From the sequence record PZ452610.1: a DNA stretch of 64,000 bases; one strand, given 5' to 3'. Below, piece by piece: positions 1-64,000 of the stretch. The stretch is from a phage. The translations under genes and the position numbers were made by a program. The notes beneath the pieces are model-generated. The model made no database searches. It was given only the letters and a program-made list of their open reading frames with translations, and was not told where the DNA came from. How positions within the stretch are numbered: the stretch's first letter is position 1; every line of letters starts with the position of its first letter.

Positions 1-1273
1 AATACTCATTTTCTTCTTTCTTAGCTTTAGCTTCTTCTGCTAGTTTACGTGCTTCATCGGAAGTGATATGGAAGATGTTAAGACCTACCAGTTTATCGAC
101 ATGTTCTTTATACATTTCGATTTGTGCTAGCTCTTCAGTCAAAGCTTTACGAGTCTTGCCCTGAATCACGATTTCACCGTTGATAACTTTTTTGATGAAG
201 TGTGCCTTAGCAAAAGCCAGTTTAAATGCTTTTTCAGATTCAAGGATTTTGTTGTCAATACGTTTCTGAACGTAAGTCTTACGGACTTCAACAAAATCTT
301 TGATTAAGTCCACTACGTTATCGTAGACTGCTAATTTACCCTTTTCATTAATCACTGTGATGTTTTGTGAACGACGTTCGATGAGACTAAAATCTTTCAT
401 GATTTTTTCATGACGTAGCTCTTCATCATCAGGAAGCGAGTACTCTTTACGGAACTTCACCTTAAACCCAAAGCCGTGTTCACCACAATCATCTTCCCAT
501 GAGATTAGACCTTTGTCTTCCAACGGGTCAAGAACCTTACTCACATACGTTTCACGGTCGAATTTATATGGGATTTCAGTTATCTGCATTTGAGTGCGAG
601 ATGTGAACTTATATGTTCCGTGAATCTCATAACGCCCATCAACTTCATGTACTTCACCATGGAATTCCGGGAATTCAACTTTTGGCTTAGTGACATTTTT
701 ACCTTGAAGAGCTTGTAATACAGCCTTTTTTACCGATTTAAAACTATGAGGCAGAATATTTGTTGCGTAACCGGTTGCAATACCAGATACACCATTCAAA
801 AGAACTGTCGGAATAATAGGAAGATAGAATTTTGGTGGAACGTGTTCTTTATCTTCATGAGCTGGAGCATATTCAGTATCTTTATATACGTTATAGAAAT
901 TTTTACTTACACGAGCAAAAATATAACGAGATGCTGCAGCTTTTTGGACTGTTCTAGAACCAAAGTTGCCTTGGCCATCTAACAGTGGATAGTTGTTGTT
1001 CCATGTGTTAGCCATCAATGCACCTGCATCTTGTGCAGAAGATTCACCATGGTGATAACCTAAATCTGCAACACCGCCTGCAATTGACGCAAGTTTATGA
1101 AATTTTTCTTTATTACCACGAGCCAAATCTAACGCACGATGGACCACAAAACGTTGAACCGGCTTAAATCCATCAATCATGTTTGGGATTGCACGGTTTT
1201 CAACGGTGTACATCGCATATGCTAAGGCTTCGTTATCAATAATACTTTTTAGATTACGAGAATTCAATTGCAT
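1..1273 (-). CDS. 52: DNA topoisomerase II medium subunit (GyrA-like), partial; C-terminus lies beyond window start
   Basis: Minus-strand ORF runs off position 1 (not in ORF track); ATG at 1271-1273; translation MQLNSRNLKS...AAASRYIFARVS carries GyrA-type active-site Tyr motif. Confidence 0.85.
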   Translation of the reverse strand, partial: MQLNSRNLKSIIDNEALAYAMYTVENRAIPNMIDGFKPVQRFVVHRALDLARGNKEKFHKLASIAGGVADLGYHHGESSAQDAGALMANTWNNNYPLLDGQGNFGSRTVQKAAASRYIFARVSKNFYNVYKDTEYAPAHEDKEHVPPKFYLPIIPTVLLNGVSGIATGYATNILPHSFKSVKKAVLQALQGKNVTKPKVEFPEFHGEVHEVDGRYEIHGTYKFTSRTQMQITEIPYKFDRETYVSKVLDPLEDKGLISWEDDCGEHGFGFKVKFRKEYSLPDDEELRHEKIMKDFSLIERRSQNITVINEKGKLAVYDNVVDLIKDFVEVRKTYVQKRIDNKILESEKAFKLAFAKAHFIKKVINGEIVIQGKTRKALTEELAQIEMYKEHVDKLVGLNIFHITSDEARKLAEEAKAKKEENEY

Positions 1274-1277
1274 ATTT

Positions 1278-1418
1278 TCACCATATTAATGAACGAATAT
1301 CCATTATAACATCTGAAATGAAAAGCACTACTTGGATTAGTCCAAACATCACACCGTAGTACAGAACCGTAAGCAACAACAAGAGCCCGAAGGCTCCTGC
1401 TAAGATTTTCTTAATCAT
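1278..1418 (-). CDS. small hydrophobic protein (46 aa)
   Basis: Sub-threshold ORF MIKKILAGAFGLLLLLTVLYYGVMF...; TAATG overlap with upstream ORF, stop overlaps gene 52 start region. Confidence 0.3.
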   Translation of the reverse strand: MIKKILAGAFGLLLLLTVLYYGVMFGLIQVVLFISDVIMDIRSLIW

Positions 1419-1564
1419 TACTCGCCTTTTAACACGTTAATAAGAGCTAAGACCGCTAAGGTACCTTGTGATACGGCCTGTTGAAATACTGTTGTTTCGC
1501 CTGTAACTAAAGTGTTAACGAATAAAAACGACCAACACAGCAATGCAATAATCCATGCTACCAT
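1418..1564 (-). CDS. small hydrophobic protein (48 aa)
   Basis: Sub-threshold ORF MVAWIIALLCWSFLFVNTLV...; translationally coupled to next small ORF. Confidence 0.3.
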   Translation of the reverse strand: MVAWIIALLCWSFLFVNTLVTGETTVFQQAVSQGTLAVLALINVLKGE

Positions 1565-1617
1565 TTTAATTACCTCAAAAATAAATTAAAGGCCTAACTT
1601 AATAGGGCCTGTATAAA

Positions 1618-2064
1618 TTAGTAACTCTGCAGAATGAATTTGAAATTATCAGCCAGAAGACGGTTCATTTCAGTGAGTGTTTGATATTCTGATGTATGGT
1701 TGCGAGTGAATGCCAGAGCCAATTGACCTTTACCATAACCGGTGGTCAGTGGTTTCATGTTCTTAGCTGCAACAAAGATTACATCATATTCAATATTATT
1801 AGTGCCCATGGTACGGGCTAGTTGCGAACGGCCTTGACGAATGTGAGAAAGAATTGCATCCAACCCTTGTTTAGAACGTTGACGTCCTACAAAGAATCGT
1901 GCTGCTACTTGTCGCCAATCAGATGAACCTTTAACAAAGAAGTAAAAACCTTCACGAGAACGAAACTCTTTAGAAACTTCAGAACCGTATTCGCCATTAC
2001 GAACTACTGCAACAACTTCACCGCCAACTGCCAGAAGGTCTTTACGAGTTAAATATTTGGACAT
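1618..2064 (-). CDS. ndd: nucleoid disruption protein Ndd-like
   Basis: 148 aa; position between rIIB cluster and gene 52 as in T4; C-terminal FTRNH.SEYQTL.EMNR.LADNFKF.LQ.Y resembles T4 Ndd from memory. Confidence 0.5.
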
Positions 2065-2108
2065 GCTAATTTCCTCAATTGATTAATGTTTTTGTAATCC
2101 ATGAGAGC

Positions 2109-2138
2109 ATTATACTCTGCTCTCAAGAGTTTGTACAA
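2109..2138 (-). promoter_or_regulatory. early-type sigma70 promoter cassette
   Basis: Minus strand TTGTACA -35-like and TATAAT -10 with 17-18 bp spacer; -10 in loop of GAGAGC/GCTCTC stem; near-identical copy at 47115-47144. Confidence 0.5.
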
Positions 2139-2140
2139 TT

Positions 2141-2341
2141 TTATTCGGTCATATCAGAACGTTCAAAAAGCTCTTCAACAGTTAAACATTCAGTGTCATC
2201 TTCAATAAAAAATCGAGTCCAACACGTTGGGGCGATACAGTTATGAGTTTGTCCGGCGATAGAAGCTACACGAATAAGCTGCTGACCATTATTCAGAACA
2301 AATTTTTCACCAATTTCAACATCTTTAAAAAGCTTAGCCAT
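2141..2341 (-). CDS. hypothetical protein (66 aa)
   Basis: ORF track; sits between two early-promoter cassettes. Confidence 0.45.
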   Translation of the reverse strand: MAKLFKDVEIGEKFVLNNGQQLIRVASIAGQTHNCIAPTCWTRFFIEDDTECLTVEELFERSDMTE

Positions 2342-2369
2342 TTTGTGTTCCTCATGTTTCAGTAGGACT

Positions 2370-2399
2370 ACTATACCATAATCCTACCTTGTTGTAAAC
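2370..2399 (-). promoter_or_regulatory. early-type promoter
   Basis: Minus strand GTTTAC, 18 bp, TATAGT. Confidence 0.5.
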
Positions 2400-2401
2400 A
2401 A

Positions 2402-2512
2402 TTAAATTACATTAAAATATGTTAAAGCCAACCATGTTCCAGTGAACGAACATGCAATGTAAAAACCCGTATCACAAATTGATCTTAGTACAATAAGAAG
2501 TGCATTTTTCAT
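2402..2512 (-). CDS. small ORF (36 aa)
   Basis: Sub-threshold ORF MKNALLIVLRSICDTGFYIA...; GAGGT RBS; ATGA overlap with upstream small ORF. Confidence 0.25.
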   Translation of the reverse strand: MKNALLIVLRSICDTGFYIACSFTGTWLALTYFNVI

Positions 2513-2595
2513 AAGTACCTCAACACAATTGAAAATATTATACAAATCATTGGGATACTAAGCAACCATATTCCGATCCACATTTTAGAGCTCAT
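2509..2595 (-). CDS. small membrane ORF (28 aa)
   Basis: MSSKMWIGIWLLSIPMICIIFSIVLRYL; ATGA overlaps with both neighbours. Confidence 0.25.
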   Translation of the reverse strand: MSSKMWIGIWLLSIPMICIIFSIVLRYL

Positions 2596-2855
2596 ATCTC
2601 AACTTCCGCGAGTTCCATATATCCTTTGTTGATAACCTCTTTAAGGTCTTTAGAAAGGATAACACTAAAATGGTCGTTCATATGTCCATTAACTAAACGA
2701 GTTATTTCGGCTTCAGATGACATATAAGGCACGTCTGAGTCCCAATGAGATAGACCCAAATGGGTATAAATCATCCCTTCGTCATCTGCAGTGTTGTACA
2801 TTGAAACAAATTCGCCTGTTACTTTATGTTTTGCGTAGAAAAATTTAAATTTCAT
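2592..2855 (-). CDS. hypothetical protein (87 aa)
   Basis: ORF track; downstream of early promoter at 2882-2911. Confidence 0.5.
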   Translation of the reverse strand: MKFKFFYAKHKVTGEFVSMYNTADDEGMIYTHLGLSHWDSDVPYMSSEAEITRLVNGHMNDHFSVILSKDLKEVINKGYMELAEVEI

Positions 2856-2881
2856 GATGTTATCCTCTTTTAGATAGGACT

Positions 2882-2911
2882 ACTATATCATAGTCCTACT
2901 TAGTTGTAAAC
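2882..2911 (-). promoter_or_regulatory. early-type promoter with stem-loop
   Basis: Minus strand GTTTAC, 18 bp, TATAGT; -10 flanked by TAGGACTA/TAGTCCTA inverted repeat. Confidence 0.5.
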
Positions 2912-2923
2912 ACTTTTATGAAA

Positions 2924-3400
2924 TTAAAGATGAAGATACCACCCGTTGTAGTTGCTCTTGCGGACGATTTTCTTTAGGTCTTCATGGTCTCCCACGAACT
3001 TTATAGAATAAGAGAAGACGTCAGGTGAGGTTTCTTTGACATCTAATATAATAATGCAATCTGCGACTCGATGGTTCAAGAAGGGCCCTATGTTGATTCC
3101 GTTGCCACCTGGATAATCACCACCGTATCCTGTGGTAACCGAAATCCATTTCGAATCCATCTGATGGGTCTTTACTTCTACGCGTAGACCACAGTACTTA
3201 GGATGAGCTAAAACGTCCCATGCATACGTGTACGGGTCTTCTACGTCTTCATTACCTTTATTAACATATCCGTCTAGCCAATTTGCTACTACATACTCTG
3301 CAAAGACTGCAACCTTACAACGTCGAACAACGTCTTCTTTTATTTGACCTGGATCTTGTTTCAACGAGTACCGAGCAGTATCAGCGATCTTAACCTTCAT
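2924..3400 (-). CDS. hypothetical protein (158 aa); positional candidate for denB but no motif support
   Basis: ORF track 2924..3544 trimmed to in-frame ATG at 3398-3400 to avoid 128-nt overlap with upstream ORF. Confidence 0.45.
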   Translation of the reverse strand: MKVKIADTARYSLKQDPGQIKEDVVRRCKVAVFAEYVVANWLDGYVNKGNEDVEDPYTYAWDVLAHPKYCGLRVEVKTHQMDSKWISVTTGYGGDYPGGNGINIGPFLNHRVADCIIILDVKETSPDVFSYSIKFVGDHEDLKKIVRKSNYNGWYLHL

Positions 3401-3416
3401 TTCGCTAGTCAAAAAC

Positions 3417-3704
3417 TCATTCGACAGGATAAATGTCGGAAGACTCTTCAGCCTCAACAGTCCCAAGTTCGTCTTTACCATAGATACCTCTAATGTGTAG
3501 TTCGCCAAAATAAATGCGGTCACCTTCTTCAAGATATTCTGCATCTACCGGTGGGATTTCAATAACAACTTCGTCACATTCTAACCAGCCATAGTGTGCA
3601 TCGCCAGGATGTTTTACCAATTTAGCACAATAAACTGATTTACACTTATGATGACCACGAAGATTAGCAATTTTGGATTCTGATACGTCAAATGGATGAA
3701 TCAT
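3417..3704 (-). CDS. Cys/His-rich small protein (95 aa)
   Basis: ORF track trimmed to MIHPFD start with AGGGGT RBS just after the rIIB terminator; HHKCKSVYCAKLVKHPGDAH cluster. Confidence 0.5.
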   Translation of the reverse strand: MIHPFDVSESKIANLRGHHKCKSVYCAKLVKHPGDAHYGWLECDEVVIEIPPVDAEYLEEGDRIYFGELHIRGIYGKDELGTVEAEESSDIYPVE

Positions 3705-3711
3705 AATTACC

Positions 3712-3742
3712 CCTAAAGAAAAAAAAGGGGACCGAAGTCCCC
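3712..3742 (-). terminator. intrinsic terminator after rIIB
   Basis: Minus strand GGGGAC-UUCG-GUCCCC hairpin followed by 8 U. Confidence 0.7.
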
Positions 3743-3747
3743 AATTA

Positions 3748-4695
3748 TTATTCTGCAAATAATTCAGTAACGTCTGAAATTACTTCATAACGACAAGTAC
3801 GCATCTTAGCATCACCATAGTCAACTGGGATGGATACAACATCACGTGGATGAACTTTAACCTTCACAACTTTATCTGAGCTTGAACCAAAGTGGCGAAT
3901 ATAAGATTTAGCACAAACGTGGAGACCGCGAGAACAGGTTTGAGTATCATCGTCGTTAACTCGAGTACGAGGCATTGAAACAACTTTACCTGGGGAGTTA
4001 TCAAATGTACCACTATAGCAGTCTAAATAGTCCTTACGAACTACTTTCCATGCATAGAAATACCCATCTTCAGTGATTTCAATATCGTTTGCAACCAAGA
4101 AGTCGAATAAACGTTGTACAGCTTTTTCGCTTGGGTTTTCTAACAGGTTTTCAAGGAATGGCAGATAGAATTTAAAGTCTTCACCTTTTTCCATGGAATC
4201 AATAATACGGTTAACCAGCCCTGAACGAATCTCTATACCTTGATAAAATAAACTACCACCTTCAATAGTAACATTACCATCAACAAACTTAGTAATAGCT
4301 TTCTTGATGTTAATAAGTTCGACAGCTTTACTAAGGTTTCCTGCGACCAGATTAGCTTTAATTTCTTCAAAATTTGCATGACTTGATGGGGTCGCATTGT
4401 ATGCTACGCGTCCTTCAATAATTGAAATAAATTTAGATGACGCGTTCCATACGATTTCAGGACGATGTCCGCCGATAATAGGTTCATCATTTTCTGGAAC
4501 TTCTTCGATTACATAAGAGGCATCGTTTGCTTCAGGGACAACGCCTTCTGCTTTAAAATTCTTAACAATCTTACGAAGAGTATCTGTTGAAATGTCGAAG
4601 TAATCGGCAATTTCTTTACGAGTCCATTTGCCTGATTCAACCAGGCCGTAAGCTTCTAACTGTTCTTCTTGGGACAAGCATTTGATATTGTACAT
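3748..4695 (-). CDS. rIIB: rIIB protein
   Basis: 315 aa, N-terminus MYNIKCL... and length match T4 rIIB; directly downstream of rIIA. Confidence 0.85.
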   Translation of the reverse strand: MYNIKCLSQEEQLEAYGLVESGKWTRKEIADYFDISTDTLRKIVKNFKAEGVVPEANDASYVIEEVPENDEPIIGGHRPEIVWNASSKFISIIEGRVAYNATPSSHANFEEIKANLVAGNLSKAVELINIKKAITKFVDGNVTIEGGSLFYQGIEIRSGLVNRIIDSMEKGEDFKFYLPFLENLLENPSEKAVQRLFDFLVANDIEITEDGYFYAWKVVRKDYLDCYSGTFDNSPGKVVSMPRTRVNDDDTQTCSRGLHVCAKSYIRHFGSSSDKVVKVKVHPRDVVSIPVDYGDAKMRTCRYEVISDVTELFAE

Positions 4696-4704
4696 AATGT
4701 TTCC

Positions 4705-6918
4705 TTATTTGGCTGCTTCCACAGCCTTCATGAATTTAACGATTTGAGTGACCTGTTCTTTGGAAAGAGTACCACGTCGTCCCATGTATTCTGACACAAT
4801 ATGATAATTGGTTTCAAATTCAATAACCATTTTATCATCATAATCGTAAGCATTATCTTTAAGCTTATCGAAAATTTTAGCACACAATTCTAACTTCCTG
4901 TTCAGGTCTCTGTTATCAGCACCTGCGAATCGATTCCATCCCCAACGATTATTTACTGTTGAAAGTTTTGCAAAATCTTTACTGATTTCTTTGTTCTTAG
5001 AGCTAAAATACTTACTAAGGAAGTTAAGCTCTTCATTACGAGTAATATGATTCAAATAAGGCTGTGCTCTACGACTTGGTGATACATACTCATCATAATC
5101 CACTTTATCAATTAGCGTAATATAGTCATTAATTGATTTTTCGAACAAGCATTCTACTTCACCAAGTTTACGAACTTTCTTAGCAATCTGTGGGCGAACT
5201 ACAGTGAACTCTTTAATACCTGACAAATCGGCAATACGAGTCAAGAAATTAGAATCATAATTCAACCAACCTTTATCTGCGTCAAGACATTCAGCATTAG
5301 AACGATTACGAACTATAGCATAACCTTGGATTTCATCTGCTTCACTTGCCGGAATAAAGAGATCTTCTGATACCCAAACATCATTTTCATTCTTAAAGAA
5401 CCGATGAGCACTTGGGGATTTAGGACGAGGCTCATTAGTTCGTTTCCTGACTTCAATCCATGGCTTAACGATTTGTAAAAGCTCTGAAGTCTTGTACATG
5501 TTAATGTTGTCGCCATCAAAGATAACTTTAAGGCGTTCCAGAAGTTTCATTGCATCTTCGTCTGTAGGGTCAACGAATAGTACGCTTTTACCAAAACCAC
5601 GTGGAACTTTACCAGTTAATTTAACCTCGTCTTTAGACATTTCAATTGAATTAAGAGCTCGCATTAATGGAACGCGTCCCTTAACGTCGTCAATAACAAT
5701 TTCAACGTTTTTAATGTTAATGCCAATCAGGCTGTTAATTGAAATGGTTGATGATGAGCTACCACTTTCACGAATACGACGAAGACGAGGGGATTCAACG
5801 ATATCGTATACGACGCCAAGATTACACCACTCAGGCCCCATTTTAAAACGTTTGTACAACTCAGAATAAGTTAGTTGTTCTTTAGAGTATTTCAGTGATT
5901 CAATATTAGACCCGGCCTTTTCCATGTATTTACGAGCGGTATAGCCAAGAGAATCAATTTCACGGAACACATGACGTGGGTATTTACAATCAATCCATTT
6001 CTTAGAATCTTCAGCAAACAATTTAGCATCGATTTCTGCAACGCGTTTATGGATATTTGCTACTGTACGTTTATCAAATGACAATGCTTCACGAGACGGG
6101 GCTACATCTAGTTCACCCATAGGGAATTTAATATAAGCTGTAGTGCATCGCGTCATCATCCATGTTTGTTCTTTAATAACACTTCCGATTGGATATACAA
6201 TACCGCCATAAACAGCCATGATATTACCACGTTCACCCCATGGAGCTTCCTTGGCTAAATAAACATCATCGAATTCCGGGAAGTATTTGATATCTTTAAC
6301 ACCACGAACTTCTGCAATATCGCCGAGAGGACGCATAACATAAGCAATTTCGGATGCGAACTTTTCAAAATCTTCCGGGTTAACCGGTACAACTACTTCT
6401 ACACCCGTACGGTCATCAGGACCCATCTTATCTACAAAGGTCGGCTTAATTTGTGGACCTGTGTCATCTTGGTAGATTACGTAACCACGAACTTCACCGT
6501 TGTGATAAGACGTAAGGTTAAACGTATCAGTATATGCTAATGGAGCTTTAGAACCGAGTCCGAATCCACCAATGAAATCGTTACTCGATGTTTTAGTTGA
6601 AGCAAAATATGAGTTATAAATTCCTGGCTCTTCGTCATTACCTCGAATGGTGAAATCGCTCATACCAGGTCCAAAATCACGAACTACAAAACGTGGGTCT
6701 AAACGACCTGGAGCCTGAACAATAAACTTATCAGTGCAACCGTTAAGAATTTGTCCATCGATACAGTTTGTAATTAATTCACGTACACAAGCCAATTCTT
6801 TGTTTGTATAAAGGTCATTAGACAAAATCTTATAAACTTTGCTATTGCCTTGAATAGTGAATGCTGTGCTCTTACCGCCTGAACCAATAATCGTTTCTTT
6901 AGCCGTTTCAATAATCAT
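4705..6918 (-). CDS. rIIA: rIIA protein (GHKL-type ATPase domain)
   Basis: 737 aa; MIIETAKETI... N-terminus and ELITNCIDG N-box-like motif as in T4 rIIA. Confidence 0.85.
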   Translation of the reverse strand: MIIETAKETIIGSGGKSTAFTIQGNSKVYKILSNDLYTNKELACVRELITNCIDGQILNGCTDKFIVQAPGRLDPRFVVRDFGPGMSDFTIRGNDEEPGIYNSYFASTKTSSNDFIGGFGLGSKAPLAYTDTFNLTSYHNGEVRGYVIYQDDTGPQIKPTFVDKMGPDDRTGVEVVVPVNPEDFEKFASEIAYVMRPLGDIAEVRGVKDIKYFPEFDDVYLAKEAPWGERGNIMAVYGGIVYPIGSVIKEQTWMMTRCTTAYIKFPMGELDVAPSREALSFDKRTVANIHKRVAEIDAKLFAEDSKKWIDCKYPRHVFREIDSLGYTARKYMEKAGSNIESLKYSKEQLTYSELYKRFKMGPEWCNLGVVYDIVESPRLRRIRESGSSSSTISINSLIGINIKNVEIVIDDVKGRVPLMRALNSIEMSKDEVKLTGKVPRGFGKSVLFVDPTDEDAMKLLERLKVIFDGDNINMYKTSELLQIVKPWIEVRKRTNEPRPKSPSAHRFFKNENDVWVSEDLFIPASEADEIQGYAIVRNRSNAECLDADKGWLNYDSNFLTRIADLSGIKEFTVVRPQIAKKVRKLGEVECLFEKSINDYITLIDKVDYDEYVSPSRRAQPYLNHITRNEELNFLSKYFSSKNKEISKDFAKLSTVNNRWGWNRFAGADNRDLNRKLELCAKIFDKLKDNAYDYDDKMVIEFETNYHIVSEYMGRRGTLSKEQVTQIVKFMKAVEAAK

Positions 6919-6930
6919 ATTTTTCTCTCA

Positions 6931-7131
6931 TCACAAGTTACGTTTAAAAATTTCTGCTACTTCAAGAAGTTCTTCTTTAGTAGCTGTATCGGTTTGTATT
7001 TTATATCGAATTTCTTTAAAGCGTTCTTTAAAGGACTCTGCTGACTCGATATCAAAAAATCTTTGGATAAGCCGGAATTCCCGGAGCACTGCTTTATCAA
7101 AAAGTTCCAAGTCCACGTTATATGTTCTCAT
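6931..7131 (-). CDS. hypothetical protein (66 aa), rIIA.1 position
   Basis: ORF track; immediately upstream of rIIA. Confidence 0.5.
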   Translation of the reverse strand: MRTYNVDLELFDKAVLREFRLIQRFFDIESAESFKERFKEIRYKIQTDTATKEELLEVAEIFKRNL

Positions 7132-7154
7132 AATATTCTCTTCAGTAGATTCCT

Positions 7155-7206
7155 AGGGCACTATTACTAAAGACCATATAATCTATCATCTTATGTGTAA
7201 TAGTGC
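7155..7206. repeat. inverted repeat (11-bp arms, 29-nt spacer) between GT gene and rIIA.1
   Basis: GGGCACTATTAC ... GTAATAGTGCC; spacer contains TATAAT-like text. Confidence 0.4.
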
Positions 7207-7223
7207 CTCAGGCGATTCAGGAT

Positions 7224-8324
7224 TTACGCTGTGAAGATTTTATCCCACATCGCAACAACTGCATCTCGGTTATACTTCTTCCATACTGCTTCAGCACGTT
7301 TAACTCGAGCTTCGTATGTGTCAGTGAATTCTAATACAGCTTTTGTGTAAAGCGCAACTACTTCTTTCTTAGGAGTAGAGGAATCAATTTCTACACGCAC
7401 AGTATCTGGGTCGTATTCGAATGTCGCATGAGGATAATCCTTAAAAACTAACTGGATTACAGGGACACCTTTAGAGATGGCTTCAATAGAACTATTCTCT
7501 ACCGTACCTGTGTCAGGACACGTATTAATAAGTGCTTTAGCTGTTTTAAGACGTTCCATAATTTCACTGTGTGGAGCATCAATAATAACAGGATATTTAG
7601 CTGGTGGTGCCCATTTACTAGGACAGTATCCTGCACCATTTTCGCCTAGTGCTTTAATCGCTTCAAGAGCAACATCAGTACGACGCATTTTAGTGTCATA
7701 ACGTTGTGCACTAATAATCAGATCAGTCGCCGGAAGAACTTCAGGTTTCTCATTCAAACAAATAACCGGATAATCTTCGGCTTCAAACAACGGATTTGCT
7801 CGCCAATAATCATAATCAATTTTGTCAGTCAGACCTGAAGTCATATAACAATATTTACGTTCAAATTCACGGAAGGCTTTAGTAGGAGCATAACTCTTAC
7901 CACCATTCTTATGAATTTGAATAGTCTGGTCCCAAATTTGAACAATGCCACGAGATACCGGTTCAAACGGTGTTGCCATAAAATTCTTATGAACTTTAGA
8001 GAGACCTGCGTCTTTAATTGCCTGAACGGTTAGTTTAGTCGGTTCCATAGTAACAACGAAATCGTATTCATGGATGCCGGCTAGTTCAACAATCTTACGA
8101 GCCATAGTATAACTCATACCTAGACTGAATTTAGTCAGATGACCAACAGGATGATGATTAACCTTCCAATCACCAAATGTGTCATTATCAAAACCAATAT
8201 AATCAATATCGGCACCGATAGAAACTAAATATTTCAACACATTTAAATGTACTGCTTCAAGACCACCTTGTACACGGTCAGGATTAAATGGGACTGCACG
8301 AGATGGGATAAACATAACTTTCAT
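7224..8324 (-). CDS. putative GT-B fold glycosyltransferase (candidate DNA glycosyltransferase)
   Basis: 366 aa; C-terminal TGTVENSSIEAISKGVPVI resembles the GT4/GT-B donor-binding motif; sits where T4 has gene 60/mobA. Confidence 0.5.
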   Translation of the reverse strand: MKVMFIPSRAVPFNPDRVQGGLEAVHLNVLKYLVSIGADIDYIGFDNDTFGDWKVNHHPVGHLTKFSLGMSYTMARKIVELAGIHEYDFVVTMEPTKLTVQAIKDAGLSKVHKNFMATPFEPVSRGIVQIWDQTIQIHKNGGKSYAPTKAFREFERKYCYMTSGLTDKIDYDYWRANPLFEAEDYPVICLNEKPEVLPATDLIISAQRYDTKMRRTDVALEAIKALGENGAGYCPSKWAPPAKYPVIIDAPHSEIMERLKTAKALINTCPDTGTVENSSIEAISKGVPVIQLVFKDYPHATFEYDPDTVRVEIDSSTPKKEVVALYTKAVLEFTDTYEARVKRAEAVWKKYNRDAVVAMWDKIFTA

Positions 8325-8337
8325 AATTAAGCCTTAT

Positions 8338-8368
8338 TAAAATTAAAATGAAGCTCCCAAAGGAGCTT
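8338..8368 (-). terminator. hairpin plus U-rich tract after gene 39
   Basis: AAGCTCC/GGAGCTT 7-bp stem overlapping gene 39 stop, then cauuuuaauuuu. Confidence 0.4.
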
Positions 8369-10184
8369 AGGACATCCATTCTTTACGAAGTTCTGAATCA
8401 TCACCCAACAACATTTCAAAGAGTTCTTTCCAATTTTCAGGAAGTTTAACTACGTCGTACACAGGGTTCTGAATCATTTCACGATATTCTGACTTTTCAA
8501 GGGAGCCTAATCCCTTGATGTATCGAATACTATGCTTAGGCAGTGTATCTTTAACTTCTTCATACTCAGCTACAGTATAAAACCATTTTTGAGCTTTGCC
8601 AATTTGTGCAATAATTACAGGCGTTTTAACAAAGCGAATACGTCCTTGTTCAAACAATTCAGGCCAATTACTAAAGAAAGCAAGCAAAGCCGGATAGATA
8701 CTTCCAAGACCGTCGTGATCTGCATCAGTCATAATTGCAATATTACGATAGTTCGTATTCTCTGCCTTTTCACCAAGAATAAGACCTGTGATAGCACAGA
8801 TATCAAAGAGCTCTTTGTTCTTCATCATATCAGCATATGACATACCCCAGCTATTCATCACCTTACCACGTAATGGGAATCCGCCGTGTAGTTCACGGTC
8901 ACGAACATCAATGAGATAACCAATTGCAGAATCACCTTCTGTTAAGAACAATGTCGTATCTGCATCTTTACCACATTGGTTAGCTTTAATATGCTTATGA
9001 ACCTTAGCTTTAGTTGCCTTTTTAGCTGCTTTAGTTTCTGCAGCCTTTTCTGCTGCCAATTTACGAGCTAATGCTGCTTCAACAATAGGCATAATCAAGG
9101 CTTCGTTTTTAAGAAGTGCCTGAGCAATTTTCTTAGCATCTAATTGGATATGATTACGAATATCACCATACGTTGACGTTAAACGTTCTTTAGTCTGAGA
9201 ATCAAAACGCATGTTGCTCATGTCTCTAATAAACATCAACATTGTGAGGCATTCTTTAACACGAGCTTTAGTGACTTCAATACCCTTATATTTCTTTTTA
9301 ATACCCGGCAAAAGATGTTCGCAGATATCGTCCATTACACATTCAACATGATGACCACCATTTTTAGTATGGATGTTATTCACATAAGTTAAATGACGGA
9401 AGCCATCTGGTGATGTTGTGAATGCTATAGAGACTTTATCATTTTCTTGAATGATGTTATCTTCACCAAATTGTTTAGCAAATCGTTTAAAATTACCATC
9501 AACCTTTTTACCATTAAATGTGAACTTGATATCAGGATAAACGACTGCCAATGTTTGAAGTCGGTCTAAAGTAATATCTAAATAAATTTGAGATAAATTA
9601 TGCTCTTCAAATGAAGAGAAATCAGGAGTGAAGATTACTTTAGTGCCTTTACCTTTAGATTTCTTAGAAGACCATGATTTGTTTTCCATTCCGTTTGAAC
9701 AGTTAACAGTGATTTCATTTTCGCCATCTGACGTGATGCCTGTAAACAACGTAGAGAAGATATTAGTTAAACTACTCCCGACGCCGTTCATACCACCAGT
9801 CTTGCGTTCAGAATCATCGCCAAAGTTACCACCAGCTTTTGGAATAGTCCAGGCTGCTACAGGCCCAGGAATTTGTTCACCTGTTTGGTCGGTAACTAAA
9901 CCTTGAGGAATACCACGTCCGTTATCTTCCACCGAAACTTGATTATTTTTAATTTGCACATCAATTTTATTTGCAAACTTAAATGATGTACGAATAGCTT
10001 CATCAACCGAGTTGTCAATAATCTCATCGATTAATTTAACCAGACCAGGAACATATTCAACTTGTTGATATTTACCAAACAAAAAACGCTCGTGGGCTTC
10101 TTTGGCCGAAGAACCAATATACATGCCACTACGTTTCTTAATATGTTCTACATCTGACAGTACCTTAATTTCATTTTTAATCAT
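8367..10184 (-). CDS. 39: DNA topoisomerase II large subunit (GyrB-like), single 39+60 fused form
   Basis: 605 aa; MIKNEIKVLSDVEHIKKRSGMYIGS and IDNSVDEA GHKL motifs; length equals T4 gp39 plus gp60. Confidence 0.9.
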   Translation of the reverse strand: MIKNEIKVLSDVEHIKKRSGMYIGSSAKEAHERFLFGKYQQVEYVPGLVKLIDEIIDNSVDEAIRTSFKFANKIDVQIKNNQVSVEDNGRGIPQGLVTDQTGEQIPGPVAAWTIPKAGGNFGDDSERKTGGMNGVGSSLTNIFSTLFTGITSDGENEITVNCSNGMENKSWSSKKSKGKGTKVIFTPDFSSFEEHNLSQIYLDITLDRLQTLAVVYPDIKFTFNGKKVDGNFKRFAKQFGEDNIIQENDKVSIAFTTSPDGFRHLTYVNNIHTKNGGHHVECVMDDICEHLLPGIKKKYKGIEVTKARVKECLTMLMFIRDMSNMRFDSQTKERLTSTYGDIRNHIQLDAKKIAQALLKNEALIMPIVEAALARKLAAEKAAETKAAKKATKAKVHKHIKANQCGKDADTTLFLTEGDSAIGYLIDVRDRELHGGFPLRGKVMNSWGMSYADMMKNKELFDICAITGLILGEKAENTNYRNIAIMTDADHDGLGSIYPALLAFFSNWPELFEQGRIRFVKTPVIIAQIGKAQKWFYTVAEYEEVKDTLPKHSIRYIKGLGSLEKSEYREMIQNPVYDVVKLPENWKELFEMLLGDDSELRKEWMS

Positions 10185-10206
10185 GTTGTCTCCTCGTTAT
10201 GAAGGT

Positions 10207-10231
10207 ATTCTATCATCCGAAATCTAAAGCA
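10207..10231 (-). promoter_or_regulatory. MotA-box middle promoter upstream of gene 39
   Basis: Minus strand TGCTTTA (exact MotA box), 12 bp, TAGAAT; AGGAG RBS follows. Confidence 0.5.
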
Positions 10232-10249
10232 AAAAGGGCCGAAGCCCTT
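10228..10249 (-). terminator. UUCG-tetraloop terminator
   Basis: Minus strand AAGGGC-UUCG-GCCCUU followed by UUU; overlaps stop of 10248..10670. Confidence 0.55.
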
Positions 10250-10670
10250 ATTTAAATTTAATTTTCTGAAGTGCATCAATTGCAGCCAAACGCCCTTGTT
10301 CACTTTTAACTGTAATGACCACATCACCTGATACGATCACCGAACCATCAACAAATTCTATAGAGCCTTTTTTGAAATCGACAGCTGTATCTGGTTCCGG
10401 AACTTCTTCAAAGAATTTAAATTCTGCACCATAAATCAGAATATCACCTTGCATACTAATGATTGTACGTCCAGGTCCATCGGTTTCAGCGGCAATCATT
10501 GAAACACCGTAGCCAATCATCTCTTCTACAATAAAATCTCTTGATAATAAAACCGTATGCAGAGTAGTGTTAAGACGTTTACCAGTCGTATTAAGAATTC
10601 TCAAGAAATTATCTTCCTGTCCTTTGATAATACGATATTTCTTACCAACTTCAAAACCTTTAAAAGCCAT
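10248..10670 (-). CDS. hypothetical protein (140 aa)
   Basis: ORF track; followed by UUCG hairpin terminator. Confidence 0.55.
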   Translation of the reverse strand: MAFKGFEVGKKYRIIKGQEDNFLRILNTTGKRLNTTLHTVLLSRDFIVEEMIGYGVSMIAAETDGPGRTIISMQGDILIYGAEFKFFEEVPEPDTAVDFKKGSIEFVDGSVIVSGDVVITVKSEQGRLAAIDALQKIKFK

Positions 10671-10672
10671 AA

Positions 10673-10852
10673 TTAACCCTTCTTAAGTAAGTCGTAAAAA
10701 CCACCGTTCACATGTTTAGGAGCAGAAACCCGACGAGTAGACAGACGATGACATTCAGGGCAAACATCGTTTTCTCGTTCAGAAATCCTTTTAATTTTTT
10801 CATATTCATGACCACAATCTTCAGATTGACATTTATAATCGTATAACGGCAT
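10673..10852 (-). CDS. zinc-ribbon protein (59 aa)
   Basis: Sub-threshold ORF MPLYDYKCQSEDCGHEYE...CPECHRL with two CxxC pairs; AGGA RBS. Confidence 0.4.
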   Translation of the reverse strand: MPLYDYKCQSEDCGHEYEKIKRISERENDVCPECHRLSTRRVSAPKHVNGGFYDLLKKG

Positions 10853-10854
10853 TA

Positions 10855-11265
10855 TTATTCCTTAAAATGTGCTTTCAACATTTGATACAAAGACCATGCC
10901 TGGTCATTATTTTTGATAGTAATCGTCATCACAGGAAATTCAGACAATTCATCAAGTTCACCAGAATCTTGCTCTTCGGACGCTTGATATGGATTTCCAA
11001 CTTCGTCAAAGAACTCTGCTTCATTAGTGGAGAGCCAAATAAAGTTTTCATCAAGAATATCACCGCCTGTTGCGTATCCAACTGTGCCAGTAGATGTCAC
11101 AATTTTAGTAGGACGACCAAGATGGTCAACATCTAATACTTTAAATGGTTCCATGCCAAGACGTCGTGCATAAATCCCATTATCAGTGTGGTCTTTAATA
11201 AACTCTTCTTGGGCACGTTTATCTTTAAATTGGTACCATGAGTTAACGCGGAATTTATTAGCCAT
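10855..11265 (-). CDS. hypothetical protein (136 aa)
   Basis: ORF track trimmed to MANKFRV start adjoining upstream stop. Confidence 0.5.
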
Positions 11266-11492
11266 TAGTAAGTTTCCTTCCAATAAGTTGTACCGTTTTC
11301 AGTGATTTCACGGAAGATACCATAGATGGGCATTTCATCGCCAAGTTTTTCGTAAACGTAAACCACTTCGGTGTAGCATAAAAATTCGGTCCAGTTTTTC
11401 TGTACAACAACTAAATCAGGATTAAACAGAACATCTTCAAACTCATCGATGTTTGAATCGGTAGTTACGTTTTTAATGATTTGACGTTTCAT
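11265..11492 (-). CDS. hypothetical protein (75 aa)
   Basis: ORF track trimmed to MKRQII start (AGGAG RBS) downstream of early promoter 11521-11550. Confidence 0.5.
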
Positions 11493-11520
11493 AATATTCT
11501 CCTCTTGTTTTGATAGGTCT

Positions 11521-11550
11521 ATAGTATCATAGACCATAGTTGTTGTACAT
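11521..11550 (-). promoter_or_regulatory. early-type promoter with stem-loop
   Basis: Minus strand TGTACA, 18 bp, TACTAT; GGTCTAT/ATAGACC stem around -10. Confidence 0.45.
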
Positions 11551-12074
11551 CATTTTAGCAAAATAAAATCAACTTGTTCTGCCAATGAACGTCTAAACAT
11601 TAATTGACAACTTCCGAGTATGAAATCAGGTGCTTCATAGACCGCGATGTAGTATCCTTTAGCTTTCAAGAGTTCAACATCCACTTGGTCATCAAACCAT
11701 GCATAAACCGCGTCAACACTTTCAAATCCAAAATAGAACCCTTGAGCCCAATCTTCACTCAATTCAAATGTGTACTCAATTCTATGGTATCTTAAGATAT
11801 TTTGTTCAAGGAGTTTGTCTTCATTTACTGTAGGACGATTAGGGACATTATAGTTGTCGCCGTGATGGTAGAAGTTACCTGAGAGTATTCCATGCTTATC
11901 AAGGAATTCCCATGTTTCTTCAGAGTTGTCGGTGCCTGACCAACCGTACGGCGAGCGAGGTTCTTTATTCCAAGAGGTTTCCCAAATTCTGACGGCTTTA
12001 CCGTCTTCGATAGCAATTCCTGGTAATGATTCACGTTGAGTACAAAAACTACGTTCTACGCGGTAAACTAACAT
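11550..12074 (-). CDS. hypothetical protein (174 aa)
   Basis: ORF track; AGGAG RBS; early promoter upstream. Confidence 0.55.
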   Translation of the reverse strand: MLVYRVERSFCTQRESLPGIAIEDGKAVRIWETSWNKEPRSPYGWSGTDNSEETWEFLDKHGILSGNFYHHGDNYNVPNRPTVNEDKLLEQNILRYHRIEYTFELSEDWAQGFYFGFESVDAVYAWFDDQVDVELLKAKGYYIAVYEAPDFILGSCQLMFRRSLAEQVDFILLK

Positions 12075-12099
12075 ATTATTCTCCTCTGGTTGATATGGT

Positions 12100-12129
12100 T
12101 ATAATATCAAATCCAGAGGAGAAGTAAAC
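12100..12129 (-). promoter_or_regulatory. early-type promoter with stem-loop
   Basis: Minus strand GTTTAC, 17 bp, TATTAT; CCTCTGG/CCAGAGG inverted repeat spans the -10. Confidence 0.5.
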
Positions 12130-12133
12130 AACT

Positions 12134-12553
12134 TTATGCGAAAGCAGCTGGGCTATATTTTTTAATTTGGAATTCAGGAACTACCATGAACTGTCCAGCG
12201 AAAACAATGTTATAAAGCTTAACACCATCTTCTACCCAACGGTCGCTAATAAATCCGGCGATTTGCTTAGTTTTCCACGGTGTTCCATCAGTTGCCGCAG
12301 CAATAGTGAATTCATGGTCTTTTTCAACAGAAACTGATCTGCATAATCCCCATTTGAACGCTTTTTCTTCCGGTTCAATGAATTGGCTTTTAACGTAACC
12401 AATGTTACCATCAGCGTCACGAACTTTAACTTCGTTACGTCCAAAAACAGGATCACTCACAGAAAGAACTTCAACCAACTTCCCGGCAACTTTAGAGCGA
12501 GAAGCAACAGATACATATACGTAATCACCTGTAGAGAGATTTACAATATTCAT
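12134..12553 (-). CDS. hypothetical protein, tandem paralog 1 (139 aa)
   Basis: Shares GFISD.WVEDG.KLYNIVF.G.F.VV motif with next two ORFs. Confidence 0.55.
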   Translation of the reverse strand: MNIVNLSTGDYVYVSVASRSKVAGKLVEVLSVSDPVFGRNEVKVRDADGNIGYVKSQFIEPEEKAFKWGLCRSVSVEKDHEFTIAAATDGTPWKTKQIAGFISDRWVEDGVKLYNIVFAGQFMVVPEFQIKKYSPAAFA

Positions 12554-12562
12554 AATAATTCC

Positions 12563-13018
12563 TTAAGCTTTACGAGGAGACACATAGCGAGTGATTTCAG
12601 ATTCTTTAACAACTCGGAAGTCACCTAAGAATACGATATTGTATAACTTTTCACCATCTTCAACCCATTGGTCACTAATGAAGCCACACATGGTATCAGT
12701 TGTGCTTGGATAGCCGTATTCATCGATGAAGTCAAATTCTTTATCAGTCTGGAATTCAACACCTTTACACAAGGCCCATTTGAACTGTGCATTAGGTTCA
12801 GTAGAAGCAAAATGAGCGCTCACATGAGTTTCCAAGAATTTAGGACTTACGTAAGCATATTGAGTATCCTGACGTCCAAAACTAGGAATGATTCGAACTT
12901 TAACTTCTTTAATACGTCCCATGCCATTTGTGCGAAGTCCGACAACTTCAACCAGACGACCTGCGGCTTTAGAACGGGATGCAGTTGATACACGCTTAAT
13001 TTCACCAATAGTAATCAT
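12563..13018 (-). CDS. hypothetical protein, tandem paralog 2 (151 aa)
   Basis: Paralog of 12134..12553 (STASRSKAAGRLVEV and C-terminal WVEDG motif). Confidence 0.55.
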   Translation of the reverse strand: MITIGEIKRVSTASRSKAAGRLVEVVGLRTNGMGRIKEVKVRIIPSFGRQDTQYAYVSPKFLETHVSAHFASTEPNAQFKWALCKGVEFQTDKEFDFIDEYGYPSTTDTMCGFISDQWVEDGEKLYNIVFLGDFRVVKESEITRYVSPRKA

Positions 13019-13046
13019 AATTTCTCTCTTTGTTTAAATTGAATTC

Positions 13047-13076
13047 ACTATACTCCATCCATCCTTGGATGTACAA
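13047..13076 (-). promoter_or_regulatory. early-type promoter
   Basis: Minus strand TTGTAC, 18 bp, TATAGT; ctccatccatccttggatgtac variant of the repeated cassette. Confidence 0.45.
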
Positions 13077-13078
13077 CA

Positions 13079-13573
13079 TTAATTTAGAATATTAACCACA
13101 GCACTACGTGGAACTACACTAAAATCACCTGCATGAACAACGTTCAGAAGTTCAACACCGTCTTCAATCCACTGGTCAGTTACCCAGCCACTTACCGGTC
13201 CAGCGAATGGTCGACGAATTGAAACTGCTTTACACAACAAGTCTGTAGGCTCGATAGGTTTAACTAAAGTACCGTACATAGAAGCGATGTCCATATCAAA
13301 GTGGAGACCATCTTTAACAGGTGCTTCTCCAATCAACAGTTCAAAGTCGGTGCTTGGAAGGGCGGTAGTAGAAATTGTACCATATGAATTTTTAATTTCT
13401 AAGAATAACCAAGGGCCTTCAGCTTGTTTGATGAAGTTAACAATAGTGAAACTATTACCTTGAGTGGCACCTAAAATTTCACAAAACTTTTCATAAGCTC
13501 GCACTGAAGCACCGTACCAGTTGATTTGTTTTTCGTCTTTCAGGATGTAAGTGGCCGTAGTATTGATATTCAT
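13079..13573 (-). CDS. hypothetical protein, tandem paralog 3 (about 164 aa)
   Basis: C-terminal GWVTDQWIEDGVELLNVVHAGDF related to the two upstream ORFs; start moved to MNINTT because the track start overlaps the promoter. Confidence 0.5.
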   Translation of the reverse strand: MNINTTATYILKDEKQINWYGASVRAYEKFCEILGATQGNSFTIVNFIKQAEGPWLFLEIKNSYGTISTTALPSTDFELLIGEAPVKDGLHFDMDIASMYGTLVKPIEPTDLLCKAVSIRRPFAGPVSGWVTDQWIEDGVELLNVVHAGDFSVVPRSAVVNILN

Positions 13574-13603
13574 AATGGTTTCCAGTTTGGTTAAGATAGA
13601 AAG

Positions 13604-13633
13604 ATTATACTCCAACCATCCTTGGTTGTAAAC
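13604..13633 (-). promoter_or_regulatory. early-type promoter (repeated cassette copy)
   Basis: Minus strand GTTTAC-aaccaaggatggttggag-TATAAT; same cassette at 55614 and 56634. Confidence 0.5.
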
Positions 13634-13638
13634 TGTTT

Positions 13639-14316
13639 TTATCGCTGTTTTACACTTAACGGGTCAGGATTCTCAGGGACATCTTCAAGGCCAAGCGCAT
13701 AACGCTGAGCATATTTTAACATCAAAATATCTTTAGCACAATCATGAATACTATCATGGGCAACGAATCCTTTTAGCGTACCCATCGGTAATGGACACAT
13801 ACTTAATCCTCGTGTCAACGAGTAAGCTTCGATTGCTGTACGAATATCACGTTGAGCCCAGAATTTAACCGGTTCTAATTTATCAGTATCAATATCTGGT
13901 TCAAGAACACCTTCATCACGATAGAGGTCACGAATCAAATCGACCAAGATCGGGAAGTCAAAGCTCATACCACGGCACCACATCTGTGATTTCCATTGGT
14001 CAACTTTATTAGCTCGACAATAATCTAAAAAGATTTTAATGCCTTCAAGCGTAGTGACATCGTCTTCAGACGGAGCCAAGTTTTTACGTGCTTCAGCCGA
14101 TTGTTCTTTCCACCATTTCATAGTGGATTTAGCGAAAACTCGCTTCCCTTTCTGAGAAGCTAAATTAAATTTAATTCGCTTACCTCGTTGAACAAGTTCT
14201 TCAAATGATTCAACAACTTCAGGGTCGGAATTATATGCAATAACCGCAAGGTCAATAACAGCCGCTTTTGATGTATTGCCGAATGTTTCAAAGTCTATAA
14301 TAACATCAGTGCTCAT
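13639..14316 (-). CDS. dexA: exonuclease A (DEDDh 3'-5' exonuclease)
   Basis: 225 aa; N-terminal IIDFETFG Exo I motif; position between motB-like region and dda as in T4. Confidence 0.8.
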   Translation of the reverse strand: MSTDVIIDFETFGNTSKAAVIDLAVIAYNSDPEVVESFEELVQRGKRIKFNLASQKGKRVFAKSTMKWWKEQSAEARKNLAPSEDDVTTLEGIKIFLDYCRANKVDQWKSQMWCRGMSFDFPILVDLIRDLYRDEGVLEPDIDTDKLEPVKFWAQRDIRTAIEAYSLTRGLSMCPLPMGTLKGFVAHDSIHDCAKDILMLKYAQRYALGLEDVPENPDPLSVKQR

Positions 14317-14325
14317 AATTTTCTC

Positions 14326-15639
14326 TCAAATAAAATGGACGTCAAAACGACCACGAGTCGTGCCGACATACAATAACTGTTTAGCTAATTCTGAATCGGC
14401 ATAATGGATACACGGTGTATAAACAAAGGCCGTGTCAACAGACATACCCTGGGCCTTATGGAAGGTTGATACAGGTAGTGCCTTCACCTTAGTGAACATA
14501 CGTTTAGCATCCCAGAATTCGCTCCATGGAGCTTTACCGCCTTTATTCCAGAATTTATATGTTTCTGCGGTCTTAGCCAAAAACAAATTGAATTTATAAA
14601 GCTCTTCTTCAGAAGAAATAACCTTTATATCTTCACGGATGTATTCTTCATCATCACTATATGTTTCTACTGTAAGATTCCAGTATCGTATCATATATTC
14701 GCCTGAAACACCGCGTGCTTTAACGAATGTAGACGTTTCTACAGCATCTCGAATACGAACGAATTGCCCGTTATTGAAAAGCATTTCGGTCATATTTTTG
14801 CCATCTAGCTTATATGTCTTAGTAAATGGCTCTTGTAGAACAATGACTTCGTCTTTAATAAATGGCTTTTCTGTTTCGAGAAGTTTTCGGCGAATAATTG
14901 AATTTAACTTGTCCACCGACTTATTTGTGAATGCCATCATTCGATTTTCGAAAAGGTCTTCAGGAGTTTTAACGACGTTAAAATAGTTCATCATATACGA
15001 TTTAAGGTCTGTATATCCATGAACACCGTGCCCATCAACTACTTTATCGTAAATCCATTTGCCATTACGAATATCAGTCGCAACATCAATAATTGGCGCA
15101 TTGCTACGTTTAACTTCTGTAAGGTTGCATTGCACGAAGTCTTTGTGAGTGAAGAAAGGACTTAGATACGCAGTTGATTCGCCTGGGTCTACCGGACGAA
15201 TCTGGCATCGGTCGCCGATTCCAATTACTGTGCACCATTTAGGGATACTAGCTAACATTATTTTAAACAGAGGACGGTCGCACATTGACGCTTCATCAAA
15301 TAACAGTACACGACACAAGGCTAAGTCGGGAACCTTTTTCTGTTCAAACAATACGTTTTCTTCGTATGTAGTTGGGTTGATTTTAAGAATGCTATGAATA
15401 GTCGATGCTTCTTGACCCGCAAGTTTGCTTAGAACCTTTTTAGCAGCATGTGTAGGGGCTGCTAAAATAATACCTGATTCTCCGGCAGAAATAAGAGCTT
15501 CAACGATGAATCTAGTAAGGGTTGTTTTACCTGTACCAGCAGGCCCATTAATAGTTACGTGATGTTTCTTTTCTTTAATAGCGTTCATAACAACGTTGAA
15601 GGCGTTTTTCTGGCCTTCAGTCAAATCATCAAATGTCAT
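14326..15639 (-). CDS. dda: Dda DNA helicase (SF1)
   Basis: 437 aa; Walker A GPAGTGKTT; matches T4 Dda length and order. Confidence 0.9.
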   Translation of the reverse strand: MTFDDLTEGQKNAFNVVMNAIKEKKHHVTINGPAGTGKTTLTRFIVEALISAGESGIILAAPTHAAKKVLSKLAGQEASTIHSILKINPTTYEENVLFEQKKVPDLALCRVLLFDEASMCDRPLFKIMLASIPKWCTVIGIGDRCQIRPVDPGESTAYLSPFFTHKDFVQCNLTEVKRSNAPIIDVATDIRNGKWIYDKVVDGHGVHGYTDLKSYMMNYFNVVKTPEDLFENRMMAFTNKSVDKLNSIIRRKLLETEKPFIKDEVIVLQEPFTKTYKLDGKNMTEMLFNNGQFVRIRDAVETSTFVKARGVSGEYMIRYWNLTVETYSDDEEYIREDIKVISSEEELYKFNLFLAKTAETYKFWNKGGKAPWSEFWDAKRMFTKVKALPVSTFHKAQGMSVDTAFVYTPCIHYADSELAKQLLYVGTTRGRFDVHFI

Positions 15640-15947
15640 CGTAAAGTCCCTGCAATTGGAATACTAACAATACGGCCTGTGTCCAGGATTCGTTGATACA
15701 ATCTTTGCGTCTCCGCATCTAGTTTAACGTGTTTCATTTCAAGCTTATTAAACCAGAACTTACGCGGAGTTTCGACCATTCTTAGAACTCCCATTTTTAA
15801 ATCTGTTTTATACTGTGTTTTCAAAGTATCGAAAACTTTATCTGCAATATCCTTTCTAAAAAATACTGCAGGACGATGCTCATCAAGTGGAACCGGGACA
15901 GTAAATCCTTCCATATCTCGATAAACTATTGCATATACATAAACCAT
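15636..15947 (-). CDS. hypothetical protein (103 aa), dda.1 position
   Basis: ORF track. Confidence 0.5.
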   Translation of the reverse strand: MVYVYAIVYRDMEGFTVPVPLDEHRPAVFFRKDIADKVFDTLKTQYKTDLKMGVLRMVETPRKFWFNKLEMKHVKLDAETQRLYQRILDTGRIVSIPIAGTLR

Positions 15948-15949
15948 AA

Positions 15950-16696
15950 TTAACCTTTAATCAGTTGGAATAATGATGCGCTAAGTGGTAAGCCACGTTT
16001 CAATTTTAATTTACCAATGAAACCAATCTTTTCAAAACGTTGCAGACCTTGGATAACTTTATCATATGTATCGAAAAGCGATTCAGCGTCAGTTAATTTA
16101 GTTTTAGTTTTCCAGTCAGAGCCTTTAAGAAGAACGTTGAGTTTAGTAAGTTCATGGCCTTCTGCTTGATGTGAGCCATTAATGCGTGCTTTCAAAGCAA
16201 CAATTCTAAGTTTAGATTCGTTAGATAAAGGTTGATTTTTCATCATGTTCGCCATATGCTTAACACGATTTTCACGTTTTGCTCGGATTTTTAAAATAGT
16301 ACCATAAACCTTTTTGATTTGGGCCCATTTCTTCTCGTCGAGATTAAGTTTCTCTACTTTACGGGCCGAAGGATTGGCGATACGTCTTGCAATGGCATCG
16401 CGTTTCCCAATAAGCTCTTCTAATGTTAAATCAGAACGAGCGGTGTTATATTTTTTCTTAACCGGGATAACATTACCTTTAATGTAGCCTATATCATTAT
16501 TAAAACGTTCTAAGGATAATTTCTCACCTTCAACAGAGTTATTAAAAGATTCACCTGAGTAAGCGCAGACCTTTTGATCAAGAATGTTTTTAAGGTAATT
16601 AAAGTCTAAGTTAAAATCCTTAGAGCGTCTCTTCGCAGAAGCTCTGGTGTGGTCAAGACGACGATTGATTTTGTTAATTTTATTATTTGATAACAT
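15950..16696 (-). CDS. hypothetical basic protein (248 aa); positional candidate for Srd
   Basis: ORF track; lies between dda.1 and modA as srd does in T4; no recognised motif. Confidence 0.45.
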   Translation of the reverse strand: MLSNNKINKINRRLDHTRASAKRRSKDFNLDFNYLKNILDQKVCAYSGESFNNSVEGEKLSLERFNNDIGYIKGNVIPVKKKYNTARSDLTLEELIGKRDAIARRIANPSARKVEKLNLDEKKWAQIKKVYGTILKIRAKRENRVKHMANMMKNQPLSNESKLRIVALKARINGSHQAEGHELTKLNVLLKGSDWKTKTKLTDAESLFDTYDKVIQGLQRFEKIGFIGKLKLKRGLPLSASLFQLIKG

Positions 16697-16746
16697 AATA
16701 TTTTCCTCTGTCTTACGGACGTTAAGGTCATTTAGCTGATAAGCTT

Positions 16747-16775
16747 ATAATATCATGCCCTCAGGTAGTGTACAC
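16747..16775 (-). promoter_or_regulatory. early-type promoter upstream of srd-position gene
   Basis: Minus strand GTGTAC-like -35 and TATTAT -10. Confidence 0.4.
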
Positions 16776-16849
16776 TCTTTTTTCGTAAAATGCTTTAATT
16801 TTTTATGTGTTATAATGGTTCTGAGTTCCATCCGGTTATTCCAATTCAG

Positions 16850-17458
16850 TCAGTAACTGACAATAGACAGATTCCAGATTGTATAACGTCCATCTTGAAT
16901 AATAGAATCTACACGCAGTGTAGTCCCTATAGGGAGCATAAATTCACATTCGTCAGATATAAGTCTAGCATTAGACCGTCTTGTCGCTTCAGGGAAAGCT
17001 CCATTGAACTCACAAGATGGCGCAGCCAGAATCATGTTAAGCATATGTTCACGGAAGTTGAAAGCAAATGGTGCATCTTTGATGCAGAACATATTAAATG
17101 TTCCGTAAAAATTATACGAAGCAAAGTTACGTGCTACACCGAACACTGGACTGAAGCTCATTACTCTGTCAAATTTAATAATACTACCAATGCCTTTATC
17201 ATCAAGTGTAGCCATAGTTTTCTTAGAGATTCCACGATACATTGTCTCAGGAACAGAAGACGACCAATTTCTACGAACAATTGCACTTAAATCTTTTTGG
17301 ATGCTATCAGGCTTGTTTTCCATACACTGCCATAGTACACTTTGTTCAATGTCACTGAATTGCTCATCGATTTTGTACTGAAGCATATCTTGATAATCCG
17401 GGCATTGAGCACGACGAACCATTTCTTCAATTTCACACTCGTTATACGGCATAAACAT
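16850..17458 (-). CDS. modA: ADP-ribosyltransferase (ModA-like)
   Basis: 202 aa; R (ETMYRG), S-x-S (SFSP) and E-x-E (SDECEF) ART motifs; T4 order dda-srd-modA-modB. Confidence 0.55.
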   Translation of the reverse strand: MFMPYNECEIEEMVRRAQCPDYQDMLQYKIDEQFSDIEQSVLWQCMENKPDSIQKDLSAIVRRNWSSSVPETMYRGISKKTMATLDDKGIGSIIKFDRVMSFSPVFGVARNFASYNFYGTFNMFCIKDAPFAFNFREHMLNMILAAPSCEFNGAFPEATRRSNARLISDECEFMLPIGTTLRVDSIIQDGRYTIWNLSIVSY

Positions 17459-17486
17459 TTAGGTTTCTCCTGTGGTTGATAAAGGT

Positions 17487-17516
17487 ATAGTATCATCATC
17501 GGAAGAGTTTGTACAC
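17487..17516 (-). promoter_or_regulatory. early-type promoter upstream of modA
   Basis: Minus strand GTGTAC, 18 bp, TACTAT; AGGAG RBS follows. Confidence 0.45.
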
Positions 17517-18097
17517 TAAAAATTCAACATTTTCAAATGAATGATTTTGTATAATCGAGATAAAGGGTCATATTCTAAGTCTTCAATTTCCACAATCTCA
17601 AATCTAGAGATACCTGAGACCATGTACTCTTGTTCAGATTCAATCATATCTAGGACGTCAACACGCGTTTCTTCCATAACATGCTTAGGGTTCTTTCCGG
17701 CGAGTACAATGTTAATCATGTTTTGGTAGTAATCAAAAATGAATGGAGCATTCCTGAGACTAAGAATAGTGTACGTCTGATACTCCCAACTCCCAGAGAA
17801 TTGACGAGCTGTACTGAAATCAGTTGTGAACGATGTTACTCGTCCAGGAGACCAATGGCATCCAACAGAAAGAAGGGAAAGACGTTCTACTTCTTCTGGA
17901 GTTACACCACGGTAGAGTTCTACTGGTACTGTAGAAGACATATGCTTACGAACAAGATGGTCTAATTCATAGTGGAAATCCGGGTCTTCCTTAGAATCGG
18001 TGCAAGCCCAGAGAATGTTTTGTTCTTGGCGGGTGAATTTGCTATCAATCAGATTTGTTAGGTATTCGCGTTCTTGAAGTTCAGATTGACATGTCAT
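17516..18097 (-). CDS. modB: ADP-ribosyltransferase (ModB-like)
   Basis: 193 aa paralog of upstream ORF; ELYRG, TSFTT and acidic Q/E-x-E motifs. Confidence 0.55.
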   Translation of the reverse strand: MTCQSELQEREYLTNLIDSKFTRQEQNILWACTDSKEDPDFHYELDHLVRKHMSSTVPVELYRGVTPEEVERLSLLSVGCHWSPGRVTSFTTDFSTARQFSGSWEYQTYTILSLRNAPFIFDYYQNMINIVLAGKNPKHVMEETRVDVLDMIESEQEYMVSGISRFEIVEIEDLEYDPLSRLYKIIHLKMLNF

Positions 18098-18124
18098 GAT
18101 AGACCTCCATTTAAAGATAAGCCT

Positions 18125-18153
18125 ATCATAACACGAGAGGAGGGAATGTAAAC
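18125..18153 (-). promoter_or_regulatory. early-type promoter upstream of modB
   Basis: Minus strand GTTTAC, 17 bp, TATGAT. Confidence 0.45.
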
Positions 18154-18313
18154 TACTTTTTAAGCTTTCCTACTAAAGGTCCATCAGGACCAGGTTGTTC
18201 TAACATGAATAACGATGCTTTAAAAAGCAATGCCAACCCTTTCACCATTCGATACCATGTCTCAAAGTCTTTTTCCTTGATTTCTAGTAAGAATTTCTCT
18301 TTCAATTTCTCTT

Positions 18314-18502
18314 TCATTTCCAAGGACTCCATGGCGGAGGGTCGTCATAATAAGAGGCAAGGTCTTTCAGGGCTTCAACAGGTAAACTAAAGCCGTGTCG
18401 TTGTATAATACTATCTAGTTCATCGACAAGTTCACTACGATGAACTTTAGGAGCCTCAACTTCAGGCTCATCAAACATACTCATCAAGTCCATATTATTC
18501 AC
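18314..18502 (-). CDS. hypothetical protein (62 aa)
   Basis: ORF track. Confidence 0.4.
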   Translation of the reverse strand: MNNMDLMSMFDEPEVEAPKVHRSELVDELDSIIQRHGFSLPVEALKDLASYYDDPPPWSPWK

Positions 18503-18959
18503 CGAGATAAAAACTAGCCGGTTCAGAAAATGTTTCTAGTGCTACACCTTTTGTCTTAAAAAATTTCCAAATAGCTCGTTGCAAATGGATTAAATCTGCT
18601 AATGACGTAATAAAGTATTTTTTGGCAAAATACTTATGGTCTCGCTTTTCAAACAAGTCTAAACGCTTTTCAGGATTCACATAAACGGCATTTTCCGTAG
18701 ATTCATAACCTAAGTCCTTTATGCCTTCTTCAAGACTAAACGGAGAATTTTTAGAATGAGTAATAGCTCCAACTCGCTCTACACGAATTTTGTAACCTTT
18801 AGGAATCTGCAATTTGCAGAATTCTTCTACGATATATTGCGGATTATTTAGACTTTTGTTAATGAGAATAGCTATTTCTAGTGGAGTCTTATCTTCCACT
18901 GGTATATGTTTAAATGACTTGGCTTCAAGCAAATACATTTTAAATAGCATAGCATCCAT
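18495..18959 (-). CDS. hypothetical protein (154 aa)
   Basis: ORF track. Confidence 0.5.
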   Translation of the reverse strand: MDAMLFKMYLLEAKSFKHIPVEDKTPLEIAILINKSLNNPQYIVEEFCKLQIPKGYKIRVERVGAITHSKNSPFSLEEGIKDLGYESTENAVYVNPEKRLDLFEKRDHKYFAKKYFITSLADLIHLQRAIWKFFKTKGVALETFSEPASFYLGE

Positions 18960-19165
18960 TATAATTTCCTCGATGGTTCACCCATATAAAGTTTTACAAT
19001 ACGTTCGCCTTCATCTTCGACGAGCTTTTCTTCATGTTTCTGGAATTCTTTAGCCATATTCTCTTCAAGAACATCCAGCCAATCTTCTGGACCGACACCA
19101 TCGTCCCAGCTTTTAAACCATTTAACTATCTTGTTCATTCGCAGCTCCCTGAGCTTGAACCACAA
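18959..19165 (-). CDS. hypothetical protein (68 aa)
   Basis: ORF track. Confidence 0.45.
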   Translation of the reverse strand: MWFKLRELRMNKIVKWFKSWDDGVGPEDWLDVLEENMAKEFQKHEEKLVEDEGERIVKLYMGEPSRKL

Positions 19166-19335
19166 TCAGAATAACTTGACCCGGAATCACCAGGCCAAGA
19201 CGATACGTATGAATGATTATAACTTGAAGAGCTTGAAGCATTAACCTGTTTTGTTTTTTGACGAACAACTTCTTCCATCATGCCGTCACCGATATATTCC
19301 CAACTTTTTTCGTGTGTATCAGGAATAGGCATCAT
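19135..19335 (-). CDS. Ser-rich small protein (66 aa)
   Basis: ORF track trimmed to MMPIPDTHEK start just after upstream stop; GAAGGT RBS. Confidence 0.35.
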   Translation of the reverse strand: MMPIPDTHEKSWEYIGDGMMEEVVRQKTKQVNASSSSSYNHSYVSSWPGDSGSSYSDCGSSSGSCE

Positions 19336-19348
19336 ACCTTCGCCTGGT

Positions 19349-19576
19349 TTAACAGCAAACAACTTCTTCAGTATCGTAAGCATTAATTGTTCCTCGAACA
19401 AAACGAACACCACCGTCATCCCAGCGGATTTCAGCATTAAATTTGACGTCTTCACCATCCATCATGAATGAGTGTACGACTACATCATCGTAATATCCAA
19501 GACCGTATTTCAACGAAACTTCTTGAGCAATCAAAGCACCTAATGTGTTATTAGGTTTAATCCAACGATTTAACAT
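19349..19576 (-). CDS. hypothetical protein (75 aa)
   Basis: ORF track trimmed to MLNRWIK start with AGGAG RBS. Confidence 0.45.
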   Translation of the reverse strand: MLNRWIKPNNTLGALIAQEVSLKYGLGYYDDVVVHSFMMDGEDVKFNAEIRWDDGGVRFVRGTINAYDTEEVVCC

Positions 19577-19604
19577 ATTGTTCTCCTCTTGAGTAAGTAA
19601 GAAT

Positions 19605-19634
19605 ATCTTAACACAGTTTTTAGTGGTTGTAAAC
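19605..19634 (-). promoter_or_regulatory. early-type promoter immediately after soc terminator
   Basis: Minus strand GTTTAC, 18 bp, TAAGAT; AGGAG RBS of 19349..19576 follows. Confidence 0.4.
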
Positions 19635-19642
19635 TGTAGAAA

Positions 19643-19670
19643 CAAAAAAAAAGGAATCCCGAAGGATTCC
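19643..19670 (-). terminator. intrinsic terminator after soc
   Basis: Minus strand GGAAUCC-UUCG-GGAUUCC followed by 10 U. Confidence 0.75.
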
Positions 19671-19679
19671 TTAAATTAT

Positions 19680-19916
19680 TTAACCACTTACTGGTGTAGG
19701 GGTAAACATTGCAGCGTTCTTAGTTTTCCAAGTTGCTGCATCAGAAACGACATCAGAATAAGCTGCCTTTTCTGACGGAAAGATTTGGTAATGAGAATCA
19801 GCAATCCGATGTTCGTTTGAATAAATCTCAAACGGAACAGAAACTTCCATACCTTTAACTTCTTTGCCTTCACCAGCAGGATGCGTAAAGGTTTTTATGT
19901 TTACATAACCACCCAT
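19680..19916 (-). CDS. soc: small outer capsid protein Soc
   Basis: 78 aa; GYVNIKTF and HYQIFPSEKAAYS match T4 Soc; TATAAATA late promoter upstream; strong terminator downstream. Confidence 0.85.
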   Translation of the reverse strand: MGGYVNIKTFTHPAGEGKEVKGMEVSVPFEIYSNEHRIADSHYQIFPSEKAAYSDVVSDAATWKTKNAAMFTPTPVSG

Positions 19917-19918
19917 AA

Positions 19919-20143
19919 TTAACTCCTTTGTTGTTTAATTACAGGTGTATTTATAATGAATTCCTGTGGAACAGTAAAATATCCGAATTTAGCTAATACA
20001 ACAACATCACCATTAATGATTACTGGAGAATAATCATCTGAGTTATTAAATTTCCAATGAAGCCTGTCATCATATCCATCAGAACCAAATGCTCGAGTAG
20101 CCGGTCTCCCGGCTTTTTGCCATGCATAAAAATCAAGTTTCAT
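19919..20143 (-). CDS. hypothetical protein (74 aa)
   Basis: ORF track trimmed to MKLDFYAWQ start. Confidence 0.4.
   Translation of the reverse strand: MKLDFYAWQKAGRPATRAFGSDGYDDRLHWKFNNSDDYSPVIINGDVVVLAKFGYFTVPQEFIINTPVIKQQRS
19949..19956 (-). promoter_or_regulatory. late promoter (TATAAATA) for soc
   Basis: Minus strand TATAAATA about 35 nt upstream of soc ATG with AAAGGAG RBS. Confidence 0.55.
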
Positions 20144-20306
20144 TTGCAACCCAATCAACCATATGTAGATGGTCTGATAATTGACTAACATGCTGAAGCT
20201 GATTAGACAGGAGCTTACAAATAAGCTCACTGTTATCATTTTTAAATAGTTGGTCAATACGTTTCTTATGAGCTTTCTTAAGCTGACGTTTATTTAAACG
20301 AGCCAT
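20133..20306 (-). CDS. small basic protein (57 aa)
   Basis: Sub-threshold ORF MARLNKRQLKKAHKKRIDQLF...; TAATG overlap with gene 56 stop. Confidence 0.35.
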   Translation of the reverse strand: MARLNKRQLKKAHKKRIDQLFKNDNSELICKLLSNQLQHVSQLSDHLHMVDWVANET

Positions 20307-20827
20307 TAATAACCTCGGTCTTGACGAGCAAAGTTTTCAGCATTCTTCAGATAATACAGTTTAAAGATTTCTTCAGCAGAAAGACCCAGACCTTGGAACA
20401 TGTTCAGAACGAAGTGCAGAATATCAATCATTTCGAATTTAATTTCGAGCTGGTCTTCGGGAGACAGTTCATCAATACGACGATTACGATATTCAGCATG
20501 TTGTGCTTTCCATGGCTTCCACACAGAGCTGGCAGCTTTTTCACCGTTGGACATACCACCAAGTGAAGTCAGCAGTTCACGGAATTCATCATCAATATAA
20601 TCTTTCTGATTACGCAGCCAATCAACAACATCGCCAGCAGTAGCCAATTCATCAGGATGTTTGTTATGTTCAGGCTTGTCATTTGCCAGACGAACCTGTA
20701 AAGATTTCTGCATATCAAGCATTACCTGCAGTGGGTCTTTATCTTCGTGAATCAGAGCATTAAAATAAGCTTCTTCTGCTTTATCAACACCAGAAATAAG
20801 TTGTGAACATTCGTTAAAGTGTGCCAT
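20306..20827 (-). CDS. 56: dCTP pyrophosphatase (MazG-like)
   Basis: 173 aa from MAHFNE start (AAAGGA RBS); position between soc and primase 61 as in T4. Confidence 0.8.
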   Translation of the reverse strand: MAHFNECSQLISGVDKAEEAYFNALIHEDKDPLQVMLDMQKSLQVRLANDKPEHNKHPDELATAGDVVDWLRNQKDYIDDEFRELLTSLGGMSNGEKAASSVWKPWKAQHAEYRNRRIDELSPEDQLEIKFEMIDILHFVLNMFQGLGLSAEEIFKLYYLKNAENFARQDRGY

Positions 20828-20915
20828 TATTTTTCCTTTCAATTCAGTATAAGAGAATTAATTCTAACATTAATTTTATAAAGCGTAATAAATAATAGGT
20901 AACTAAGGAGATATT

Positions 20916-21113
20916 ATGTTTAAACTTCCATCGTTAATCAACGCTATTAAAGGCAATAAAAAGAAAACTGCTATCGCTGCAATAGTTGTAGGTGGCATTA
21001 TTTCATGGAACTTCGGGATTGCACCATTGTTAGTTGCCCATGGTATTATAGTTCCTTCTGTTCCATTGGATACTGTAGTTGATTTGGCCTTTGCTATTAT
21101 AGGGCTTGTTTAA
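20916..21113 (+). CDS. small membrane protein (65 aa); only convincing plus-strand gene
   Basis: Strong TAAGGAG RBS 6 nt upstream; two hydrophobic segments; convergent with gene 61. Confidence 0.45.
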   Translation: MFKLPSLINAIKGNKKKTAIAAIVVGGIISWNFGIAPLLVAHGIIVPSVPLDTVVDLAFAIIGLV

Positions 21114-22132
21114 ATCTTCGAATAACGAGATAATCTCATTTTAGCATGCAACCCACTTGAAATATTCTGTTTCATATATTCTAAAATTTCTTGTGGTGTT
21201 GCATTTTCTTTCATTACCATATCATTCACATCCTTTGATCTCCATGGAGCTCGATCCCAGAACATGACACGTTCGCCTGCATCAACTAATCGCTTCATGC
21301 GAGCTATAGTATCTGGATGCCTAGGTTCATTATCCATTACCCATACCCGACGTTCTTTAAATGGTACCACATCTAAATCTATTGAGCCGCCTGTAATAGC
21401 GATTGCATTGGGTATGAATAAACTATCAATAGGGCCTTCCATTACCCAGACGTCTCCTTCCTTAACACGTTCAACACCATAAATTTTTGTTGCAGACTCA
21501 AACGCTTTAATAGTGATATATTTCTGAGGAGCATCTTTGCGAAGTGCACGTCCTTGAAATGACTCAGCCTTCCCGTCTTTATTAAAAATAGGAATCACTA
21601 AACGTGGTTCGGGAATCTCTTTCTTATACGTACCAGGTTGAATCTTGTTGACCAATTTAGGCCATTCTAATGTGAACCATAATCTGTTCCACGATTCTTT
21701 AGGAATACACCGAGACTTAACATATTTCACAATAGGATGCTCTTCAGGCAGCTTGTCCAGACGAGAACAAGACGGCAAAGAATTTATAGTCTTTTTCTCC
21801 GGTTCTGGTTTATGTTCAGGAACCTTTTCAATCTTTGGTTCCATTCTAGCTTTTTCTTTACGAACTTCCATTAGATATTCGCGATAAAGCTCTTCATCAT
21901 ACTCTTTTAAGTATCCAGAAATTGTATTGTGGTATTGACAGTTATAGCAATGCACATTACCTGGAGTACCACCGTAATACCATCCGCGAGCTTTCATTGC
22001 ATCTGTCTGGGAGTCGCCACAAACTGGACAACGAAACGTTAATTTAAATGTGCTTGAATTATTGATTTGTCTAAAACGAGGGAGGTGAGAAAACGCACGA
22101 TAAGCAAATTCATTATCTATCCATTCAGCCAT
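21110..22132 (-). CDS. 61: DNA primase
   Basis: 340 aa; N-terminal zinc-binding CPVCGD...CYNC motif; matches T4 gp61 length and position. Confidence 0.85.
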   Translation of the reverse strand: MAEWIDNEFAYRAFSHLPRFRQINNSSTFKLTFRCPVCGDSQTDAMKARGWYYGGTPGNVHCYNCQYHNTISGYLKEYDEELYREYLMEVRKEKARMEPKIEKVPEHKPEPEKKTINSLPSCSRLDKLPEEHPIVKYVKSRCIPKESWNRLWFTLEWPKLVNKIQPGTYKKEIPEPRLVIPIFNKDGKAESFQGRALRKDAPQKYITIKAFESATKIYGVERVKEGDVWVMEGPIDSLFIPNAIAITGGSIDLDVVPFKERRVWVMDNEPRHPDTIARMKRLVDAGERVMFWDRAPWRSKDVNDMVMKENATPQEILEYMKQNISSGLHAKMRLSRYSKI

Positions 22133-22145
22133 AGTATTCTCCAGA

Positions 22146-22166
22146 GGCCTTAAATTAATAAGGCCA
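22146..22166. repeat. intergenic hairpin between 61.1-position gene and gene 61
   Basis: GGCCTTA-aattaa-TAAGGCC 7-bp stem in a 39-nt spacer. Confidence 0.35.
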
Positions 22167-22171
22167 TCATA

Positions 22172-22666
22172 TCACAACTTATTAATATTTACTTTAATTC
22201 GCTTTCTTTTCTTGGAAGGAATTTGTTCTGGACCTTTATTTACGACTGCACCTGTAGTTGTTCCTGATGCAATAGCTTGAGGGCTGCCACCTGAATCACC
22301 AGCCACCATATCCTCAAATAAAGGGAGTTCTTTAAATATTTCTTTCTGTTGTTCTTCTGTAATGTTATAGCGGGATGCTACGGCACTCCAGGCAGACATC
22401 ATTGAGGCCATTCCATTAAGACCTGGAACAGTGCTCATCATTCGCTTCATTGAACGAACTGAAGCATGAAAAGGTGTATAAGCCGCTTTCTCTTCAGGAG
22501 TGGAAGGACGTTTAAGAACACTTCCACGTTCATCGATGATTTTGGCTTCGTATGCTTTCCATTCGGTAAAAGGTTTTTGCATTAGTCGAATAAACTTATA
22601 TGCATAAACAGAATCTATTGCAGTGTTAATAATACCCATAGGTACCTCCTGAGTATATTTAATCAA
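22172..22666 (-). CDS. hypothetical protein (164 aa)
   Basis: ORF track; 61.1 position. Confidence 0.55.
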   Translation of the reverse strand: MIKYTQEVPMGIINTAIDSVYAYKFIRLMQKPFTEWKAYEAKIIDERGSVLKRPSTPEEKAAYTPFHASVRSMKRMMSTVPGLNGMASMMSAWSAVASRYNITEEQQKEIFKELPLFEDMVAGDSGGSPQAIASGTTTGAVVNKGPEQIPSKKRKRIKVNINKL

Positions 22667-22856
22667 TTACAAAGATTGCTTTGTCACCATTTATATCTGT
22701 GACTTCATATGTAGTGCCTTCATACTGTGGAATATTCCAAATTACACCGTCATTAGCTTTTACGCTAATATGGCATTGGTGTTTTGAAACAACTTCATAA
22801 TCTTCAAAACTTGTAAAAACACTAATTTTAGAACCAGTGCAAATTGCAGTAGTCAT
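22659..22856 (-). CDS. hypothetical protein (65 aa)
   Basis: ORF track. Confidence 0.45.
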   Translation of the reverse strand: MTTAICTGSKISVFTSFEDYEVVSKHQCHISVKANDGVIWNIPQYEGTTYEVTDINGDKAIFVID

Positions 22857-22857
22857 T

Positions 22858-23517
22858 TTAACCTCGATTCATAAATGCATTAAATATTTGGTCATCAACA
22901 GAAATTTCTAATTCGACTTCAATTGCTTCGGCCTTTTCTTCAGGTGGTAATTCGTATCCACACACTACAATTTTTTCATCGATATCAAAATATACAGAAG
23001 CAATACGATTAATGTTATTTTCAGTTAAGTCCAAATCAACATCAACATCTTTTTGGCCTACACTTAGAGGATAACTAATACGGGTTATTTTATTATCTTT
23101 AACAAAGAGTCCACCAACATACTCTGTACTACGTTTGAAGTTTACACGTTTCCGAATTGAAAGATATGATACATCTTTACCGTGAGCTCGGCTCATAGGA
23201 CATAATGAATAGCTAGAATAAGAGATGTCAAATCCTACACCTTCAATATGAGCCAACGCGTCATGATTAAACCAATTATAATCATATGCCAAATCCATTA
23301 TATTGTAATATGTGAAAGGCACAGGATTAACATCATATGTTGTACCTTTAAAATCTGCCCAGGCAACGATTTCGTTATCTTTAACAATTACAAAAATTAC
23401 ACCAATATGGTATCCTTTATTATTTTCATTCGGCGTTATATTATAACATTGTGCATTAGGAAATTTACCATATTTAAATGGTGCGTTTTTGTGCATATAA
23501 TAAATCATATTATTCAC
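22858..23517 (-). CDS. hypothetical protein (219 aa)
   Basis: ORF track. Confidence 0.55.
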   Translation of the reverse strand: MNNMIYYMHKNAPFKYGKFPNAQCYNITPNENNKGYHIGVIFVIVKDNEIVAWADFKGTTYDVNPVPFTYYNIMDLAYDYNWFNHDALAHIEGVGFDISYSSYSLCPMSRAHGKDVSYLSIRKRVNFKRSTEYVGGLFVKDNKITRISYPLSVGQKDVDVDLDLTENNINRIASVYFDIDEKIVVCGYELPPEEKAEAIEVELEISVDDQIFNAFMNRG

Positions 23518-23803
23518 CTGTGATTTCGGTTACGATATCTTTGTTATCGAAATTAGGGTCACAATACAAAACATAGTTGTACTGCATGATACCGCCAGAC
23601 TTAAGTTGTTCAACAACTTTATTAACCATATTAGGACGGTCTCGTTTAGTGATGTTCATGATATCAGAGAAGATTTGTTGTTCAACATCTTCTTGATTTG
23701 CAGTCATTGACCACTCACAGAGGTCTTTATCATAACCTGCCGTAACTGGAGCCGGTGCACATGATACTGCAAGTAAGATTGCTGCCAATGATAACTTTTT
23801 CAT
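23510..23803 (-). CDS. sp: periplasmic protein with signal peptide; spackle (Sp) candidate
   Basis: 97 aa (same as T4 Sp); N-terminal MKKLSLAAILLAVSCAPA signal peptide; lies between 61 and 41 as sp does. Confidence 0.45.
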   Translation of the reverse strand: MKKLSLAAILLAVSCAPAPVTAGYDKDLCEWSMTANQEDVEQQIFSDIMNITKRDRPNMVNKVVEQLKSGGIMQYNYVLYCDPNFDNKDIVTEITGE

Positions 23804-23832
23804 TTTAACTCCTTAGTTGATTTGATAGGACT

Positions 23833-23862
23833 ACTATACTATAGTCCATCTATAATGTAAAC
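23833..23862 (-). promoter_or_regulatory. early-type promoter with stem-loop
   Basis: Minus strand GTTTAC, 18 bp, TATAGT; GGACTA/TAGTCC palindrome around -10. Confidence 0.5.
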
Positions 23863-23866
23863 AAGT

Positions 23867-24115
23867 TTATTCTTTTTCGCGAATAATAATTACTTGTTGA
23901 GGCTGCTGAGCCGATTTCTTTTCGGCAACGATAGACCAAATTAAAGTTCCAATCCAACCAATCATCGTCCAGTTAAAGAGTAAAGATACAAAGAAGATTG
24001 CTGTTGTGCTTTTTGTGCCACGAATAAGTGCGATTACCCAAGGCAACATGTAAATGATGATTGAACCAATACCTGCGATTAAAACTGCTACTGAACTAGC
24101 TACGAATAATTCCAT
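23867..24115 (-). CDS. Imm-type superinfection immunity membrane protein
   Basis: 82 aa, two TM segments; YMLPWVIALIRG...LLFNWTMIGWIGTLIWSI matches the Imm_superinfect family signature. Confidence 0.6.
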   Translation of the reverse strand: MELFVASSVAVLIAGIGSIIIYMLPWVIALIRGTKSTTAIFFVSLLFNWTMIGWIGTLIWSIVAEKKSAQQPQQVIIIREKE

Positions 24116-24142
24116 GTTAATTTCCTCTTGATTTGTTATGTT

Positions 24143-24172
24143 TATAATATCTTGTTTTAACTTTGGCGTAAA
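24143..24172 (-). promoter_or_regulatory. early-type promoter upstream of Imm-like gene
   Basis: Minus strand GTTTAC, 18 bp, TATTAT. Confidence 0.5.
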
Positions 24173-24176
24173 CCAA

Positions 24177-24545
24177 TTAATTAAATTTGTTTAAACGTTC
24201 AATACACTGGACGTAGTTATTCGCGATTTGTTTCTGGGTAGGCTCTTTACCAGTTGTTTCAACATAACGAATGAATGCGATTTCAGTAGCCTGTAGACAA
24301 TGTTCTTTAACGCGTTGTTCTTTTGACAATGCTACAGTATCAGAGTCACGATAACGTTGAGCATGGGCATCAGCTTGAATCATTCGATTACCTACAGTAA
24401 CCGGGTCTTCCACTTCAACTTTAGGTTGGTCGTACTGTTTAACATTCGGATTGTAAATCAATTGGCCAACGTTATTAGGGATAAAGCCATGGGCACCACA
24501 TCCGGTTAATCCAAATACCATTGCTAAAGCGATTAATTTTTTCAT
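24177..24545 (-). CDS. putative lipoprotein (122 aa)
   Basis: Signal peptide with lipobox LTGC; early promoter upstream. Confidence 0.55.
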   Translation of the reverse strand: MKKLIALAMVFGLTGCGAHGFIPNNVGQLIYNPNVKQYDQPKVEVEDPVTVGNRMIQADAHAQRYRDSDTVALSKEQRVKEHCLQATEIAFIRYVETTGKEPTQKQIANNYVQCIERLNKFN

Positions 24546-24573
24546 TTCAATTTCCTCTGTAGTTGATAGAAAG

Positions 24574-24603
24574 ATAGTAACACAGTATGTGGGGCTTGTA
24601 AAC
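24574..24603 (-). promoter_or_regulatory. early-type promoter upstream of lipoprotein gene
   Basis: Minus strand GTTTAC, 18 bp, TACTAT. Confidence 0.5.
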
Positions 24604-24616
24604 AGTTATTTTAAAA

Positions 24617-24826
24617 TTATCGAAAATCTGCTTCGAAAACTTTCTCGTCATTAACAAATGCTTTAACTAATGCTTTGTTCACTTCAGCAAGTTGTACCGT
24701 AACCCACTCGATTTCTTCGCGATCACCTGATAACATGATATCTTTAGTGAACATCTCACCGCTTTTAAACCAACCGATAAAAGTAACTTTAGTTAATTTG
24801 CTCATATTTCCTCGCAAAATGCCCAT
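24617..24826 (-). CDS. hypothetical protein (69 aa)
   Basis: ORF track. Confidence 0.45.
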   Translation of the reverse strand: MGILRGNMSKLTKVTFIGWFKSGEMFTKDIMLSGDREEIEWVTVQLAEVNKALVKAFVNDEKVFEADFR

Positions 24827-25119
24827 TCAGCGTGATAAACTGTAGCGCCTTTAGTATCATTCATTTGAACTACATCTACCGGAGAAATTACTCGATAGAG
24901 ACGTGGTTCACCTCCATAAGAGCGTGCTGCTCGTCCTGCATAAATCTTTGCTAAACCGATATCTTCAGTAAAGAATACACGATCCAAGTTTTTCTTACGT
25001 CCAGTTTCAGACAGAACTCCTGTTTCTTCAGGAGGACAAAGCATGTTTTCGATGTTAGCTGAACTACTTGAACCGTGATAAAAAATCTTAAATTCTGCTT
25101 TACAATCAATGGTTTTCAT
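24802..25119 (-). CDS. hypothetical protein (105 aa) with YHGS motif
   Basis: ORF track; FYHGSSSS and downstream acidic residues faintly recall H-Y-E class ADP-ribosyltransferases. Confidence 0.5.
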   Translation of the reverse strand: MKTIDCKAEFKIFYHGSSSSANIENMLCPPEETGVLSETGRKKNLDRVFFTEDIGLAKIYAGRAARSYGGEPRLYRVISPVDVVQMNDTKGATVYHAEWAFCEEI

Positions 25120-25145
25120 TTTGTTCTCCGGTAGTTGATAGGTCT

Positions 25146-25174
25146 ATAATAACACAACTACCGGAGAAGTAAAC
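25146..25174 (-). promoter_or_regulatory. early-type promoter with stem-loop (repeated cassette)
   Basis: Minus strand GTTTAC, 17 bp, TATTAT; CCGGTAGTTG/CAACTACCGG 10-bp stem encloses -10; near-copy at 58247-58304. Confidence 0.5.
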
Positions 25175-25549
25175 TTAAAAACGTAATTTAGATATATCTG
25201 CGTTGATTTCGTTTTGGTTTGCGTCGTATGCAATTAAACGAACCGCTTTAGATGGGTCATTCAATGCATAGAAATGATGGAACATTGCTCGAACGATATC
25301 ACCATTTACGAGTTCTACCTGGATAGGAGAACCTTTTTCGAGTTGGAAATGTTCATAAGCTTTGATGGTTCGCAGATAATCAAGTTTTTGATTTCCAGCT
25401 CCAACAATTTGTACGATACGTTTGCCCATGTTTTCCATACGAGATACAATAGTTTTAGGAGCAAGAATAACGTAGGTTGCCAGTGGAGAAACTACTTCAA
25501 CAGTTGTGTTTTCGGTGATTGCAGTAAAAATTGCTTGAGACATATTCAT
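25175..25549 (-). CDS. hypothetical protein (124 aa)
   Basis: ORF track; AGGA RBS; promoter at 25579-25608. Confidence 0.5.
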   Translation of the reverse strand: MNMSQAIFTAITENTTVEVVSPLATYVILAPKTIVSRMENMGKRIVQIVGAGNQKLDYLRTIKAYEHFQLEKGSPIQVELVNGDIVRAMFHHFYALNDPSKAVRLIAYDANQNEINADISKLRF

Positions 25550-25578
25550 AATGTTTTCCTCTTGGTTGGTGTAAGTAC

Positions 25579-25608
25579 ATCATATCATGCCTAGAGGAAG
25601 ATGTAAAC
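25579..25608 (-). promoter_or_regulatory. early-type promoter directly after gene 41 hairpin
   Basis: Minus strand GTTTAC, 18 bp, TATGAT. Confidence 0.4.
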
Positions 25609-25615
25609 CCAGAAA

Positions 25616-25631
25616 GGAGACCGAAGTCTCC
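25616..25631 (-). terminator. UUCG-tetraloop hairpin after gene 41 (weak U-run)
   Basis: Minus strand GGAGAC-UUCG-GUCUCC 6 nt after gene 41 stop; only UUU follows. Confidence 0.4.
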
Positions 25632-25637
25632 TTTTTA

Positions 25638-27080
25638 TTAAAATTTTAACTCATTGGCTAAGCTATCTAGGTCAGCACGTGTTGCTTTGGCTTTACCTAC
25701 GCGTTCCGTACGATTCACCTCTGCCTGACGCATCTGAGCACCTGCGTTTTCATTTACTGTGTTAGGTGTGTTCATGCCTTCTTGCTCAATCTCAATCCAT
25801 TTCTGGTTGCCTTTACGTACACCCATCAGGAATTTATTCCACTTATTCTTATCGCCGTATCGTGATTTGATTTGTTTGATAAGTTGTTGTTCAGCTTGTG
25901 CAAGTTCTTCGGTTTCAATTACAGCCAACATGAAATCCGCCGTTGCTGGTAAACCTGCTGATTCTGCAATATCACTCATGTTCATGTCTGAAGCATCCCA
26001 TGCTGCACGTCCTACTTGAGCTGCAGTCCATAGAACTGTTTCAGATTCTACTGCTAATGCACGAAGTTCTTCTGCGATAGCTTTAACTAATGTGTAGCTA
26101 TTTTCAGTGTAAACTCTGATACGACAAGACCCACAAATACCTAAGTAATCAACCATGATTACAGATGGTACAAAGTTCTTCTTAAGTTTTAACTCATTAA
26201 GCAATGCACGAAATGTATTAGCATTAGCTCCACCAGTAGGATACTGTTTAACTACTAAACGTCCTAATGTTGTTTTTGAACGCCATTTTTCCATCTTGGC
26301 TTTATATTCAGCATAAGATACGTTACCATCATCAATATCATCAAGTGATACGTCAAGCATGTTTGCATCTATACGCTTAGCACAAACTTCTTCAGCCATT
26401 TCCATAGAAATATAAAGAACGTTATGACCTGTTTGAAGATAATCTGCAGCAAGTGAACAAAGGCCTAAAGATTTACCAACGTTAACACCGGCCATTAAAA
26501 CGTTCAGTGTACCTGTTTCTGCACCACCTTTGGTGATTTTATTCAGAATGTTTAATTTGAACGGGACCTTACGTGCTTTATTTAGATAAGAAAGCCAGCG
26601 TGCTTCATAATCTTCCATCCAGTCATGGCCAACATAACTATCAAACGAAATTGAAAGTGCTTGACGCATAATATCAGGAATAGCTCCTACGTCAGGCATT
26701 TTCTTGTTACGTTGTTCTGGAGGTAGTTCAGCATTAGACTGAATCTCAATGATTTTGGATGTAGCATTATACATCGCTTTTTGCTGGACATATTTCTCAG
26801 TTTCTTTAACCAACCATTCATGGTCTTCAGGAGTATCAGCCAATTTTTCAATTAGGTCTGAAGTTCCTTTATATTCGGCTTCAGTTAAAGAACTGTTATC
26901 TAAAGCCACCTTTAACGCATTGATAGATGGCATTGCATTATATTCGTTAACGTGGCTCTTTATAATTTTAAAGACATTTTTTGCCGGTCCACGCTCAAAA
27001 TACTCAGAATCCATATAAGGCCAGACCTTAGAAAAATAAGCCTGGTCATATACGAGATGAGACAAAATAATTTCTACCAC
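25638..27080 (-). CDS. 41: replicative DNA helicase (DnaB-like)
   Basis: 480 aa; Walker A GVNVGKS; order 41-40-uvsX as in T4. Confidence 0.9.
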   Translation of the reverse strand: MVEIILSHLVYDQAYFSKVWPYMDSEYFERGPAKNVFKIIKSHVNEYNAMPSINALKVALDNSSLTEAEYKGTSDLIEKLADTPEDHEWLVKETEKYVQQKAMYNATSKIIEIQSNAELPPEQRNKKMPDVGAIPDIMRQALSISFDSYVGHDWMEDYEARWLSYLNKARKVPFKLNILNKITKGGAETGTLNVLMAGVNVGKSLGLCSLAADYLQTGHNVLYISMEMAEEVCAKRIDANMLDVSLDDIDDGNVSYAEYKAKMEKWRSKTTLGRLVVKQYPTGGANANTFRALLNELKLKKNFVPSVIMVDYLGICGSCRIRVYTENSYTLVKAIAEELRALAVESETVLWTAAQVGRAAWDASDMNMSDIAESAGLPATADFMLAVIETEELAQAEQQLIKQIKSRYGDKNKWNKFLMGVRKGNQKWIEIEQEGMNTPNTVNENAGAQMRQAEVNRTERVGKAKATRADLDSLANELKF

Positions 27081-27089
27081 GATAACTCC

Positions 27090-27431
27090 TTAAAAGAATT
27101 TAAATTTTTTCTTGGTTCGTTCATTAAAAGCTTGTTGTACTTGCATTGTAACACATTTTTCAACATGTGGTGCAAGTTCTGCTTTTCTGTCCTGGTCAAG
27201 AACTGCAAAGTCCATTACGATTTTACCATCAACCCAGTCTAGTTTTGTAATATAGACTATATGATGAGAACCATCTTCAAGTGTAATCAGAATCTCTTGA
27301 ATGACATTTTCCATTGCTGAACGGATAATTTTAAGAGATTCATTAAACACTCGTTCTTTGCGAATGTCTTCCCCTTCCGAAGAAGGGGATTCATCAACGA
27401 TTTCTAGATTTAAATCATCGAGATTATTCAT
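27090..27431 (-). CDS. hypothetical protein at the gene 40 position (113 aa)
   Basis: ORF track trimmed to MNNLDD start to avoid overlap with uvsX. Confidence 0.45.
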   Translation of the reverse strand: MNNLDDLNLEIVDESPSSEGEDIRKERVFNESLKIIRSAMENVIQEILITLEDGSHHIVYITKLDWVDGKIVMDFAVLDQDRKAELAPHVEKCVTMQVQQAFNERTKKKFKFF

Positions 27432-28596
27432 CGAAATCTTCCATTTCGTCAAGGTCGTTTTCTATATCTGCTGCAGACGGAGCATCAGAAGTTTTAACCG
27501 GAACTTTAGTTGTTGCTTTGCAATTAATAAGGTCGTTAACAGCGTCATCAACTTCTTTAATAGAAGAGATAGCACCTAGTTTATATTTAGTTTCAATTGC
27601 ATCTCGGAAAGGTTTGTGTTTAAACAAAGGTCCCCAGAATTCTACACAATCGGTAGCTTTAGCACGCCATGATTTCTCTTCACGAATCATTTCGCCTGTT
27701 TCTTCGTCAAGGAATTCGCGAGCATACCACCCGGCTTTAGGCTTAACAACAAATCCAATTTCAGTTGCCATTTCTAACAAGCCACTGAATGGGTCAATAC
27801 CGCCATCAAAATTAACCGTGATCGGGAAAGTAGATTTCTCTTTAACTGTACGAGATTTTTCCGCTTTCAACGTAAAGTCATAACCGGTCAATTCTGTACC
27901 TTCTTTAACCTGACGTTTAGAGATAAAAAATACCGTGTTGGCAGAATAAAGAATACCTGTACCACCGCCCATAATCTCTTTAGGATACAATCCGCCGATT
28001 TCCATTGCTGTATGGTTGATTGCAACACATGGAATATCTTTAATAGTCAGATAAGGAGTCACAATGCGGAACAGAGATTTAAGTGCCTTAGCACGAGACA
28101 TATCACCTACAACTTTCTCGTTCAATGCATCTTCGGTTTCTTTCTTAGATGCAGTATTACCAATCGAGTCAATAAAGATAATAACTTTATCACCGCGTTC
28201 AATAGCGTCAAGCTGATTAGTCATATCAACTTTAAGTTGTTCGACAGATTGAATCGGAGTATGAACTACACGGTCTAAATCAACACCCATTGAACGAAAA
28301 TAAGATTCCGAAGCACCGAATTCTGAGTCATAAAACAAACAGATTGCATCTTTATATTTCTTCATATACGCTGCAACCATAGTTAGTCCAAACAACGTTT
28401 TAAAGTGTTTAGAAGGAGCAGCAAAAATAGTTAAGCCTGATTGCAACCCGGCATTCAGTGCACCACCTAATGCAATATTCAACATCGGAATACGAGTAGG
28501 GACTTCATCGCGATTATTAAACAGCTTAGACTTAGTCAAGTCTGCAGTCATTTTAGAAGTAGAAGCTTTAATCAGACGAGATTTTAAATCAGACAT
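27424..28596 (-). CDS. uvsX: UvsX recombinase (RecA-like)
   Basis: 390 aa; RecA-fold core with TGILYSANTVFFISKRQ region; T4 position; MotA-box middle promoter upstream. Confidence 0.9.
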   Translation of the reverse strand: MSDLKSRLIKASTSKMTADLTKSKLFNNRDEVPTRIPMLNIALGGALNAGLQSGLTIFAAPSKHFKTLFGLTMVAAYMKKYKDAICLFYDSEFGASESYFRSMGVDLDRVVHTPIQSVEQLKVDMTNQLDAIERGDKVIIFIDSIGNTASKKETEDALNEKVVGDMSRAKALKSLFRIVTPYLTIKDIPCVAINHTAMEIGGLYPKEIMGGGTGILYSANTVFFISKRQVKEGTELTGYDFTLKAEKSRTVKEKSTFPITVNFDGGIDPFSGLLEMATEIGFVVKPKAGWYAREFLDEETGEMIREEKSWRAKATDCVEFWGPLFKHKPFRDAIETKYKLGAISSIKEVDDAVNDLINCKATTKVPVKTSDAPSAADIENDLDEMEDFDE

Positions 28597-28649
28597 TGTA
28601 TTTTTCCATAGGCATCATTATATTTTACTCATGTTTAAAAGATAAGATG

Positions 28650-28674
28650 ATTATATACTAAGGGTTATACAGCA
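28650..28674 (-). promoter_or_regulatory. MotA-box middle promoter upstream of uvsX
   Basis: Minus strand TGCTGTA (1 mismatch to MotA box), 12 bp, TATAAT. Confidence 0.4.
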
Positions 28675-28694
28675 TTTAAAACTTTAAATGACTC

Positions 28695-29243
28695 TTAACG
28701 AGCCCATTTGATGATTTCTGTAATCAAATCATTACGTTCGCTTGCATTAAATCCTATAACTTTGTTAGCACCATCATGATTAAGTAATTGATACGTTTGG
28801 ATTTTGTTATGAATTGCAAACTCTTCAAAATGTGAAATGACTGTATTAAAACCGAATGAAGACAAAGTGATAAGGTCGTCTTCAAAACTTTCAGTCATTT
28901 CGTTACGTGTTAAAATAATTGTGAACACATCATGGTTTTGGCAAAGACGAACATAATCCTGTTCATAAACGTCAAGAACCGAGTCCGCATCTTGTCGAAT
29001 ACGTCCATAAACCCAGTTACTAATATATCCACGGTCTAACAGATAAATCTTAGTAGGGTCTAAATAATTCAACATCGTTTCGAAACAGCCAACTTCATTT
29101 CGAGACTTAACATCGAAACGTCCATCAACTGTTCGTTTAGGGAAATCAATCTTTACATATCTTTCACTAATTTCCATTATGTCATTAATGAAAGTTGTTT
29201 TACCAGCATTATCCGGGCCATCTACTAAAATAATTTTAGCCAT
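28695..29243 (-). CDS. P-loop nucleotide kinase (thymidylate-kinase-like)
   Basis: 182 aa; Walker A VDGPDNAGKTT typical of Tmk/dNK-type kinases; occupies the T4 beta-gt neighbourhood. Confidence 0.5.
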   Translation of the reverse strand: MAKIILVDGPDNAGKTTFINDIMEISERYVKIDFPKRTVDGRFDVKSRNEVGCFETMLNYLDPTKIYLLDRGYISNWVYGRIRQDADSVLDVYEQDYVRLCQNHDVFTIILTRNEMTESFEDDLITLSSFGFNTVISHFEEFAIHNKIQTYQLLNHDGANKVIGFNASERNDLITEIIKWAR

Positions 29244-29244
29244 T

Positions 29245-30144
29245 TTATTCCTCGATTACGACATCTTCATATTTAGGTATATTATACGGTGAAGAAATTA
29301 AAGCATTAAAGTAGATGAACTCACCAAGACCTGGATGAAATACTTCTTCAGGATTTTCGAAATATTGAATCTTCGGACGTCCTTTAAGAATTTGATAGTA
29401 CTCAGTTTTAGTTGGTTTAAAAATTCGAATCAACGCTTCTTCAGGATACTTATTTCTGTCGAAGCTATTATTTGGATCGGTTATATAAAGCGGTTGACCT
29501 AATTGAATTGCGCATTCAACAACTTGTTCAAAACGATAGCATGGGTCACTAATTCGAAATGGATGAAAAATACCATCTAGATGAATAGGAGCCAAATCAC
29601 CTACAAGACGCTGCATGATGGAAGGACGTATAACTTTCTGCGTTACGATAATCTTATTACCATCTGCACCTGCGTTAACCAGCACTTCTTTTTGACGTTC
29701 ATTCAACACAGTAGTTTGAAGTGAACGATTAACCGACAACATATCAGTTTTTAAGAATTCGTCAATATAAAAACGTGGTTTATTAGGGTCTGCAGTGATA
29801 TTGAAATTGAATTCCACATCAAAAGCGCCGTCATATCCAGTGATATCTGTGATTAAAAAATCACAATCATAATAAGCAATTAATGAATCAACAACAAATT
29901 CATTTTCAGACCAGAAATATTTACGAGTGTTATACGCGTTATCTTTATACCATAATGGAACAAACTTAAATTCTGGAAAAAGACGTTCGCATTCTTTAAT
30001 ATCAGATGCATTACGTGGATATGTAATCACATCACCCGGATTAGCACGGTGCAAATGAAGTTGGAAGTTGCCATCCTTAAGGATAGCATACTGTCCAGTT
30101 TCATAAGACCGCATACTCAAGATTGGTACGCGGAAAATAGCCAT
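29245..30144 (-). CDS. hypothetical protein (299 aa); positional replacement of beta-gt, possible GT-A-like DxD motif
   Basis: ORF track; LIAYYDCDFLITD resembles hydrophobic strand + DxD; not similar to T4 beta-gt. Confidence 0.5.
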   Translation of the reverse strand: MAIFRVPILSMRSYETGQYAILKDGNFQLHLHRANPGDVITYPRNASDIKECERLFPEFKFVPLWYKDNAYNTRKYFWSENEFVVDSLIAYYDCDFLITDITGYDGAFDVEFNFNITADPNKPRFYIDEFLKTDMLSVNRSLQTTVLNERQKEVLVNAGADGNKIIVTQKVIRPSIMQRLVGDLAPIHLDGIFHPFRISDPCYRFEQVVECAIQLGQPLYITDPNNSFDRNKYPEEALIRIFKPTKTEYYQILKGRPKIQYFENPEEVFHPGLGEFIYFNALISSPYNIPKYEDVVIEE

Positions 30145-30860
30145 TAGTCAAGGAATCCTTTAACATAATCAAAATCACGTTCAAACACATGGGCACTTAC
30201 CATGGTATGAGTATAATCACCAACTTCTACCCCACATTCGTTAGCGATATAATGAAGTAATTTTCCTTGGAGATAAAAATCCAACTGCATAACAACAGCA
30301 CAGTTCTGAGAACGCATATGACAGTGGGTATAAAGCTTACCATCACGAATATAATAAGTCACTGAGTCAGTACATGGATATTCAAGCGTTTCGTCCGAAT
30401 CAAGCAAAGCCTGATCAGAACTTTCTAGAATTTGGAACACAACTCTTCGAGAGTTAGGCTTCTCTTTAAGTTCTTTTAGAAGAGCTGGTAATTGGGCCGC
30501 AATGCGAGGACCATAGAAAGTGTTGAAGTTCGCCGGCAAAACATCTGATTTTGGTTTAGAAATAAATTTAGCGACATTAGGATATGCCTTAAACGCTTCT
30601 TCTGCGTTGGTACCACCAGAAATCATAAACTTCCAGAAGTCTTCGGCATATTCATAAGAGATGCGGTTAATACGTGGGTCGGTCATTTTGAATGATGATG
30701 GAGTGTCAACAACTACTGTCATAGACCCAATTTCATTACAACGTCCAATACGAGAATCAGTTACGAATTCCGGGTTTTCTAAAATTTCACGATTGACTGC
30801 TTTAAATGCGGTTTGAAAATCTGCGGCTTTGATATATTTCATTGTGTTATGTTTTCCCAT
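30144..30860 (-). CDS. 42: dCMP hydroxymethylase (thymidylate synthase family)
   Basis: 238 aa; catalytic Cys in EYPCTDS; T4 position. Confidence 0.85.
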   Translation of the reverse strand: MGKHNTMKYIKAADFQTAFKAVNREILENPEFVTDSRIGRCNEIGSMTVVVDTPSSFKMTDPRINRISYEYAEDFWKFMISGGTNAEEAFKAYPNVAKFISKPKSDVLPANFNTFYGPRIAAQLPALLKELKEKPNSRRVVFQILESSDQALLDSDETLEYPCTDSVTYYIRDGKLYTHCHMRSQNCAVVMQLDFYLQGKLLHYIANECGVEVGDYTHTMVSAHVFERDFDYVKGFLD

Positions 30861-30879
30861 GTTTACCTCAATACAATTT

Positions 30880-30903
30880 ATTATATACTCAATTCGTAAA
30901 GCT
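30880..30903 (-). promoter_or_regulatory. MotA-box-like middle promoter upstream of gene 42
   Basis: Minus strand AGCTTTA, 11 bp, TATAAT. Confidence 0.35.
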
Positions 30904-31142
30904 TATTTGAATTTCTTGACAATGTTGATATAACGTAAAGCTTCAGCATCGATACTTCCAAGAACACTATGAAGAAATGCATCAGCGTAGTATTCCAATT
31001 GAACAGGTTCTTTAATCACTTTAGCCGCTTTAGTTTCAAACAGGCCCATCAGGGCCTTTTTAAGAATTTGTTCGTTGCTGTTAATTTTCATAGTCAAAAT
31101 CTCTTCATTAAGTTGGTGGTTAAAAGTTTTTCTAGAAATCAT
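30903..31142 (-). CDS. hypothetical protein (79 aa)
   Basis: ORF track; ATGA-coupled to upstream 386-aa ORF. Confidence 0.45.
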   Translation of the reverse strand: MISRKTFNHQLNEEILTMKINSNEQILKKALMGLFETKAAKVIKEPVQLEYYADAFLHSVLGSIDAEALRYINIVKKFK

Positions 31143-32299
31143 TCCGGGTACCTCAAAGCGTCATCAGAGTTAGTTATATCAATAATAGATATAGAGTTTT
31201 CTGCTAACCCGTTTTTAGATAATTGACGTTTATAATATCTTTCACAATATGTACACGTCGTCCCGCAGATTTCATTAGCACAATCGAAATCTGGATGTCT
31301 GAACCACCTTTTTTCTAAAAAGCCATCTAACAAAGAGGTTTCAATATTTACTGTATGTGAAAACTCAGTTTCGTTTTCAAGAGTGAAAATAGTCTCTAAA
31401 GGCTTCCACAGTTCTAACAAATTACCTTCAAACTTTTCAGAAGCGTATGCTTCAAGAACTTTCAAAATGTAGTCTGTGCTACCTGTACGTCCTGAAACTT
31501 TGAATTGAGTGATACCAATATCATTATAAAGTTTCAAATCTTGAGGACGAACAAAACGAGTTCTCAACCAGTTAAATGGGTCTGTATCACGAGCTTTAAT
31601 ACAGTGCTGCATAGGATATCCGTTTAAGGATTTAGCATCATCAGCTGTAACATCAGTACTATGGAAAATATAGCAAGAGTCACGATAGCTACAATGTGTT
31701 GTATACCCTTTACCAGCATTAGAACAGAACTCATTTACAAGAACTTCAAATATTATATTGTTCTTATTGCAAAACTCTGCTGCACGCTTCAGGAAAGAAA
31801 CTGAACGGTTCTTATGAATTCCACAGCAGACCTTTTTGATATTATACTGGTCATGCAAGTATTTGATTTGAGTTACAGCATCGACATGTAGAATTGTTGA
31901 AACTTCAATCTCAATGTCTTTATTGACTTCACGAACAATTTCCATAACAACAGGGTTAGCGATAGTAATACGCCATACGCCTATTGACCAAAGATACTGA
32001 ACATAATCCTGAATAGCTTTCTTCTTCCACCCAACTAGTTCTCTTTTTGAACCAGGATTTATCGTGTTGAGTGTATAGTTAAAGCAAATACCTAATTCGT
32101 TACAACGTTTAACGTAATCTTCTAACATCTTTTTGTCAACGTCAGGAAGCCTAAAATCAGGTCTGGCTGCTACAAAAGCCATTTCTCTTGTAGAGCCGTA
32201 TACTTCGTTTATCAAGCTATTAGGATAAGTTTTATTGAGCTCTACGATTTTATCAAGAAGAGCTAAATCAAAATTCGTTCCAATTTTAAAAGTATTCAT
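31139..32299 (-). CDS. hypothetical protein (386 aa) with C-terminal Cys cluster, part of sugar cassette
   Basis: Track start is GTG; first in-frame ATG at 32297-32299; C-terminal CANEICGTTCTYC plus internal EFCSNAGKGYTTHCSYRDSC. Confidence 0.55.
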   Translation of the reverse strand: MNTFKIGTNFDLALLDKIVELNKTYPNSLINEVYGSTREMAFVAARPDFRLPDVDKKMLEDYVKRCNELGICFNYTLNTINPGSKRELVGWKKKAIQDYVQYLWSIGVWRITIANPVVMEIVREVNKDIEIEVSTILHVDAVTQIKYLHDQYNIKKVCCGIHKNRSVSFLKRAAEFCNKNNIIFEVLVNEFCSNAGKGYTTHCSYRDSCYIFHSTDVTADDAKSLNGYPMQHCIKARDTDPFNWLRTRFVRPQDLKLYNDIGITQFKVSGRTGSTDYILKVLEAYASEKFEGNLLELWKPLETIFTLENETEFSHTVNIETSLLDGFLEKRWFRHPDFDCANEICGTTCTYCERYYKRQLSKNGLAENSISIIDITNSDDALRYPE

Positions 32300-32355
32300 T
32301 TTTTTGCATCTCACGTTAATTGATGCGATGGTTTTTGCAGGTCTTACTTAAATTA

Positions 32356-32742
32356 TTATAGATTCGGTTTATATGATTTAAATGTTTCGAATTCGCCTTT
32401 ATTCATAAGAGCTTTGAATTCGTCAGGACGCATAGCTTTGTCGTCGATAATCCAATCATATACTGGTTTATGTGTTAGCAAATTATGGTACTTCAAACCA
32501 ATGTTTTCCAAGTTCTGAATCAGACTTGGGAGAATGTCAATTGCTATACGACCAGGACCTACTGACTTCATACCGCGAGCAGTGTAAAGCGTTATGGTAT
32601 GCCCTGCATCATACAGGGCATTAATAGCAGTCACCATTTCGACGTCTGGTTTGAAGTTCACGTAATCACGATTGTTATTCCACTCTGTTATACAATCATC
32701 GACATCAAAACAAAGATTAAGCATGTTTTCTACACGGTGCAT
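32356..32742 (-). CDS. HAD-superfamily phosphatase (small)
   Basis: FDVDDCITEW is HAD motif I (DxD); TAATG overlap with upstream gene stop. Confidence 0.55.
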   Translation of the reverse strand: MHRVENMLNLCFDVDDCITEWNNNRDYVNFKPDVEMVTAINALYDAGHTITLYTARGMKSVGPGRIAIDILPSLIQNLENIGLKYHNLLTHKPVYDWIIDDKAMRPDEFKALMNKGEFETFKSYKPNL

Positions 32743-34427
32743 TAGATTCGTTCCCATTGATGAGTGATATCGCCACCGATTGGACGATAAGAAACACCAG
32801 TTTCTTTATCAGTTAGTACCCATTTACCAGGATTTTTTGTAATCAGAGTAGCCGTTACAGGTTCTGCTACGTCATAACTAATAGAGCCGTCCTGAAGTAC
32901 ACGGCCCATGTTACGTAATTGCTTAGTCAGAAGTTCCATACCTTTATAATATGCGGCTACCGCTTTAAGTGGATTATTCTTGAAATAACCACCTAATGCA
33001 ATCCAGATAATTGCTACAGCCAAATGATGATACTCGTTAAACGAACTCATCTTTCCATATTTGTAAACTAATGGATTGATGTTAATAGTCACATTACAAG
33101 TTGTTTCGTCAATAGTAAACTGTCCCCAGGTCGGATTAGCGTTGAATTCATCATAACCTGAAACAGCATAAAGCACTTTAGCTTCATCATACAATTTTGG
33201 CCCGTAAATCTTGGTTTCGCCAAAATATCCACGAGGGTCGATAAACTTGACTTCGCCGTTATCAGTAATCATAGTATTACTGAAGTTCGGGTCACCGTGA
33301 ATAACAGAGTACTGTCCCTGAGAACGGGTATGATAACGAATAAGATGTTCTAAAGCTTGCTTCAGCATTGGCTTCAGACGTCCAATCTTAGTGTAGTTCA
33401 CGTGTGTGATTTTACCAAATGAATCAATCAATGGCTGAATGCTTTCACAACGATCAATAACTTTCGTATAGAACTCTTTAGTGAAATCACGGCGAACAGT
33501 TTCAGGACTTACAAAATAAGTGTCTGTGCTGAATTTCAGTGCATCTAAAATTGCATCAACAATTTGTGGACGAGCAAGACTTGATTTGGATTTAATATAT
33601 TCAAATGCTGGCTTACCTTTAATACGTTCCATTTCAAAATTATTTTCATTTACCGAAACTAACTGAGGAACTGAATCTGATTTCACTTTCAAATACCATG
33701 AAATCTCATCTTTTTGAAGAGCTCGACCTTGTTCGGTTAACGCGAATTTAGTTACAGTTTCTTCGCCAATTTCAACTGCATTAAAACTACGATTAAGTTC
33801 ACGAACTTCATGAGCTTTTTCAAGTTTAGGCATATCACCTAAATCAATTAGATTCATAAGCTCTGATTTATTGAATGCACTGCCGTAAAGGAATTCTACG
33901 AAATCACGTCCTTTGCAGTATTCATGAATTTCCTCATCAGTAGAACCCATGTAGAATTCCCAGTCTTTGAACTGATAAATTCCTACAACATTACCGCCTG
34001 TTGAACCTACGTTAGTGATATTTTCACCATCGAAATTATATCGACATTCATCACCCTTAACATAGATTGCGTTAACATTCCAAGACCATGAACCAAAATC
34101 AGGAATAATATCACACCAGTTAACAATTACGTTATGGCCATCTAAATCTTTGTATAATTTAGCAAGAGCATAAGCAGAACCATACGCTTCATCAACTGTA
34201 CGAATAGTCACATTGAACCCTTCTTGCTCGCAATAAGCTCGAACAGTTTCAGCAAATTTTGAATGAACTACTACAATAATTTCATCTGCGCCAAGGTCAG
34301 AATAAATTGTATACAAATTGCTCAGAATAGTGTCTTGTTTATAGTTAACAAGAACTTTTGGAATATGATGCGTTATTGGATACAAACGAGTTGCCAGTCC
34401 AGCACCAAGAATAACAGCTTTTTTCAT
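32742..34427 (-). CDS. bifunctional sugar-1-phosphate nucleotidylyltransferase / APH-like sugar kinase
   Basis: 561 aa; N-terminal VILGAGLATRLYPITHHIPKVLV (RmlA/GalU/MurU-type NTase); C-terminal HGDPNFSNTMI...KFIDPRG (APH/choline-kinase-like catalytic loop). Confidence 0.7.
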   Translation of the reverse strand: MKKAVILGAGLATRLYPITHHIPKVLVNYKQDTILSNLYTIYSDLGADEIIVVVHSKFAETVRAYCEQEGFNVTIRTVDEAYGSAYALAKLYKDLDGHNVIVNWCDIIPDFGSWSWNVNAIYVKGDECRYNFDGENITNVGSTGGNVVGIYQFKDWEFYMGSTDEEIHEYCKGRDFVEFLYGSAFNKSELMNLIDLGDMPKLEKAHEVRELNRSFNAVEIGEETVTKFALTEQGRALQKDEISWYLKVKSDSVPQLVSVNENNFEMERIKGKPAFEYIKSKSSLARPQIVDAILDALKFSTDTYFVSPETVRRDFTKEFYTKVIDRCESIQPLIDSFGKITHVNYTKIGRLKPMLKQALEHLIRYHTRSQGQYSVIHGDPNFSNTMITDNGEVKFIDPRGYFGETKIYGPKLYDEAKVLYAVSGYDEFNANPTWGQFTIDETTCNVTININPLVYKYGKMSSFNEYHHLAVAIIWIALGGYFKNNPLKAVAAYYKGMELLTKQLRNMGRVLQDGSISYDVAEPVTATLITKNPGKWVLTDKETGVSYRPIGGDITHQWERI

Positions 34428-34468
34428 GTTGTGGTCCTCATTGGTAAGTAGGTGTATTGTACACTATT

Positions 34469-34612
34469 CTAGTTAAAGCATTCATACTTTGCTTGTAGTC
34501 CAATCATAATCCATCCAATTACAAGTGTTGGAATCATTACTGGAGCCGTTAAGCTCCAGTAGATAGTCATGACAAGCATCAATAGTAAAAGTCCTATTGT
34601 TATTGCTTTCAT
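34469..34612 (-). CDS. small membrane protein (47 aa)
   Basis: Sub-threshold ORF MKAITIGLLLLMLVMTIYWSL...; ATGA overlap with SIS gene stop. Confidence 0.35.
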   Translation of the reverse strand: MKAITIGLLLLMLVMTIYWSLTAPVMIPTLVIGWIMIGLQAKYECFN

Positions 34613-35244
34613 TGTTCGCCTCGTAACATGGCACCTAGTGCACCGCCTGGATGGAACTTAAGAAAGTCATTAGAGGTAAATCCACGTTCAGACGAAAGGT
34701 TGATAGCAAACGTATCGATAAGCGCTAACAACAATGTAGTGGACATAGTCGGAGCCAGAGAATTCTCATCAACCTCTACCGCGATGCCTGTACAGAAAGA
34801 GTAATCAAAAAGGGCTTCATTTTCTTGCGGAATGTCTGGGTTACAATGCAACAGAATCTGTTTGACATTTGGACGAATCATTTTAAGATGCTTAGCCACG
34901 CCTATCATTTCTTCAGTCTTACCAGAACGACTAATATGAATCAACACATCATTAGGCGCAATGAATCCTGCATCACCGTGAGAATAATGCCCAGTGTTCA
35001 AGTACATACTCGGGATACCGAGTGAAGCAAATGTCTCAGAAGCTTTAGTTGCAATATTAGCATTCTTACCAACACCTGTAATAATTACTCGGCTTTCATA
35101 ATTACTAAGTCCAGGGCGTCGAAGAGTTTCTAGAATAGCATTATAACGAGCAGGGTTTTGACTAATTACTTTGGCCATAGCGGCCAAAGAAGAAGCTTGT
35201 TTTATGATTGCGTCAATAGCGATAGTAATAGGAGTAGTTTTCAT
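34609..35244 (-). CDS. SIS-domain sugar-phosphate isomerase (KdsD/GutQ-like arabinose-5-phosphate isomerase, no CBS domains)
   Basis: 211 aa; GVGKNANIATK...HGDAGFI...LIHISRSGKTEE...FHPGGALG parallels the KdsD SIS domain. Confidence 0.7.
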   Translation of the reverse strand: MKTTPITIAIDAIIKQASSLAAMAKVISQNPARYNAILETLRRPGLSNYESRVIITGVGKNANIATKASETFASLGIPSMYLNTGHYSHGDAGFIAPNDVLIHISRSGKTEEMIGVAKHLKMIRPNVKQILLHCNPDIPQENEALFDYSFCTGIAVEVDENSLAPTMSTTLLLALIDTFAINLSSERGFTSNDFLKFHPGGALGAMLRGEQ

Positions 35245-35284
35245 ATTTCTCTCATTTAATTAGTTTACCGTCCATGACATTATA

Positions 35285-37996
35285 TCAAAAATCGAACATA
35301 TCGAACAGAGATGCTTTCTTCTCGTAATCGAGTTTCGCTGCTGATGTGAATCCTTCAAGTGGTTTAATAAATGTCTTCTCAAGGAGAACAGTGTAGTCCA
35401 TCCAATGAAGTACGTCATCTTTAATTAAATCTGTGATTTCAGTACCAGAAGGCCATGCGATACATTTATCACCGAACGGGTTTCCTTCACGTAAAGGCAG
35501 AACATATACTTTTTCACCTTCTACAACTTGTGGAGCATCAATATTACCTTTGATAGCTCTGTTATATGTCAGAATTCCACGAATATGGAACGGACATTTA
35601 GGACCAGGGAATCCACCTACATCATATTTAGCAATGTTATTCGCAGAAGATACCGACGCGATGCTAATATAATTCAATTGACGGAATTCTTTTTCAAACT
35701 CTTTAAAATATTCTTGTAATGATTCTTCACCTTCTTGAAGCATACGACGAATACATTCTTTAAGAGCTTTCTGTACTGCTTTAGGGGTCGAAGATTTCTG
35801 AGTCTCTAGACCCATGATTTTGAGTTTAGGCTCAGCGTAACGAGTACCTTCCATATCCCACACGTTTAATGCGTAACGTTTCTTACCAGTCCAGAATCCA
35901 CCAATACCTTTAGAACCGAGCGGAGGACCAGCGATAGCTTCTCGGTCCATGAACATTAAGTGTTGTTTATTGTTCATGTATTCACACATTTCACGGAAAC
36001 CTCTATCAATAGCAGGTTCCATACGTTCACGAGCGAACTTATCTAAGAAGTCTACCCAATGGTTGGTATCACGGAATTTAGATTCACCAACCTTATCGAT
36101 AATTTTATCAGCAGATACGTAAATAGAGTCTGTATCACCATAAAGAACGAAAGCTTCACCTTCTGTACCACAAACTTCGTTCAGATATTCATTAACTTTA
36201 CGTTCAATCCACTGTAAAGCCATTTGACCAAATGTTGTGATTGCAGTAGCATTACGCAAATCGTAATAACGGAACCAAACGTTGCCAAGTGCACCATAAA
36301 GTGAGTTGATAAGCAATTTACGGTTAATTTGTGCAGTCATACCTGCAACTTCAGTACGTTGAGCTCTAAACAACATTTCATTAAGAGATTTAGCAGACAA
36401 CTTTTTAATCTTTTCTTTAATCTCGTCAGTGAAGTCGAAACGATAATCAACATCTAATGGTTCGTCAACAGAAAGATTAGGATTATGCAACGCCTCTTTA
36501 ATTATTTCACCATTACGTTGAGCCGCAAGCATATAACCTTTATGTTCTTTACGTTGATTAAAGACCTTAGTGATTTCAGTTGGAACTACACCATCACGGT
36601 CTTTATAATACATCATGCCATTAGGAGAACAACTGTACACATCTGAAGGACGTTCAGCGATTGCGTTAATATAATCATGCAGTGGAGCTACTTTAAACGT
36701 TCCTGCTATTGTTTCCGGGCTAATATTCACTTGGCGAATAATACTTGGATACAGAGATGTAAGGTCGAAACTCATTACATATTTGTATCGATTTGGAATA
36801 GGTTCCTTAACAAAAGCGCCAGGATAAGGTTGAACCGGGTGAGAACGACCTTGTGGAATCACCTTGTTCTGCTCTTTAAGGCTATTAAAAATAATAGCAT
36901 CCCATGTTTTAATTGGGCTAAACACAGATTGAATCTGTATCTTAGCATAATAACCCATGTCCAAACTCAAGTTGATGAACTGACGCTTAGCATCAATTTG
37001 CAATACACGATACACGTCGATAATGTTATAAGAAATATATCGTTGGTGATTGCTTTCACGAAGCTTAGAAATAGGGCCGTCATATTTCAGTTTACCAACG
37101 TTCAATTCAAATTCTGAAATGTAATCTAGAGAATACGACGGTTGATTGGTAAAAGAGAATTTTTTGTAAAGGTCGATATAATCAAGAACAGAGATACCGA
37201 ACAATGTAATGATTTCACGAGAACCATACATGTTTTCGATAACTTTAACACGAGTTTTACGATGCGGTGATAAACGTTTCGCAGTAGATTCGCCAAAAAT
37301 ATTCTTGATTCGGTTATACACATATGGAATATCAAATGACTCAACGTTCCATCCAGTCAAAATGACAGGAGTTTTCTGTTGCCAGAAGTTGAGATATTCC
37401 ATCAACAATTCTTTTTCGTTATCGAACGGCATATAAATGATTTTATCGATAATTTCAGATGGAACTTCATCACCGCCTTGTTCTTGAAGCTTAGCAGCGA
37501 TTTCAATAGACCATTCTTCTACATTACCATATGGAGAATTCAATAGATCAAATACGTAGAACCTGTCGTCAATTGAGTCATAATGGGTGATAGCATCAAT
37601 CGGATGTTTTGCTTGTGATGGCTCAGGGAACCCATCCGGAGATGTTACTTCGATGTCGAAGTTAGCCACACGAATTTTTGTATGGTCGTATTTGATTTCA
37701 TAGTTATAAGTGTCAGACAAATACGCCAATTTGAAATCGTCCATGCCAAGTGCTTCAAGTCCGATATCTTCCATGCGTTTAATCCATTGGGAGGCATCAC
37801 GCATATTAGCGAACAACTTACGAGTACACGGCTTACCGTAGATATCGAAATATTTCGTAGCCTGACTTTCCGGACAATGAGCAAACAGTGATGGTTTATA
37901 TTCTACTTCACGAGTACGTTCACGGCCATTAGAATCGATGTAACGTTCAAAAATTGAATCACCAATCTGTTCAACCGTTAAGTAAAATTCTTTCAT
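35285..37996 (-). CDS. 43: DNA polymerase (family B) with 3'-5' exonuclease
   Basis: 903 aa; near-colinear with T4 gp43 (MKEFY..., FDIE, YGDTDS motifs). Confidence 0.95.
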   Translation of the reverse strand: MKEFYLTVEQIGDSIFERYIDSNGRERTREVEYKPSLFAHCPESQATKYFDIYGKPCTRKLFANMRDASQWIKRMEDIGLEALGMDDFKLAYLSDTYNYEIKYDHTKIRVANFDIEVTSPDGFPEPSQAKHPIDAITHYDSIDDRFYVFDLLNSPYGNVEEWSIEIAAKLQEQGGDEVPSEIIDKIIYMPFDNEKELLMEYLNFWQQKTPVILTGWNVESFDIPYVYNRIKNIFGESTAKRLSPHRKTRVKVIENMYGSREIITLFGISVLDYIDLYKKFSFTNQPSYSLDYISEFELNVGKLKYDGPISKLRESNHQRYISYNIIDVYRVLQIDAKRQFINLSLDMGYYAKIQIQSVFSPIKTWDAIIFNSLKEQNKVIPQGRSHPVQPYPGAFVKEPIPNRYKYVMSFDLTSLYPSIIRQVNISPETIAGTFKVAPLHDYINAIAERPSDVYSCSPNGMMYYKDRDGVVPTEITKVFNQRKEHKGYMLAAQRNGEIIKEALHNPNLSVDEPLDVDYRFDFTDEIKEKIKKLSAKSLNEMLFRAQRTEVAGMTAQINRKLLINSLYGALGNVWFRYYDLRNATAITTFGQMALQWIERKVNEYLNEVCGTEGEAFVLYGDTDSIYVSADKIIDKVGESKFRDTNHWVDFLDKFARERMEPAIDRGFREMCEYMNNKQHLMFMDREAIAGPPLGSKGIGGFWTGKKRYALNVWDMEGTRYAEPKLKIMGLETQKSSTPKAVQKALKECIRRMLQEGEESLQEYFKEFEKEFRQLNYISIASVSSANNIAKYDVGGFPGPKCPFHIRGILTYNRAIKGNIDAPQVVEGEKVYVLPLREGNPFGDKCIAWPSGTEITDLIKDDVLHWMDYTVLLEKTFIKPLEGFTSAAKLDYEKKASLFDMFDF

Positions 37997-38056
37997 TTAA
38001 TTTCCTTTAGACGAGTTATTGTCTTTTGTTTGTTGATGAACTTATTATACTCCAAA

Positions 38057-38072
38057 TGGGACCGAAGTCCCA
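38057..38072 (-). terminator. UUCG-tetraloop hairpin after regA (weak U-run)
   Basis: Minus strand UGGGAC-UUCG-GUCCCA then UUUGGAG and a TATAAT element. Confidence 0.4.
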
Positions 38073-38077
38073 TTGCT

Positions 38078-38446
38078 TTAATTACCAATTGTATATTTTG
38101 CTTTCAAAGTCCAGTCATCTTTCTGTTTAAAAGAGATAACACGGAAGTTATTAGTCAGGCCAAACAGATCTTCACGAGCAGAGTCTTCAATAACAATCAA
38201 TCCCCAGTCTTCAAGCAACTGAGCAATCGAATCACGTCGCTGATAGTCTTCACCATCAATATCAACCTGACGTCCGTCCATACGCAGCATTTCTTTAAAG
38301 TGGACGATGTAATATTTACCTTGCTTTTGGAGGATATGACAAGACTGGTAAAGGACTTTATCCTTGTTATTAGCGATGCCCATACGGGTTAGAGTCTCTT
38401 TGACTTTCAGAAAATCTTCAGGGTTCTTCAATTTAATTTCAATCAT
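38078..38446 (-). CDS. regA: translational repressor RegA
   Basis: Almost identical to T4 RegA (MIEI.LK.PEDFLKVKETLTRMGIANNKDKVLYQSCHILQK...NNFRVISFKQK); start set to the T4-equivalent ATG. Confidence 0.9.
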   Translation of the reverse strand: MIEIKLKNPEDFLKVKETLTRMGIANNKDKVLYQSCHILQKQGKYYIVHFKEMLRMDGRQVDIDGEDYQRRDSIAQLLEDWGLIVIEDSAREDLFGLTNNFRVISFKQKDDWTLKAKYTIGN

Positions 38447-38448
38447 TT

Positions 38449-39012
38449 TTACCATTCCAATGCTAATTTTTTAAATTGTTTTTGTTCTTTTACGTTTTTA
38501 GTAACTTCTTTGAGAAATTCATCAGTGACCATGGCCTTCAGTTCTTTAAGGACTATTGGCAGCTTGTTATTTTTTTCAAGGAGCCGCTTATACTCGGTAG
38601 CATCATTCATGTTGATTGTGTAATGTTTCATCAACAGTTTGATAACTAGTAACTCTGAAGTGTCTTCGACTAGTTTAGCCCATTTAGAGAATCGACGACC
38701 ACGCGGAATTGCCGCCATCATATAGTTGAAGTGCGCTTCATCACTTAATTCAGAACCGACTAAGTTCATCATGTAAACGGCTGGCATACATTCTGGAAAC
38801 TGGGATAACGAGTTCTCAACCATAAATTTTGAGTAGTCGACCTGAGCAATTGACATAGATTTCTTTTCATTAATAGCATTAATGATTTTAAAGAATTCAT
38901 TCTCAGGTTTTTCTTTAAACATATCAGCACATTTTTGAATCGCATCAGCGTCATTAGACTTCCATGCAATTTGGTGCTCGTTAAGCTGGACGTCATCATC
39001 GAATAAGTTCAT
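38449..39012 (-). CDS. 62: clamp loader small subunit
   Basis: 187 aa, same length and position as T4 gp62. Confidence 0.8.
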
Positions 39013-39013
39013 A

Positions 39014-39976
39014 TTATTTCCAAGTCAGTTCACAGGTCAGTTGAAGAAGCATATACATAACATGTAATTCAATATTACTTGCTAGTCCATGAAACTTATT
39101 ATTTTCGCCTGCAATTTCGTAAAGCGAAATAATACTTTTACCAGGTGCAACTTGGTCATAACATTCTGAAACTAATTTATCTATGAACCATGAATAATCT
39201 GCAGCATATTTTGGAGCTAATGCACGAAGTTGTTTGATATCTTTGTTCTTCATTGCTTCGATAACATCAGAGACTGTGCCACGGTCATTAGTTACGATAG
39301 ACAGAATACCTGCATCAAGAACACCTTTAGACGAGTACTGGTCTAATTGGCCAATTGTACGACGAAAGTCTGGGAAGTTCTTTTTAACCAGAGCTGCAAC
39401 AACTTTCATATCAGCGATTTCGATATTTTCGTTCTTACAGATTTCAACCATACGATGAATCATTTTCTTCATCATCGAGATTTTATCTTCTTCAGTCGGA
39501 CGACCGAATTCTATAACTCGACAACGGCTACGTAATGGTTCAATAATTCCATCAATGTTGTTGGCAGTAATAATAATAGAACAGTTACTAGAGAATTCTT
39601 CCATAAACGTACGAAGGTGACGTTGTGATTCGGCGAGGCCACTACGGTCAAATTCATCAATAACAATAACTTTAGGCTTGCCTTCCATTGAGACTGAACG
39701 AGCGAATGCAGTTAACGGACCACGCACAAAATCAATCTTACAATCAGAACCGTTGACGAACATCATTTCGGCATTGATATCATTACATAATGCTTTTGCT
39801 ACGGTTGTTTTACCTGTACCAGGAGAAGGAGAGTGCAAAATAATATGAGGAAGTTTTCCTTTAGATACTAAAGACTTGAATGTTTCATGGTCATACGCAG
39901 GCAGAATACATTCGTCAATGGAAGAAGGACGATATTTCTGTTCTAGAATGTGTTCTTTGGAATTGATAGTAATCAT
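39014..39976 (-). CDS. 44: clamp loader large subunit (AAA+ ATPase)
   Basis: 320 aa; Walker [11 protein letters not shown], Walker B VIVIDEFD. Confidence 0.9.
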
Positions 39977-40001
39977 GTAATTTTCCTCATTATCATTAAA
40001 C

Positions 40002-40019
40002 TGGAGGATTTCTCCTCCA
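40002..40019 (-). promoter_or_regulatory. RNA hairpin between genes 45 and 44
   Basis: TGGAGGA-tttc-TCCTCCA 7-bp stem about 25 nt upstream of gene 44 RBS. Confidence 0.35.
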
Positions 40020-40051
40020 TAATCGTATCACATTAAACGTAAATCTTTGTC

Positions 40052-40738
40052 TTAGAAGTCGTGAGTAGAATCGGCTTCCATTGCAATAACATAACTTACT
40101 TGAGAGCTTTCAAACTTGGCTGCAACTTTATCACCAGCTCCCCACAACATTACTTTATAGTTACCTGGCTGGATTTTCATATTAGCCATATTGATTACAA
40201 AGTTAAAGTTATTAGAACCATCATAATCGGTAAGAGTCAAAGAATACTTAGGACGAGTTAGTCCGGAATCTTCAACTTTATTGTAACCGTTGATAACAAT
40301 TTTACCATCTTTATTTGTAATAGCAATTGTATCAATCTGGAGACCACGTGAAACTCGAAGCAATTGTTGAAGGTCTTCAGCTTTAATTTCAGTAATCACA
40401 GAAGCCACCGGGAATTGAATTGGCTTATTAGGAAAAACAATGGTGCTCTTGTCGGCAGCAGGCCAATAAACTGTGGAACGTGTATCTGCAATTTTAATAT
40501 TGCCATCGGTGTGCATTGAAATTTCAGCATCATCAGACACTAGACTCAAAATGCTTAAGAAGCTATTCAAATCATAAAGTGCTACGTCAAAATCAATTTC
40601 ATCGGAGATATTTGCTTCTGCATAAGTGGTGCCATTAACTGCACGGGTCATAATAAATTTACCTTGACTCAGCAGAATGCCGGAGTTAATAGAGGCAAAG
40701 TTTTTCAGAATAGCGATAGTATCTTTAGACAGTTTCAT
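40052..40738 (-). CDS. 45: sliding clamp
   Basis: 228 aa from MKLSKDTIAILKNF start (AAAGGA RBS; the track start is TTG); T4 gp45 length. Confidence 0.85.
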   Translation of the reverse strand: MKLSKDTIAILKNFASINSGILLSQGKFIMTRAVNGTTYAEANISDEIDFDVALYDLNSFLSILSLVSDDAEISMHTDGNIKIADTRSTVYWPAADKSTIVFPNKPIQFPVASVITEIKAEDLQQLLRVSRGLQIDTIAITNKDGKIVINGYNKVEDSGLTRPKYSLTLTDYDGSNNFNFVINMANMKIQPGNYKVMLWGAGDKVAAKFESSQVSYVIAMEADSTHDF

Positions 40739-40780
40739 TTTATTTCCTTTCAAGACAATTCAAAGTTTATAACAAATTTA

Positions 40781-41197
40781 TTATGCAGCAACCATCTGCT
40801 TTTTAATAGCTTCAGGCAGTGATTCAATATATTCTGGAATTTTAGAAGCAACAATTTCGCCAGCTGCAATTAATTGTTCATCGGCATCAACACAGTAGAA
40901 ATCTTCCAGACGCTCAGAACCATCTTTATCAAGAACGATTTTTCCACCTGCTTCAATAGAATCTTTATAGTGCTTACGCATCAGATGAATCCACATATCA
41001 GATACATCGTTATCAATAAAACCATAAATCATAAAACGAGTTTCTTGTGGCAAAGATTGAAGCTTTTTAGCACTTGCGTCATCACAATGCAGGACCCATG
41101 CTTTACGAACACGATTATGGTTATGCGGGTTAGCGTCAGTACGGATAGAAGTAACTTTCAGATCAGCAGCAGTGAAACCTTTAGCAGTAGTAAACAT
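40781..41197 (-). CDS. hypothetical protein at the rpbA position (138 aa)
   Basis: ORF track; between gene 45 and gene 46 as rpbA is in T4. Confidence 0.45.
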   Translation of the reverse strand: MFTTAKGFTAADLKVTSIRTDANPHNHNRVRKAWVLHCDDASAKKLQSLPQETRFMIYGFIDNDVSDMWIHLMRKHYKDSIEAGGKIVLDKDGSERLEDFYCVDADEQLIAAGEIVASKIPEYIESLPEAIKKQMVAA

Positions 41198-41209
41198 ATT
41201 ATTTCTCTC

Positions 41210-41398
41210 TTATTCGTAGAAGTCAGTAACTGTCCATGCGGAATTGCGATTAGACATTATTTTATTATACTCATCTTTAAAAGCAGATTTGAGCATTTGT
41301 TCAGTAACAATATGTTCTTCACCTGAAAACGTATTGGTCAAAACATATTTTTTAATTTCAGGGACAACAAGAAGATGTTGTCCGGTTGAATACTCCAT
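41210..41398 (-). CDS. hypothetical protein (62 aa)
   Basis: ORF track trimmed to second ATG, which has a GGAG RBS. Confidence 0.45.
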   Translation of the reverse strand: MEYSTGQHLLVVPEIKKYVLTNTFSGEEHIVTEQMLKSAFKDEYNKIMSNRNSAWTVTDFYE

Positions 41399-41426
41399 GT
41401 TGTTCTCCATTTAATTTGATGTGGTC

Positions 41427-41451
41427 ATTATAACCACATCGTGTTAAAGCG
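41427..41451 (-). promoter_or_regulatory. MotA-box-like promoter inside stem-loop upstream of 45.2/rpbA-position genes
   Basis: Minus strand CGCTTTA, 12 bp, TATAAT; -10 lies in loop of GATGTGGT/ACCACATC 8-bp stem. Confidence 0.4.
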
Positions 41452-41452
41452 T

Positions 41453-43141
41453 TTATGAAACAGTCATTACAGTAAATCGTCCAACTTTGCTCATTTGAAG
41501 ATGTTGTCCATAACGTTGAGGGTCATGGTCTCTATGAGAAATAATGAACACGTTAGTATTTTGTAAACTTCCAAGAATGGTATCTATAGCCTTAACAGCC
41601 TCAGAATCTACAGCGCCGTCAAAAACTTCGTCAAGAATAAGAGTGTTGATTTTAACACCAGAGACCTTTTCAGCAATATCTCGCCATGTAAACAACAATG
41701 CGATATCGATACGTGCCTTTTCACCTTGACTAAATGAAGCATAACTAAAATCTTCACGACCACGTGATTTTATAGATTCATTGAATTCTTCATCAATAGA
41801 AAACACGTAATCGGCTTCCATGATTTTAAGATAATGGTTAATCTGCTTGTTGAACAGAGGCACATATTTTTTAATGATAGCACCTTTAATACCAGAATCT
41901 TTTAACATATCTGTGATAATACCACGATGGTATTTTTCAAGAACGATATCCGATTTTGTTTTAATGATTTTATCAAGTTCTTTTTGAAGCAAAGCTATCT
42001 CATCGGCATGGTCGATAAATTCCGCCGAGGCTTGTTCTATTGCAGCTTTAACTTTCTTAGCTTTATCAATAGTGGCAATCATTGCTTGTTTCTTGGTACG
42101 AATATCAGATGCAAGGTCCTGCTTAGTCTTAACATTAGCTCTATATTCGTCCACTAGGACACTCAGATTATCTCTGTGGCAGGTAAGTTGCTCGAATGAG
42201 TGATTACATTCATGAAGCTTATCGGTAATCTTAGAGACAATAGGGTCACCCTGGTGCAACTGTGATGCGCAAGTAGGACATGTACCGCCATCATGATACA
42301 TCTTAATAACTTTGTTATATGAGTCAATTTTAGATTTAATCAAGAATGCTTCTTGTCCTATCTTGTTGAATGCCTCAGTAGGGTCTTCGTCAAGAACGAT
42401 ATTAAGTAGACGCTCGTTAGCTTCTTCGATTTCTGCTTTTAATGACCGAGCTTCTTTGGCTAGGTCGTCGTACATATTCTGTAGACGCGCTACATTATCA
42501 CCAGATAATTTCTTTTGACGTTCGATGTTCTCATTATAAATCTTAATTTGTTGGATAATACCATCTTTCTTGGCATCGAGAACTTGTCCCTGGGAATTAA
42601 GTTCTCGAACTTGAGACTTATTGATTTTATCCATTTCAGCGAGTGTGCCAACTTCTAATAAGTCTTCAACAAGCTTTCTGCGAGCAGGGGTGCTAAGAGC
42701 CATGAAAGGGGTATACCCTGCCGTCCCAAGCACAACGATTTGTTTAAAAGACGCGTATGACATTCCGATGCTACGTTCAAATTCTTCTTGGAAGTCACGA
42801 CTGCTGGCAGATTCATCAAGACGAACACCGTCAACGGAGATTTCGAAAATATTGGGCTTTTGGCCACGTTTAATGAAGTATTTTTTACCATCGAATTCCA
42901 TCCAAAGCTCAACTAAGAGCTCTTTCTTGTTCGTGCTATTAATGATTTGTCCTTTCTTAACATCACGAAATGGTTTACCGAAAAGTCCGAAAGTGATGGC
43001 TTCTAACATCGTAGATTTACCACCGCCGTTTTTACCAGTGATTAATGTCTTTTGGACTTTATCTAATTGGATATCAATAGGATTCCCACCTACCGACATG
43101 ATGTTTTGATAACGAACACGATTTAATTTAAATGATTTCAT
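41453..43141 (-). CDS. 46: recombination endonuclease subunit (SbcC/Rad50-like ATPase)
   Basis: 562 aa; Walker A GKNGGGKST, coiled-coil middle with CPTC zinc hook, signature/Walker B at C-terminus. Confidence 0.9.
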   Translation of the reverse strand: MKSFKLNRVRYQNIMSVGGNPIDIQLDKVQKTLITGKNGGGKSTMLEAITFGLFGKPFRDVKKGQIINSTNKKELLVELWMEFDGKKYFIKRGQKPNIFEISVDGVRLDESASSRDFQEEFERSIGMSYASFKQIVVLGTAGYTPFMALSTPARRKLVEDLLEVGTLAEMDKINKSQVRELNSQGQVLDAKKDGIIQQIKIYNENIERQKKLSGDNVARLQNMYDDLAKEARSLKAEIEEANERLLNIVLDEDPTEAFNKIGQEAFLIKSKIDSYNKVIKMYHDGGTCPTCASQLHQGDPIVSKITDKLHECNHSFEQLTCHRDNLSVLVDEYRANVKTKQDLASDIRTKKQAMIATIDKAKKVKAAIEQASAEFIDHADEIALLQKELDKIIKTKSDIVLEKYHRGIITDMLKDSGIKGAIIKKYVPLFNKQINHYLKIMEADYVFSIDEEFNESIKSRGREDFSYASFSQGEKARIDIALLFTWRDIAEKVSGVKINTLILDEVFDGAVDSEAVKAIDTILGSLQNTNVFIISHRDHDPQRYGQHLQMSKVGRFTVMTVS

Positions 43142-43386
43142 ATGTATTCTCTTCGAATGAAGTCCTCTACATATTTTAACATGTCATCTCTATCAGCAAA
43201 ATACTCATCTAGTTCTGCATACATAACAACACCCGGTGCGTACTCACAGGTAACATACATTGTTCCAAAGAAACGAGGAGTTGTCTCCTCATAATTCTCA
43301 GTCCATTCAACGATACCAATATAACCGTCACCAATACTAAATTCGTGACGATGGATTTCATAGTCAGTCTTCGTCATTATACGCAT
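43138..43386 (-). CDS. hypothetical protein (82 aa)
   Basis: ORF track; 46.1 position. Confidence 0.5.
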   Translation of the reverse strand: MRIMTKTDYEIHRHEFSIGDGYIGIVEWTENYEETTPRFFGTMYVTCEYAPGVVMYAELDEYFADRDDMLKYVEDFIRREYI

Positions 43387-43621
43387 CCTCGATACATGCT
43401 TCAGCCATTTTAAGAATAGAGCCAGGAGTATCGTTGTCCATTATATTAAAGCTAAATTCAATAGCCCAGTCGGTACAGACATGAACGGCTTTAACTTCAT
43501 TGCCTTCAACGCGTAATGGCTCAATCCAATACTTGATAGTGTTCTCGAATCCATCATCATCTTTAACGTCTATTTCAACTTCAAGCCCAAGCCCGGCATT
43601 GTTAAATTCATCTAAAGTCAT
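43364..43621 (-). CDS. hypothetical protein (85 aa)
   Basis: ORF track; 46.2 position. Confidence 0.5.
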   Translation of the reverse strand: MTLDEFNNAGLGLEVEIDVKDDDGFENTIKYWIEPLRVEGNEVKAVHVCTDWAIEFSFNIMDNDTPGSILKMAEACIEDAYNDED

Positions 43622-44637
43622 TGTGTTGCCTCAATATAAAGTTCGTTAGAATATTTGACCAGCGCTTCTCTGTCTTCGTCTGAGATATCTGGAATCGCGT
43701 CAATATATTCTTTAATGATATCTTGAAGTGATTTAATCTCGATTTCCTGGTCGTCATCAGATTCAACACTGTTATCAACTTTAGAAACCATACGAAGAGA
43801 GTGAACTACTTTTTCAAGTTCAGATTCAAACTTAGTCAACTCTGAATCAATTTCTGATACTATAACACGTACGGCTAGATTAGTATAATCAGAATAATTG
43901 ATTTTGCCTTTAAACGGATAAGTGATTCTTCGATGCCATGTTGTTTCATTAGGAATAAATTCCATACGTTCAACATCAGTGTCAAATACCCAGAATCCAC
44001 GCGGGTCGTTCTCATCACCTGCAGTAAGGGTCCACGGTGTTCCAATATATTTGACGTTAGCAGCTTCAGAGATTGTGTGGAAGTGGCCTGACCAGACTTG
44101 TTTATAAGTCTTTAAGAAATCAGGTTCAAGCCCATGAGACTTCATCCCTTTATAGAAATAAAAGCCGTTCAGTTCCCAGTGCCCAACACAATACGCAGCA
44201 GAAGAAGTCTTGATGTGCTCTAAGATTTCACCTGTATTTTCTTCACACATCCATGGAACGATATCAATCAGACATCCGTCAAAATCTACAGTAGTCGGAT
44301 GCTCATAAATAGTAAAGTTTTCAAATTGAGTTAACAATTCAGAAACAGTGTTAGGTGTTATTGTATTCTTAAACGCCATGTCATGGTTTCCTATCGTGAC
44401 ATGAACGTGAATGCCTGCTTTAGAAATCATATCAACGATTTCACGATTGAATTCCATTGTACGATGTGTTATTGCTTTACGGACGTCAAACCAATCACCG
44501 TACTGAATCCAAGTTTTAATCCCGTGTTTCTTAGAGTATTCAATTGCTTGTCGAATACCATCACGTTGAATATCTTGAACCCATGGGTCGTCTTGTTTGA
44601 CTCCGATATGGAAGTCGCCTAAGTGCAAAATTTTCAT
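43618..44637 (-). CDS. 47: recombination endonuclease subunit (SbcD/Mre11-like phosphoesterase)
   Basis: 339 aa; MKILHLGDFHIG and GNHD phosphoesterase motifs; same length as T4 gp47. Confidence 0.9.
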   Translation of the reverse strand: MKILHLGDFHIGVKQDDPWVQDIQRDGIRQAIEYSKKHGIKTWIQYGDWFDVRKAITHRTMEFNREIVDMISKAGIHVHVTIGNHDMAFKNTITPNTVSELLTQFENFTIYEHPTTVDFDGCLIDIVPWMCEENTGEILEHIKTSSAAYCVGHWELNGFYFYKGMKSHGLEPDFLKTYKQVWSGHFHTISEAANVKYIGTPWTLTAGDENDPRGFWVFDTDVERMEFIPNETTWHRRITYPFKGKINYSDYTNLAVRVIVSEIDSELTKFESELEKVVHSLRMVSKVDNSVESDDDQEIEIKSLQDIIKEYIDAIPDISDEDREALVKYSNELYIEATQ

Positions 44638-44682
44638 ATTATTTCCTCATTAGTTAATTCATTTTATCATCCGTTTATAAAG

Positions 44683-44708
44683 CAAAAAAGGAACTCCGAA
44701 GAGTTCCT
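44683..44708 (-). terminator. intrinsic terminator upstream of gene 47
   Basis: Minus strand AGGAACUC-UUCG-GAGUUCCU followed by 6 U. Confidence 0.65.
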
Positions 44709-44880
44709 ATCCACATAGTACACCGTACAGAGGCTCATTTGAACTTTTAAATCGAATTGGCTTGTACGTAATAGTTCCTTCGGCTTTAGCTTTATCATAA
44801 GACTCTTTAAAACGTCTCATTCTTTCTGCTTTGCCTTTACGGATTTTATCGAAATTTTCAGAAGTCGGGATGTTCGTCAT
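44707..44880 (-). CDS. small basic protein (57 aa)
   Basis: Sub-threshold ORF MTNIPTSENFDKIRKGKAERMRRF...; GAGGTG RBS; stop overlaps terminator hairpin. Confidence 0.35.
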   Translation of the reverse strand: MTNIPTSENFDKIRKGKAERMRRFKESYDKAKAEGTITYKPIRFKSSNEPLYGVLCG

Positions 44881-44919
44881 GCATAAGCACCTCTCAGAAA
44901 ATGCCTAAATCAATTTCTC

Positions 44920-45141
44920 TCATCGTTTCCACCATTTCTTAACTTGAAATGAATCGGCCCACACGAGTTGTTTTGGGTCTGCCTTTACAATAGGCGGACA
45001 AATTTCTGTAATAGAACCGTCGTGATATTCCTTTTCAGAAATTTTAACACAAAGAGGACCTCCCAATTTAAGGGTGAACCCTGCGTTCAGCTTCAGACGT
45101 TTAAACTTTGTTTGAACTAGCGCCATTAATGATGTCCTCAA
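44920..45141 (-). CDS. hypothetical protein (73 aa)
   Basis: ORF track. Confidence 0.45.
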   Translation of the reverse strand: MRTSLMALVQTKFKRLKLNAGFTLKLGGPLCVKISEKEYHDGSITEICPPIVKADPKQLVWADSFQVKKWWKR

Positions 45142-45424
45142 TAGCCTGACGAGTAGTAACCCACTGGATTTTAATTAACTTGTCATTGTATGGTTGTCGT
45201 AGAATATCCCGAGATTTCTTAATAGCATATTCGTAAGCTTCGAAGTTGTTTTGAATTGCTGCTTCTTGAGCATGAGCATAAAGACGGTTTAGTTCAAAAC
45301 GATTCTTTTTAAGAATCTTTTCGGATTTTTTACGTGCTTCAGCTTCATTTTTCTTTTGGATTTCTTGTAGCATTTTAGCTACTGCATCTTCTGCTTCTTT
45401 ATTTTCAATAATCTCGGTAGTCAT
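45101..45424 (-). CDS. hypothetical protein (107 aa)
   Basis: ORF track. Confidence 0.5.
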   Translation of the reverse strand: MTTEIIENKEAEDAVAKMLQEIQKKNEAEARKKSEKILKKNRFELNRLYAHAQEAAIQNNFEAYEYAIKKSRDILRQPYNDKLIKIQWVTTRQAIEDIINGASSNKV

Positions 45425-45425
45425 A

Positions 45426-45641
45426 TTATCTCATTAAATTAAAATAAAAACGTCCATCCTCTTCAATACAGAACTCATACTCAACTGGAGTCCCATTTAT
45501 CGAAAATGACACGTCATGTGGGTTCAAAGGGTCGATGTCAAAATTAATTTTAAATTCACGACCCAACAGTTTTACCAAATAAGGGATTGCTTCGTCAAAA
45601 GGTTCTTCTAAGTAGTTAGAGATGTCAATTGTCATCCTCAT
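45426..45641 (-). CDS. hypothetical protein (about 71 aa), start uncertain
   Basis: ORF track trimmed; track N-terminus overlaps gene 55 coding in another frame. Confidence 0.35.
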
Positions 45642-46182
45642 ATAAAAAATCCAAACTAGGCGAATCGCTAACAACTTCCTTCTTTTCAGCCCCAGGAGCT
45701 TTATAAGCGGATTCTTCATAATGCGTCATTTTATCGTAGATGTCTTGAATAAACGTTTCATCTACTAACGCTACCATATCATCGTCATGACTGTCGTAGA
45801 CATTATGAACGAAGTAACTATATTTCTTTGCAACTTCCTTACGTTCTTTTTTGATACGTTGGACAAAAGCATTAAAACAAGCTCGAGTTATGTATGCATG
45901 TGGGTTATTGTACTTAGTTTCGTCGAAATTATGAAGTCCCTTAATAGAGGCTTCAATCCCATCTGCAATCATCTCCTGCTTCCAAGACTGGGTATATCCT
46001 GAAAAGTTGAAACGTTTGGACAGGCCTTCGGCGATAAGCATAATTGCTAAACCGATGGTATCATTCTGACGAATAATTTTGTTTGGGTCTTTATTATTTA
46101 AGAGCTCCTTTTTCCACTCGATTATAGCGGCGAGAAGCTCTTTATTATTCACATAGTTATTTTTAGGTTTTTGTTCAGTCAT
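45625..46182 (-). CDS. 55: late-transcription sigma factor gp55
   Basis: 185 aa from ATG at 46180-46182; near-identical to T4 gp55 ([11 protein letters not shown]...[52 protein letters not shown]). Confidence 0.9.
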
Positions 46183-46203
46183 AAGTACCTCTTGGCTCAA
46201 TTC

Positions 46204-46247
46204 ATAGGTCTATTATATCATAATATTTAGAGACCTATCTTAAAGCA
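46204..46247 (-). promoter_or_regulatory. promoter region upstream of gene 55 with MotA box and stem-loop
   Basis: Minus strand exact TGCTTTA box; ATAGGTCT/AGACCTAT 8-bp inverted repeat encloses TATGATATAAT. Confidence 0.4.
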
Positions 46248-46254
46248 CGAGATA

Positions 46255-46524
46255 CTATCGGAGCAAACAATAAGCCTGAAACACTTTTTCCATTAAACGT
46301 TTGAACTCATGGATATCGATATAAAGCTCAGTAAGACCTGCATTATAAAGAAAATCTAAAAAGTTCTCATGTGTTTCGTTATAGTCGCCTTCGTTTAATT
46401 GAGATACATGAGTTTCCCAAAAACCAACACCTTTAACGAATGGAAAATACGTGACTTTCATGTATTCGTCAACATAAAATTCGCCCAGCTTTTCTTCAGT
46501 TATACTGATTCGAGTTAATTTCAT
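46255..46524 (-). CDS. hypothetical protein (89 aa)
   Basis: ORF track. Confidence 0.5.
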   Translation of the reverse strand: MKLTRISITEEKLGEFYVDEYMKVTYFPFVKGVGFWETHVSQLNEGDYNETHENFLDFLYNAGLTELYIDIHEFKRLMEKVFQAYCLLR

Positions 46525-46748
46525 TCTAGTTCCTTTGCTGCTTCAAGAGCAGCATCCAGCGAATCAAATTGGTCAACGAAATCAATATTCAACGCATCGT
46601 CAACCGTAGCATATAACCACCATTGTTTGAATTCGTATTCAAGAATAAATCCAGGACCTTCAATCTGAGGAAGACCTAGGCTATTTGTACCAACTTCGTA
46701 ACCAGCTAGACGCAGGTCATTAATCAAAGTTTCTGTTAATACGCTCAT
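46521..46748 (-). CDS. hypothetical protein (75 aa)
   Basis: ORF track. Confidence 0.5.
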   Translation of the reverse strand: MSVLTETLINDLRLAGYEVGTNSLGLPQIEGPGFILEYEFKQWWLYATVDDALNIDFVDQFDSLDAALEAAKELE

Positions 46749-47077
46749 TTTGCCGCCTTAACAATTTTCAGGTCAACGAATTTTTTCTTACGTTGATTTT
46801 TCATACGACGGATAGTCTTTTCAGAGATTTCATGTTTCTGATAAGCTTTAGATTCAACACCAAATGCAGCAACGTCAAATTCAGAAAGAATATATTGTAC
46901 TAGAATTTCACGAATAGAATTACGTCCAATTTTCTGGTCGTGTTTTTGCATGATTTCATAAAGACGGAATTCCCACGCATCAAGAACTTGAGGAGTAACA
47001 ATATTGCCAGATTCCAGAAGAGCAACAACTTTATCGAAAGCGAAAGAATTAACTACGTTTTTGATTTTAGTAGACAT
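46745..47077 (-). CDS. hypothetical protein (110 aa)
   Basis: ORF track trimmed to MSTKIKN start with AGGA RBS. Confidence 0.5.
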   Translation of the reverse strand: MSTKIKNVVNSFAFDKVVALLESGNIVTPQVLDAWEFRLYEIMQKHDQKIGRNSIREILVQYILSEFDVAAFGVESKAYQKHEISEKTIRRMKNQRKKKFVDLKIVKAAK

Positions 47078-47114
47078 ATTATTTTCCTCGGTTATTTTAT
47101 TATCCAACGAGGGC

Positions 47115-47144
47115 ATTATACTCTGCTCTCAAGAGTCTGTACAC
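47115..47144 (-). promoter_or_regulatory. early-type promoter cassette (copy of 2109-2138)
   Basis: Minus strand GTGTACAG, 18 bp, TATAAT; sequence gcattatactctgctctcaagag shared with 2105-2130. Confidence 0.5.
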
Positions 47145-47383
47145 TATTTTTTAAGCATGAAAAGCAAGTAATTTGTATCGCGTGGGCTGATATCGACACC
47201 CATATCAAAGATACCTTTATATATTGGGTATTTGTTTTCGGTTGTATCGAAGCTGAAACTATTTCCATCACAACTAACAGTAATAGCATCTGTTAAAATG
47301 TCATACTCAATCCTAACAATTGAATCCCCAATTTTAACGTCGAGGTGTTTTTTGAATTTGATAAAATCTAATTCTTGGGCCAT
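47144..47383 (-). CDS. hypothetical protein (79 aa)
   Basis: ORF track; AGGA RBS. Confidence 0.5.
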   Translation of the reverse strand: MAQELDFIKFKKHLDVKIGDSIVRIEYDILTDAITVSCDGNSFSFDTTENKYPIYKGIFDMGVDISPRDTNYLLFMLKK

Positions 47384-47403
47384 GATATTTTCCTCATTTT
47401 AAG

Positions 47404-47437
47404 ACGATAGGAAGTCATGTTATTATCTTCCTATCGT
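47404..47437. repeat. inverted repeat (11-bp arms)
   Basis: ACGATAGGAAG-12 nt-CTTCCTATCGT just downstream of 47447..47647 stop. Confidence 0.4.
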
Positions 47438-47446
47438 TGTATATTA

Positions 47447-47647
47447 TTAACCGAACTTTTTAGCGCCTTTCCAGCCTTCGTACATAACTGCGCAAGTCAA
47501 TAGCACGGCATGTTGGCATTCTTTGTATTTGTAAATCCAGAACCAGCGTAAAAAGTCTTCATCCTCAACACCGTTGAGTTTCATATTGGCAAAGAATTCG
47601 GCACGTTCTTCACGAAGTTGCCATGACACAATATTTTCAGGATTCAT
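47447..47647 (-). CDS. hypothetical protein (66 aa)
   Basis: ORF track (GTG start) trimmed to ATG at 47645-47647, ATGA-coupled. Confidence 0.45.
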   Translation of the reverse strand: MNPENIVSWQLREERAEFFANMKLNGVEDEDFLRWFWIYKYKECQHAVLLTCAVMYEGWKGAKKFG

Positions 47648-47778
47648 TTTGTGTTCCACGCCCCATTTTCATCGATGAACTTAATCCAGTCATTTACAGA
47701 CCATTTAGTTGTATCACCCTTTGGATTAACATTTAAAGTATATAATCCCTGCTTAAAAAGCATTCGTTTGATATTCAT
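47644..47778 (-). CDS. small protein (44 aa)
   Basis: ORF track trimmed to MNIKRML start with GAGGA RBS. Confidence 0.3.
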   Translation of the reverse strand: MNIKRMLFKQGLYTLNVNPKGDTTKWSVNDWIKFIDENGAWNTK

Positions 47779-47785
47779 AATTTCC

Positions 47786-48079
47786 TCAACTGTAACGATA
47801 ACATTCGTTAGCTTTACGTTTGGCTTCAGTATGAGAAGTATTATAATCATACTCTTCTTTACTGTAAACATCTTTTTTCAACTTACGAACTTCTTTGCGG
47901 AGTTGTCGATTCATTTCGTTCTTGACTTCAGAATCAACGCCTTTCATACGCTTCCATTTATCAGAGCGGAATATGTTTTCAACCATGTCTTTGTGGCTAA
48001 CACCGTCAGGAGCTTTACGTTTACCAAAATAGTCATAATCGCGAACTTTCAAATCTTTACGACGATACGTTTTACCCAT
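47786..48079 (-). CDS. hypothetical basic protein (97 aa)
   Basis: ORF track trimmed to MGKTYRRKD start with GAGGT RBS. Confidence 0.5.
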   Translation of the reverse strand: MGKTYRRKDLKVRDYDYFGKRKAPDGVSHKDMVENIFRSDKWKRMKGVDSEVKNEMNRQLRKEVRKLKKDVYSKEEYDYNTSHTEAKRKANECYRYS

Positions 48080-48086
48080 AAGTACC

Positions 48087-48335
48087 TCAGAGGTTGATTG
48101 ATACAACGCGTTTGATAAAATTCACTTCACTTACTGAAAGGTCTTTAAGACCGATTGATTCTAAACGCTGAGTAAGCGTCAACATCGGGATATAATCCCA
48201 ATGAGTTTTATTTGCTTGATAAGTACGAACGCCATTAGCAATTTCAACATGCAAATCGGAAATGGTAACGAATACCGGACGTTCGTCATTAACTTTAAGG
48301 GTTAGAACAACTTTCTTTGAATCTAAACTAATCAT
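48087..48335 (-). CDS. hypothetical protein (82 aa)
   Basis: ORF track. Confidence 0.5.
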   Translation of the reverse strand: MISLDSKKVVLTLKVNDERPVFVTISDLHVEIANGVRTYQANKTHWDYIPMLTLTQRLESIGLKDLSVSEVNFIKRVVSINL

Positions 48336-48514
48336 GACTTAATTTCCTTCGCAATTGAACAGAAGATACCACGGTCACAAAGCATTTCACCAATTTCTGG
48401 ATATTTGATTGAACGGTACCAAACATCCAGGCTTGAAACTCTGGTTATCTGTACTGCATTACCGTTGACAGAATAGTACTGGTCAACCTTAATTTCTTTA
48501 TCTTCAATTGTCAT
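48332..48514 (-). CDS. hypothetical protein (60 aa)
   Basis: ORF track trimmed to MTIEDKEI start with AGGA RBS; early promoter upstream. Confidence 0.45.
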   Translation of the reverse strand: MTIEDKEIKVDQYYSVNGNAVQITRVSSLDVWYRSIKYPEIGEMLCDRGIFCSIAKEIKS

Positions 48515-48543
48515 TTTATTTTCCTCTGTGGTAGATGGTGTTA

Positions 48544-48572
48544 ATCTTAACATATCTATCGAGGATGTAAAC
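48544..48572 (-). promoter_or_regulatory. early-type promoter
   Basis: Minus strand GTTTAC, 17 bp, TAAGAT; AGGA RBS of 48332..48514 follows. Confidence 0.4.
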
Positions 48573-48681
48573 TGGTTTTATGAAAATATTTTTGATTTGA
48601 GAGGGGCACAAGGAGATAGTGAAGTGAAGATTCCAATGGATTATATTAGAAATGAGATAAAGAAGACCAGGCGGCACCTGG

Positions 48682-49005
48682 TCAATCTTCTATGATATCA
48701 GAGTCGTATCCTAATGAAATCAAGGACTTTTTAAACTCTGCAATATTCTTTTGTTTCTTATCATTTAAAAATATGACAGGATAACGAATATTAAGTGAAG
48801 TGAATCCTGCACGTTTAGCAAGAGATACGATTAAAGGTCGGTCATATTCAATCTTACCATTATTAGTGAGGACTTTATAAAATGTATAAGGAGCATTGAG
48901 CTCCTTTAAAAGTTTTGTAACAGTATAACATCCTGGACAACGTCCTACTTCTTCAGGGATGCCATAAATTTCAATCTTGTTCTTTAAGTTCGAGTTTTGT
49001 TCCAC
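48682..49005 (-). CDS. nrdH: glutaredoxin-like protein (NrdH-like), start codon uncertain
   Basis: KIEIYGIPEEVGRCPGCYTVTKLL has a CPGC redox motif; no in-frame ATG before the domain, GTG at 49003-49005 proposed; immediately upstream of nrdG as in T4. Confidence 0.5.
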   Translation of the reverse strand: MEQNSNLKNKIEIYGIPEEVGRCPGCYTVTKLLKELNAPYTFYKVLTNNGKIEYDRPLIVSLAKRAGFTSLNIRYPVIFLNDKKQKNIAEFKKSLISLGYDSDIIED

Positions 49006-49288
49006 GAGAAATAATTCCTTGGTAAGCCCAATAAGGAGGATTAACAGAATCCTCGCCAGAGTTTTCTTCAGGAAAATAAACCTGGATAACAAATCCAGAT
49101 GCATCAAAGGTAAAATAAACCGTAGGCAGTTCACCTAACAATTCGGCACGAGCATTAATTTCTTCGAGATCTCGTTCACGTCCAGCCCAAAAACTAGGAT
49201 TTAGATTACATTCGTAAAAATAATAGTCATTACCGAACATATCAAACCCCTTCCAACTCTCTACCACATACCGCTCAAAACTAATCAT
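48971..49288 (-). CDS. hypothetical protein (105 aa)
   Basis: ORF track; 3' end overlaps start region of glutaredoxin ORF. Confidence 0.5.
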   Translation of the reverse strand: MISFERYVVESWKGFDMFGNDYYFYECNLNPSFWAGRERDLEEINARAELLGELPTVYFTFDASGFVIQVYFPEENSGEDSVNPPYWAYQGIISRGTKLELKEQD

Positions 49289-49290
49289 AA

Positions 49291-49506
49291 TTAAGCCTTT
49301 TTATCAAGAACAGAATTCAGTTTATTAGTAATTTTGTCCAAACGTTCATTGAATTCGCTGGAGGATAAACCCTTTTCCGGAGAAATTAAACTAATCACGA
49401 AAAATACACCAGTAAAAGGAATAAGAAAAATAGCTCCAACTGCCATAAACAAAAAGAACGTTACAGTTGTAAGAAAATCAGCTAAACCTTTACGAAATTT
49501 ATACAT
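49291..49506 (-). CDS. small membrane protein (71 aa)
   Basis: ORF track; one strongly hydrophobic segment. Confidence 0.5.
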   Translation of the reverse strand: MYKFRKGLADFLTTVTFFLFMAVGAIFLIPFTGVFFVISLISPEKGLSSSEFNERLDKITNKLNSVLDKKA

Positions 49507-49617
49507 ATTTACCCTTAATTAATTAACCAAGCATTGATAAGCAAACCATATTGCGAATAAAATTCTGGACCAAAATGAAAAATCATATCATTTATAGTAT
49601 CCATAATGTAGTTCAAT

Positions 49618-50088
49618 TTAATCATGTTTCCACACCCCATTGGTATTCGACCAAAGTCGCTGATTATCTGATCCTCGCCACAGTTTTTTGGTCGGAAGAT
49701 TTTTCTCATACTTCCCATCAATAATAACATCAACATATTTAAGCATTTCTAGTTGTTTAATATCTTCAAACTTATATCCTGTCCACAACCAAATGCTTTT
49801 ATTGGGATAAATATTTTTTACTGTTTGAACAATGCAATGAACAACATCTCTATTATCAGGATAGAGAGGGTCGCCTCCGGTTATAGTCAATCCTTCTATA
49901 TAATCATTATTCAAACATTCAATTAATTGTTCTAGTGTCTCTCCAGTGAATGGAGCACCATTTCTAGCGTTCCATGTTGATTTATTATAACACCCTTCAC
50001 ATTTATGCAAACAACCTGTAACGAAAAGAACGACCCTGCAACCAGGGCCATTCACAAAATCGCAAGGATAAAATCTATCATAATTCAT
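49618..50088 (-). CDS. nrdG: anaerobic ribonucleotide reductase activating protein (radical SAM)
   Basis: 156 aa; CLHKCEGC radical-SAM cysteine motif; downstream of nrdD. Confidence 0.9.
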   Translation of the reverse strand: MNYDRFYPCDFVNGPGCRVVLFVTGCLHKCEGCYNKSTWNARNGAPFTGETLEQLIECLNNDYIEGLTITGGDPLYPDNRDVVHCIVQTVKNIYPNKSIWLWTGYKFEDIKQLEMLKYVDVIIDGKYEKNLPTKKLWRGSDNQRLWSNTNGVWKHD

Positions 50089-51902
50089 TGGTGTTTAACC
50101 CTATGCATGATTTCTTTATTTTTACCGAGATTAAATCCGCGTTCGTTCGGATTTCCCAAATAACCGCATGTTCTTCTTATGGTGTTCATCTTTTTAGGAT
50201 CAGTTTCTCCGCAAACTGAACAAACAAATCCGTTTTCAGTAGGAGTCATTTCATGGGTACTTCCACATGTAAAACATTTATCTACTGGCATATTAACACC
50301 AAAATAATCTAAATGTTGTGCAGCATAATCCCAGACAGCCTCAAGTCCCTTTAAATTGTTTTTCATATCTGGAAGTTCAACATAAGAAATGTGACCACCT
50401 GTCGCAATGAAATGATATGGCGCTTCACGAGAAATCTTTTCAAACGGAGTAATATTTTCTTCTACTGAAACATGGAAACTATTAGTGTACCAGCCTTTAT
50501 CTGTAACATCTTTTACACTTCCATATTTTTCTGTGTCTAGTTTACAGAAACGATAACAAAGGTTTTCAGCAGGTGTAGAATACAAGCTAAAAGCAAACCC
50601 AGTTCTTTCAGTCCATTGTTTAAGAAGAGCATTCATTTTAGTTAAAATTTCTTGTCCAATATCACGTCCGACAAGAATATTCAATTCGTGGATACCAATG
50701 TATCCTAAAGACACTGAACTTCTACCGTTTTTAAATAACTCAATTATGTCGTCATCAGGTTTAAGACGAACCCCGAATGCACCTTCTTGGTAAAGAATAG
50801 GAGCAACAGTCGCTTTAACTCCTTTTAAGGAACTAATTCTACACATCAAGGCTTCAAAACACAGATCCATACGTTCATTGAATAATTCAACAAATTTCTG
50901 TTCATTGAACTGTGTTCCAATATAAGAATCTAATGCGATACGAGGAAGATTCAGTGTTACAACACCGAGATTATTACGTCCATCAAGAATTTCATTACCA
51001 GTCGAATCTTTCCATACGCTCAAGAAACTACGGCAACCCATTGGAGAAACTGGAACTGAAGAACCAGTAATAGCTTTATTATTCTTAGCTGAAATAATAT
51101 CAGGATACATTCTTTTGCTTGCGCACTCTAGAGCAAGCTGCTTAATATCATAGTTCGGATCGTCTTTATAAAGATTAACACCTTCTTCAACGAACATAAC
51201 AAGCTTAGGGAAAATAGGAGTTATTCCATCACGACCAAGACCTTTAATGCGGTTTTTAAGAATTGCCTTCTGAATCATTCGTTCAGTCCAATCGGCCCCC
51301 GTACCAAATGTAATTGTTACAAAAGGTGTTTGTCCGTTTGAACTAAAGAGAGTATTTACTTCATATTCATAAGCTTGGAACGCGTCATAGACATCTTTTT
51401 CTGTTTTGGATTGAGCATAATTCAACGCATCAGCGATTTGCCATTTTTCCGCATCTTCAACATGTTTAGCGTATGTGCGTTTAACATAAGGAGAAAGAAC
51501 TTTATCGACATTTGCAAATGTAGTTCCGCCATACTGATGTGAAGCAACTTGTGCAGTAATTTGTGCCATAATTGCAGTAGCAACACCAATCGATTTAGGC
51601 GTTTCAATTTGAGCATTGCCTAATTTAAATCCGTTCTCAAGCATCCCCTTTAAATCGACTAAACAACAATTAGTAAACGGAAGAGCAGGAGAATAATCAA
51701 TATCATGCATGTGGATAATTCCACTTTCATGCGCATTCATAATAAAAGACGGGACCATATTTTTGGCAATGTGCTTAGACACAATACCAGCCATAAGGTC
51801 CCGTTGAGTTGGAAAAACACGAGAATCTTTATTAGCATTCTCGTTTAAAAGGTCTTTATTAGTTTTATGAATTAATCCTTCAATTTCTTTTTCAATTTTC
51901 AT
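50085..51902 (-). CDS. nrdD: anaerobic ribonucleoside-triphosphate reductase (glycyl radical enzyme)
   Basis: 605 aa; C-terminal RRTCGYLG glycyl-radical motif and CxxC zinc site; T4 NrdD length. Confidence 0.95.
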   Translation of the reverse strand: MKIEKEIEGLIHKTNKDLLNENANKDSRVFPTQRDLMAGIVSKHIAKNMVPSFIMNAHESGIIHMHDIDYSPALPFTNCCLVDLKGMLENGFKLGNAQIETPKSIGVATAIMAQITAQVASHQYGGTTFANVDKVLSPYVKRTYAKHVEDAEKWQIADALNYAQSKTEKDVYDAFQAYEYEVNTLFSSNGQTPFVTITFGTGADWTERMIQKAILKNRIKGLGRDGITPIFPKLVMFVEEGVNLYKDDPNYDIKQLALECASKRMYPDIISAKNNKAITGSSVPVSPMGCRSFLSVWKDSTGNEILDGRNNLGVVTLNLPRIALDSYIGTQFNEQKFVELFNERMDLCFEALMCRISSLKGVKATVAPILYQEGAFGVRLKPDDDIIELFKNGRSSVSLGYIGIHELNILVGRDIGQEILTKMNALLKQWTERTGFAFSLYSTPAENLCYRFCKLDTEKYGSVKDVTDKGWYTNSFHVSVEENITPFEKISREAPYHFIATGGHISYVELPDMKNNLKGLEAVWDYAAQHLDYFGVNMPVDKCFTCGSTHEMTPTENGFVCSVCGETDPKKMNTIRRTCGYLGNPNERGFNLGKNKEIMHRVKHQ

Positions 51903-52372
51903 TTTAAACTCTTTCTAAGCTGCTTTTTGAATGAAGCTATTAATTGTGTTTTAGTATCAGATTCATTATATTCAAATCCTCTTTGAAGCATCTCAGTCAT
52001 CATTTCCTCTTTACCTAGTCTTGAGAACTCTTTAGTTTTGTCTGGAACAAAATTAGGATGGATATTATTATCAGAATAATCTTGTTTCAAATAAGCAAGA
52101 AGAGCTTCAAGCCATTCGAGGTAATCAACGTTTTGACCTTTAAGACCAGAACGGTTGAACTTATGCTTCATTTGACCTTCTGCTGCATTGCACAGGTTAC
52201 ATAGTAAACCACGAACCTTACCAGCTTTTGGCCCGTTTAATTCATGGTCGTGGTCAAGATGGTTACCTTGAACATCAGGGTCTAATTCACGGTGGCAAAT
52301 AGGACACTTACCATTCTGTGCATCATAAAATTTTTGTTTTTCTTCTTTATATTTTGCGCCTGATAATAACAT
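51899..52372 (-). CDS. 49: endonuclease VII (Holliday junction resolvase)
   Basis: 157 aa, near-identical to T4 endo VII (MLL.GKLYKEEKQKFYDAQNGKC.IC.REL...HLDHDHELNGPKAGKVRGLLCNLCNAAEG). Confidence 0.9.
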   Translation of the reverse strand: MLLSGAKYKEEKQKFYDAQNGKCPICHRELDPDVQGNHLDHDHELNGPKAGKVRGLLCNLCNAAEGQMKHKFNRSGLKGQNVDYLEWLEALLAYLKQDYSDNNIHPNFVPDKTKEFSRLGKEEMMTEMLQRGFEYNESDTKTQLIASFKKQLRKSLK

Positions 52373-52399
52373 GATAAACCCTTACCTTAAATAGATAAG

Positions 52400-52570
52400 G
52401 GTATTTATAATTTAGTAAACGTTATAAAAGTCTCGATGGAAACGCTTATACTGACGAATCATTCTTTTAGTAGGACGAGTTTCTGAAATAATTGAAGTCC
52501 TCATATTTGGATTGTTTGGGGCCCAATCATAATAAATTTCCAGGATTTTTGCCCATTTTTTCTTTCGCCA
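52400..52570 (-). pseudogene. frameshifted copy of the small basic gene at 53015..53185
   Basis: Nucleotide similarity to 53015-53200 (shared ataaaagt..cgatg..tttagtaggacga..ttgcc(c)atttttt); reading frame broken into 14-30-aa fragments. Confidence 0.3.
52402..52409 (-). promoter_or_regulatory. late promoter (TATAAATA) for gene 49
   Basis: Minus strand TATAAATA about 30 nt upstream of endo VII ATG; T4 gene 49 is known to have a late promoter. Confidence 0.5.
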
Positions 52571-52599
52571 TAAAATAGTTCAGTTTTCATAATAAGCCC

Positions 52600-53013
52600 T
52601 TAACTTAAACGTCTTTCTAAATATTCAATGTATTCCGCGGCGGCTTGCATCAGATTACCTTCATAACCGTCATTATTTTCTTGACCGGCTAATTTAGCTA
52701 AAGCATAAGAAATACGTTCACCTTCGAATTCGCCAAGACCACCATCACAAACTACTTGGTCAATTTCTTCGAGTTCATCTATTGAATGGGATTCCCAGAA
52801 GCACCAAAGAGAAGTATCACGGTCATAGATGCAAAGTTTCTCACCTGTGTTCAACATCACTTCGATAATGCCATGGTCGCCATAACCATCTTCGGTAGTA
52901 GTACCAATTACCTTGATGATTGTTCCTTTCTTTAATTCAGGAAACTTGACTTGTAGTTCTTCATCTTCTTTAACAATCTTGAACCATTTACCGCGAGTTT
53001 CAGAAATATTCAT
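52600..53013 (-). CDS. hypothetical protein (137 aa)
   Basis: ORF track trimmed to MNISETRGKW start; the track N-terminus overlaps the upstream small gene. Confidence 0.45.
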   Translation of the reverse strand: MNISETRGKWFKIVKEDEELQVKFPELKKGTIIKVIGTTTEDGYGDHGIIEVMLNTGEKLCIYDRDTSLWCFWESHSIDELEEIDQVVCDGGLGEFEGERISYALAKLAGQENNDGYEGNLMQAAAEYIEYLERRLS

Positions 53014-53014
53014 A

Positions 53015-53185
53015 TCAATATTCTCTATAAAAGTTACGATGAGAACGTTTAGCTTTGCGAAGCTGACGTTTAGTAGGACGAACTGTAAATGGTTGTCCAG
53101 AGAAAAAATTCGGATCGGTTTTAATAAGCAAATACCAATCATGTTTGCCATTTTTTAATAAACGGTACAATAATTTAACTTGCAT
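53015..53185 (-). CDS. small basic protein (56 aa)
   Basis: ORF track trimmed to MQVKLLYRLLKNGKHDWYLL start; C-terminal RPTKRQLRKAKRSHRNFYREY; early promoter at 53225-53254. Confidence 0.4.
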   Translation of the reverse strand: MQVKLLYRLLKNGKHDWYLLIKTDPNFFSGQPFTVRPTKRQLRKAKRSHRNFYREY

Positions 53186-53200
53186 AATAATCTCTTCCCA
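53015..53200. repeat. duplicated small-gene segment (copy A; copy B at 52400-52570)
   Basis: Shared nucleotide blocks between the two regions; copy A has an intact 56-aa ORF. Confidence 0.4.
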
Positions 53201-53224
53201 TTTCCATATCAATTAATTCATTTA

Positions 53225-53254
53225 TTGAAGGTTCATCATAACACGTTTCTTCGT
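53225..53254 (-). promoter_or_regulatory. early-type promoter
   Basis: Minus strand GTTTAC, 18 bp, TATGAT upstream of small basic gene. Confidence 0.45.
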
Positions 53255-53313
53255 CGTTGTAAACTGTTTCGACGTCTGGCTCGACCGTCTCCCATCGAGC
53301 CGAATACCACGGT

Positions 53314-53670
53314 TTAACCGCGGAGTTTATTGATCTCTTCATAATCAACCCAGGATTCTAGCCCAGATGGCAAATCAGATTCAATTTCCCAAAGAAGCTC
53401 TTCAATGGCTTGCAGGCGATTATATTCTTCAACGGTAATGGTAACCATTGGTGCAACCGGTTCTGCCTTTTTAACAATCATATCGTTCATCAGGATGTAA
53501 AGGTCATCACGAACGACAGTGTCGTTCCAACCCCATGATTTGGCTTCATAAGCTAATGATGAAGGGAGCACATTTAAAACTTCAATAATAGTTGGAGCAT
53601 CAGGACCAAGTTCATTGGCACAAACTTCGTATACATCTTGGAAATCTTTAAGATTTAATGAATATGTCAT
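53314..53670 (-). CDS. hypothetical acidic protein (118 aa)
   Basis: ORF track. Confidence 0.5.
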   Translation of the reverse strand: MTYSLNLKDFQDVYEVCANELGPDAPTIIEVLNVLPSSLAYEAKSWGWNDTVVRDDLYILMNDMIVKKAEPVAPMVTITVEEYNRLQAIEELLWEIESDLPSGLESWVDYEEINKLRG

Positions 53671-53930
53671 TTAAAATATTCTCGTAGTTGGTCAAAGCCA
53701 CCGATCGAAGTTCCATCAGGAGCAAACACTTGAGGCATAGTCAATCCAACTTGTGATTCACGTCCAAGCTTAACCAGAAGCTCAGCAATTTTCTCATCAT
53801 CAAAAACACCTTTTTCTGGCATAACGTTAATGAATTCGAATGGTTGTTTCTTAACAGTCAGCAATCGTTTCGCATTATCACAATAAATGCATTTATGAAT
53901 AGTAGAGTCATACCCGTACACTTTAAACAT
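53667..53930 (-). CDS. nrdC: thioredoxin/glutaredoxin NrdC
   Basis: 87 aa from MFKVYG start; near-identical to T4 NrdC (MFKVYGYDS.IHKC.YCDNAKRLLTVKKQPFEFIN). Confidence 0.9.
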   Translation of the reverse strand: MFKVYGYDSTIHKCIYCDNAKRLLTVKKQPFEFINVMPEKGVFDDEKIAELLVKLGRESQVGLTMPQVFAPDGTSIGGFDQLREYFK

Positions 53931-54336
53931 TATTTTTCCTTTCATCGATTAAATATGCAACGCCAAATACAATACATGTAATAAAACCTGTGATACAGAT
54001 AGAAACCAACAACACTGTACCAAAGAACCAAATCAGGTTATCTTTAGTAGTTTGTTTTATATCCATCTCACGAATTTCTATAGCTATAGTATCACCTTTA
54101 TTCAGAAGCGTATAAAACGACGGTGATACATGCCTGTCAAAAACTCGTCCTTGCTCATCTTTATAGACTGCAATAAATTCTAATTTAGAATATTTTCCTG
54201 TAGATTGACCTGAGATTAATTCCACTACCTCCACAGGAATTACTTTAGTTTCCATGTAAGTATTCTGACTGTTCCAAATGAATGGAATAATAGCAAAAAC
54301 TAAAGCTGCGATAAAACAACGAAGGCTATATCTCAT
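53923..54336 (-). CDS. membrane protein (137 aa)
   Basis: ORF track; N- and C-terminal TM segments. Confidence 0.5.
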   Translation of the reverse strand: MRYSLRCFIAALVFAIIPFIWNSQNTYMETKVIPVEVVELISGQSTGKYSKLEFIAVYKDEQGRVFDRHVSPSFYTLLNKGDTIAIEIREMDIKQTTKDNLIWFFGTVLLVSICITGFITCIVFGVAYLIDERKNNV

Positions 54337-54641
54337 TATAATGTTCTCTCAAATTTGTGGAAGCATTTACGGCATTTCAATTTCAAGTTATCACTGGTCC
54401 AGTTAACCAGTTGGACTTGGATAGTTCCACATTCCGGACATGGATGTTTTGCTGCCGATTTGGCAGCATTTTCACGTCGTTCAACCATTTTCATGATTTC
54501 GTTCCATGCTGGAGGAACGAACTCTTCTTCACCGTGGATTTTATCTCGCTGAACAAATTCAATCTTTGAACTATCGTCAATAAACTTAACCAAGCGGTGA
54601 TTAGTGTTCATATCAATATCCTCTAAAAGACGTAGTTTCAT
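54336..54641 (-). CDS. zinc-finger protein (101 aa)
   Basis: CPECG...CRKC motif pair. Confidence 0.5.
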   Translation of the reverse strand: MKLRLLEDIDMNTNHRLVKFIDDSSKIEFVQRDKIHGEEEFVPPAWNEIMKMVERRENAAKSAAKHPCPECGTIQVQLVNWTSDNLKLKCRKCFHKFERTL

Positions 54642-55585
54642 TATAACACCTCAATGGCATTTCGTAAACCATCCGCTTTCGCATTCAGAGCTTTTAACGA
54701 TTTAGTCTGTTCTTTAATCTGGGCTTCGACTTCTTTCAGACGAGATTTGAGATATTCGCGTTCTTCGGCCATGATATCGACCTTTTCTGCTTTAGGTTCT
54801 TTAATAGGCTTAAACACATTAGGGTTCTTCAGTTTAATTTTAATTCGAGAACTGAATAACATTGAACCGTTATCTTCGGTTTCGTCGAACATTTCAACAA
54901 CATCCATAGTCTGTAACATCATGCGAAGTTTATAAGACAGAGAACGAATGGTTTTGTTGCGCTTATTAATTTCTTCGGCTTTCATGGTACCGAGATTACG
55001 TGAGTAATAATAAGGAACCTGGATATCAATTGATAACGATGCGTTACCATTACCAGTTGGTTTGAATACTGCAGTAACCCAATCTTTAACATGAACTTTA
55101 TTTGTACGACCATCGCCGCCTGTGAATAATTTACGTGAATGTTTAAAAAGCATATTCACTTGGTTATTGAATTCACAAGCAAATTTATCAGCAAATTTAG
55201 TTTCAGGAATGGTGGAGAACCAATCAGCTAAATGAGTCTTTTTAACATCATTAACAATAGTGAATTCAACCAAATCGGTTTTAGATGTCACAGATTTAAT
55301 AAAGCTCGGTTTCATAAAGTTTTTAATGTTATCACGAGCCACAGTAGAAGATAATAAACGAGAACGTTTGAACCATTGAAGCAACGTCCCTAATGAATGA
55401 GAATATGCATTTTGAGTATCTTTACAGATATGATTTTCTTGGCCTGTGTATGTACCAAAATCGCGAAGAATACCACTTACTACATCTCGGTGTGGAACAT
55501 CAAATCCTAATGAACCAGAAGCACGTTGGGCATGAACGTTAGCGATAAGACCTGCAAAGTATTCAATGTAATGTGAACGTGTCAT
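54641..55585 (-). CDS. hypothetical protein (314 aa) with C-terminal coiled-coil-like tail
   Basis: ORF track; preceded by conserved promoter cassette. Confidence 0.55.
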   Translation of the reverse strand: MTRSHYIEYFAGLIANVHAQRASGSLGFDVPHRDVVSGILRDFGTYTGQENHICKDTQNAYSHSLGTLLQWFKRSRLLSSTVARDNIKNFMKPSFIKSVTSKTDLVEFTIVNDVKKTHLADWFSTIPETKFADKFACEFNNQVNMLFKHSRKLFTGGDGRTNKVHVKDWVTAVFKPTGNGNASLSIDIQVPYYYSRNLGTMKAEEINKRNKTIRSLSYKLRMMLQTMDVVEMFDETEDNGSMLFSSRIKIKLKNPNVFKPIKEPKAEKVDIMAEEREYLKSRLKEVEAQIKEQTKSLKALNAKADGLRNAIEVL

Positions 55586-55613
55586 AATATTTTCCTCTCG
55601 TTAAGATAGATTC

Positions 55614-55643
55614 ATTATACTCCAACCATCCTTGGTTGTAAAC
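55614..55643 (-). promoter_or_regulatory. early-type promoter (repeated cassette copy)
   Basis: Minus strand GTTTAC-aaccaaggatggttggag-TATAAT, identical core to 13604-13633. Confidence 0.5.
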
Positions 55644-55647
55644 TATT

Positions 55648-56607
55648 TTATGATTTTAACGCATTCATTGCGTTAAAAAGTTTAGAATACTGCAACTGGA
55701 GATTCGTTACAACACTTTGAGCATCACGAAGCTTAGCTTGTGCTTTGTCAAGTTCAACAGACAGTTGGTCCATAGTGGCCTTGATTTGATTGTAATGGTA
55801 ATCTTCGGCCGGAAGAAGGTCATTAGAAACATTTAGTTTTACTGCAGACAGTTTGCACACATTTGGCAAACCTTTAAACATTGATTTACCCGAAGTAGAA
55901 TAAGCACTTAGGACTTCGGCCTGTTCAATTGGGGTCCCAGTAAGCGATGCTTCAAACAATGCATTTTCCTTTTTAAGATTTTGATAATATTCGGAGTCTT
56001 TGTGCCACCATGGCGCAGGAACCTTTTTACCAATAGATACACGAGCCTGGATAGCGATATGGCCCTTATTCTTGATAAGGTCGATAATATTAAGCTCACG
56101 AGAATAAATCGCTTTAATCTGGTGGATATTATCACCTAAAACTTCCAACGCTTGGTGGAATACACGAGCGACATTATCATTCTTAGGTTTATACGTAAGA
56201 GTGAACTCATTCTCACTGATAACCATGATTTCCAACTTATCGTAAGTATATTTCAAATGTTTCATGTTAATTGCTTGAGGACGAATACGAGAAGCAATGG
56301 CCATCAGATTGTTAAGGTTATTCCGGAACTGCTTAGCGAAATATTGTCCTTCACCGCCAATACAAAAATTACGAAGTTTCTGTTTGGCCAATAAACGGCT
56401 GAACTCACCATTTTTAATGAACTCTTTAACGGGTGTGTTAGTAACGCATTCAAATTGAGTAAACTTACGAGAAGTAATCCCATAATATGAACAGATTTCC
56501 TCAATCTCTTCAGGAGTCTTTACAGGCATACGGATAGGATTAGGTCCTGGAGTATATGCGTTCGAGGTAAATTCTTTGATAAGTTCTCTACGTGTAATAA
56601 AAGCCAT
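55648..56607 (-). CDS. hypothetical protein (319 aa) with C-terminal coiled-coil-like tail
   Basis: ORF track; preceded by conserved promoter cassette. Confidence 0.55.
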   Translation of the reverse strand: MAFITRRELIKEFTSNAYTPGPNPIRMPVKTPEEIEEICSYYGITSRKFTQFECVTNTPVKEFIKNGEFSRLLAKQKLRNFCIGGEGQYFAKQFRNNLNNLMAIASRIRPQAINMKHLKYTYDKLEIMVISENEFTLTYKPKNDNVARVFHQALEVLGDNIHQIKAIYSRELNIIDLIKNKGHIAIQARVSIGKKVPAPWWHKDSEYYQNLKKENALFEASLTGTPIEQAEVLSAYSTSGKSMFKGLPNVCKLSAVKLNVSNDLLPAEDYHYNQIKATMDQLSVELDKAQAKLRDAQSVVTNLQLQYSKLFNAMNALKS

Positions 56608-56633
56608 TTTATATTCCTCATGTTGAAAAATTT

Positions 56634-56662
56634 ATTATACTCCAACCATCCTTGGTTGTACA
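56634..56662 (-). promoter_or_regulatory. early-type promoter (repeated cassette copy)
   Basis: Minus strand TGTACAACCAAGGATGGTTGGAGTATAAT. Confidence 0.5.
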
Positions 56663-57658
56663 TCATTCCTTAAGAAGTTTTACTACCTGAATAAGATTAG
56701 CTCGTTCTGTTTTATTTTTACCGTTTAAGCCTGCTAATCGTGAGATTTCATCGTCAGTCTGTTGAATAGTTACATTAAGTTCGTTAATCAAAGCTTCAAA
56801 GTATTTGATTTGCTCAGCATGTTTTGATTCAAATTTCTGAACCGGAATAACGTCTTGGTTCAGTTCATCAATAAGGTCTTTAAGAGCATCTTCTTGGTTG
56901 ATATCATATTCAACTTCTTTTATTTCTTCAACGAGCTCGTCTTTATATCTAACGTCTTTTAGTCCTGGAGCTGGTCCTGAAATCTCTTCTTTAAGAGTAC
57001 AAACATACCCAATACGGTATCCAACGCCGTCTCGCTTGATATCAACTTCGTCGATAAATCCACAATGTTTAAGTCCAGAGCCGATTATGTCAAAATATCC
57101 TTGACGTCGTCCTTCAAACGTTACACGAACTACTAAGACGGTTTTGCCACCGACCTTTTGAAGCTCACATTTATAAAAGTTTGTTGAACCTGAATAACAT
57201 GGATGAGTTTTAAAGTTCATCTGACGATCTAGGCCCATTTGTAAACGTGCTGTTACGGCCATAAAACGTGTTTGGTTCTCGTTAAGATGAGCAACAATCC
57301 ATTTCAAAGGCATTTTACCCTGTTCACGGCCGAACAAATCAGTACGTCCTAGATTACGCAGGATGTTGTTAGAGTTAATCATCGACAGAACGTTAAGTTT
57401 ATTCAGCGCGCTGAAGATTCCATCAGCCATTGATTTTCCATAACCTTTACACGCTTTAATAAGTGCTCGCGGCAGATTAGTATAGATTTCAGACGGCATA
57501 TGAAAATCAAATTTACTAGTCAGTAATTGATGAACTTGGATAGCAATTTGCTCATAATTAAGTGCTCTGCGATCGTTATGGTCTTTAAACCATACTTTAA
57601 TCTGTGAAGCACATAAACCGTTAATTTCATGTTTTACCGCATCAGATGTAATGCTCAT
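56663..57658 (-). CDS. hypothetical protein (331 aa) with C-terminal coiled-coil-like tail
   Basis: ORF track; preceded by a degenerate copy of the promoter cassette. Confidence 0.55.
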   Translation of the reverse strand: MSITSDAVKHEINGLCASQIKVWFKDHNDRRALNYEQIAIQVHQLLTSKFDFHMPSEIYTNLPRALIKACKGYGKSMADGIFSALNKLNVLSMINSNNILRNLGRTDLFGREQGKMPLKWIVAHLNENQTRFMAVTARLQMGLDRQMNFKTHPCYSGSTNFYKCELQKVGGKTVLVVRVTFEGRRQGYFDIIGSGLKHCGFIDEVDIKRDGVGYRIGYVCTLKEEISGPAPGLKDVRYKDELVEEIKEVEYDINQEDALKDLIDELNQDVIPVQKFESKHAEQIKYFEALINELNVTIQQTDDEISRLAGLNGKNKTERANLIQVVKLLKE

Positions 57659-57693
57659 AACTATTTCCTCGGATTGAATTGGAACTCAAAACC

Positions 57694-57717
57694 ATTATAA
57701 CCCGTCCTTGGGTAAAG
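57694..57717 (-). promoter_or_regulatory. degenerate copy of promoter cassette (spacer 12 bp)
   Basis: Minus strand CTTTAC-cccaaggacggg-TTATAAT; about 6 bp shorter than functional-looking copies. Confidence 0.25.
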
Positions 57718-57720
57718 CGT

Positions 57721-58248
57721 TTATGCGTGAACCGACTTTAAACGTTCTTCAAATTTCCGAAGAGTACTAATACGTTCTGCTTTCTGTTTTGTATAGTTTG
57801 CAATACGTTCTGAAGTGAGAGCGTATCGTTCGTTTACTGTTTCTTTCATGAAGTCAGGGATTTCACGAGAAGCTTTAATTTCATCAAACTTATCGAGTAC
57901 TGCCTGGTCTTCAGCAATTAAATTTTCGTACATCTCGATATCTTTCTTGATGAAGTCGATATCTTCCTGGGTTACTTTGGATAAACGAGATGCTTTATCC
58001 TTTTTGTACTGCTCGTTAGTTTCACGAGACCAGAATAATGTACGTTTTTTGTTAGTGTTTTTGTAGACTTCCACAATTCCAACTGAATCGATGATAACAA
58101 TCCAATTCCAGCGAGATTTGAAAATCTGACCTCCGTCCACGGTAATCTCGTTACCATAAGCAATGTCATTAAAGAACTTACTTTGTGCTTCGGATTTAAA
58201 TTTACCGTCGTTATAATTTACCAGGTTGAAAATATCTTTAGCGTTCAT
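57721..58248 (-). CDS. hypothetical protein (175 aa) with C-terminal coiled-coil-like half
   Basis: ORF track; GAGGT RBS; early promoter at 58276-58304. Confidence 0.55.
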   Translation of the reverse strand: MNAKDIFNLVNYNDGKFKSEAQSKFFNDIAYGNEITVDGGQIFKSRWNWIVIIDSVGIVEVYKNTNKKRTLFWSRETNEQYKKDKASRLSKVTQEDIDFIKKDIEMYENLIAEDQAVLDKFDEIKASREIPDFMKETVNERYALTSERIANYTKQKAERISTLRKFEERLKSVHA

Positions 58249-58275
58249 GTTTTACCTCCAGTAGTTGATAGGTCT

Positions 58276-58304
58276 ATAATAACATAACCATAGACCTTGT
58301 AAAC
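58276..58304 (-). promoter_or_regulatory. early-type promoter with stem-loop (repeated cassette)
   Basis: Minus strand GTTTAC, 17 bp, TATTAT; GGTCTAT/ATAGACC stem; copy of 25125-25174. Confidence 0.5.
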
Positions 58305-58306
58305 AA

Positions 58307-58594
58307 CTAAAAGAAACTTTTTTCGGTATTTTTTCCACTGAACCAAACAGACTTCGGGATTTTTTGTAATTTTTCAGATTTAAGTTTCTCTTCCTGTTCT
58401 TTCTTATATACACCCTTGTCGTACTGGAGCATCTCTATGACATTCTTTTGCAAACGATCTAAGGTAATTAAGGCTTTAGTTTTTCCTTTCAAGGAAGAGT
58501 CCTGGCGAACCTCCTCGCTATATTGCATTGTAGAACTAACCATACGATGAGCATAGAGTTCGACTGCGGCTTTAATTTTTTGCATAAAATCCAT
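58307..58594 (-). CDS. hypothetical protein (95 aa)
   Basis: ORF track; AGAGGA RBS. Confidence 0.45.
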   Translation of the reverse strand: MDFMQKIKAAVELYAHRMVSSTMQYSEEVRQDSSLKGKTKALITLDRLQKNVIEMLQYDKGVYKKEQEEKLKSEKLQKIPKSVWFSGKNTEKSFF

Positions 58595-58732
58595 AACATA
58601 TCCTCTTTGATTTGTACATCATTATTTTTAAATATTTCTATGCCCTCAGTAGGTTCCTGGTGTCCTTCTTTGAGGTAAGCCATATGATTATTCATCTTTA
58701 TGGCTTTTGTTACCTCAGAACTTCCTATAAGC

Positions 58733-59734
58733 TTATTTCAGTAAAGTAACTTCCGAGATTTCTTCCCAACCATCTTTATCAGTTGAAATAAAATCTGCTA
58801 CATAAAGAGCCGTACGTAATGATACATTGCGAAGACGAGATACGTTAGCCTTCATCCAGGACAATGCTTTATACGTTTCTGCATCCGTCAGACCACGTTT
58901 CTGCATCATGTCAGTAGATAATATTACATCTTCAACTCGAACCATAATCTCTTCATTAGAGTGTACTCCAAGGTCGAGATACACTGAACGAGATACTAAA
59001 GCTTGAAGGTGTGGAGCAAGTTTCGAACCCCGTTCTAACTCTTTATCGATATCAACGTTTGTAATGAAAACGATAGTACCTTCAAACTCAAATTCTTTAT
59101 CAATACCCTTATCCTCGAGATAAGATGACGCAGTGCTCCAACAAACTTTGCGTTTATCTCCGGTATCTAATGCTGCTTTAAGAAGGTTCAGGATGTCCAT
59201 ATCTGAGAATACGTCAACGTCATCGATTAAGAGAACGCTGTCTTCATCACGGTTGAGCCAAAGTTGTTCGTAAAGGCCAATACCAGAGATTTTACCATTA
59301 ATGCTTTTGTATTTGATGAAACCATTATCATTAGCATTATTAAGTGCTTTATCCAGAGAATACGTCTTACCAATACCAGCTGCACCTGAAATAATGAGTG
59401 AACGAATTTTGCCATCGATAATGCCATTCGTCATCATGTTCATTACTTTAAAGCGTTTGTTGATACGGGTTTTCATATCTTCAGTGCTTTCAACAACTGC
59501 AACTGGTGATGTCTCAACTCCTTCCATTACGATGTCTGATTTGAAGACCCATACTCCACGTTCAGAACCATCAATCATAACGAAAATTTTACCATCACCT
59601 AAGTGGGAACATTCAGGATTAAGCTTTGCCGGGAACCAGGTCTTTGTGGCAACATAAGAACCAGAGATTTCGTTATTACGATAGATACCTTTTTTGATTT
59701 GAACGTTGAACATTTTATTCTCCAATTTACTCAT
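58733..59734 (-). CDS. P-loop NTPase (AAA-like ATPase) of unknown function
   Basis: 333 aa; Walker A SGAAGIGKTYS, Walker B VLLIDDVD; about 100-aa N-terminal extra domain. Confidence 0.6.
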   Translation of the reverse strand: MSKLENKMFNVQIKKGIYRNNEISGSYVATKTWFPAKLNPECSHLGDGKIFVMIDGSERGVWVFKSDIVMEGVETSPVAVVESTEDMKTRINKRFKVMNMMTNGIIDGKIRSLIISGAAGIGKTYSLDKALNNANDNGFIKYKSINGKISGIGLYEQLWLNRDEDSVLLIDDVDVFSDMDILNLLKAALDTGDKRKVCWSTASSYLEDKGIDKEFEFEGTIVFITNVDIDKELERGSKLAPHLQALVSRSVYLDLGVHSNEEIMVRVEDVILSTDMMQKRGLTDAETYKALSWMKANVSRLRNVSLRTALYVADFISTDKDGWEEISEVTLLK

Positions 59735-59751
59735 TTCGTTTCGATAGGTCT

Positions 59752-59780
59752 ATAGTATCATATCCTAAAAGCATGTACAC
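59752..59780 (-). promoter_or_regulatory. early-type promoter upstream of P-loop ATPase gene
   Basis: Minus strand GTGTAC, 17 bp, TACTAT. Confidence 0.45.
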
Positions 59781-59807
59781 TACTTTTTAAAAATATTTTA
59801 ACCCCCT

Positions 59808-59827
59808 AAAGGGACCCGAAGGTCCCC
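59808..59827 (-). terminator. UUCG-tetraloop hairpin after secreted-protein gene
   Basis: Minus strand GGGACC-UUCG-GGUCCC then UUUAGGGGG. Confidence 0.45.
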
Positions 59828-59831
59828 ACAT

Positions 59832-60098
59832 TTACTTATCACACTTAGCAACATAATTAGGCATATCACAGAATACAGAGCGAGTAACTACTCGACCCTT
59901 TGACCATGCTTCAGTTGCTTGTCCGGCCGTGCTATTAATATAGCTTGATTTAATGTTCTCAATACCCTGAGAATGTGATGCATTTACCGAACCGTTAGAA
60001 GGCCCAGAAGACTGGTTACCACCAGCTCCTGCGCCCGTGGTAGCACCAACAGAGAATGCCATCATTACTGCGAATAAACCAATTACTAATTTTTTCAT
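59832..60098 (-). CDS. small secreted protein (88 aa)
   Basis: N-terminal signal peptide MKKLVIGLFAVMMAFSVGA; Gly/Ser-rich linker; TATAAATA late promoter upstream, UUCG hairpin downstream. Confidence 0.55.
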   Translation of the reverse strand: MKKLVIGLFAVMMAFSVGATTGAGAGGNQSSGPSNGSVNASHSQGIENIKSSYINSTAGQATEAWSKGRVVTRSVFCDMPNYVAKCDK

Positions 60099-60129
60099 AT
60101 TTACCTCAAGTTAATGGTTATTTATCTAT

Positions 60130-61119
60130 TTATTTATAGTAAGAATTATGATTTTCGAGATAGACTTGCTCAAGGAAGTCATCCCAGAAACTCATATCTA
60201 CTTTTTGTTGCATACCGTTCTTAGCGGCTTGTTCTGACGCATGTTCAACTTGGTCAACGATATCTTCTAGGAATTCTTGCACAGTTTTAAACGTATGTTT
60301 ACCAAGCTTAACATCGAGAATAAATGGAGCATCCTGAAGTGGGTAAACCAGGTCGCCGGTTTTGTAAATTTCCAATAATTGAAGTCCACCACGACATGCA
60401 TGACTCAATGCTTTCCAGTCAATACCTTCGTTAGCTTCTGCCTTACGAGCACGTTCGCCATAGTTCTCTTCCAGTTTAACCAGGATGGCATTGAACTCTT
60501 TATTGGTTAACGTATCTTGGAATTTACGGTCTAACAGATTATAGAATGTTTGCTTACCTGTTTTCTCGTTTTCGGTTTCAACCCATGAAGCAAATTCACC
60601 TACAGGCAGAACATTCTTCATATGTGATAAACGAATTACTGCACCATTATCAAAGTATTGTCCCCATTCATTAGAACGTTTAAGGGCTTGACGAAGAACA
60701 GCCAGTCGAGAACCCTTGACACCGTATTTAGAAGCTTGCTTACGGACATACCCTAAATAAGATTTCATGTTAGTGGTATAGAAACGAGACCTGTTATCTT
60801 GAATATACTTCCATACATCAGGCAAATCAGATTTAACTACTAGACTTTGTGGAGTGTGAAGCATATCTAATGCGACGGTTTCACCATCTGCAGCTAGTTT
60901 AAAGAAATATTTGAGACTATATAACTCATGGTCCACGTCGTCTTTTGTGTTCTTAGAAGATGTGTTATTCGTGTTCTTGCTCATGTGTTCTTTAACGTTA
61001 CCGGTCAAGATATCACGAGCATGAGGGACATAAATTTCTTTAAAATCGACGTCAGATTCAGGAGTAGACGTTCCATAAAGGTGGCTACCAAAGTAGCCTT
61101 TCATAATTGTTTTCATCAT
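60130..61119 (-). CDS. Pol-beta-superfamily nucleotidyltransferase domain protein
   Basis: 329 aa; N-terminal GSHLYGTSTPESDVDF (GS...D.D) plus downstream VALDM third acidic residue. Confidence 0.55.
   Translation of the reverse strand: MMKTIMKGYFGSHLYGTSTPESDVDFKEIYVPHARDILTGNVKEHMSKNTNNTSSKNTKDDVDHELYSLKYFFKLAADGETVALDMLHTPQSLVVKSDLPDVWKYIQDNRSRFYTTNMKSYLGYVRKQASKYGVKGSRLAVLRQALKRSNEWGQYFDNGAVIRLSHMKNVLPVGEFASWVETENEKTGKQTFYNLLDRKFQDTLTNKEFNAILVKLEENYGERARKAEANEGIDWKALSHACRGGLQLLEIYKTGDLVYPLQDAPFILDVKLGKHTFKTVQEFLEDIVDQVEHASEQAAKNGMQQKVDMSFWDDFLEQVYLENHNSYYK
60131..60138 (-). promoter_or_regulatory. late-promoter-like TATAAATA upstream of secreted 88-aa protein gene
   Basis: Minus strand TATAAATA about 33 nt upstream of ATG at 60096-60098. 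Confidence 0.4.
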
Positions 61120-61589
61120 TTAGCCTTATATTCAAGAGTAGGACAGACTTTTTCTTTACGAGCTTTAAGGTATTCGCCTATTAATGATTTCTTACGTTCA
61201 ATAGGCTCAAGTCCATTTTTAATTCGTTCTTGGTTTTGCGCAATGAGCTCAATTTCTTTATAATATTTTCTGTCGTTATATTTGTCTAACAACCAAGACG
61301 GACCAATTACCAACCCGGTAGCAATAAAAGCCATGACTGCTACAATTAAAATGCCTACACCAATTGAGGCTGGAACTAATGTCCATAGACTGCTAAAAAC
61401 AAAGAATTTAGTTAAAATTTCCTGGCCAATGATTGTGACTGCTGCTAAAATCGCAAATCCAATAATTGAAACAGCCAATACCGGGATTAACGTTTTCCAA
61501 AAATAAGCACACAACGTTTTCGGACGATTCCATGTACTATTGAACGCGGCATAAATTTTAAAGTGCCAAGAGTTTTCATTGATAATCAT
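61116..61589 (-). CDS. membrane protein (157 aa)
   Basis: ORF track; several hydrophobic helices; stop overlaps NTase start. Confidence 0.55.
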   Translation of the reverse strand: MIINENSWHFKIYAAFNSTWNRPKTLCAYFWKTLIPVLAVSIIGFAILAAVTIIGQEILTKFFVFSSLWTLVPASIGVGILIVAVMAFIATGLVIGPSWLLDKYNDRKYYKEIELIAQNQERIKNGLEPIERKKSLIGEYLKARKEKVCPTLEYKAK

Positions 61590-61598
61590 AATAATTCC

Positions 61599-62129
61599 TT
61601 ATTTCAAAGTTGGGATAATAGAATCGAGATAAGCTTTAAGAGCAACTGCTTCATCTTTGTCTAATGTAACGATATGTTGACGAAGGTCATCAATTTGACG
61701 AATAACTACAACATCGCCATCTTCATAAGAAGGATTAACGCCTAGGACCGTTGTATAGTCAGGGCGGTCCTGATTTGTAATAAAAGCATTACGGCATTTA
61801 GCCCATTGAAGTTTGGCCTTTTTGGCTATTTCAGATTCCATTAATTCTTTCACCTTAGTGACGAATGTTTTCCAATTATTGATAGAAAGGCATTCATCTT
61901 CTGTTTCGATATTAACCCCACTATAAAGACCGTGATAAAAACGAACTTGAAGGTCTTCATCGATGTTAATTACAGATGCATGGCCTGGCGGATTGAGTTT
62001 CAAAATCTTGTCCAGTTCCATAGGAAGAATAGTAACAGAATCATCTTCTTGTGTCAGAACGTAAGCATAACCACGTTTTTCGATACATAAATCACCAAAC
62101 AACTCGGTTGTTTCAATTACAATTTTCAT
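61599..62129 (-). CDS. hypothetical protein (176 aa)
   Basis: ORF track trimmed to MKIVIE start with GGTGA RBS. Confidence 0.5.
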   Translation of the reverse strand: MKIVIETTELFGDLCIEKRGYAYVLTQEDDSVTILPMELDKILKLNPPGHASVINIDEDLQVRFYHGLYSGVNIETEDECLSINNWKTFVTKVKELMESEIAKKAKLQWAKCRNAFITNQDRPDYTTVLGVNPSYEDGDVVVIRQIDDLRQHIVTLDKDEAVALKAYLDSIIPTLK

Positions 62130-62130
62130 A

Positions 62131-62310
62131 TTATTCACCAATTAAAGTTTCAACAAAATTCACCAAAGCATTCTGGCACGCATCAACCTGATTTTCATAA
62201 AAGTCTCCGTTATCATTTACCGCGTGATAAGCTACATCATTCAAATCTGAATCGGCTTCACGTAGGTCACGGATAAGGTCCATCAATTTATTAGCTTGTT
62301 CACGGGTCAT
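62131..62310 (-). CDS. small acidic protein (59 aa)
   Basis: Sub-threshold ORF MTREQANKLMDLIRDLREADSDLNDVAYHAV... Confidence 0.35.
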   Translation of the reverse strand: MTREQANKLMDLIRDLREADSDLNDVAYHAVNDNGDFYENQVDACQNALVNFVETLIGE

Positions 62311-62445
62311 TTTACCATACTCGTTTCAATAAGATTCACTATGCCGTTTACCATGTTATAAGTAAACATCGGATAATTGTATTGTACTACAACATAAGCG
62401 ATAAGCAAAAGTTTCATTTTGTTCTCCGTTTGTTTTGGTAGGACT

Positions 62446-62475
62446 ACTATAACATAGTCCTACCAAGATGTAAAC
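62446..62475 (-). promoter_or_regulatory. early-type promoter with stem-loop
   Basis: Minus strand GTTTAC, 18 bp, TATAGT; GTAGGACTA/TAGTCCTAC 9-bp inverted repeat around -10. Confidence 0.5.
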
Positions 62476-62681
62476 TACCGATTGTGTTTTAAATGTTGAT
62501 AAAGTTCTTCAACTTGTTTTGGGTCTAAAACAATTAGGTCATTTTCTTGGCGAAGATAAATCCATCCCTTATCCCCAGGACCATTTTTACAAAACATTGC
62601 CACCATATCATCATCTTCAGCGCTTTCAGGTAAAAGTTCAAGCACACCGTCTTCAGATTTTCTAGTATAATCGTAAAGCAT
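62475..62681 (-). CDS. hypothetical protein (68 aa)
   Basis: ORF track trimmed to MLYDYTRK start with GAGGA RBS. Confidence 0.45.
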   Translation of the reverse strand: MLYDYTRKSEDGVLELLPESAEDDDMVAMFCKNGPGDKGWIYLRQENDLIVLDPKQVEELYQHLKHNR

Positions 62682-62688
62682 AATATCC

Positions 62689-62868
62689 TCACATAATCTC
62701 GTTAACATACATTTGCAATTCAGTGTGGGCGTCGGCCATCTTTTTCATAGCTCTGTTAATGTCGATGTCTCCATCTTCGCACCCATGAGCATTTTCCCAA
62801 TCAGATACCGCATTAGCATACTCTTCAATCAAAAACATCAACTTAGAAATCTTTTCTTTACGTGTCAT
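62689..62868 (-). CDS. small protein (59 aa)
   Basis: Sub-threshold ORF MTRKEKISKLMFLIEEYANAV...; AGGAG RBS downstream of promoter 62896-62924. Confidence 0.35.
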   Translation of the reverse strand: MTRKEKISKLMFLIEEYANAVSDWENAHGCEDGDIDINRAMKKMADAHTELQMYVNEIM

Positions 62869-62895
62869 AGCGTTCTCCTATAGTAAGTAAGGACT

Positions 62896-62924
62896 ACTAT
62901 AACACAACCTGAGGAGAAGTAAAC
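62896..62924 (-). promoter_or_regulatory. early-type promoter following terminator
   Basis: Minus strand GTTTAC, 17 bp, TATAGT, then AGGAG RBS and ATG at 62866-62868. Confidence 0.5.
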
Positions 62925-62933
62925 TGATAGATG

Positions 62934-62962
62934 CCAAAAAGCCCCAACCATAAGGAAGGGGC
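62934..62962 (-). terminator. intrinsic terminator
   Basis: Minus strand GCCCC-12 nt loop-GGGGC followed by UUUUU. Confidence 0.5.
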
Positions 62963-62969
62963 TAGTAAA

Positions 62970-63272
62970 TTAGATAGATGTAGGCTCTAATTTTATTTTC
63001 ATGAACTCGGCAAATTGTCTGGCAGTTTTTATGCCTTGTTCATGACATTCAAATGCATCATCACAGGGACTATTTTTGTAATGCTTTGCCATATACTTAT
63101 AGAATTTTTCAGAATTCTCGACATTTTGAATTTCAAACAAAGTATATACGTTTTTAATCCCTGATTCCATAAAGTTATCAAAATATGGGTCGATATATGC
63201 AGTACCAACGATAGGAGTTGTTGCTGCAAAAAACCCCAGCATCGCCATGACAGCTATCGCTCTTAAGGCCAT
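62970..63272 (-). CDS. secreted or membrane-anchored protein (100 aa)
   Basis: Hydrophobic N-terminus MALRAIAVMAMLGFFAATTPIVG; terminator hairpin downstream. Confidence 0.5.
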   Translation of the reverse strand: MALRAIAVMAMLGFFAATTPIVGTAYIDPYFDNFMESGIKNVYTLFEIQNVENSEKFYKYMAKHYKNSPCDDAFECHEQGIKTARQFAEFMKIKLEPTSI

Positions 63273-63284
63273 ATAGGCCTCCTG

Positions 63285-63497
63285 TTAATTTTGGCCAGTA
63301 TTTATTTTTCGCCTTTGGACGGCCTTAACATCTGTGAGGTATTTTTCCAGCTTGCGCTTGCGTGTATAATCAGCTTTAGAACCAGTTTGACGGATATCCT
63401 CGTTTAAATGAGAAATAGAATGTCCTAATTCTCTTCGGATTTCATCCAATTGGGTTACAGTAAGATTACGAAGTTGTCTTTCGTTTAATTGCTGCAT
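63285..63497 (-). CDS. hypothetical protein (70 aa)
   Basis: ORF track; AAGAGGT RBS; TATAAATA late-promoter-like element upstream. Confidence 0.5.
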
Positions 63498-63521
63498 ATA
63501 TACCTCTTGGTTAGATATTAG

Positions 63522-63529
63522 TATTTATA
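63522..63529 (-). promoter_or_regulatory. late-promoter-like TATAAATA
   Basis: Minus strand TATAAATA about 25 nt upstream of ATG at 63495-63497. Confidence 0.4.
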
Positions 63530-64000
63530 ACAACCCTGTCAAATCATTCCAATGCTTCCGGCATAATGACACGTATCTATCGGTATCACCAATTTCAATT
63601 TGACTGCCATCTGTAATTGGAAGTCCGTCTTCCGTGACTCTAGCTACCATTGTGGCCTTTTTACCGCAATGACAGACACCTTTAAGTTCAACAAGCTTAT
63701 CGGCAATAGCCATTAATGCTTGAGAACCTTCAAATAGATTACCTTTAAAATCTGTTCGTAGTCCATATGCCATTACTGGCACATTGTATACGTCAACAAT
63801 ACGACTAAGTTGATACACCTTTTCAGTAGTTAAGAACTGAGCTTCGTCAACAAATACACAGTGAATATCCTTTTGTGCTGCAGCCCATTTATAGAATTCA
63901 AAGATATCCATGTCTTTTGTAATTATATTGGCATCCTGACGAATACCAATACGAGAGACTATTTCACCTTTTGAATCACGAGTATCAATAGCCGGTTTAA
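63525..64000 (-). CDS. tk: thymidine kinase, partial (N-terminus beyond window end)
   Basis: ORF is open to the window end; HCVFVDEAQFLT, AYGLRTDFKG and CHCGKKATM...RYVSLCRKH align with E. coli Tdk / T4 Tk. Confidence 0.9.
   Translation of the reverse strand, partial: KPAIDTRDSKGEIVSRIGIRQDANIITKDMDIFEFYKWAAAQKDIHCVFVDEAQFLTTEKVYQLSRIVDVYNVPVMAYGLRTDFKGNLFEGSQALMAIADKLVELKGVCHCGKKATMVARVTEDGLPITDGSQIEIGDTDRYVSLCRKHWNDLTGLL

Follow-up and report, generated by a model that had tools for sequence, protein, structure and literature searches.

MotB of phage T4 is made early and in abundance. It binds DNA tightly, though with no sequence specificity, and it has been reported to alter H-NS on DNA, to raise the burst size about two-fold and to copurify with H-NS and StpA (PMC6070864). 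It is also toxic in E. coli (PMC6070864, PMC7827196), and a direct contact between MotB and H-NS could not be shown (PMC7827196). T4 MotB is the only member of the family for which the DNA binding and the effect on H-NS are known to have been demonstrated (PMC6070864, PMC7827196). Patterson-West et al. 2021 (PMC7827196) have described MotB and MotB.1 as proteins with a common C-terminal domain (CTD) and different N-terminal domains (NTDs), have proposed that one of motB and motB.1 perhaps arose by duplication of the other, and have sorted the N-termini into four categories. For RB69 they reported two motB genes, one motB.1 and a 29-aa peptide. In addition, the NTD of MotB.1 has been assigned to an LSm-like family together with GoF and Frd.2 (Kim et al. 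2025, PMC12152347).

In this work, we have analysed a window of 64,000 nucleotides of phage DNA (sequence record PZ452610.1), which carries three such genes in a row. Since the trio, the shared CTD and the idea of duplication all appear in the 2021 paper, the finding itself is already known. What we add to the earlier papers are small additions, i.e., apparent MotB.1 frameshifts in the T4 and RB69 records and the prediction of an SH3-like CTD.

Three MotB-family genes between gene 39 and dexA

The three ORFs, of 139, 151 and 164 aa, are adjacent, as the first-pass annotation of this DNA had described, and all lie on the minus strand, at 12134-12553, 12563-13018 and 13079-13573, respectively. 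The annotation had also placed them correctly between gene 39 and dexA. The trio is flanked on one side by dexA (13639-14316), with dda on the same side, and on the other by a MotB.2-like ORF of 174 aa (11550-12074, phrog_1106), cef, two GoF-like ORFs, 39.2 and gene 39. In the alignment with T4 proteins, MotB pairs with the 151-aa protein and MotB.1 with the 164-aa protein, and the counterpart of MotB.2 is the 174-aa neighbour. That is, the gene order is dexA - motB.1 - motB - second motB - motB.2 - cef, which is of the RB69 type, and the trio takes the conserved position of the MotB family in the cef-dexA early region of the Tevenvirinae.

Over positions 11500-14400, the sequence shows 100% identity to three phages of the genus Mosigvirus (Tevenvirinae), namely E. 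coli O157 typing phages 3, 6 and 13, and 96–98% identity to many RB69-like phages. In RB69 (AY303349) the gene order is identical, the GenBank record listing dexA, motB.1, ORF012c, motB, "RB69ORF010c similar to motB", motB.2, cef and goF. Since this record has the same layout, the 139-aa ORF is the homologue of RB69ORF010c. The two motB copies show 91–95% nucleotide identity to those of RB69, and the 151-aa protein is 93% identical to RB69 MotB (P0176). The 164-aa gene occupies the same position as RB69 motB.1, with a mean column identity of 95%. The trio had earlier been treated as unnamed, which does not hold, for the genes already go by motB.1, motB and RB69ORF010c. There are also differences from T4: T4 has one motB where two stand in tandem here, and motB.2 adjoins dexA in T4 while it adjoins cef in the window.

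Sequence comparison relates the three proteins to each other in an uneven way. In BLASTP, the alignment of the 139-aa with the 151-aa protein is full-length, with 43% identity (E = 2e-32), while the 164-aa protein matches the 139-aa protein with E = 2e-11 and the 151-aa protein with E = 2e-10, the conserved block being the C-terminal ~40 residues in both cases. Upstream of this block, the 139/164 alignment extends only through a gapped, weakly similar stretch. The similarity might reflect chance or composition rather than homology, and insignificance against shuffled controls had been named beforehand as the observation that would speak against a real motif. We have run this control by Smith-Waterman alignment against 1000 residue shuffles, and have obtained z = 45 for the 139/151 pair and z = 16.5 and 15.5 for the pairs with the 164-aa protein; for all three pairs, 0/1000 shuffles match the observed score. 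All three proteins also match Pfam PF17613 (motB), at 77.2 (139 aa), 126.5 (151 aa) and 35.3 bits (164 aa), each of these whole-protein scores exceeding the curated gathering cutoff (25 bits). The shuffles (z = 15–45), the BLASTP values (E = 2e-10 to 2e-32) and the Pfam matches refute the chance reading, to which we assign a practically negligible probability, and the shared C-terminal motif of the three ORFs is upheld. Judged from these comparisons, the three proteins are homologous.

The C-terminal core common to the trio is G[WF][VI][TS]D[QR]W[VI]EDG.[EK]L[LY]N[VI]V, and its central part, D.W[VIL]E[DEN]G, was found once in each ORF and nowhere else when all six frames of the 64-kb window were translated. 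The consensus quoted in the first-pass annotation agrees with this overall, though the 164-aa protein departs from it at two places, with GW for GF and VH for VF, its motif reading GWVTDQWIEDGVELLNVVHAGDFSVV. The N-terminal segment quoted as STAS... for the first two ORFs also needs correction, as the 139-aa protein reads SVASRSKVAGKLVEV there. We have also considered the 174-aa ORF as a fourth paralog, and have found no similarity (z from -0.6 to 1.7 against shuffles); MAFFT places its W under the W of the motif by chance.

Comparison with the PHROG profiles separates the trio into two types. The 151-aa protein matches phrog_1671 (MotB proper) over residues 1-151 (profile positions 2-166, E = 4.3e-64), with a PF17613 match over residues 1-146 of 151, and the 139-aa protein matches it over residues 5-139 (E = 1.3e-51), so both belong to MotB proper (Category 1). 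The 164-aa protein matches phrog_2333 over residues 1-164 (E = 3.7e-80), as expected of MotB.1 (Category 2). Its PF17613 match is limited to residues 88-159 (profile positions 82-153, i.e., the CTD), and its phrog_1671 match, covering only residues 110-163, leaves it outside MotB proper. The homologues of the 164-aa protein are 143–169 aa long and include T4 MotB.1 (P0011).

T4 MotB shares with the 151- and 139-aa proteins the KOW-like N-terminus SRSK.AG.LVEV, the C-terminal core DQWVEDG.KLYN and the cef-dexA neighbourhood. In a multiple alignment, T4 MotB shares 44% identity with the 139-aa copy. For the 151-aa protein, the comparison with the T4-type 162-aa cluster P0159 points to an identity of ~46%. 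The 164-aa protein is 46% identical to the 143-aa T4-type P0011, and the CTD sequence PTDLLCKAV..GWVTDQWIEDGVELLNVVHAG is the same in both, while its linker is ~20 residues longer and contains the motif DMDIASMYGTLVKP.

The C-terminal barrel and a possible division of labour

Each protein of the trio would consist of two small beta-barrels joined by a linker. In the 151-aa protein, a KOW-like N-terminal barrel precedes the MotB C-terminal barrel, whereas the 164-aa protein has a non-MotB NTD of the MotB.1/GoF type, then the linker DMDIASMYGTLVKPIEP, and then the MotB-type barrel. The N-terminal ~100 residues of the 164-aa protein can be described as LSm-like, which rests on PMC12152347 and on a weak PHROG cross-match (E = 0.0049) of the GoF-like ORF 10248-10670 to phrog_2333. 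The CTDs are encoded on the minus strand at 13082..13249 for the 164-aa protein (PTDLLCKAV...GWVTDQWIEDGVELLNVVHAGDFSVVPRSAVVNILN), at 12566..12784 for the 151-aa protein (FKWALCKGV...GFISDQWVEDGEKLYNIVFLGDFRVV...) and, as delimited from alignments, at 12137..12361 for the 139-aa protein (FKWGLCRSV...GFISDRWVEDGVKLYNIVFAGQFMVV...). Compared with the MotB.1 type, the CTD of the 151-aa protein carries an insertion of ~15 residues between strands 1 and 2.

Structure prediction had been proposed as a check, and we have carried it out with AlphaFold2. The model of the 151-aa protein shows two beta-barrels with a mean pLDDT of 84, the block means exceeding 90 over most of the C-terminal barrel, and assigns the strands E86-98, E104-120, E123-130, E133-138 and E142-146. 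For the CTD, we have modelled the C-terminal 74 residues of the 164-aa protein from a 72-sequence alignment, and the block-mean pLDDT is 92–97 from residue 21 to the end. Five strands are seen in this model, the fourth and fifth being separated by a 3-10 helix, which is the signature of an SH3-like small barrel, and the conserved motif forms the hairpin in which strands 2 and 3 are joined by the DG turn. The shared CTD is thus, by a high-confidence prediction, a barrel of the SH3-like/Tudor-like kind, at the level of fold class only.

This prediction disagrees with the published one, in which HHpred matched the MotB CTD to the C-terminal OB domain of eIF5A (PMC7827196 section 3.1). Such a match, together with the DNA binding of T4 MotB (PMC6070864), would fit a cold-shock-like OB-fold CTD through which all three proteins bind DNA. 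An OB fold (SCOPe b.40.4.5) is a five-stranded barrel in which a helix separates strands 3 and 4, and its structural neighbours are OB domains. The CTD model does not show these features, and we regard the OB-fold possibility as unlikely. The distinction is of practical use, as an SH3-like rather than an OB fold points to different surfaces to mutate.

The likeness of the CTD to tandem SH3-like barrels, such as the 53BP1 tandem Tudor, the Spt5 KOW pairs and the KOW domain of NusG/RfaH, is at fold level only, the structural alignments giving 7–20% identity with no detectable sequence relationship. Pfam shows no Tudor or KOW match in the trio at E ≤ 1. Because of this low identity and the lack of a Pfam match, we do not place the CTD in the Tudor or KOW families. 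The 151-aa protein has no sequence match in the PDB at E ≤ 1, and in a Foldseek search against viral models the MotB family itself came out on top. Searching 1.84 billion protein representatives with the CTD profile, we have found 29 matches, nearly all of them small proteins (43–251 aa); the inspected ones resemble MotB in the N-terminus or have a C-terminal domain of the MotB type. One larger match, P0275 (842 aa), is spurious, since it aligns only through a repeated GYQWQKNGVSLTN segment and is an unrelated repeat protein. P0278 (837 aa) gave a multi-stretch match of the same kind.

Among phages, using the CTD of the 164-aa protein as the tblastn query, we have counted 1685 copies in 781 records. 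As for the copy number in related phages, another check that had been proposed, the sampled rows show two copies in most Tequatrovirus-type records and three in RB69-like Mosigvirus records. The same CTD (69–88% identical) stands behind at least four NTD types, in proteins of 143–169 aa, of ~180 aa, of ~248 aa with two N-terminal modules, and in the KOW hybrids P0059 and P0070.

The charge distribution offers some hints on how the parts may share the work. In the 151-aa protein, the net charge is +6 for the N-terminal half and -5 for the CTD, while the N-terminal half of the 139-aa protein is near-neutral (-1) and the 164-aa protein is acidic throughout (pI 4.7). This charge pattern, together with the acidic and aromatic invariant residues of the CTD, suggests DNA binding by the KOW half, a diverged second copy and a docking role for the barrel. 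That is, the 151-aa protein would carry the DNA-binding role through its strongly basic N-terminal (KOW) half, and by charge the DNA binding of MotB proper may reside mainly in this half. The 139-aa copy and the acidic MotB.1 have probably been sub-functionalised. The shared barrel, for its part, may serve all three proteins for docking or oligomerisation instead of being the surface that binds DNA. T4 MotB, however, counts against this division of labour, because it is basic in both halves (+4 and +2), in contrast to the acidic CTD of the 151-aa protein; overall it is also more basic (pI 9.2) than the 151- and 139-aa proteins, which are near neutral (pI 7.7 and 6.6).

If the barrel is a docking module, it would guide the nucleic-acid-binding barrels of the N-termini, different as they are, to one and the same partner or substrate. 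SH3-like and Tudor barrels often bind peptides. The C-terminal barrel might therefore be a protein-protein adaptor for a common host or phage partner, e.g., a nucleoid protein, with nucleic-acid binding left to the N-terminal barrels. The invariant acidic/aromatic hairpin in the CTD and its combination with at least four different NTDs agree with such an adaptor, as does the copurification with H-NS and StpA noted above (PMC6070864). On the other side, the C-terminal barrel has no known partner, and we consider the adaptor a possibility with some weight, though not the likely outcome. In a bolder proposal, the CTD is not an OB fold for DNA binding but a Tudor/SH3-like module for docking, and its invariant hairpin (D-x-W-x-E-D-G...N) would recognise a single shared target, such as the filament of host nucleoid protein and DNA or the modified phage DNA. 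The module would be fused to KOW barrels, to one or two LSm-like barrels and to other nucleic-acid-binding barrels, and the NTD fusions would make up a toolkit of the Tevenvirinae. If so, MotB, the second MotB and MotB.1 would bring different activities to the same site. We hold this proposal to be speculative and rather improbable.

Duplication history and predicted expression of the trio

The first-pass annotation had attributed the trio to local gene duplication and divergence. This explanation suits the full-length 139/151 pair, but not the 164-aa protein, which shares only a CTD of ~55 residues with the others. From the sequence comparisons, the 139/151 pair is a whole-gene tandem duplicate that has diverged to 43% identity. 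The relation between MotB and MotB.1, on the other hand, should be an old domain-level duplication or shuffle that is seen across the Tevenvirinae, and domain shuffling is the better description because the same CTD is joined to several different N-termini. The 139/151 duplication would then be later than the domain-level event.

The homologues of the 139-aa type form a tight clade with 84–94% identity, and among the 762 phage records with a MotB-type gene, 208 have this type at ≥80% identity. The other 554 have only a copy less than 60% identical to it, and none falls at 60–80%. With this gap in the distribution, the 139-aa type looks like the product of one duplication in a single lineage. 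The named carriers include RB69 and O157 typing phages 3 and 6, which are classified as Mosigvirus.

As for the present state of the second copy, it could in principle be a redundant, decaying duplicate without its own function. The protein is short (139 aa, against 151–165 aa for MotB), its gene has no promoter of its own, and the basic charge of its NTD has been lost, all of which would be expected of decay. The ORF is nevertheless intact in the 208 phage records mentioned above, and the gene has its own Shine-Dalgarno sequence. Moreover, the dN/dS values against RB69 are 0.06 for the 139-aa gene and 0.18 for the 151-aa gene, i.e., the value of the second copy is below that of motB itself. 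Decay is thus very improbable, and the substitution ratios indicate that both motB copies have been kept under purifying selection.

Two early-type sigma-70 promoter-like sites lie in front of genes of the cluster, both on the minus strand. The one upstream of the 164-aa gene (13604..13632) reads TTTACA-17-TATAAT with 11/12 matches, and the one upstream of the 151-aa gene (13047..13075) reads TGTACA-17-TATAGT. Both sites are within a 45-nt repeat, the two copies of which are 76% identical, and a 24-nt core of this cassette recurs at 55616 and 56636. Over the region as a whole, the number of promoter-like sites (11) is not clearly above that in shuffles (8.0 ± 2.7). The 139-aa gene is arranged differently, its ATG following the stop of the 151-aa gene after 9 nt (12554-12562), with only a Shine-Dalgarno sequence (AAGGA) before it. 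The earlier statement that each gene has its own promoter cassette is therefore right for the 164- and 151-aa genes and wrong for the 139-aa gene. Owing to this short gap holding a Shine-Dalgarno sequence only, the 139-aa gene is most likely co-transcribed with the 151-aa gene, and the site at 13047..13075 probably serves both. By their consensus sites, two early sigma-70 promoters would thus drive the cluster, one for motB.1 and one for the bicistron of motB and its copy. We have also considered MotA-dependent middle promoters, but the pattern TGCTT-N12-14-TANNNT has no match on the minus strand within 12134-13700.

The start of the 164-aa gene should be the ATG at 13573. A TTG at 13615, which would give a 178-aa version of the third ORF, was rejected because it lies 5' of the -10 hexamer (13609-13604) and because the homologues begin with MNI.. 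We take a terminator-like hairpin at 13111-13096 to be a coincidence, as it lies inside the 164-aa coding sequence for ...PRSAVV and has a poor T tract. Overall, we regard the account given here, namely a MotB-family trio with the history and the expression described, as very probable, the division of labour being its hypothetical part.

MotB.1 in the T4 and RB69 reference records

In T4, the MotB.1 annotation appears to be affected by a single base. The T4 RefSeq/GenBank record reads ATTGGAAGATGG, while MT984581 reads ATTGAAGATGG. Owing to this one extra G, the reference MotB.1 (119 aa) is without the last 28 residues of the CTD. Removal of the G extends the protein from 119 to 143 aa and restores ...EDGVELLNVVHAGEYSVVPRSAVVAILN, so the true T4 MotB.1 should be a protein of 143 aa with a complete CTD. 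In the other T4 records of the collection and in RB55 and RB59, 460 rather than 461 bases are matched at 99.6–99.8% identity, and the 460-base matches are consistent with the same one-base difference. Neither PMC7827196 nor PMC12152347 mentions a frameshift, and the 2025 work used the NC_000866.4 coordinates and a 13.8-kDa MotB.1 (PMC12152347). Experiments built on the 119-aa annotation may have used a MotB.1 without half of its conserved domain. For biology at large little is changed by our analysis, though such by-products may help the work on T4 early proteins.

A similar situation is seen in RB69, whose record has two extra T's relative to the window, each a single-base insertion. Through these insertions motB.1 falls into two pieces, a 132-aa ORF and the 29-aa ORF012c, where the window has one intact ORF of 164 aa. 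By this comparison, the RB69 29-aa peptide should be the tail of the motB.1 that is frameshifted in that record, and the split accounts for the peptide that is the one member of "Category 3" in the 2021 paper.

Frameshifts in motB.1 in the T4 reference and RB69 records

The motB.1 gene of the T4 reference record (NC_000866.4; 2292–2651 of locus L002, examined downstream to 2220) carries one extra G, reading ATTGGAAGATGG where the T4 record MT984581 (310–741 of locus L004) reads ATTGAAGATGG. Judged from these sequences, the truncation of the reference protein to 119 aa is due to this single base. In MT984581, MotB.1 is annotated as 143 aa. All T4 records other than the reference, together with RB55 and RB59, give a 460-base rather than a 461-base match at motB.1, which is consistent with their lacking the extra G; in that case, their MotB.1 would be 143 aa long and its conserved C-terminal domain would be complete. 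The published work on MotB.1 cites the reference T4 coordinates and a 13.8-kDa protein (PMC12152347).

Compared with the window, the RB69 record (AY303349; 2162–2658 of locus L003) has a single T inserted at each of two points in motB.1, which divides the gene into two ORFs. On this comparison, the annotated RB69 motB.1 (132 aa) and RB69ORF012c (29 aa) are the two parts of a single 164-aa gene. RB69ORF012c is the 29-aa "Category 3" peptide of Patterson-West 2021 (PMC7827196).

Chimeras, a GoF-like pair and gene order

Three proteins from metagenome contigs (P0148, P0149 and P0151) are of MotB type in the N-terminus and the middle, and have a C-terminal tail from the 139-aa copy (..AGQFMVVPEFQIKKYCPASFA); these chimeras look like products of recombination between tandem motB copies. 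The pair of adjacent GoF-like ORFs on the minus strand (10248–10670 and 10855–11283, both phrog_622), separated solely by a 59-aa 39.2-like ORF (10673–10852), is a further case in which a small-barrel early protein has been duplicated locally. ORF 10248–10670 also shows a weak match (E = 0.0049) to phrog_2333, the N-terminal family of MotB.1, which fits the published relationship of GoF and MotB.1 through the LSm-like family (PMC12152347).

In T4, motB.2 adjoins dexA (L002, 2662–3162), whereas its homologue in the window (11550–12074) adjoins cef, as in RB69.

Putative promoter core and predicted hairpin

A putative 24-nt promoter core, ACA[AT]CCAAGGATGG[AT]TGGAGTATA, begins at the end of the -35, covers the spacer, which holds a short inverted repeat, and reaches into the -10. 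The window has four copies of it, all on the minus strand; none is expected in shuffles. Two copies lie upstream of motB and motB.1 (13049–13072 and 13606–13629), and the other two (55616–55639 and 56636–56659) upstream of adjacent ORFs of ~315 aa (54641–55585 and 55648–56607), the latter being DUF7235.

The minus-strand stretch 12079–12123, which precedes the 174-aa motB.2-like gene, is predicted to fold into a stable hairpin (-23.1 kcal/mol, z = -4.4). The Shine-Dalgarno of this gene, GAGGAG, lies in the 3' arm, and the -10 of the gene's own promoter-like site (12128–12101) lies in the loop. In read-through transcripts from the motB genes, the hairpin would sequester the ribosome site, while transcripts initiated at the proximal promoter would leave it unsequestered. 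A similar hairpin/promoter arrangement is found at some other T4 genes.

Follow-up and report, generated by a model that had tools for sequence, protein, structure and literature searches.

Three consecutive genes, imm.1, imm and sp, are arranged in this order on the minus strand of the 64,000-nucleotide stretch of phage DNA analyzed here (the window), which is assigned to Mosigvirus and shows 100% identity with typing phages 3, 6 and 13 of E. coli O157. Of these genes, sp (spackle) and imm are the two that T4-like phages are known to use to block superinfection, and imm.1 is the customary lipoprotein gene beside imm. The downstream neighbor of sp is gene 61.2 (positions 22858..23517, minus strand), which encodes the anti-DarT factor AdfA (Pfam AdfA, 1e-119), and the upstream neighbor of imm.1 is dmd (24617..24805, minus strand; Pfam Dmd, 7e-21). 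The gene order 61.2-sp is likewise present in T4, where sp (gene 61.3) is located between 61.2 and 61.4, and the window copy of sp retains its T4 neighbors 61.2 and dmd. With adfA and dmd, the variable region between genes 61 and 41 of the window also carries counter-defense genes. The ORFs on the plus strand of the locus are short and antisense to confirmed genes. No Rfam match is found on either strand of positions 22000-26000, no compositional anomaly is seen at the locus, and PADLOC returns no matches.

The sp gene (23510..23803, minus strand) codes for a 97-amino-acid predicted periplasmic inhibitor of the gp5 lysozyme of the tail spike. Its product matches Pfam T4_Spackle (PF25676) with a score of 145 bits (1.1e-42; curated gathering cut-off 27 bits), spanning residues 1-96 of the 96 profile positions, and is assigned to phrog_1586, which PHROGs labels 'spackle periplasmic'. 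It shares 66% identity with T4 Sp and also matches the PDB spackle chains 6x6o (1e-39) and 7cn6 (1e-33). Residues 1-23 form a hydrophobic N-terminus that is a predicted signal peptide, with cleavage predicted between VTA and GYDKD, the point that aligns with the start of mature T4 Sp in chain 7cn6; this would leave a mature protein of approximately 75 amino acids. These features bear out the proposal of the first-pass annotation that a signal-peptide protein of spackle size is encoded here. Moreover, C29 and C81, which form the Cys29-Cys81 disulfide in T4 Spackle (PMC7677548), are invariant between the two proteins, as are all six residues (S32, M33, T34, A35, Q37 and N76) through which T4 Sp contacts the gp5 lysozyme (PMC7677548).

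Upstream of sp, the imm gene (23867..24115, minus strand) codes for an 82-amino-acid predicted inner-membrane superinfection immunity protein. The first-pass annotation had recognized an Imm-like protein with two transmembrane segments at this position and had proposed a search with Pfam Imm_superinfect (PF14373). This search yields 57.2 bits (1.5e-15) over all 42 profile positions, compared to a curated gathering cut-off of 27.9 bits, and PHROGs places the protein in phrog_1039, 'immunity to superinfection' (1e-30). Both LPWVIALIRG and FNWTMIGWIGTLIW are present in the sequence, which has two hydrophobic blocks (approximately residues 1-34 and 38-64). The identity with T4 Imm is 66% over the full length with a single 1-amino-acid gap, and the two proteins have the C-terminal VIIIREKE tail in common. 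R33 and W50 of T4 Imm, which are needed for exclusion and whose mutation weakens the protein (preprint 10.64898/2026.03.06.709160), are kept as R32 and W49. One copy of imm is present in the window, and the 808 phage records with an imm match have it in 808 places, or exactly one imm each. A search of the PDB with Imm finds no sequence relative.

The third gene, imm.1 (24177..24545, minus strand), codes for a predicted lipoprotein of 122 amino acids that carries the name imm.1 in the RB69 annotation and belongs to phrog_1754. The first-pass annotation had noted the ORF as that of a lipoprotein with an LTGC lipobox, lying consecutively with sp and imm. The ORF is confirmed, and its identity can now be added. 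The protein scores 37.3 bits (3.7e-9) with Pfam DUF5481 (PF17578; curated gathering cut-off 27 bits), is 35% identical to T4 Imm.1, and reaches Tequatrovirus imm.1 genes in a tblastn search at E values of approximately 1e-11. The window and T4 proteins share an L-x-G-C motif and two further cysteines. Judged by these sequence matches, the lipobox protein is an Imm.1 homolog rather than an unrelated envelope protein. The lipobox L-T-G-C occupies residues 13-16 and is followed by Gly at position +2, whereas the T4 protein carries LAGC. Other Imm.1 homologs with an intact N-terminus have lipobox sequences of LTGC, TTGC or LVGC, and one further homolog (P0002) has a plain signal peptide instead of a lipobox. 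By the +2 rule, and given its predicted lipidation, the outer membrane is the probable destination of Imm.1.

Homologs of Imm.1 form eight representative clusters in a full HMMER scan of 1.84 billion proteins (a word-index search finds three proteins), and Imm.1 is found in only the Mosigvirus and Tequatrovirus identity groups. The RB69 group has been stated to lack Imm.1 (PMC5885020). This published absence seems to reflect the low identity of the proteins (35%) and not a true absence. The lipoprotein encoded between gene 43 and imm in phage Moon may be a divergent Imm.1, although its BLASTP match to Imm.1 has an E value of just 0.001 and lies mostly in the signal peptide. An AlphaFold model of Imm.1, made from a three-row alignment, has a pLDDT of 59.7, and confident modeling is limited to a helical hairpin at the C-terminus. 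We found no sequence relative of Imm.1 in the PDB and no paper on its function in a literature search.

Each of the three genes is preceded by its own T4-type early-promoter motif and a Shine-Dalgarno sequence, from which we infer early expression. Upstream of sp (23833..23862, minus strand) the motif reads GTTTACA-17-TATAGT and is followed by the Shine-Dalgarno sequence AAGGAG. The spacer between imm.1 and imm (24144..24173, minus strand) carries GTTTACG-17-TATTAT, and the motif upstream of imm.1 (24574..24603, minus strand) is GTTTACA-17-TACTAT with a TG before the -10 element. For comparison, the early-promoter consensus of T4 and PST in the promoter early stem-loop (PeSL) model is TTTACW-N17-TAYWAT (PMC4122927). 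The pattern GTTTAC-N18-TAYWRT matches the window 10 times, always on the minus strand, where 0.12 matches would be expected from shuffled sequences. Three of these 10 matches fall in the three spacers of sp, imm and imm.1, one in each, and the earlier proposal that every gene has its own early promoter is upheld at the level of motifs. The arrangement in T4 differs in that just 11 bp separate imm.1 from imm and a single promoter motif is located upstream of imm.1. Because of this short distance, T4 has no counterpart of the promoter motif found in the 61-bp spacer between the two genes in the window.

Neither the genes nor their order are new. RB69 is 98.4% identical to the window at the DNA level over 3.6 kb and agrees with it in gene content, order and orientation at the locus, with protein identities of approximately 99%. 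Its GenBank record (AY303349, 2003) names sp, imm and imm.1 at the same locus, as do the RefSeq records of the window's own phage, and approximately 153-156 records of at least 95% identity show the whole layout. The sp-imm-imm.1 arrangement is already known, having been on record for RB69 since 2003 and being present in more than 150 related genomes. The two phages differ at the upstream end of the cluster, where RB69 carries a 70-amino-acid gene, 61.4, between dmd and imm.1. A search of this interval in the window found no match to 61.4, and a deletion of approximately 203 bp relative to RB69 accounts for the missing gene, leaving a dmd-imm.1 spacer of 71 bp in the window versus 274 bp in RB69. 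Our literature search found no paper discussing where imm lies in phages of the RB69 type.

The position of imm within the Mosigvirus genome is distinct from that in other T4-type phages. As the first-pass annotation had noted, imm of T4 is located in the interval between gene 43 and gene 42; the T4 imm.1-imm pair follows gene 43 at a distance of approximately 6 kb from sp. Likewise, gene 43 is followed immediately by imm in VR26 (Gaprivervirus), QL01 (Dhakavirus), Moon (Moonvirus) and ERS-1, although imm.1 is missing between 43 and imm in QL01 and VR26. The hit in ERS-1 was split in two at an odd-looking coordinate, but the genes there follow the usual order 43-imm.1-imm-42.1-42, and imm carries a frameshift. 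The immediate upstream neighbor of imm is imm.1 in ERS-1 and T4 as well as in RB69 and the window, and the unit at the non-T4 site is the imm.1-imm pair, not imm alone, set between dmd/61.4 and sp. The non-T4 position of imm beside spackle, as suggested earlier, is upheld, with the pair as the unit found there.

The site that imm.1-imm occupies in T4, between genes 43 and 42.1, is filled in the window by a SIS-domain gene alone. This gene (34609..35244, minus strand; 211 amino acids; Pfam SIS, 1e-10) is a homolog of RB69 ORF055c by the RB69 annotation, and an arabinose-5-P isomerase-like role has been proposed for it (PMC6024577). Between genes 43 and 42, the window has genes of the SIS, nucleotidyltransferase and U32-peptidase-like types, the counterparts of the arabinosyl-hmC candidate cluster of RB69 (PMC6024577). 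The sugar cassette that was earlier thought to occupy the imm site does so only through its SIS gene; a 42.1 homolog has been retained (34469..34612, minus strand), and the other cassette genes are located on its downstream side. The protein encoded by the 42.1 homolog, of 47 amino acids, shares 57% identity with VR26 gp42.1 (E 8e-17) and 52% with that of T4, and at the DNA level the gene is homologous to the interval from imm to 42 in T4. In T4, 42.1 and imm overlap by 4 bp; in the window, the same 4-bp overlap joins the start of 42.1 to the stop codon of the SIS gene. Dhakavirus QL01 retains imm adjacent to gene 43 despite carrying a homologous sugar gene, and therefore the cassette alone does not force imm out of this site.

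Taken together, these features make it highly probable that the segment is an early-expressed superinfection-exclusion cluster of RB69-like Mosigvirus phages, encoded in the order imm.1, imm, sp. By homology to T4, Sp would be exported to the periplasm soon after infection, where it would bind and inhibit the gp5 lysozyme in the tail spike of a later-arriving phage. Imm would insert in the inner membrane and bind the incoming tape-measure protein (gp29), and this binding would keep the channel for DNA passage into the cytoplasm from forming. Imm.1 is predicted to be a lipid-anchored envelope protein. The exclusion activity of the cluster is expected by analogy to T4, and we infer a link between Imm.1 and Imm from one basis, the adjacency of their genes at both genomic sites. 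One could instead suppose that the 82-amino-acid protein is a generic membrane protein with an Imm_superinfect domain and some other role, such that the cluster would have no exclusion function. The Pfam domain spans just 42 residues and is present, at 35-40% identity, in unrelated phages too, and RB69 and T4 differ in their lysis-inhibition behavior (PMC6832632). However, the end-to-end identity of 66% with T4 Imm includes the VIIIREKE tail, both residues whose mutation weakens T4 Imm are conserved, and the gene is the sole imm in the window and in each related genome, which leaves a generic role very improbable.

With regard to history, the Mosigvirus position of imm is most likely derived because four other genera, represented by T4, VR26, QL01 and Moon, keep imm adjacent to gene 43. 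From a common layout of 43-(imm.1)-imm-42.1, the pair would have come to lie between 61.4/dmd and sp in the Mosigvirus lineage, and the SIS sugar gene would have filled the vacated slot between 43 and 42.1. The opposite polarity, in which the sp-adjacent layout of Mosigvirus is ancestral, appears very unlikely: it has nothing in its favor beyond mosaic, unrooted gene trees, whereas imm lies after 43 and before 42.1 in the four other genera and in ERS-1, and the window retains 42.1 at the old site with the same 4-bp overlap and a different upstream gene. The mosaic nature of the gene trees across the imm region does weaken a simple account in which the pair moved within one lineage. It is possible, if somewhat doubtful, that the 43-adjacent imm was instead lost and replaced by the SIS gene, and that a Tequatrovirus-like imm.1-imm pair was gained laterally by recombination at the early-promoter repeats adjoining sp. 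Consistent with such a gain, the window Imm is closer to that of T4 (66%) than to those of Dhakavirus (55%) or Gaprivervirus (57%), whereas Sp has the opposite pattern (74-75% to Dhakavirus and Gaprivervirus versus 66% to T4) and gp43 is closest to that of Dhakavirus (85% versus 61% for T4). The restriction of Imm.1 to the Mosigvirus and Tequatrovirus groups, with no imm.1 in QL01 and VR26, points the same way. Yet Imm.1 is just 35% identical to its T4 counterpart, so any transfer would be ancient or from an unsampled donor. Furthermore, the neighboring gp41 also has T4 affinity (86%), the whole region is mosaic, and the discordance may represent ordinary patchwork recombination or differences in rate. 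The functional outcome is identical under relocation or re-acquisition.

The early promoter-leader spacers form a repeat family of approximately 60 nt whose members are 63-77% identical in pairwise comparisons, and imm.1-imm may have been shuffled through such repeats at the ends of the cassette, a plausible route. Modules of T4-type phages are reported to be shuffled by means of early-promoter sequences of this type (PeSLs; PMC2839356; PMC4122927). Like the PeSL cassettes described previously (Arbiol et al., 2010, PMC2839356; Comeau et al., 2014, PMC4122927), the window cassette is bounded by early-promoter repeats and resides in a variable region, here between core genes 61 and 41. It differs from them in that no terminator-like stem-loop is detected at its ends. 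No mini-circle junction or donor sequence for the cassette was identified. We also considered whether the promoter travelled with imm.1. CTGTTTACAAG and CTATCAACTAC are common to the motif region at 24574-24603 and the T4 imm.1 promoter region, but this idea was rejected, as the T4 imm.1 promoter (68-71%) is no closer than other spacers. Similarity among the window spacers is about as high as their similarity to the positional counterparts in T4, and they therefore mark neither exact breakpoints of the cassette nor a promoter that travelled with it.

A bolder proposal, which we regard as rather unlikely, is that imm.1-imm is a self-contained mobile module set in early-promoter repeats, that Imm.1 serves with Imm as a third envelope exclusion factor, and that placement next to sp has been selected. 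If true, all exclusion functions would be inherited together within the 61-41 variable region. Regardless, Imm.1 adjoins imm at two different sites and is a reasonable candidate for a superinfection-exclusion partner. Although the value of the locus as a discovery is small, with its genes and positions annotated since 2003, it offers a clean, footprinted case of the reshuffling of a T-even early-gene module at promoter repeats.

Between gene 61 (primase, 21110-22132) and gene 41 (helicase, 25638-27080), where all genes lie on the minus strand, the genes sp (97 aa, 23510-23803), imm (82 aa, 23867-24115) and imm.1 (122 aa, 24177-24545) follow one another. The reading frames, quoted peptide strings and LTGC lipobox from which the first-pass annotation had assembled a cluster of envelope-targeted proteins were all found. 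Its spackle-size protein is indeed spackle: the Pfam profile T4_Spackle matches it from end to end (1.1e-42; 145 bits, cut-off 27), phrog 'spackle periplasmic' matches as well, and its identity to T4 Sp is 66%. Similarly, the proposed Imm signature was borne out by the suggested search with Pfam Imm_superinfect (1.5e-15; 57 bits, cut-off 27.9); phrog 'immunity to superinfection' matches at 1e-30, and the alignment with T4 Imm runs end to end at 66% identity. Judging from its match to Pfam DUF5481 (3.7e-9) and its 35% identity to T4 Imm.1, in an alignment that retains the L-x-G-C lipobox and another two cysteines, the 122-aa lipoprotein is an Imm.1 homolog.

Typing phages 3, 6 and 13 of Escherichia coli O157 share this 3.6-kb interval at 100% identity, and RB69 (genus Mosigvirus) shares it at 98.4%; it is present in full, at 95% identity or more, in about 153-156 phage records. 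The three genes are already named, at identical relative positions, in the RB69 GenBank record AY303349, and RefSeq annotates typing phage 3 with 'spackle periplasmic' and with 'immunity to superinfection'. Thus, the arrangement is typical of RB69-like phages, publicly annotated and already known.

The assignment of a separate early promoter to each gene also holds as a prediction. Each of the three spacers (63, 61 and 71 bp) contains a minus-strand sigma-70-like site followed by a Shine-Dalgarno sequence: on the coding strand, GTTTACA-17-TATAGT for sp (23833-23862), GTTTACG-17-TATTAT for imm and GTTTACA-17-TACTAT for imm.1. Across the 64-kb window, GTTTAC-N18-TAYWRT is matched 10 times, always on the minus strand, where shuffling leads one to expect 0.12; these sites account for three of the matches. 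The motifs fit the T4/PST early consensus TTTACW-N17-TAYWAT (PMC4122927). In T4 the same motif precedes both imm.1 and sp, but the imm.1-imm gap is only 11 bp and lacks one, which makes the separate imm promoter motif a small difference from T4. The sp motif also contains an inverted repeat, GGACTA-TAGTATAG-TAGTCC, spanning the -10 box. Strings like 'GGACTATG' are also present in further early-promoter motifs within the window (2370, 2882, 62446) and may represent a shared regulatory or structural element.

As first proposed, imm occupies a non-T4 position. The T4 order is 43 - imm.1 - imm - 42.1 - 42, with sp elsewhere, between 61.2 and 61.4, whereas here imm adjoins sp; given the identity of the lipoprotein, the new site holds the imm.1-imm pair rather than imm alone, with imm.1 still linked to imm. 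Gene 43 is followed by imm and 42.1 in VR26 (Gaprivervirus), by imm, 42.1 and, further on, an ORF53_52c homolog in QL01 (Dhakavirus), by a lipoprotein gene, imm and 42 in Moon (Moonvirus), and by imm.1, imm, 42.1 and 42 in Escherichia phage ERS-1. Ten further non-Mosigvirus records, those present in two of the match lists, have sp at a distance of about 5.3-6.9 kb from imm or imm.1. There is exactly one imm copy per matching record (808 places in 808 records) and one in the window. Together these layouts make the Mosigvirus position the derived one. In ERS-1 (stretch L008, 2501-2751), imm lies in two overlapping reading-frame pieces, a frameshift or sequencing error; its layout is otherwise T4-like.

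What now occupies the former site, between gene 43 (35285-37996) and gene 42 (30144-30860), accords only in part with the suggestion that the sugar cassette took the place of imm. The interval carries an SIS-domain gene (34609-35244), a 47-aa small membrane-protein gene (34469-34612) and the nucleotidyltransferase-type ORF53_52c (561 aa, 32742-34427), all three on the minus strand, along with a U32-peptidase-like gene and others; the RB69 counterparts have been proposed to act in arabinosyl-hmC synthesis (PMC6024577). The 47-aa frame is a 42.1 homolog (57% identity to VR26 gp42.1, E 8e-17; 52% to T4 42.1), and its DNA can be aligned to the T4 imm-42 interval. Its start overlaps the SIS-gene stop by 4 bp (ATGA), precisely the overlap that T4 42.1 has with the stop of imm, and it is apparently coupled translationally to the SIS gene as T4 42.1 is to imm. 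Since 42.1 is retained after the SIS gene, only the slot between 43 and 42.1 changed occupant, and most of the cassette lies beyond 42.1. Moreover, QL01 retains imm behind gene 43 even though it has a homolog of ORF53_52c (43% identity), so the cassette alone does not explain the move. The original RB69 record divides ORF53_52c between ORF053c and ORF052c; Thomas et al. 2018 (PMC6024577) corrected this for RB69, and the single frame present here agrees with their version.

Early promoter-leader spacers, each about 60 nt long, flank the new site on either side and form a repeat family (63-77% pairwise identity); such elements have been reported as mediators of module exchange among T4-type phages (PMC2839356, PMC4122927). 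Recombination at these repeats would be a reasonable route by which the pair came to lie beside sp. The window and T4 imm.1 promoters are 68-71% similar, no more than unrelated spacers are to one another, so their likeness is not evidence that the promoter travelled with the gene. Of the relocation first envisaged, the derived position stands; as to whether the pair moved within one genome or the cassette was re-acquired from a T4-like donor, pairwise identities are mosaic. Compared with T4, QL01 and VR26, respectively, Imm is 66%, 55% and 57% identical, Sp 66%, 74% and 75%, gp41 86%, 69% and 68%, and gp43 61%, 85% and 76%. These values leave room for re-acquisition, which we nevertheless consider rather unlikely. 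Both histories lead to one functional reading, and with these refinements the first-pass observation and interpretation are correct.

Other features of the 61-41 interval deserve mention. Neither Rfam, searched on both strands of 22000-26000, nor a search for compositional anomaly returned anything. The 61.2 homolog (22858-23517, minus strand) matches Pfam AdfA (anti-DarT factor A, 1e-119), so that, with dmd, the interval unites counter-defence and exclusion genes. Gene 61.4, which in RB69 encodes 70 aa between imm.1 and dmd, is missing at 24546-24616 (spacer of 71 bp versus 274 bp in RB69) and looks polymorphic among Mosigvirus records, which give one-piece or two-piece matches. Between 41 and dmd, a 105-aa homolog of RB69ORF040c (24802-25119, minus strand; phrog_2110, function unknown), whose stop overlaps the dmd start, has no match in Pfam, PDB or PADLOC; by eye, its FYHGSS and YHAEW motifs recall small ADP-ribosyltransferase-like proteins.

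The present alignment contradicts a comparative study (PMC5885020) that lists the RB69 group as lacking Imm.1. By tblastn, imm.1 matches only the Mosigvirus (at least 95%) and Tequatrovirus (about 32-35%) groups, and the family is small, with 3 proteins in a word-index search and 8 representative clusters among 1.84 billion proteins. Imm.1 has no match in PDB or PADLOC, its AlphaFold model is poor (pLDDT 59.7), and we found no paper on its function. The lipobox is present in most homologs, but P0002 has a plain signal peptide in its place. The residue following the lipid-modified cysteine of Imm.1 is Gly, not Asp, which by the E. coli +2 sorting rule predicts outer-membrane transfer. Citrobacter phage Moon (stretch L007, 2022-2462) encodes a 146-aa LTGC-lipobox protein between 43 and imm, the place of T4 imm.1; its similarity to Imm.1 is weak (E = 0.001) and mostly within the signal peptide, and it may be an Imm.1 that has diverged strongly or else an analogous lipoprotein.

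The residues known to matter in T4 are retained in both exclusion proteins. In the T4 Sp-gp5 complex, Sp has a C29/C81 disulfide and contacts gp5 through S32, M33, T34, A35, Q37 and N76 (PMC7677548); all eight residues are invariant here. According to a 2026 preprint (10.64898/2026.03.06.709160), gp29, the tape-measure protein, is bound by T4 Imm, whose mutations R33A and W50A weaken exclusion; both residues are conserved, as R32 and W49. By homology, periplasmic Sp would block the lysozyme in a second phage's tail, and inner-membrane Imm would block channel formation by that phage's tape-measure protein.

Follow-up and report, generated by a model that had tools for sequence, protein, structure and literature searches.

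A U32-family protein in the RB69-type gene cluster for arabinosyl-5-hydroxycytosine DNA: a proposed second hydroxylase

Arabinosylated phage DNA and its parallels

The biosynthesis of arabinosyl-5-hydroxycytosine by the RB69/HY126 cluster has reportedly been treated by Thomas (2018), Mahler (2025), He (2026) and Lee (2026). The base occurs in mono- and di-arabinosylated forms, and NMR, MS and 18O2 data show an ether link of the sugar to 5-hydroxycytosine (PMC13326640); a 2018 report of arabinosyl-5-hydroxymethylcytosine (ara-hmC) is now judged erroneous (PMC13326640; PMC13390438). RB69 gp48 makes 5-hydroxy-dCMP with O2 and flavin, and its activity, cofactor and 18O2 labelling have been reported (PMC13326640). 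A role as base-proximal transferase has been proposed for gp46:47, which has a GT-B fold (PMC13326640), and ORF003c/gp3 has been proposed as a second arabinosyltransferase (PMC6024577, PMC13326640). UDP-arabinofuranose is not made by the host, so the phage must synthesise the donor. In HY126, as far as the summary of He et al. 2026 in PMC13326640 goes, the AfhE kinase converts arabinose-5-phosphate (A5P) to Araf-1,5-bisphosphate, the AfhF phosphatase converts this to Araf-1-P and the AfhE nucleotidylyltransferase yields UDP-Araf.

The T4 system of gp42 and the alpha- and beta-glucosyltransferases lies in the same genomic neighbourhood and follows the same logic, in that dCMP is modified before replication and the sugar is added on the DNA. 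However, T4 makes 5-hydroxymethylcytosine with folate, whereas the cluster described here would make 5-hydroxycytosine with flavin and O2 and would use UDP-arabinofuranose as donor. A different kind of hydroxylation is represented by RlhA, TrhP and UbiU/V, U32 proteins that are required for prephenate-dependent, O2-independent hydroxylations, the oxygen donor being prephenate in the case of UbiUV (PMC5727448, PMC6599085, 10.1101/587956, PMC10990095).

Layout and identity of the cluster

The window, i.e. the whole 64,000-nucleotide stretch of phage DNA that was analysed (PZ452610.1), matches the DNA of E. coli O157 typing phages 3/6/13 at 100% identity and that of RB69 (Mosigvirus) at 98.4%. 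Positions 30903-35244 are filled by six co-oriented minus-strand ORFs, exactly where a preliminary description had placed a cassette. These, their flanks and the related genes are as follows.

35285-37996: DNA polymerase, flank
34609-35244, minus strand: SIS ORF, 211 aa
34469-34612, minus strand: small ORF, 47 aa
32742-34427, minus strand: NTP_transferase/kinase fusion ORF, 561 aa
32356-32757, minus strand: HAD ORF, 133 aa (an ATG at 32742 is a possible alternative start)
31139-32314 (GTG start, 391 aa) or 31139-32299 (ATG, 386 aa), minus strand: U32 ORF
30903-31142, minus strand: last cassette ORF, 79 aa
30144-30860, minus strand: ThyA-superfamily protein, other flank
29245-30144, minus strand: predicted base-proximal DNA arabinosyltransferase (RB69 gp46:47), 299 aa, intact; phrog_3891
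28695-29243, minus strand: thymidylate-kinase-like nucleotide kinase (RB69 gp45), phrog_761 E=2e-45, 99.5% identical to gp45
7227-8324, minus strand: second predicted arabinosyltransferase (RB69 ORF003c/gp3 ortholog), found by tblastn

From the SIS ORF to the ThyA homolog the gene junctions are, in order, -4, +41, -16 (or -1), +41, -4 and +42 nt, and three of the six are overlaps, which would fit translational coupling. Homologs of the U32 protein begin at the ATG at 32299 and not at the GTG at 32314, and the length of 386 aa previously given for this Cys-rich protein is right from that ATG.

The proteins of the cluster are 97.5-100% identical to RB69 gp45-gp55, and on this similarity the cassette can be equated with gp49-gp55. 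The region shares its genes and their order between DNA polymerase and uvsX with RB69 gp45-gp55 and the HY126 Afh cluster, with no material difference, except that sequencing errors interrupt the RB69 reference record, and so separate ORF053c from ORF052c, where the 561-aa and 299-aa ORFs are intact here. It is therefore the RB69 pathway itself, rather than a related one, a choice the preliminary description had left undecided, that the comparison points to, and the earlier view of the cassette as a donor-synthesis arm of DNA sugar hypermodification is upheld. Very probably the region is an RB69-type (Mosigvirus) cluster for arabinosyl-5-hydroxycytosine DNA, an explanation that includes the second hydroxylase proposed below. 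The sugar cassette as such is already known and published; the reading of the U32 Fe-S protein as a hydroxylase is inferred here.

Donor synthesis, base hydroxylation and sugar transfer

The published donor arm consists of a SIS-only A5P isomerase, an AfhE-type nucleotidylyltransferase/kinase fusion and an AfhF-type HAD phosphatase. In profile searches the SIS ORF matched PF01380 (E=1e-10), KpsF/GutQ TIGR00393 (E=2e-32) and KdsD NF008141 (E=7e-31), in the SIS part only; it is 100% identical to RB69 gp55 (phrog_5670) and is predicted to be an arabinose-5-phosphate isomerase acting from ribulose-5-phosphate (Ru5P). The SIS catalytic domain is shared with E. coli KdsD/GutQ, but at 211 aa the phage protein scores under the equivalog cut-off, and its match breaks off at position 202 of the 328-position model, which leaves it without the C-terminal CBS pair. 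The 561-aa fusion matched PF00483 NTP_transferase (E=1e-9, residues 3-99; PF00483 and PF12804 together within residues 3-107) and PDB 1jyk (E=2e-5), with a weak kinase-fold match at residues 354-409, and is 99-100% identical to RB69 ORF053c+052c (gp52:53). It is predicted to join an N-terminal sugar-1-P nucleotidylyltransferase to a C-terminal kinase of APH/choline-kinase fold, of AfhE type, a function assigned from the biochemistry of HY126 AfhE that PMC13326640 cites. The HAD ORF matched the capsule-biosynthesis phosphatase model TIGR01689 (E=2e-13; phrog_1238), carries the DxD motif FDVDDC and is 97.7% identical to gp51, which points to a small AfhF-type phosphatase converting Araf-1,5-P2 to Araf-1-P. 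The motifs previously quoted (GVGKN, HGDAGFI, ISRSGKTEE, FHPGGALG, FDVDDC, VILGAGLATRLYPIT, HGDPNFSNTMI and IDPRG) are all present in the translations, and the SIS, HAD and NTP_transferase families named with them are borne out by the profile searches, the kinase fold by the weak match.

The ThyA homolog is 99.2% identical to RB69 gp48 and ~98% identical to PDB 9iqc/9ir2/9iqu (E=8e-161), and is a flavin/O2-dependent 5-hydroxy-dCMP synthase and not a dCMP hydroxymethylase. The 299-aa transferase is 99-100% identical to RB69 ORF047c+046c, and 7227-8324 gave a tblastn identity of 99.7% over 366 aa to ORF003c. In the scheme established in the literature Ru5P is drawn into D-arabinose-5-phosphate by the isomerase, C1 is phosphorylated by the kinase domain to give Araf-1,5-bisphosphate, the 5-phosphate is taken off by the HAD phosphatase and UDP-arabinofuranose is formed by the nucleotidylyltransferase domain; dCMP is hydroxylated by the ThyA homolog with flavin and O2, and the two predicted glycosyltransferases move arabinose onto 5-hydroxycytosine.

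The U32-family protein

The product of 31139-32299 (RB69 gp50) is a peptidase-U32-family Fe-S protein. It matches Peptidase_U32 (PF01136, E=7.5e-11), the best PDB fold match of its AF2 model (pLDDT 93.8) is 5d88, a U32 protein, and hhalign gives a probability of 84% against E. coli RlhA, identity to RlhA, TrhP, UbiU and UbiV being just 17-23%. Among 123 representatives (23-46% identity), seven cysteines are conserved in 94% or more. The spacing within the U32 domain is non-canonical, the CX6CX15CX3-4C pattern not being kept exactly in a MAFFT alignment, where the second Cys is absent; there is a near-universal extra C-terminal CX4CX3CX2C motif, and a C-Y-x2-H segment resembles that of RlhA. 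The protein belongs to a distinct subfamily of ~490 clusters at 50% identity. No other protein of the gene cluster is as well conserved: it is 83% identical to the Erwinia phage ortholog and 79% identical to the Shewanella one, with DNA polymerase at 75/71%, the AfhE type at 72/54% and the glycosyltransferase at 60/48%.

The gene is absent from 57 of 57 Acinetobacter phage records carrying the AfhE type; the DNA of Acinetobacter phage DLP3 is tri-arabinosylated without the U32 protein and the 79-aa ORF, and E. coli Dhakavirus JS10 has the same cluster without either, so neither is needed for donor synthesis, and both seem instead to be part of the base-hydroxylation arm. A CM_2 chorismate mutase separates the U32 gene from the ThyA homolog in 56 related phage records (Pfam scores of 44.6 and 32.8 bits, threshold 27), with the EcCM residues R11, R28, K39, E52, S84 and Q88 invariant, and in phage Thanatos the U32-chorismate mutase pair has moved as a unit. 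Cultured phages always have the U32 gene within the cytosine-modification cluster. Metagenomic neighbours are a DNA-base glycosyltransferase homolog, dCMP deaminase, thymidylate kinase or replicative polymerase, and in six of ten metagenomic loci a base-proximal glycosyltransferase homolog stands directly before the U32 gene (E=5e-18 to 7e-30). A ThyA homolog was detectable in none of the ten, which span just 13-21 kb each, so that it could sit elsewhere on the contigs. One locus has API-like and AfhE-like genes and a DAHP synthase adjoining the U32 gene, another a TAGT DNA glycosyltransferase immediately 3' of it; five (L014, L015, L021, L022 and L023) pair it with glycosyltransferase and replication genes and contain no AfhE-type gene.

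Known U32 enzymes carry out prephenate-dependent, O2-independent C5/ring hydroxylation, and the gene is linked to chorismate mutase, DAHP synthase and glycosyltransferase; we therefore propose, from sequence, fold and gene context, that the U32 protein is no sugar enzyme but may provide an anaerobic route to 5-hydroxycytosine. It would act together with the coupled 79-aa protein as a second, prephenate-dependent hydroxylase and, in an anaerobic host, supply 5-hydroxy-dCMP (or 5-hydroxycytosine). The likeness to RlhA, TrhP and UbiU/UbiV lies in the U32 domain, TIM-barrel, conserved cysteines, genomic link to prephenate supply and a surrounding pathway that yields a C5-hydroxylated pyrimidine; the presumed substrate, however, is a deoxynucleotide or DNA, where theirs is RNA or a quinone. 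The proposed pairing with the ThyA homolog has counterparts in E. coli, TrhO/TrhP and UbiIHF/UbiUV. Against the proposal stand the altered cysteine pattern of the U32 domain and the lack of a chorismate mutase in this phage, the 79-aa ORF not being one; any prephenate used would need to be supplied by host PheA/TyrA.

A reading along the lines of the preliminary description takes the cassette as the donor arm of an ara-hmC pathway beside a dCMP hydroxymethylase ('42'), running from Ru5P through A5P, free arabinose and Ara-1-P to NDP-arabinose, and counts the Cys-rich protein and the 79-aa ORF among the sugar genes. The enzyme families fit, Thomas et al. 2018 both reported ara-hmC and proposed these genes (PMC6024577), and free-arabinose wording is used for gp51 and the kinase domain in Table 1 of PMC13326640. 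This is nevertheless improbable, and for the base already contradicted, as the neighbour corresponds to gp48, the ether link identifies 5-hydroxycytosine, the hmC assignment has been termed erroneous, and DLP3 and JS10 do without the Cys-rich protein and the 79-aa ORF; free arabinose is one published guess, against which the HY126 biochemistry, as summarised in PMC13326640, favours the 1,5-bisphosphate.

A redox or epimerase-type activity of the U32 protein towards a sugar or sugar nucleotide, as might be suggested by its entry as 'sugar or heterocycle reductase', undiscussed, for gp50 (PMC13326640) and by the 'predicted epimerase' named among the cluster genes (PMC13390438), is also unlikely. 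The gene does lie between HAD phosphatase and hydroxylase, and amid sugar genes in one locus (L012), and the TIM-barrel resembles many sugar-enzyme structures at low TM-score; but Acinetobacter phages arabinosylate without it, it is missing from the Dhakavirus cluster, neither chorismate mutase nor DAHP synthase plays a part in pentose chemistry, the five loci above lack an AfhE type, and no characterised U32 member acts on sugars. Every characterised U32 hydroxylation pathway targets RNA or quinones, and the protein (with chorismate mutase in relatives) might thus reprogramme the host by hydroxylating tRNA U34, 23S rRNA C2501 or ubiquinone precursors. We give this a low probability, for hosts already encode RlhA, TrhP and UbiU/V, and the cytosine-modification setting in cultured phages and the metagenomic neighbours both point to DNA. 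A protease, as in the Pfam family name and the annotations 'peptidase' and 'collagenase-like protease' of many GenBank records, is extremely improbable: the near-universal cysteines indicate metal or Fe-S binding, the family has since been re-interpreted as Fe-S hydroxylases, and a nucleotide-modification cluster offers no rationale for one.

The 79-aa protein (RB69 gp49; phrog_8601), which gave no match in a Pfam profile search, may assist the U32 protein as an accessory factor. The first 4 nt of its ORF are shared with the end of the U32 ORF, and in Yersinia phage TG1 and Serratia phage 92A1, both with a separate chorismate mutase gene besides, homologs come after the U32 gene. JS10-like Dhakaviruses lack the module although their E. 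coli host is likewise a facultative anaerobe, which counts against the hydroxylase reading. The hydrophobic 47-aa ORF, an ortholog of RB69 gp54 (phrog_3610) that gave no match in Pfam and NCBIfam profile searches, overlaps the isomerase stop codon by 4 nt and is probably a remnant of the imm region: the RB69 record describes gp54 as 'similar to T4 42-imm intercistronic region', and imm occupies the same junction position in phage JS10.

The arabinosyl-5-hydroxycytosine cluster

The six minus-strand ORFs of the cassette lie exactly where the preliminary description had placed them (30903-35244), all of the motifs quoted there were found, and the junctions between the genes measure -4, +41, -16/-1, +41, -4 and +42 nt. 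Profile searches upheld the families that had been proposed, namely a SIS-only isomerase of the KpsF/GutQ type, a 561-aa fusion of an N-terminal sugar-1-phosphate nucleotidylyltransferase with a C-terminal kinase fold and a small HAD phosphatase, and also recognised a Peptidase_U32 protein; in the same searches the two small ORFs matched PHROGs only and otherwise no family. Base composition is unremarkable and does not mark the region as a recent acquisition. Over the 4.4-kb stretch the DNA of E. coli O157 typing phages 3, 6 and 13 matches at 100% identity, about 150 Mosigvirus records match it at 95% identity or above, and RB69 (NC_004928.1) is 98.4% identical over 4424 nt. Comparison with RB69 at the polymerase junction, to which the preliminary description had pointed, revealed orthologs of gp45-gp55 with 97.5-100% protein identity and in the RB69 order, from gene 43 to uvsX in the annotated synteny, and an ortholog of gp3, the second glycosyltransferase, lies at 7227-8324. 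Judged by this orthology, the cassette is the RB69-type arabinosyl-5-hydroxycytosine cluster. Two genes that are split in the RB69 reference (ORF053c/052c and ORF047c/046c) are each single in the window, with 561 aa (32742-34427) and 299 aa (29245-30144) respectively, and these intact ORFs support the published view that the splits are due to sequencing errors (PMC6024577, PMC13326640). A scan of 28.5-38.2 kb for promoters and terminators yielded counts no higher than those of shuffled controls. A promoter-like TTTAAA-16-TATAAT at 32382-32355 on the minus strand falls at the end of the HAD gene and directly upstream of the U32 start, a hint that separate transcription of the U32 and gp49 genes is possible. 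Homing endonuclease genes are found within the cassette of some relatives: in Erwinia phage Virsaitis27 the HAD phosphatase and U32 genes are separated by a Seg-like gene (L002 5352-5990), and phage NRG-P0074 (hit H22) has a homing endonuclease gene inside the cassette.

Thomas et al. (2018) detected arabinose in the DNA of RB69 and put forward ORF53_52c and ORF055c as the genes for UDP-arabinose synthesis (PMC6024577). Lee et al. (2026) described the modified bases as ether-linked mono- and di-arabinosyl-5-hydroxycytosine and assigned the route from Ru5P to UDP-Araf, as a proposal, to gp55, gp52:53 and gp51 (PMC13326640); arabinosylated 5-hydroxycytosine has been demonstrated in the virion DNA of RB69 and of Mosigvirus NP (PMC13326640, PMC13390438). 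In HY126 the kinase and pyrophosphorylase AfhE and the phosphatase AfhF operate via Araf-1,5-bisphosphate (He et al. 2026, to the extent that it is cited in PMC13326640), and it is this route that replaces the order of sugar steps through free pentose suggested in the preliminary description. The base, too, is by orthology expected to be arabinosyl-5-hydroxycytosine, as in RB69 (PMC13326640), and not the arabinosyl-hmC that the preliminary description gave as reported for RB69, the hmC assignment being erroneous according to PMC13390438. The core idea of a donor arm for DNA sugar hypermodification nevertheless stands, by orthology, as the RB69/HY126 pathway. Domain matches place the fusion in the AfhE type and the HAD phosphatase in the AfhF type, with the DxD motif present, and their activities are predicted from HY126. 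The isomerase scored 107.7 bits against the KdsD/GutQ model, under the equivalog cut-off of 505, with positions 47-202 of 328 matched, and it lacks the tandem CBS domains that come after the SIS domain in KdsD and GutQ. It is predicted to be a SIS-only variant acting like an A5P isomerase, this step and the glycosyltransferase roles being assigned by homology. Shewanella phage Thanatos-2 (L003) and phage JS10 (L007) encode no SIS isomerase of their own and presumably obtain arabinose-5-P through KdsD/GutQ of the host.

The adjoining gene (30144-30860), which had been read as dCMP hydroxymethylase (42), instead encodes a 5hodCMP synthase, a ThyA homolog 99.2% identical to the characterised RB69 gp48 and approximately 98% identical to PDB 9iqc/9ir2/9iqu. 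The RB69 enzyme makes 5-hydroxy-dCMP with flavin and takes the oxygen atom from O2 (PMC13326640). In an ungapped register the motif MRSQNCAVVMQLD of the window protein carries D169N and N177D (E. coli ThyA numbering), the signature of ThyA homologs of the 5hodCMP-synthase type, but MAFFT places a 2-residue gap at this site and the mapping is therefore alignment-dependent. The nucleotide-sugar cassette, being the RB69/HY126 pathway, is already published and as such contains nothing new. The pathway bears on phage resistance against restriction and CRISPR systems and on how therapeutic Mosigviruses are sequenced and engineered. The remaining interest lies in the U32 module rather than in the sugar cassette.

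The U32 protein and its genomic link to prephenate

The U32 protein, gp50 (31139-32299), has both the domain and the fold of its family, matching PF01136 with 42.2 bits against a gathering score of 22.4. Its AlphaFold model is confident (pLDDT 93.8) and the best solved structure in a Foldseek search was the U32 protein 5d88 (E=1e-6, TM(target) 0.71), whilst hhalign gave an alignment of 203 columns with E. coli RlhA (84% probability, E=7e-6); searches of PDB sequences with the gp50 sequence and profile gave no meaningful match. A database search returned 268 homologs and an exhaustive profile search 491 clusters at 50% identity (E<=1e-30), and with about 490 such clusters the gp50-type proteins are, on sequence grounds, a widespread phage subfamily. 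Across 121 family sequences, the most divergent of them at 47% identity, ten cysteines show little or no variation. In 123 more distant representatives (23-46% identity) C197, C208 and C238 are kept in 99-100%, C214 and C163 in about 60%, and a C-terminal CX4CX3CX2C is 94-95% conserved. In U32 hydroxylases four Cys ligands of a [4Fe-4S] cluster follow CX6CX15CX3-4C or a UbiU/UbiV variant, and the spacing in gp50 departs from the canonical motif. No other protein of the cluster is so well conserved: gp50 is 83% identical to its Erwinia and 79% to its Shewanella phage ortholog, as against 75% and 71% for DNA polymerase and 72% and 54% for the AfhE type. The literature searched contains no discussion of gp50 or gp49, gp50 being tabled only as a 'sugar or heterocycle reductase' (PMC13326640), and a full-text search with partial literature coverage found no paper tying U32 or chorismate mutase to RB69, arabinosyl or 5-hydroxycytosine.

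A link to prephenate comes from gene neighbourhoods. In 56 phage records, from phages of Klebsiella, Serratia (including LC53 and 92A1), Yersinia, Enterobacter, Proteus, Erwinia, Providencia, Edwardsiella, Pectobacterium, Kosakonia, Morganella and Shewanella together with E. coli phage EcS1, the U32 gene and the ThyA homolog are separated by a small gene. Its product exceeds the Pfam score threshold of the CM_2 chorismate mutase family and retains EcCM R11, R28, K39, E52, S84 and Q88. In Thanatos-2 both genes, U32 and chorismate mutase, have been relocated together, to a position after the nucleotide kinase and not before the ThyA homolog. Prephenate is the product of chorismate mutase. It is required by RlhA (ho5C, 23S rRNA) and TrhP (ho5U, tRNA) and is the oxygen donor of UbiU/V, all of them U32 Fe-S proteins that work independently of O2 (PMC5727448, PMC6599085, 10.1101/587956, PMC10990095).

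The possibility that the 79-aa ORF of the window (gp49, 30903-31142) is itself an AroQ chorismate mutase, perhaps decayed, was considered and rejected: it has no CM_2 or other Pfam match even at E<=1, and TG1 (Yersinia) and 92A1 (Serratia) have a gp49-like ORF as well as a true chorismate mutase. By sequence gp49 belongs to a small family of its own, which is present alongside the true enzyme in those two phages, and prephenate in Mosigviruses would thus need host PheA/TyrA. The chorismate mutase of Virsaitis27 and CHI14 has a 40-residue N-terminal extension (L002 7158-7280; M-x-R-x-x-NH-x-x-NE) resembling the gp49 N-terminus, which could be what is left of a former fusion of gp49 and chorismate mutase, although the resemblance is very short.

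A proposed oxygen-independent hydroxylase

DLP3 tri-arabinosylates its DNA without gp50 and gp49, none of the 57 Acinetobacter phage records that include an AfhE type contains the pair, and JS10 has the remaining cluster genes with the U32 pair missing; for these reasons the pair is unnecessary for arabinosylation. A strict rule that the U32 gene occurs only where the host is a facultative anaerobe proved half true, with Acinetobacter conforming and the E. coli Dhakaviruses (such as JS10) standing against it.

We consider the chances to be even that gp50-type proteins hydroxylate DNA precursors at pyrimidine C5, in a prephenate-dependent reaction that needs no O2. In this proposal gp50, as an Fe-S protein, would hydroxylate dCMP, or cytosine in DNA, with gp49 as a candidate accessory factor, and in RB69-like phages it would back up the O2- and flavin-dependent 5hodCMP synthase in the anoxic gut. 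An analogy for such paired hydroxylases is offered by the aerobic and anaerobic ribonucleotide reductases, both of which these phages carry. Paired O2-dependent and O2-independent enzymes have precedents in TrhO/TrhP and UbiIHF/UbiUV. The genomic side of the prephenate linkage consists of the chorismate mutase gene adjoining the U32 gene in the 56 phage records and of a DAHP synthase gene in the metagenomic phage locus L012, and either enzyme might raise the supply of oxygen donor in the phages concerned. Were the U32 protein an anaerobic cytosine hydroxylase, this would explain the full DNA modification of these gut phages without O2, and DNA metabolism would gain its first U32 enzyme. The protein would also provide a small, soluble and highly conserved model of prephenate-dependent hydroxylation, of which we know of no in vitro reconstitution to date, and hundreds of uncultured phages would be marked as likely carriers of glycosylated hydroxypyrimidines.

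U32 genes in uncultured phages

Ten distinct metagenomic loci, all partial contigs, were examined. They are of low GC and encode Pol III alpha and RecA, with holin, terminase or Mu F genes in places. A homolog of gp46:47, the base-proximal arabinosyltransferase, lies immediately upstream of the U32 gene in six of the ten (profile E=5e-18 to 7e-30), and a profile of the ThyA-type hydroxylase matched none of the ten partial contigs. In L012 the order is glycosyltransferase homolog, SIS isomerase-like gene, AfhE-like fusion (28% identity over 522 aa), U32, DAHP synthase and RmlD-like gene, the DAHP synthase being recognised with 237 bits where KDO8P synthase gave 63. Downstream of the U32 gene L014 has a TAGT DNA glycosyltransferase and a dUTPase-like gene, with UDP-galactopyranose mutase nearby, and elsewhere its neighbours are dCMP deaminase, thymidylate kinase or a replicative polymerase. 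This pattern is as expected if the glycosyltransferase can receive its hydroxylated base from either of two alternative sources, the U32 protein or the ThyA homolog. Where the U32-glycosyltransferase pair occurs with no ThyA homolog nearby, as in many uncultured phages, DNA glycosylation would depend on the U32 protein alone for hydroxylation.

Uncultured phages repeatedly have radical SAM genes, frequently including a SPASM domain, a few genes or less away from the U32 gene, and it is conceivable that their products are activating or electron-transfer partners of the U32 protein.

Radical SAM genes near U32 genes in metagenomic phage loci
L009, 1-249
L010, 12160-13185
L015, 5980-7011
L022, 7972-9000
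L024, 2681-3628

One of these loci, L010, has two divergent U32 paralogs (8001-9098 and 13227-14360; 23% identity to each other's family) amid genes for an NT5C nucleotidase, an NMN transporter, a deoxynucleoside kinase and a nucleoside deoxyribosyltransferase, together forming a nucleoside salvage and modification island.
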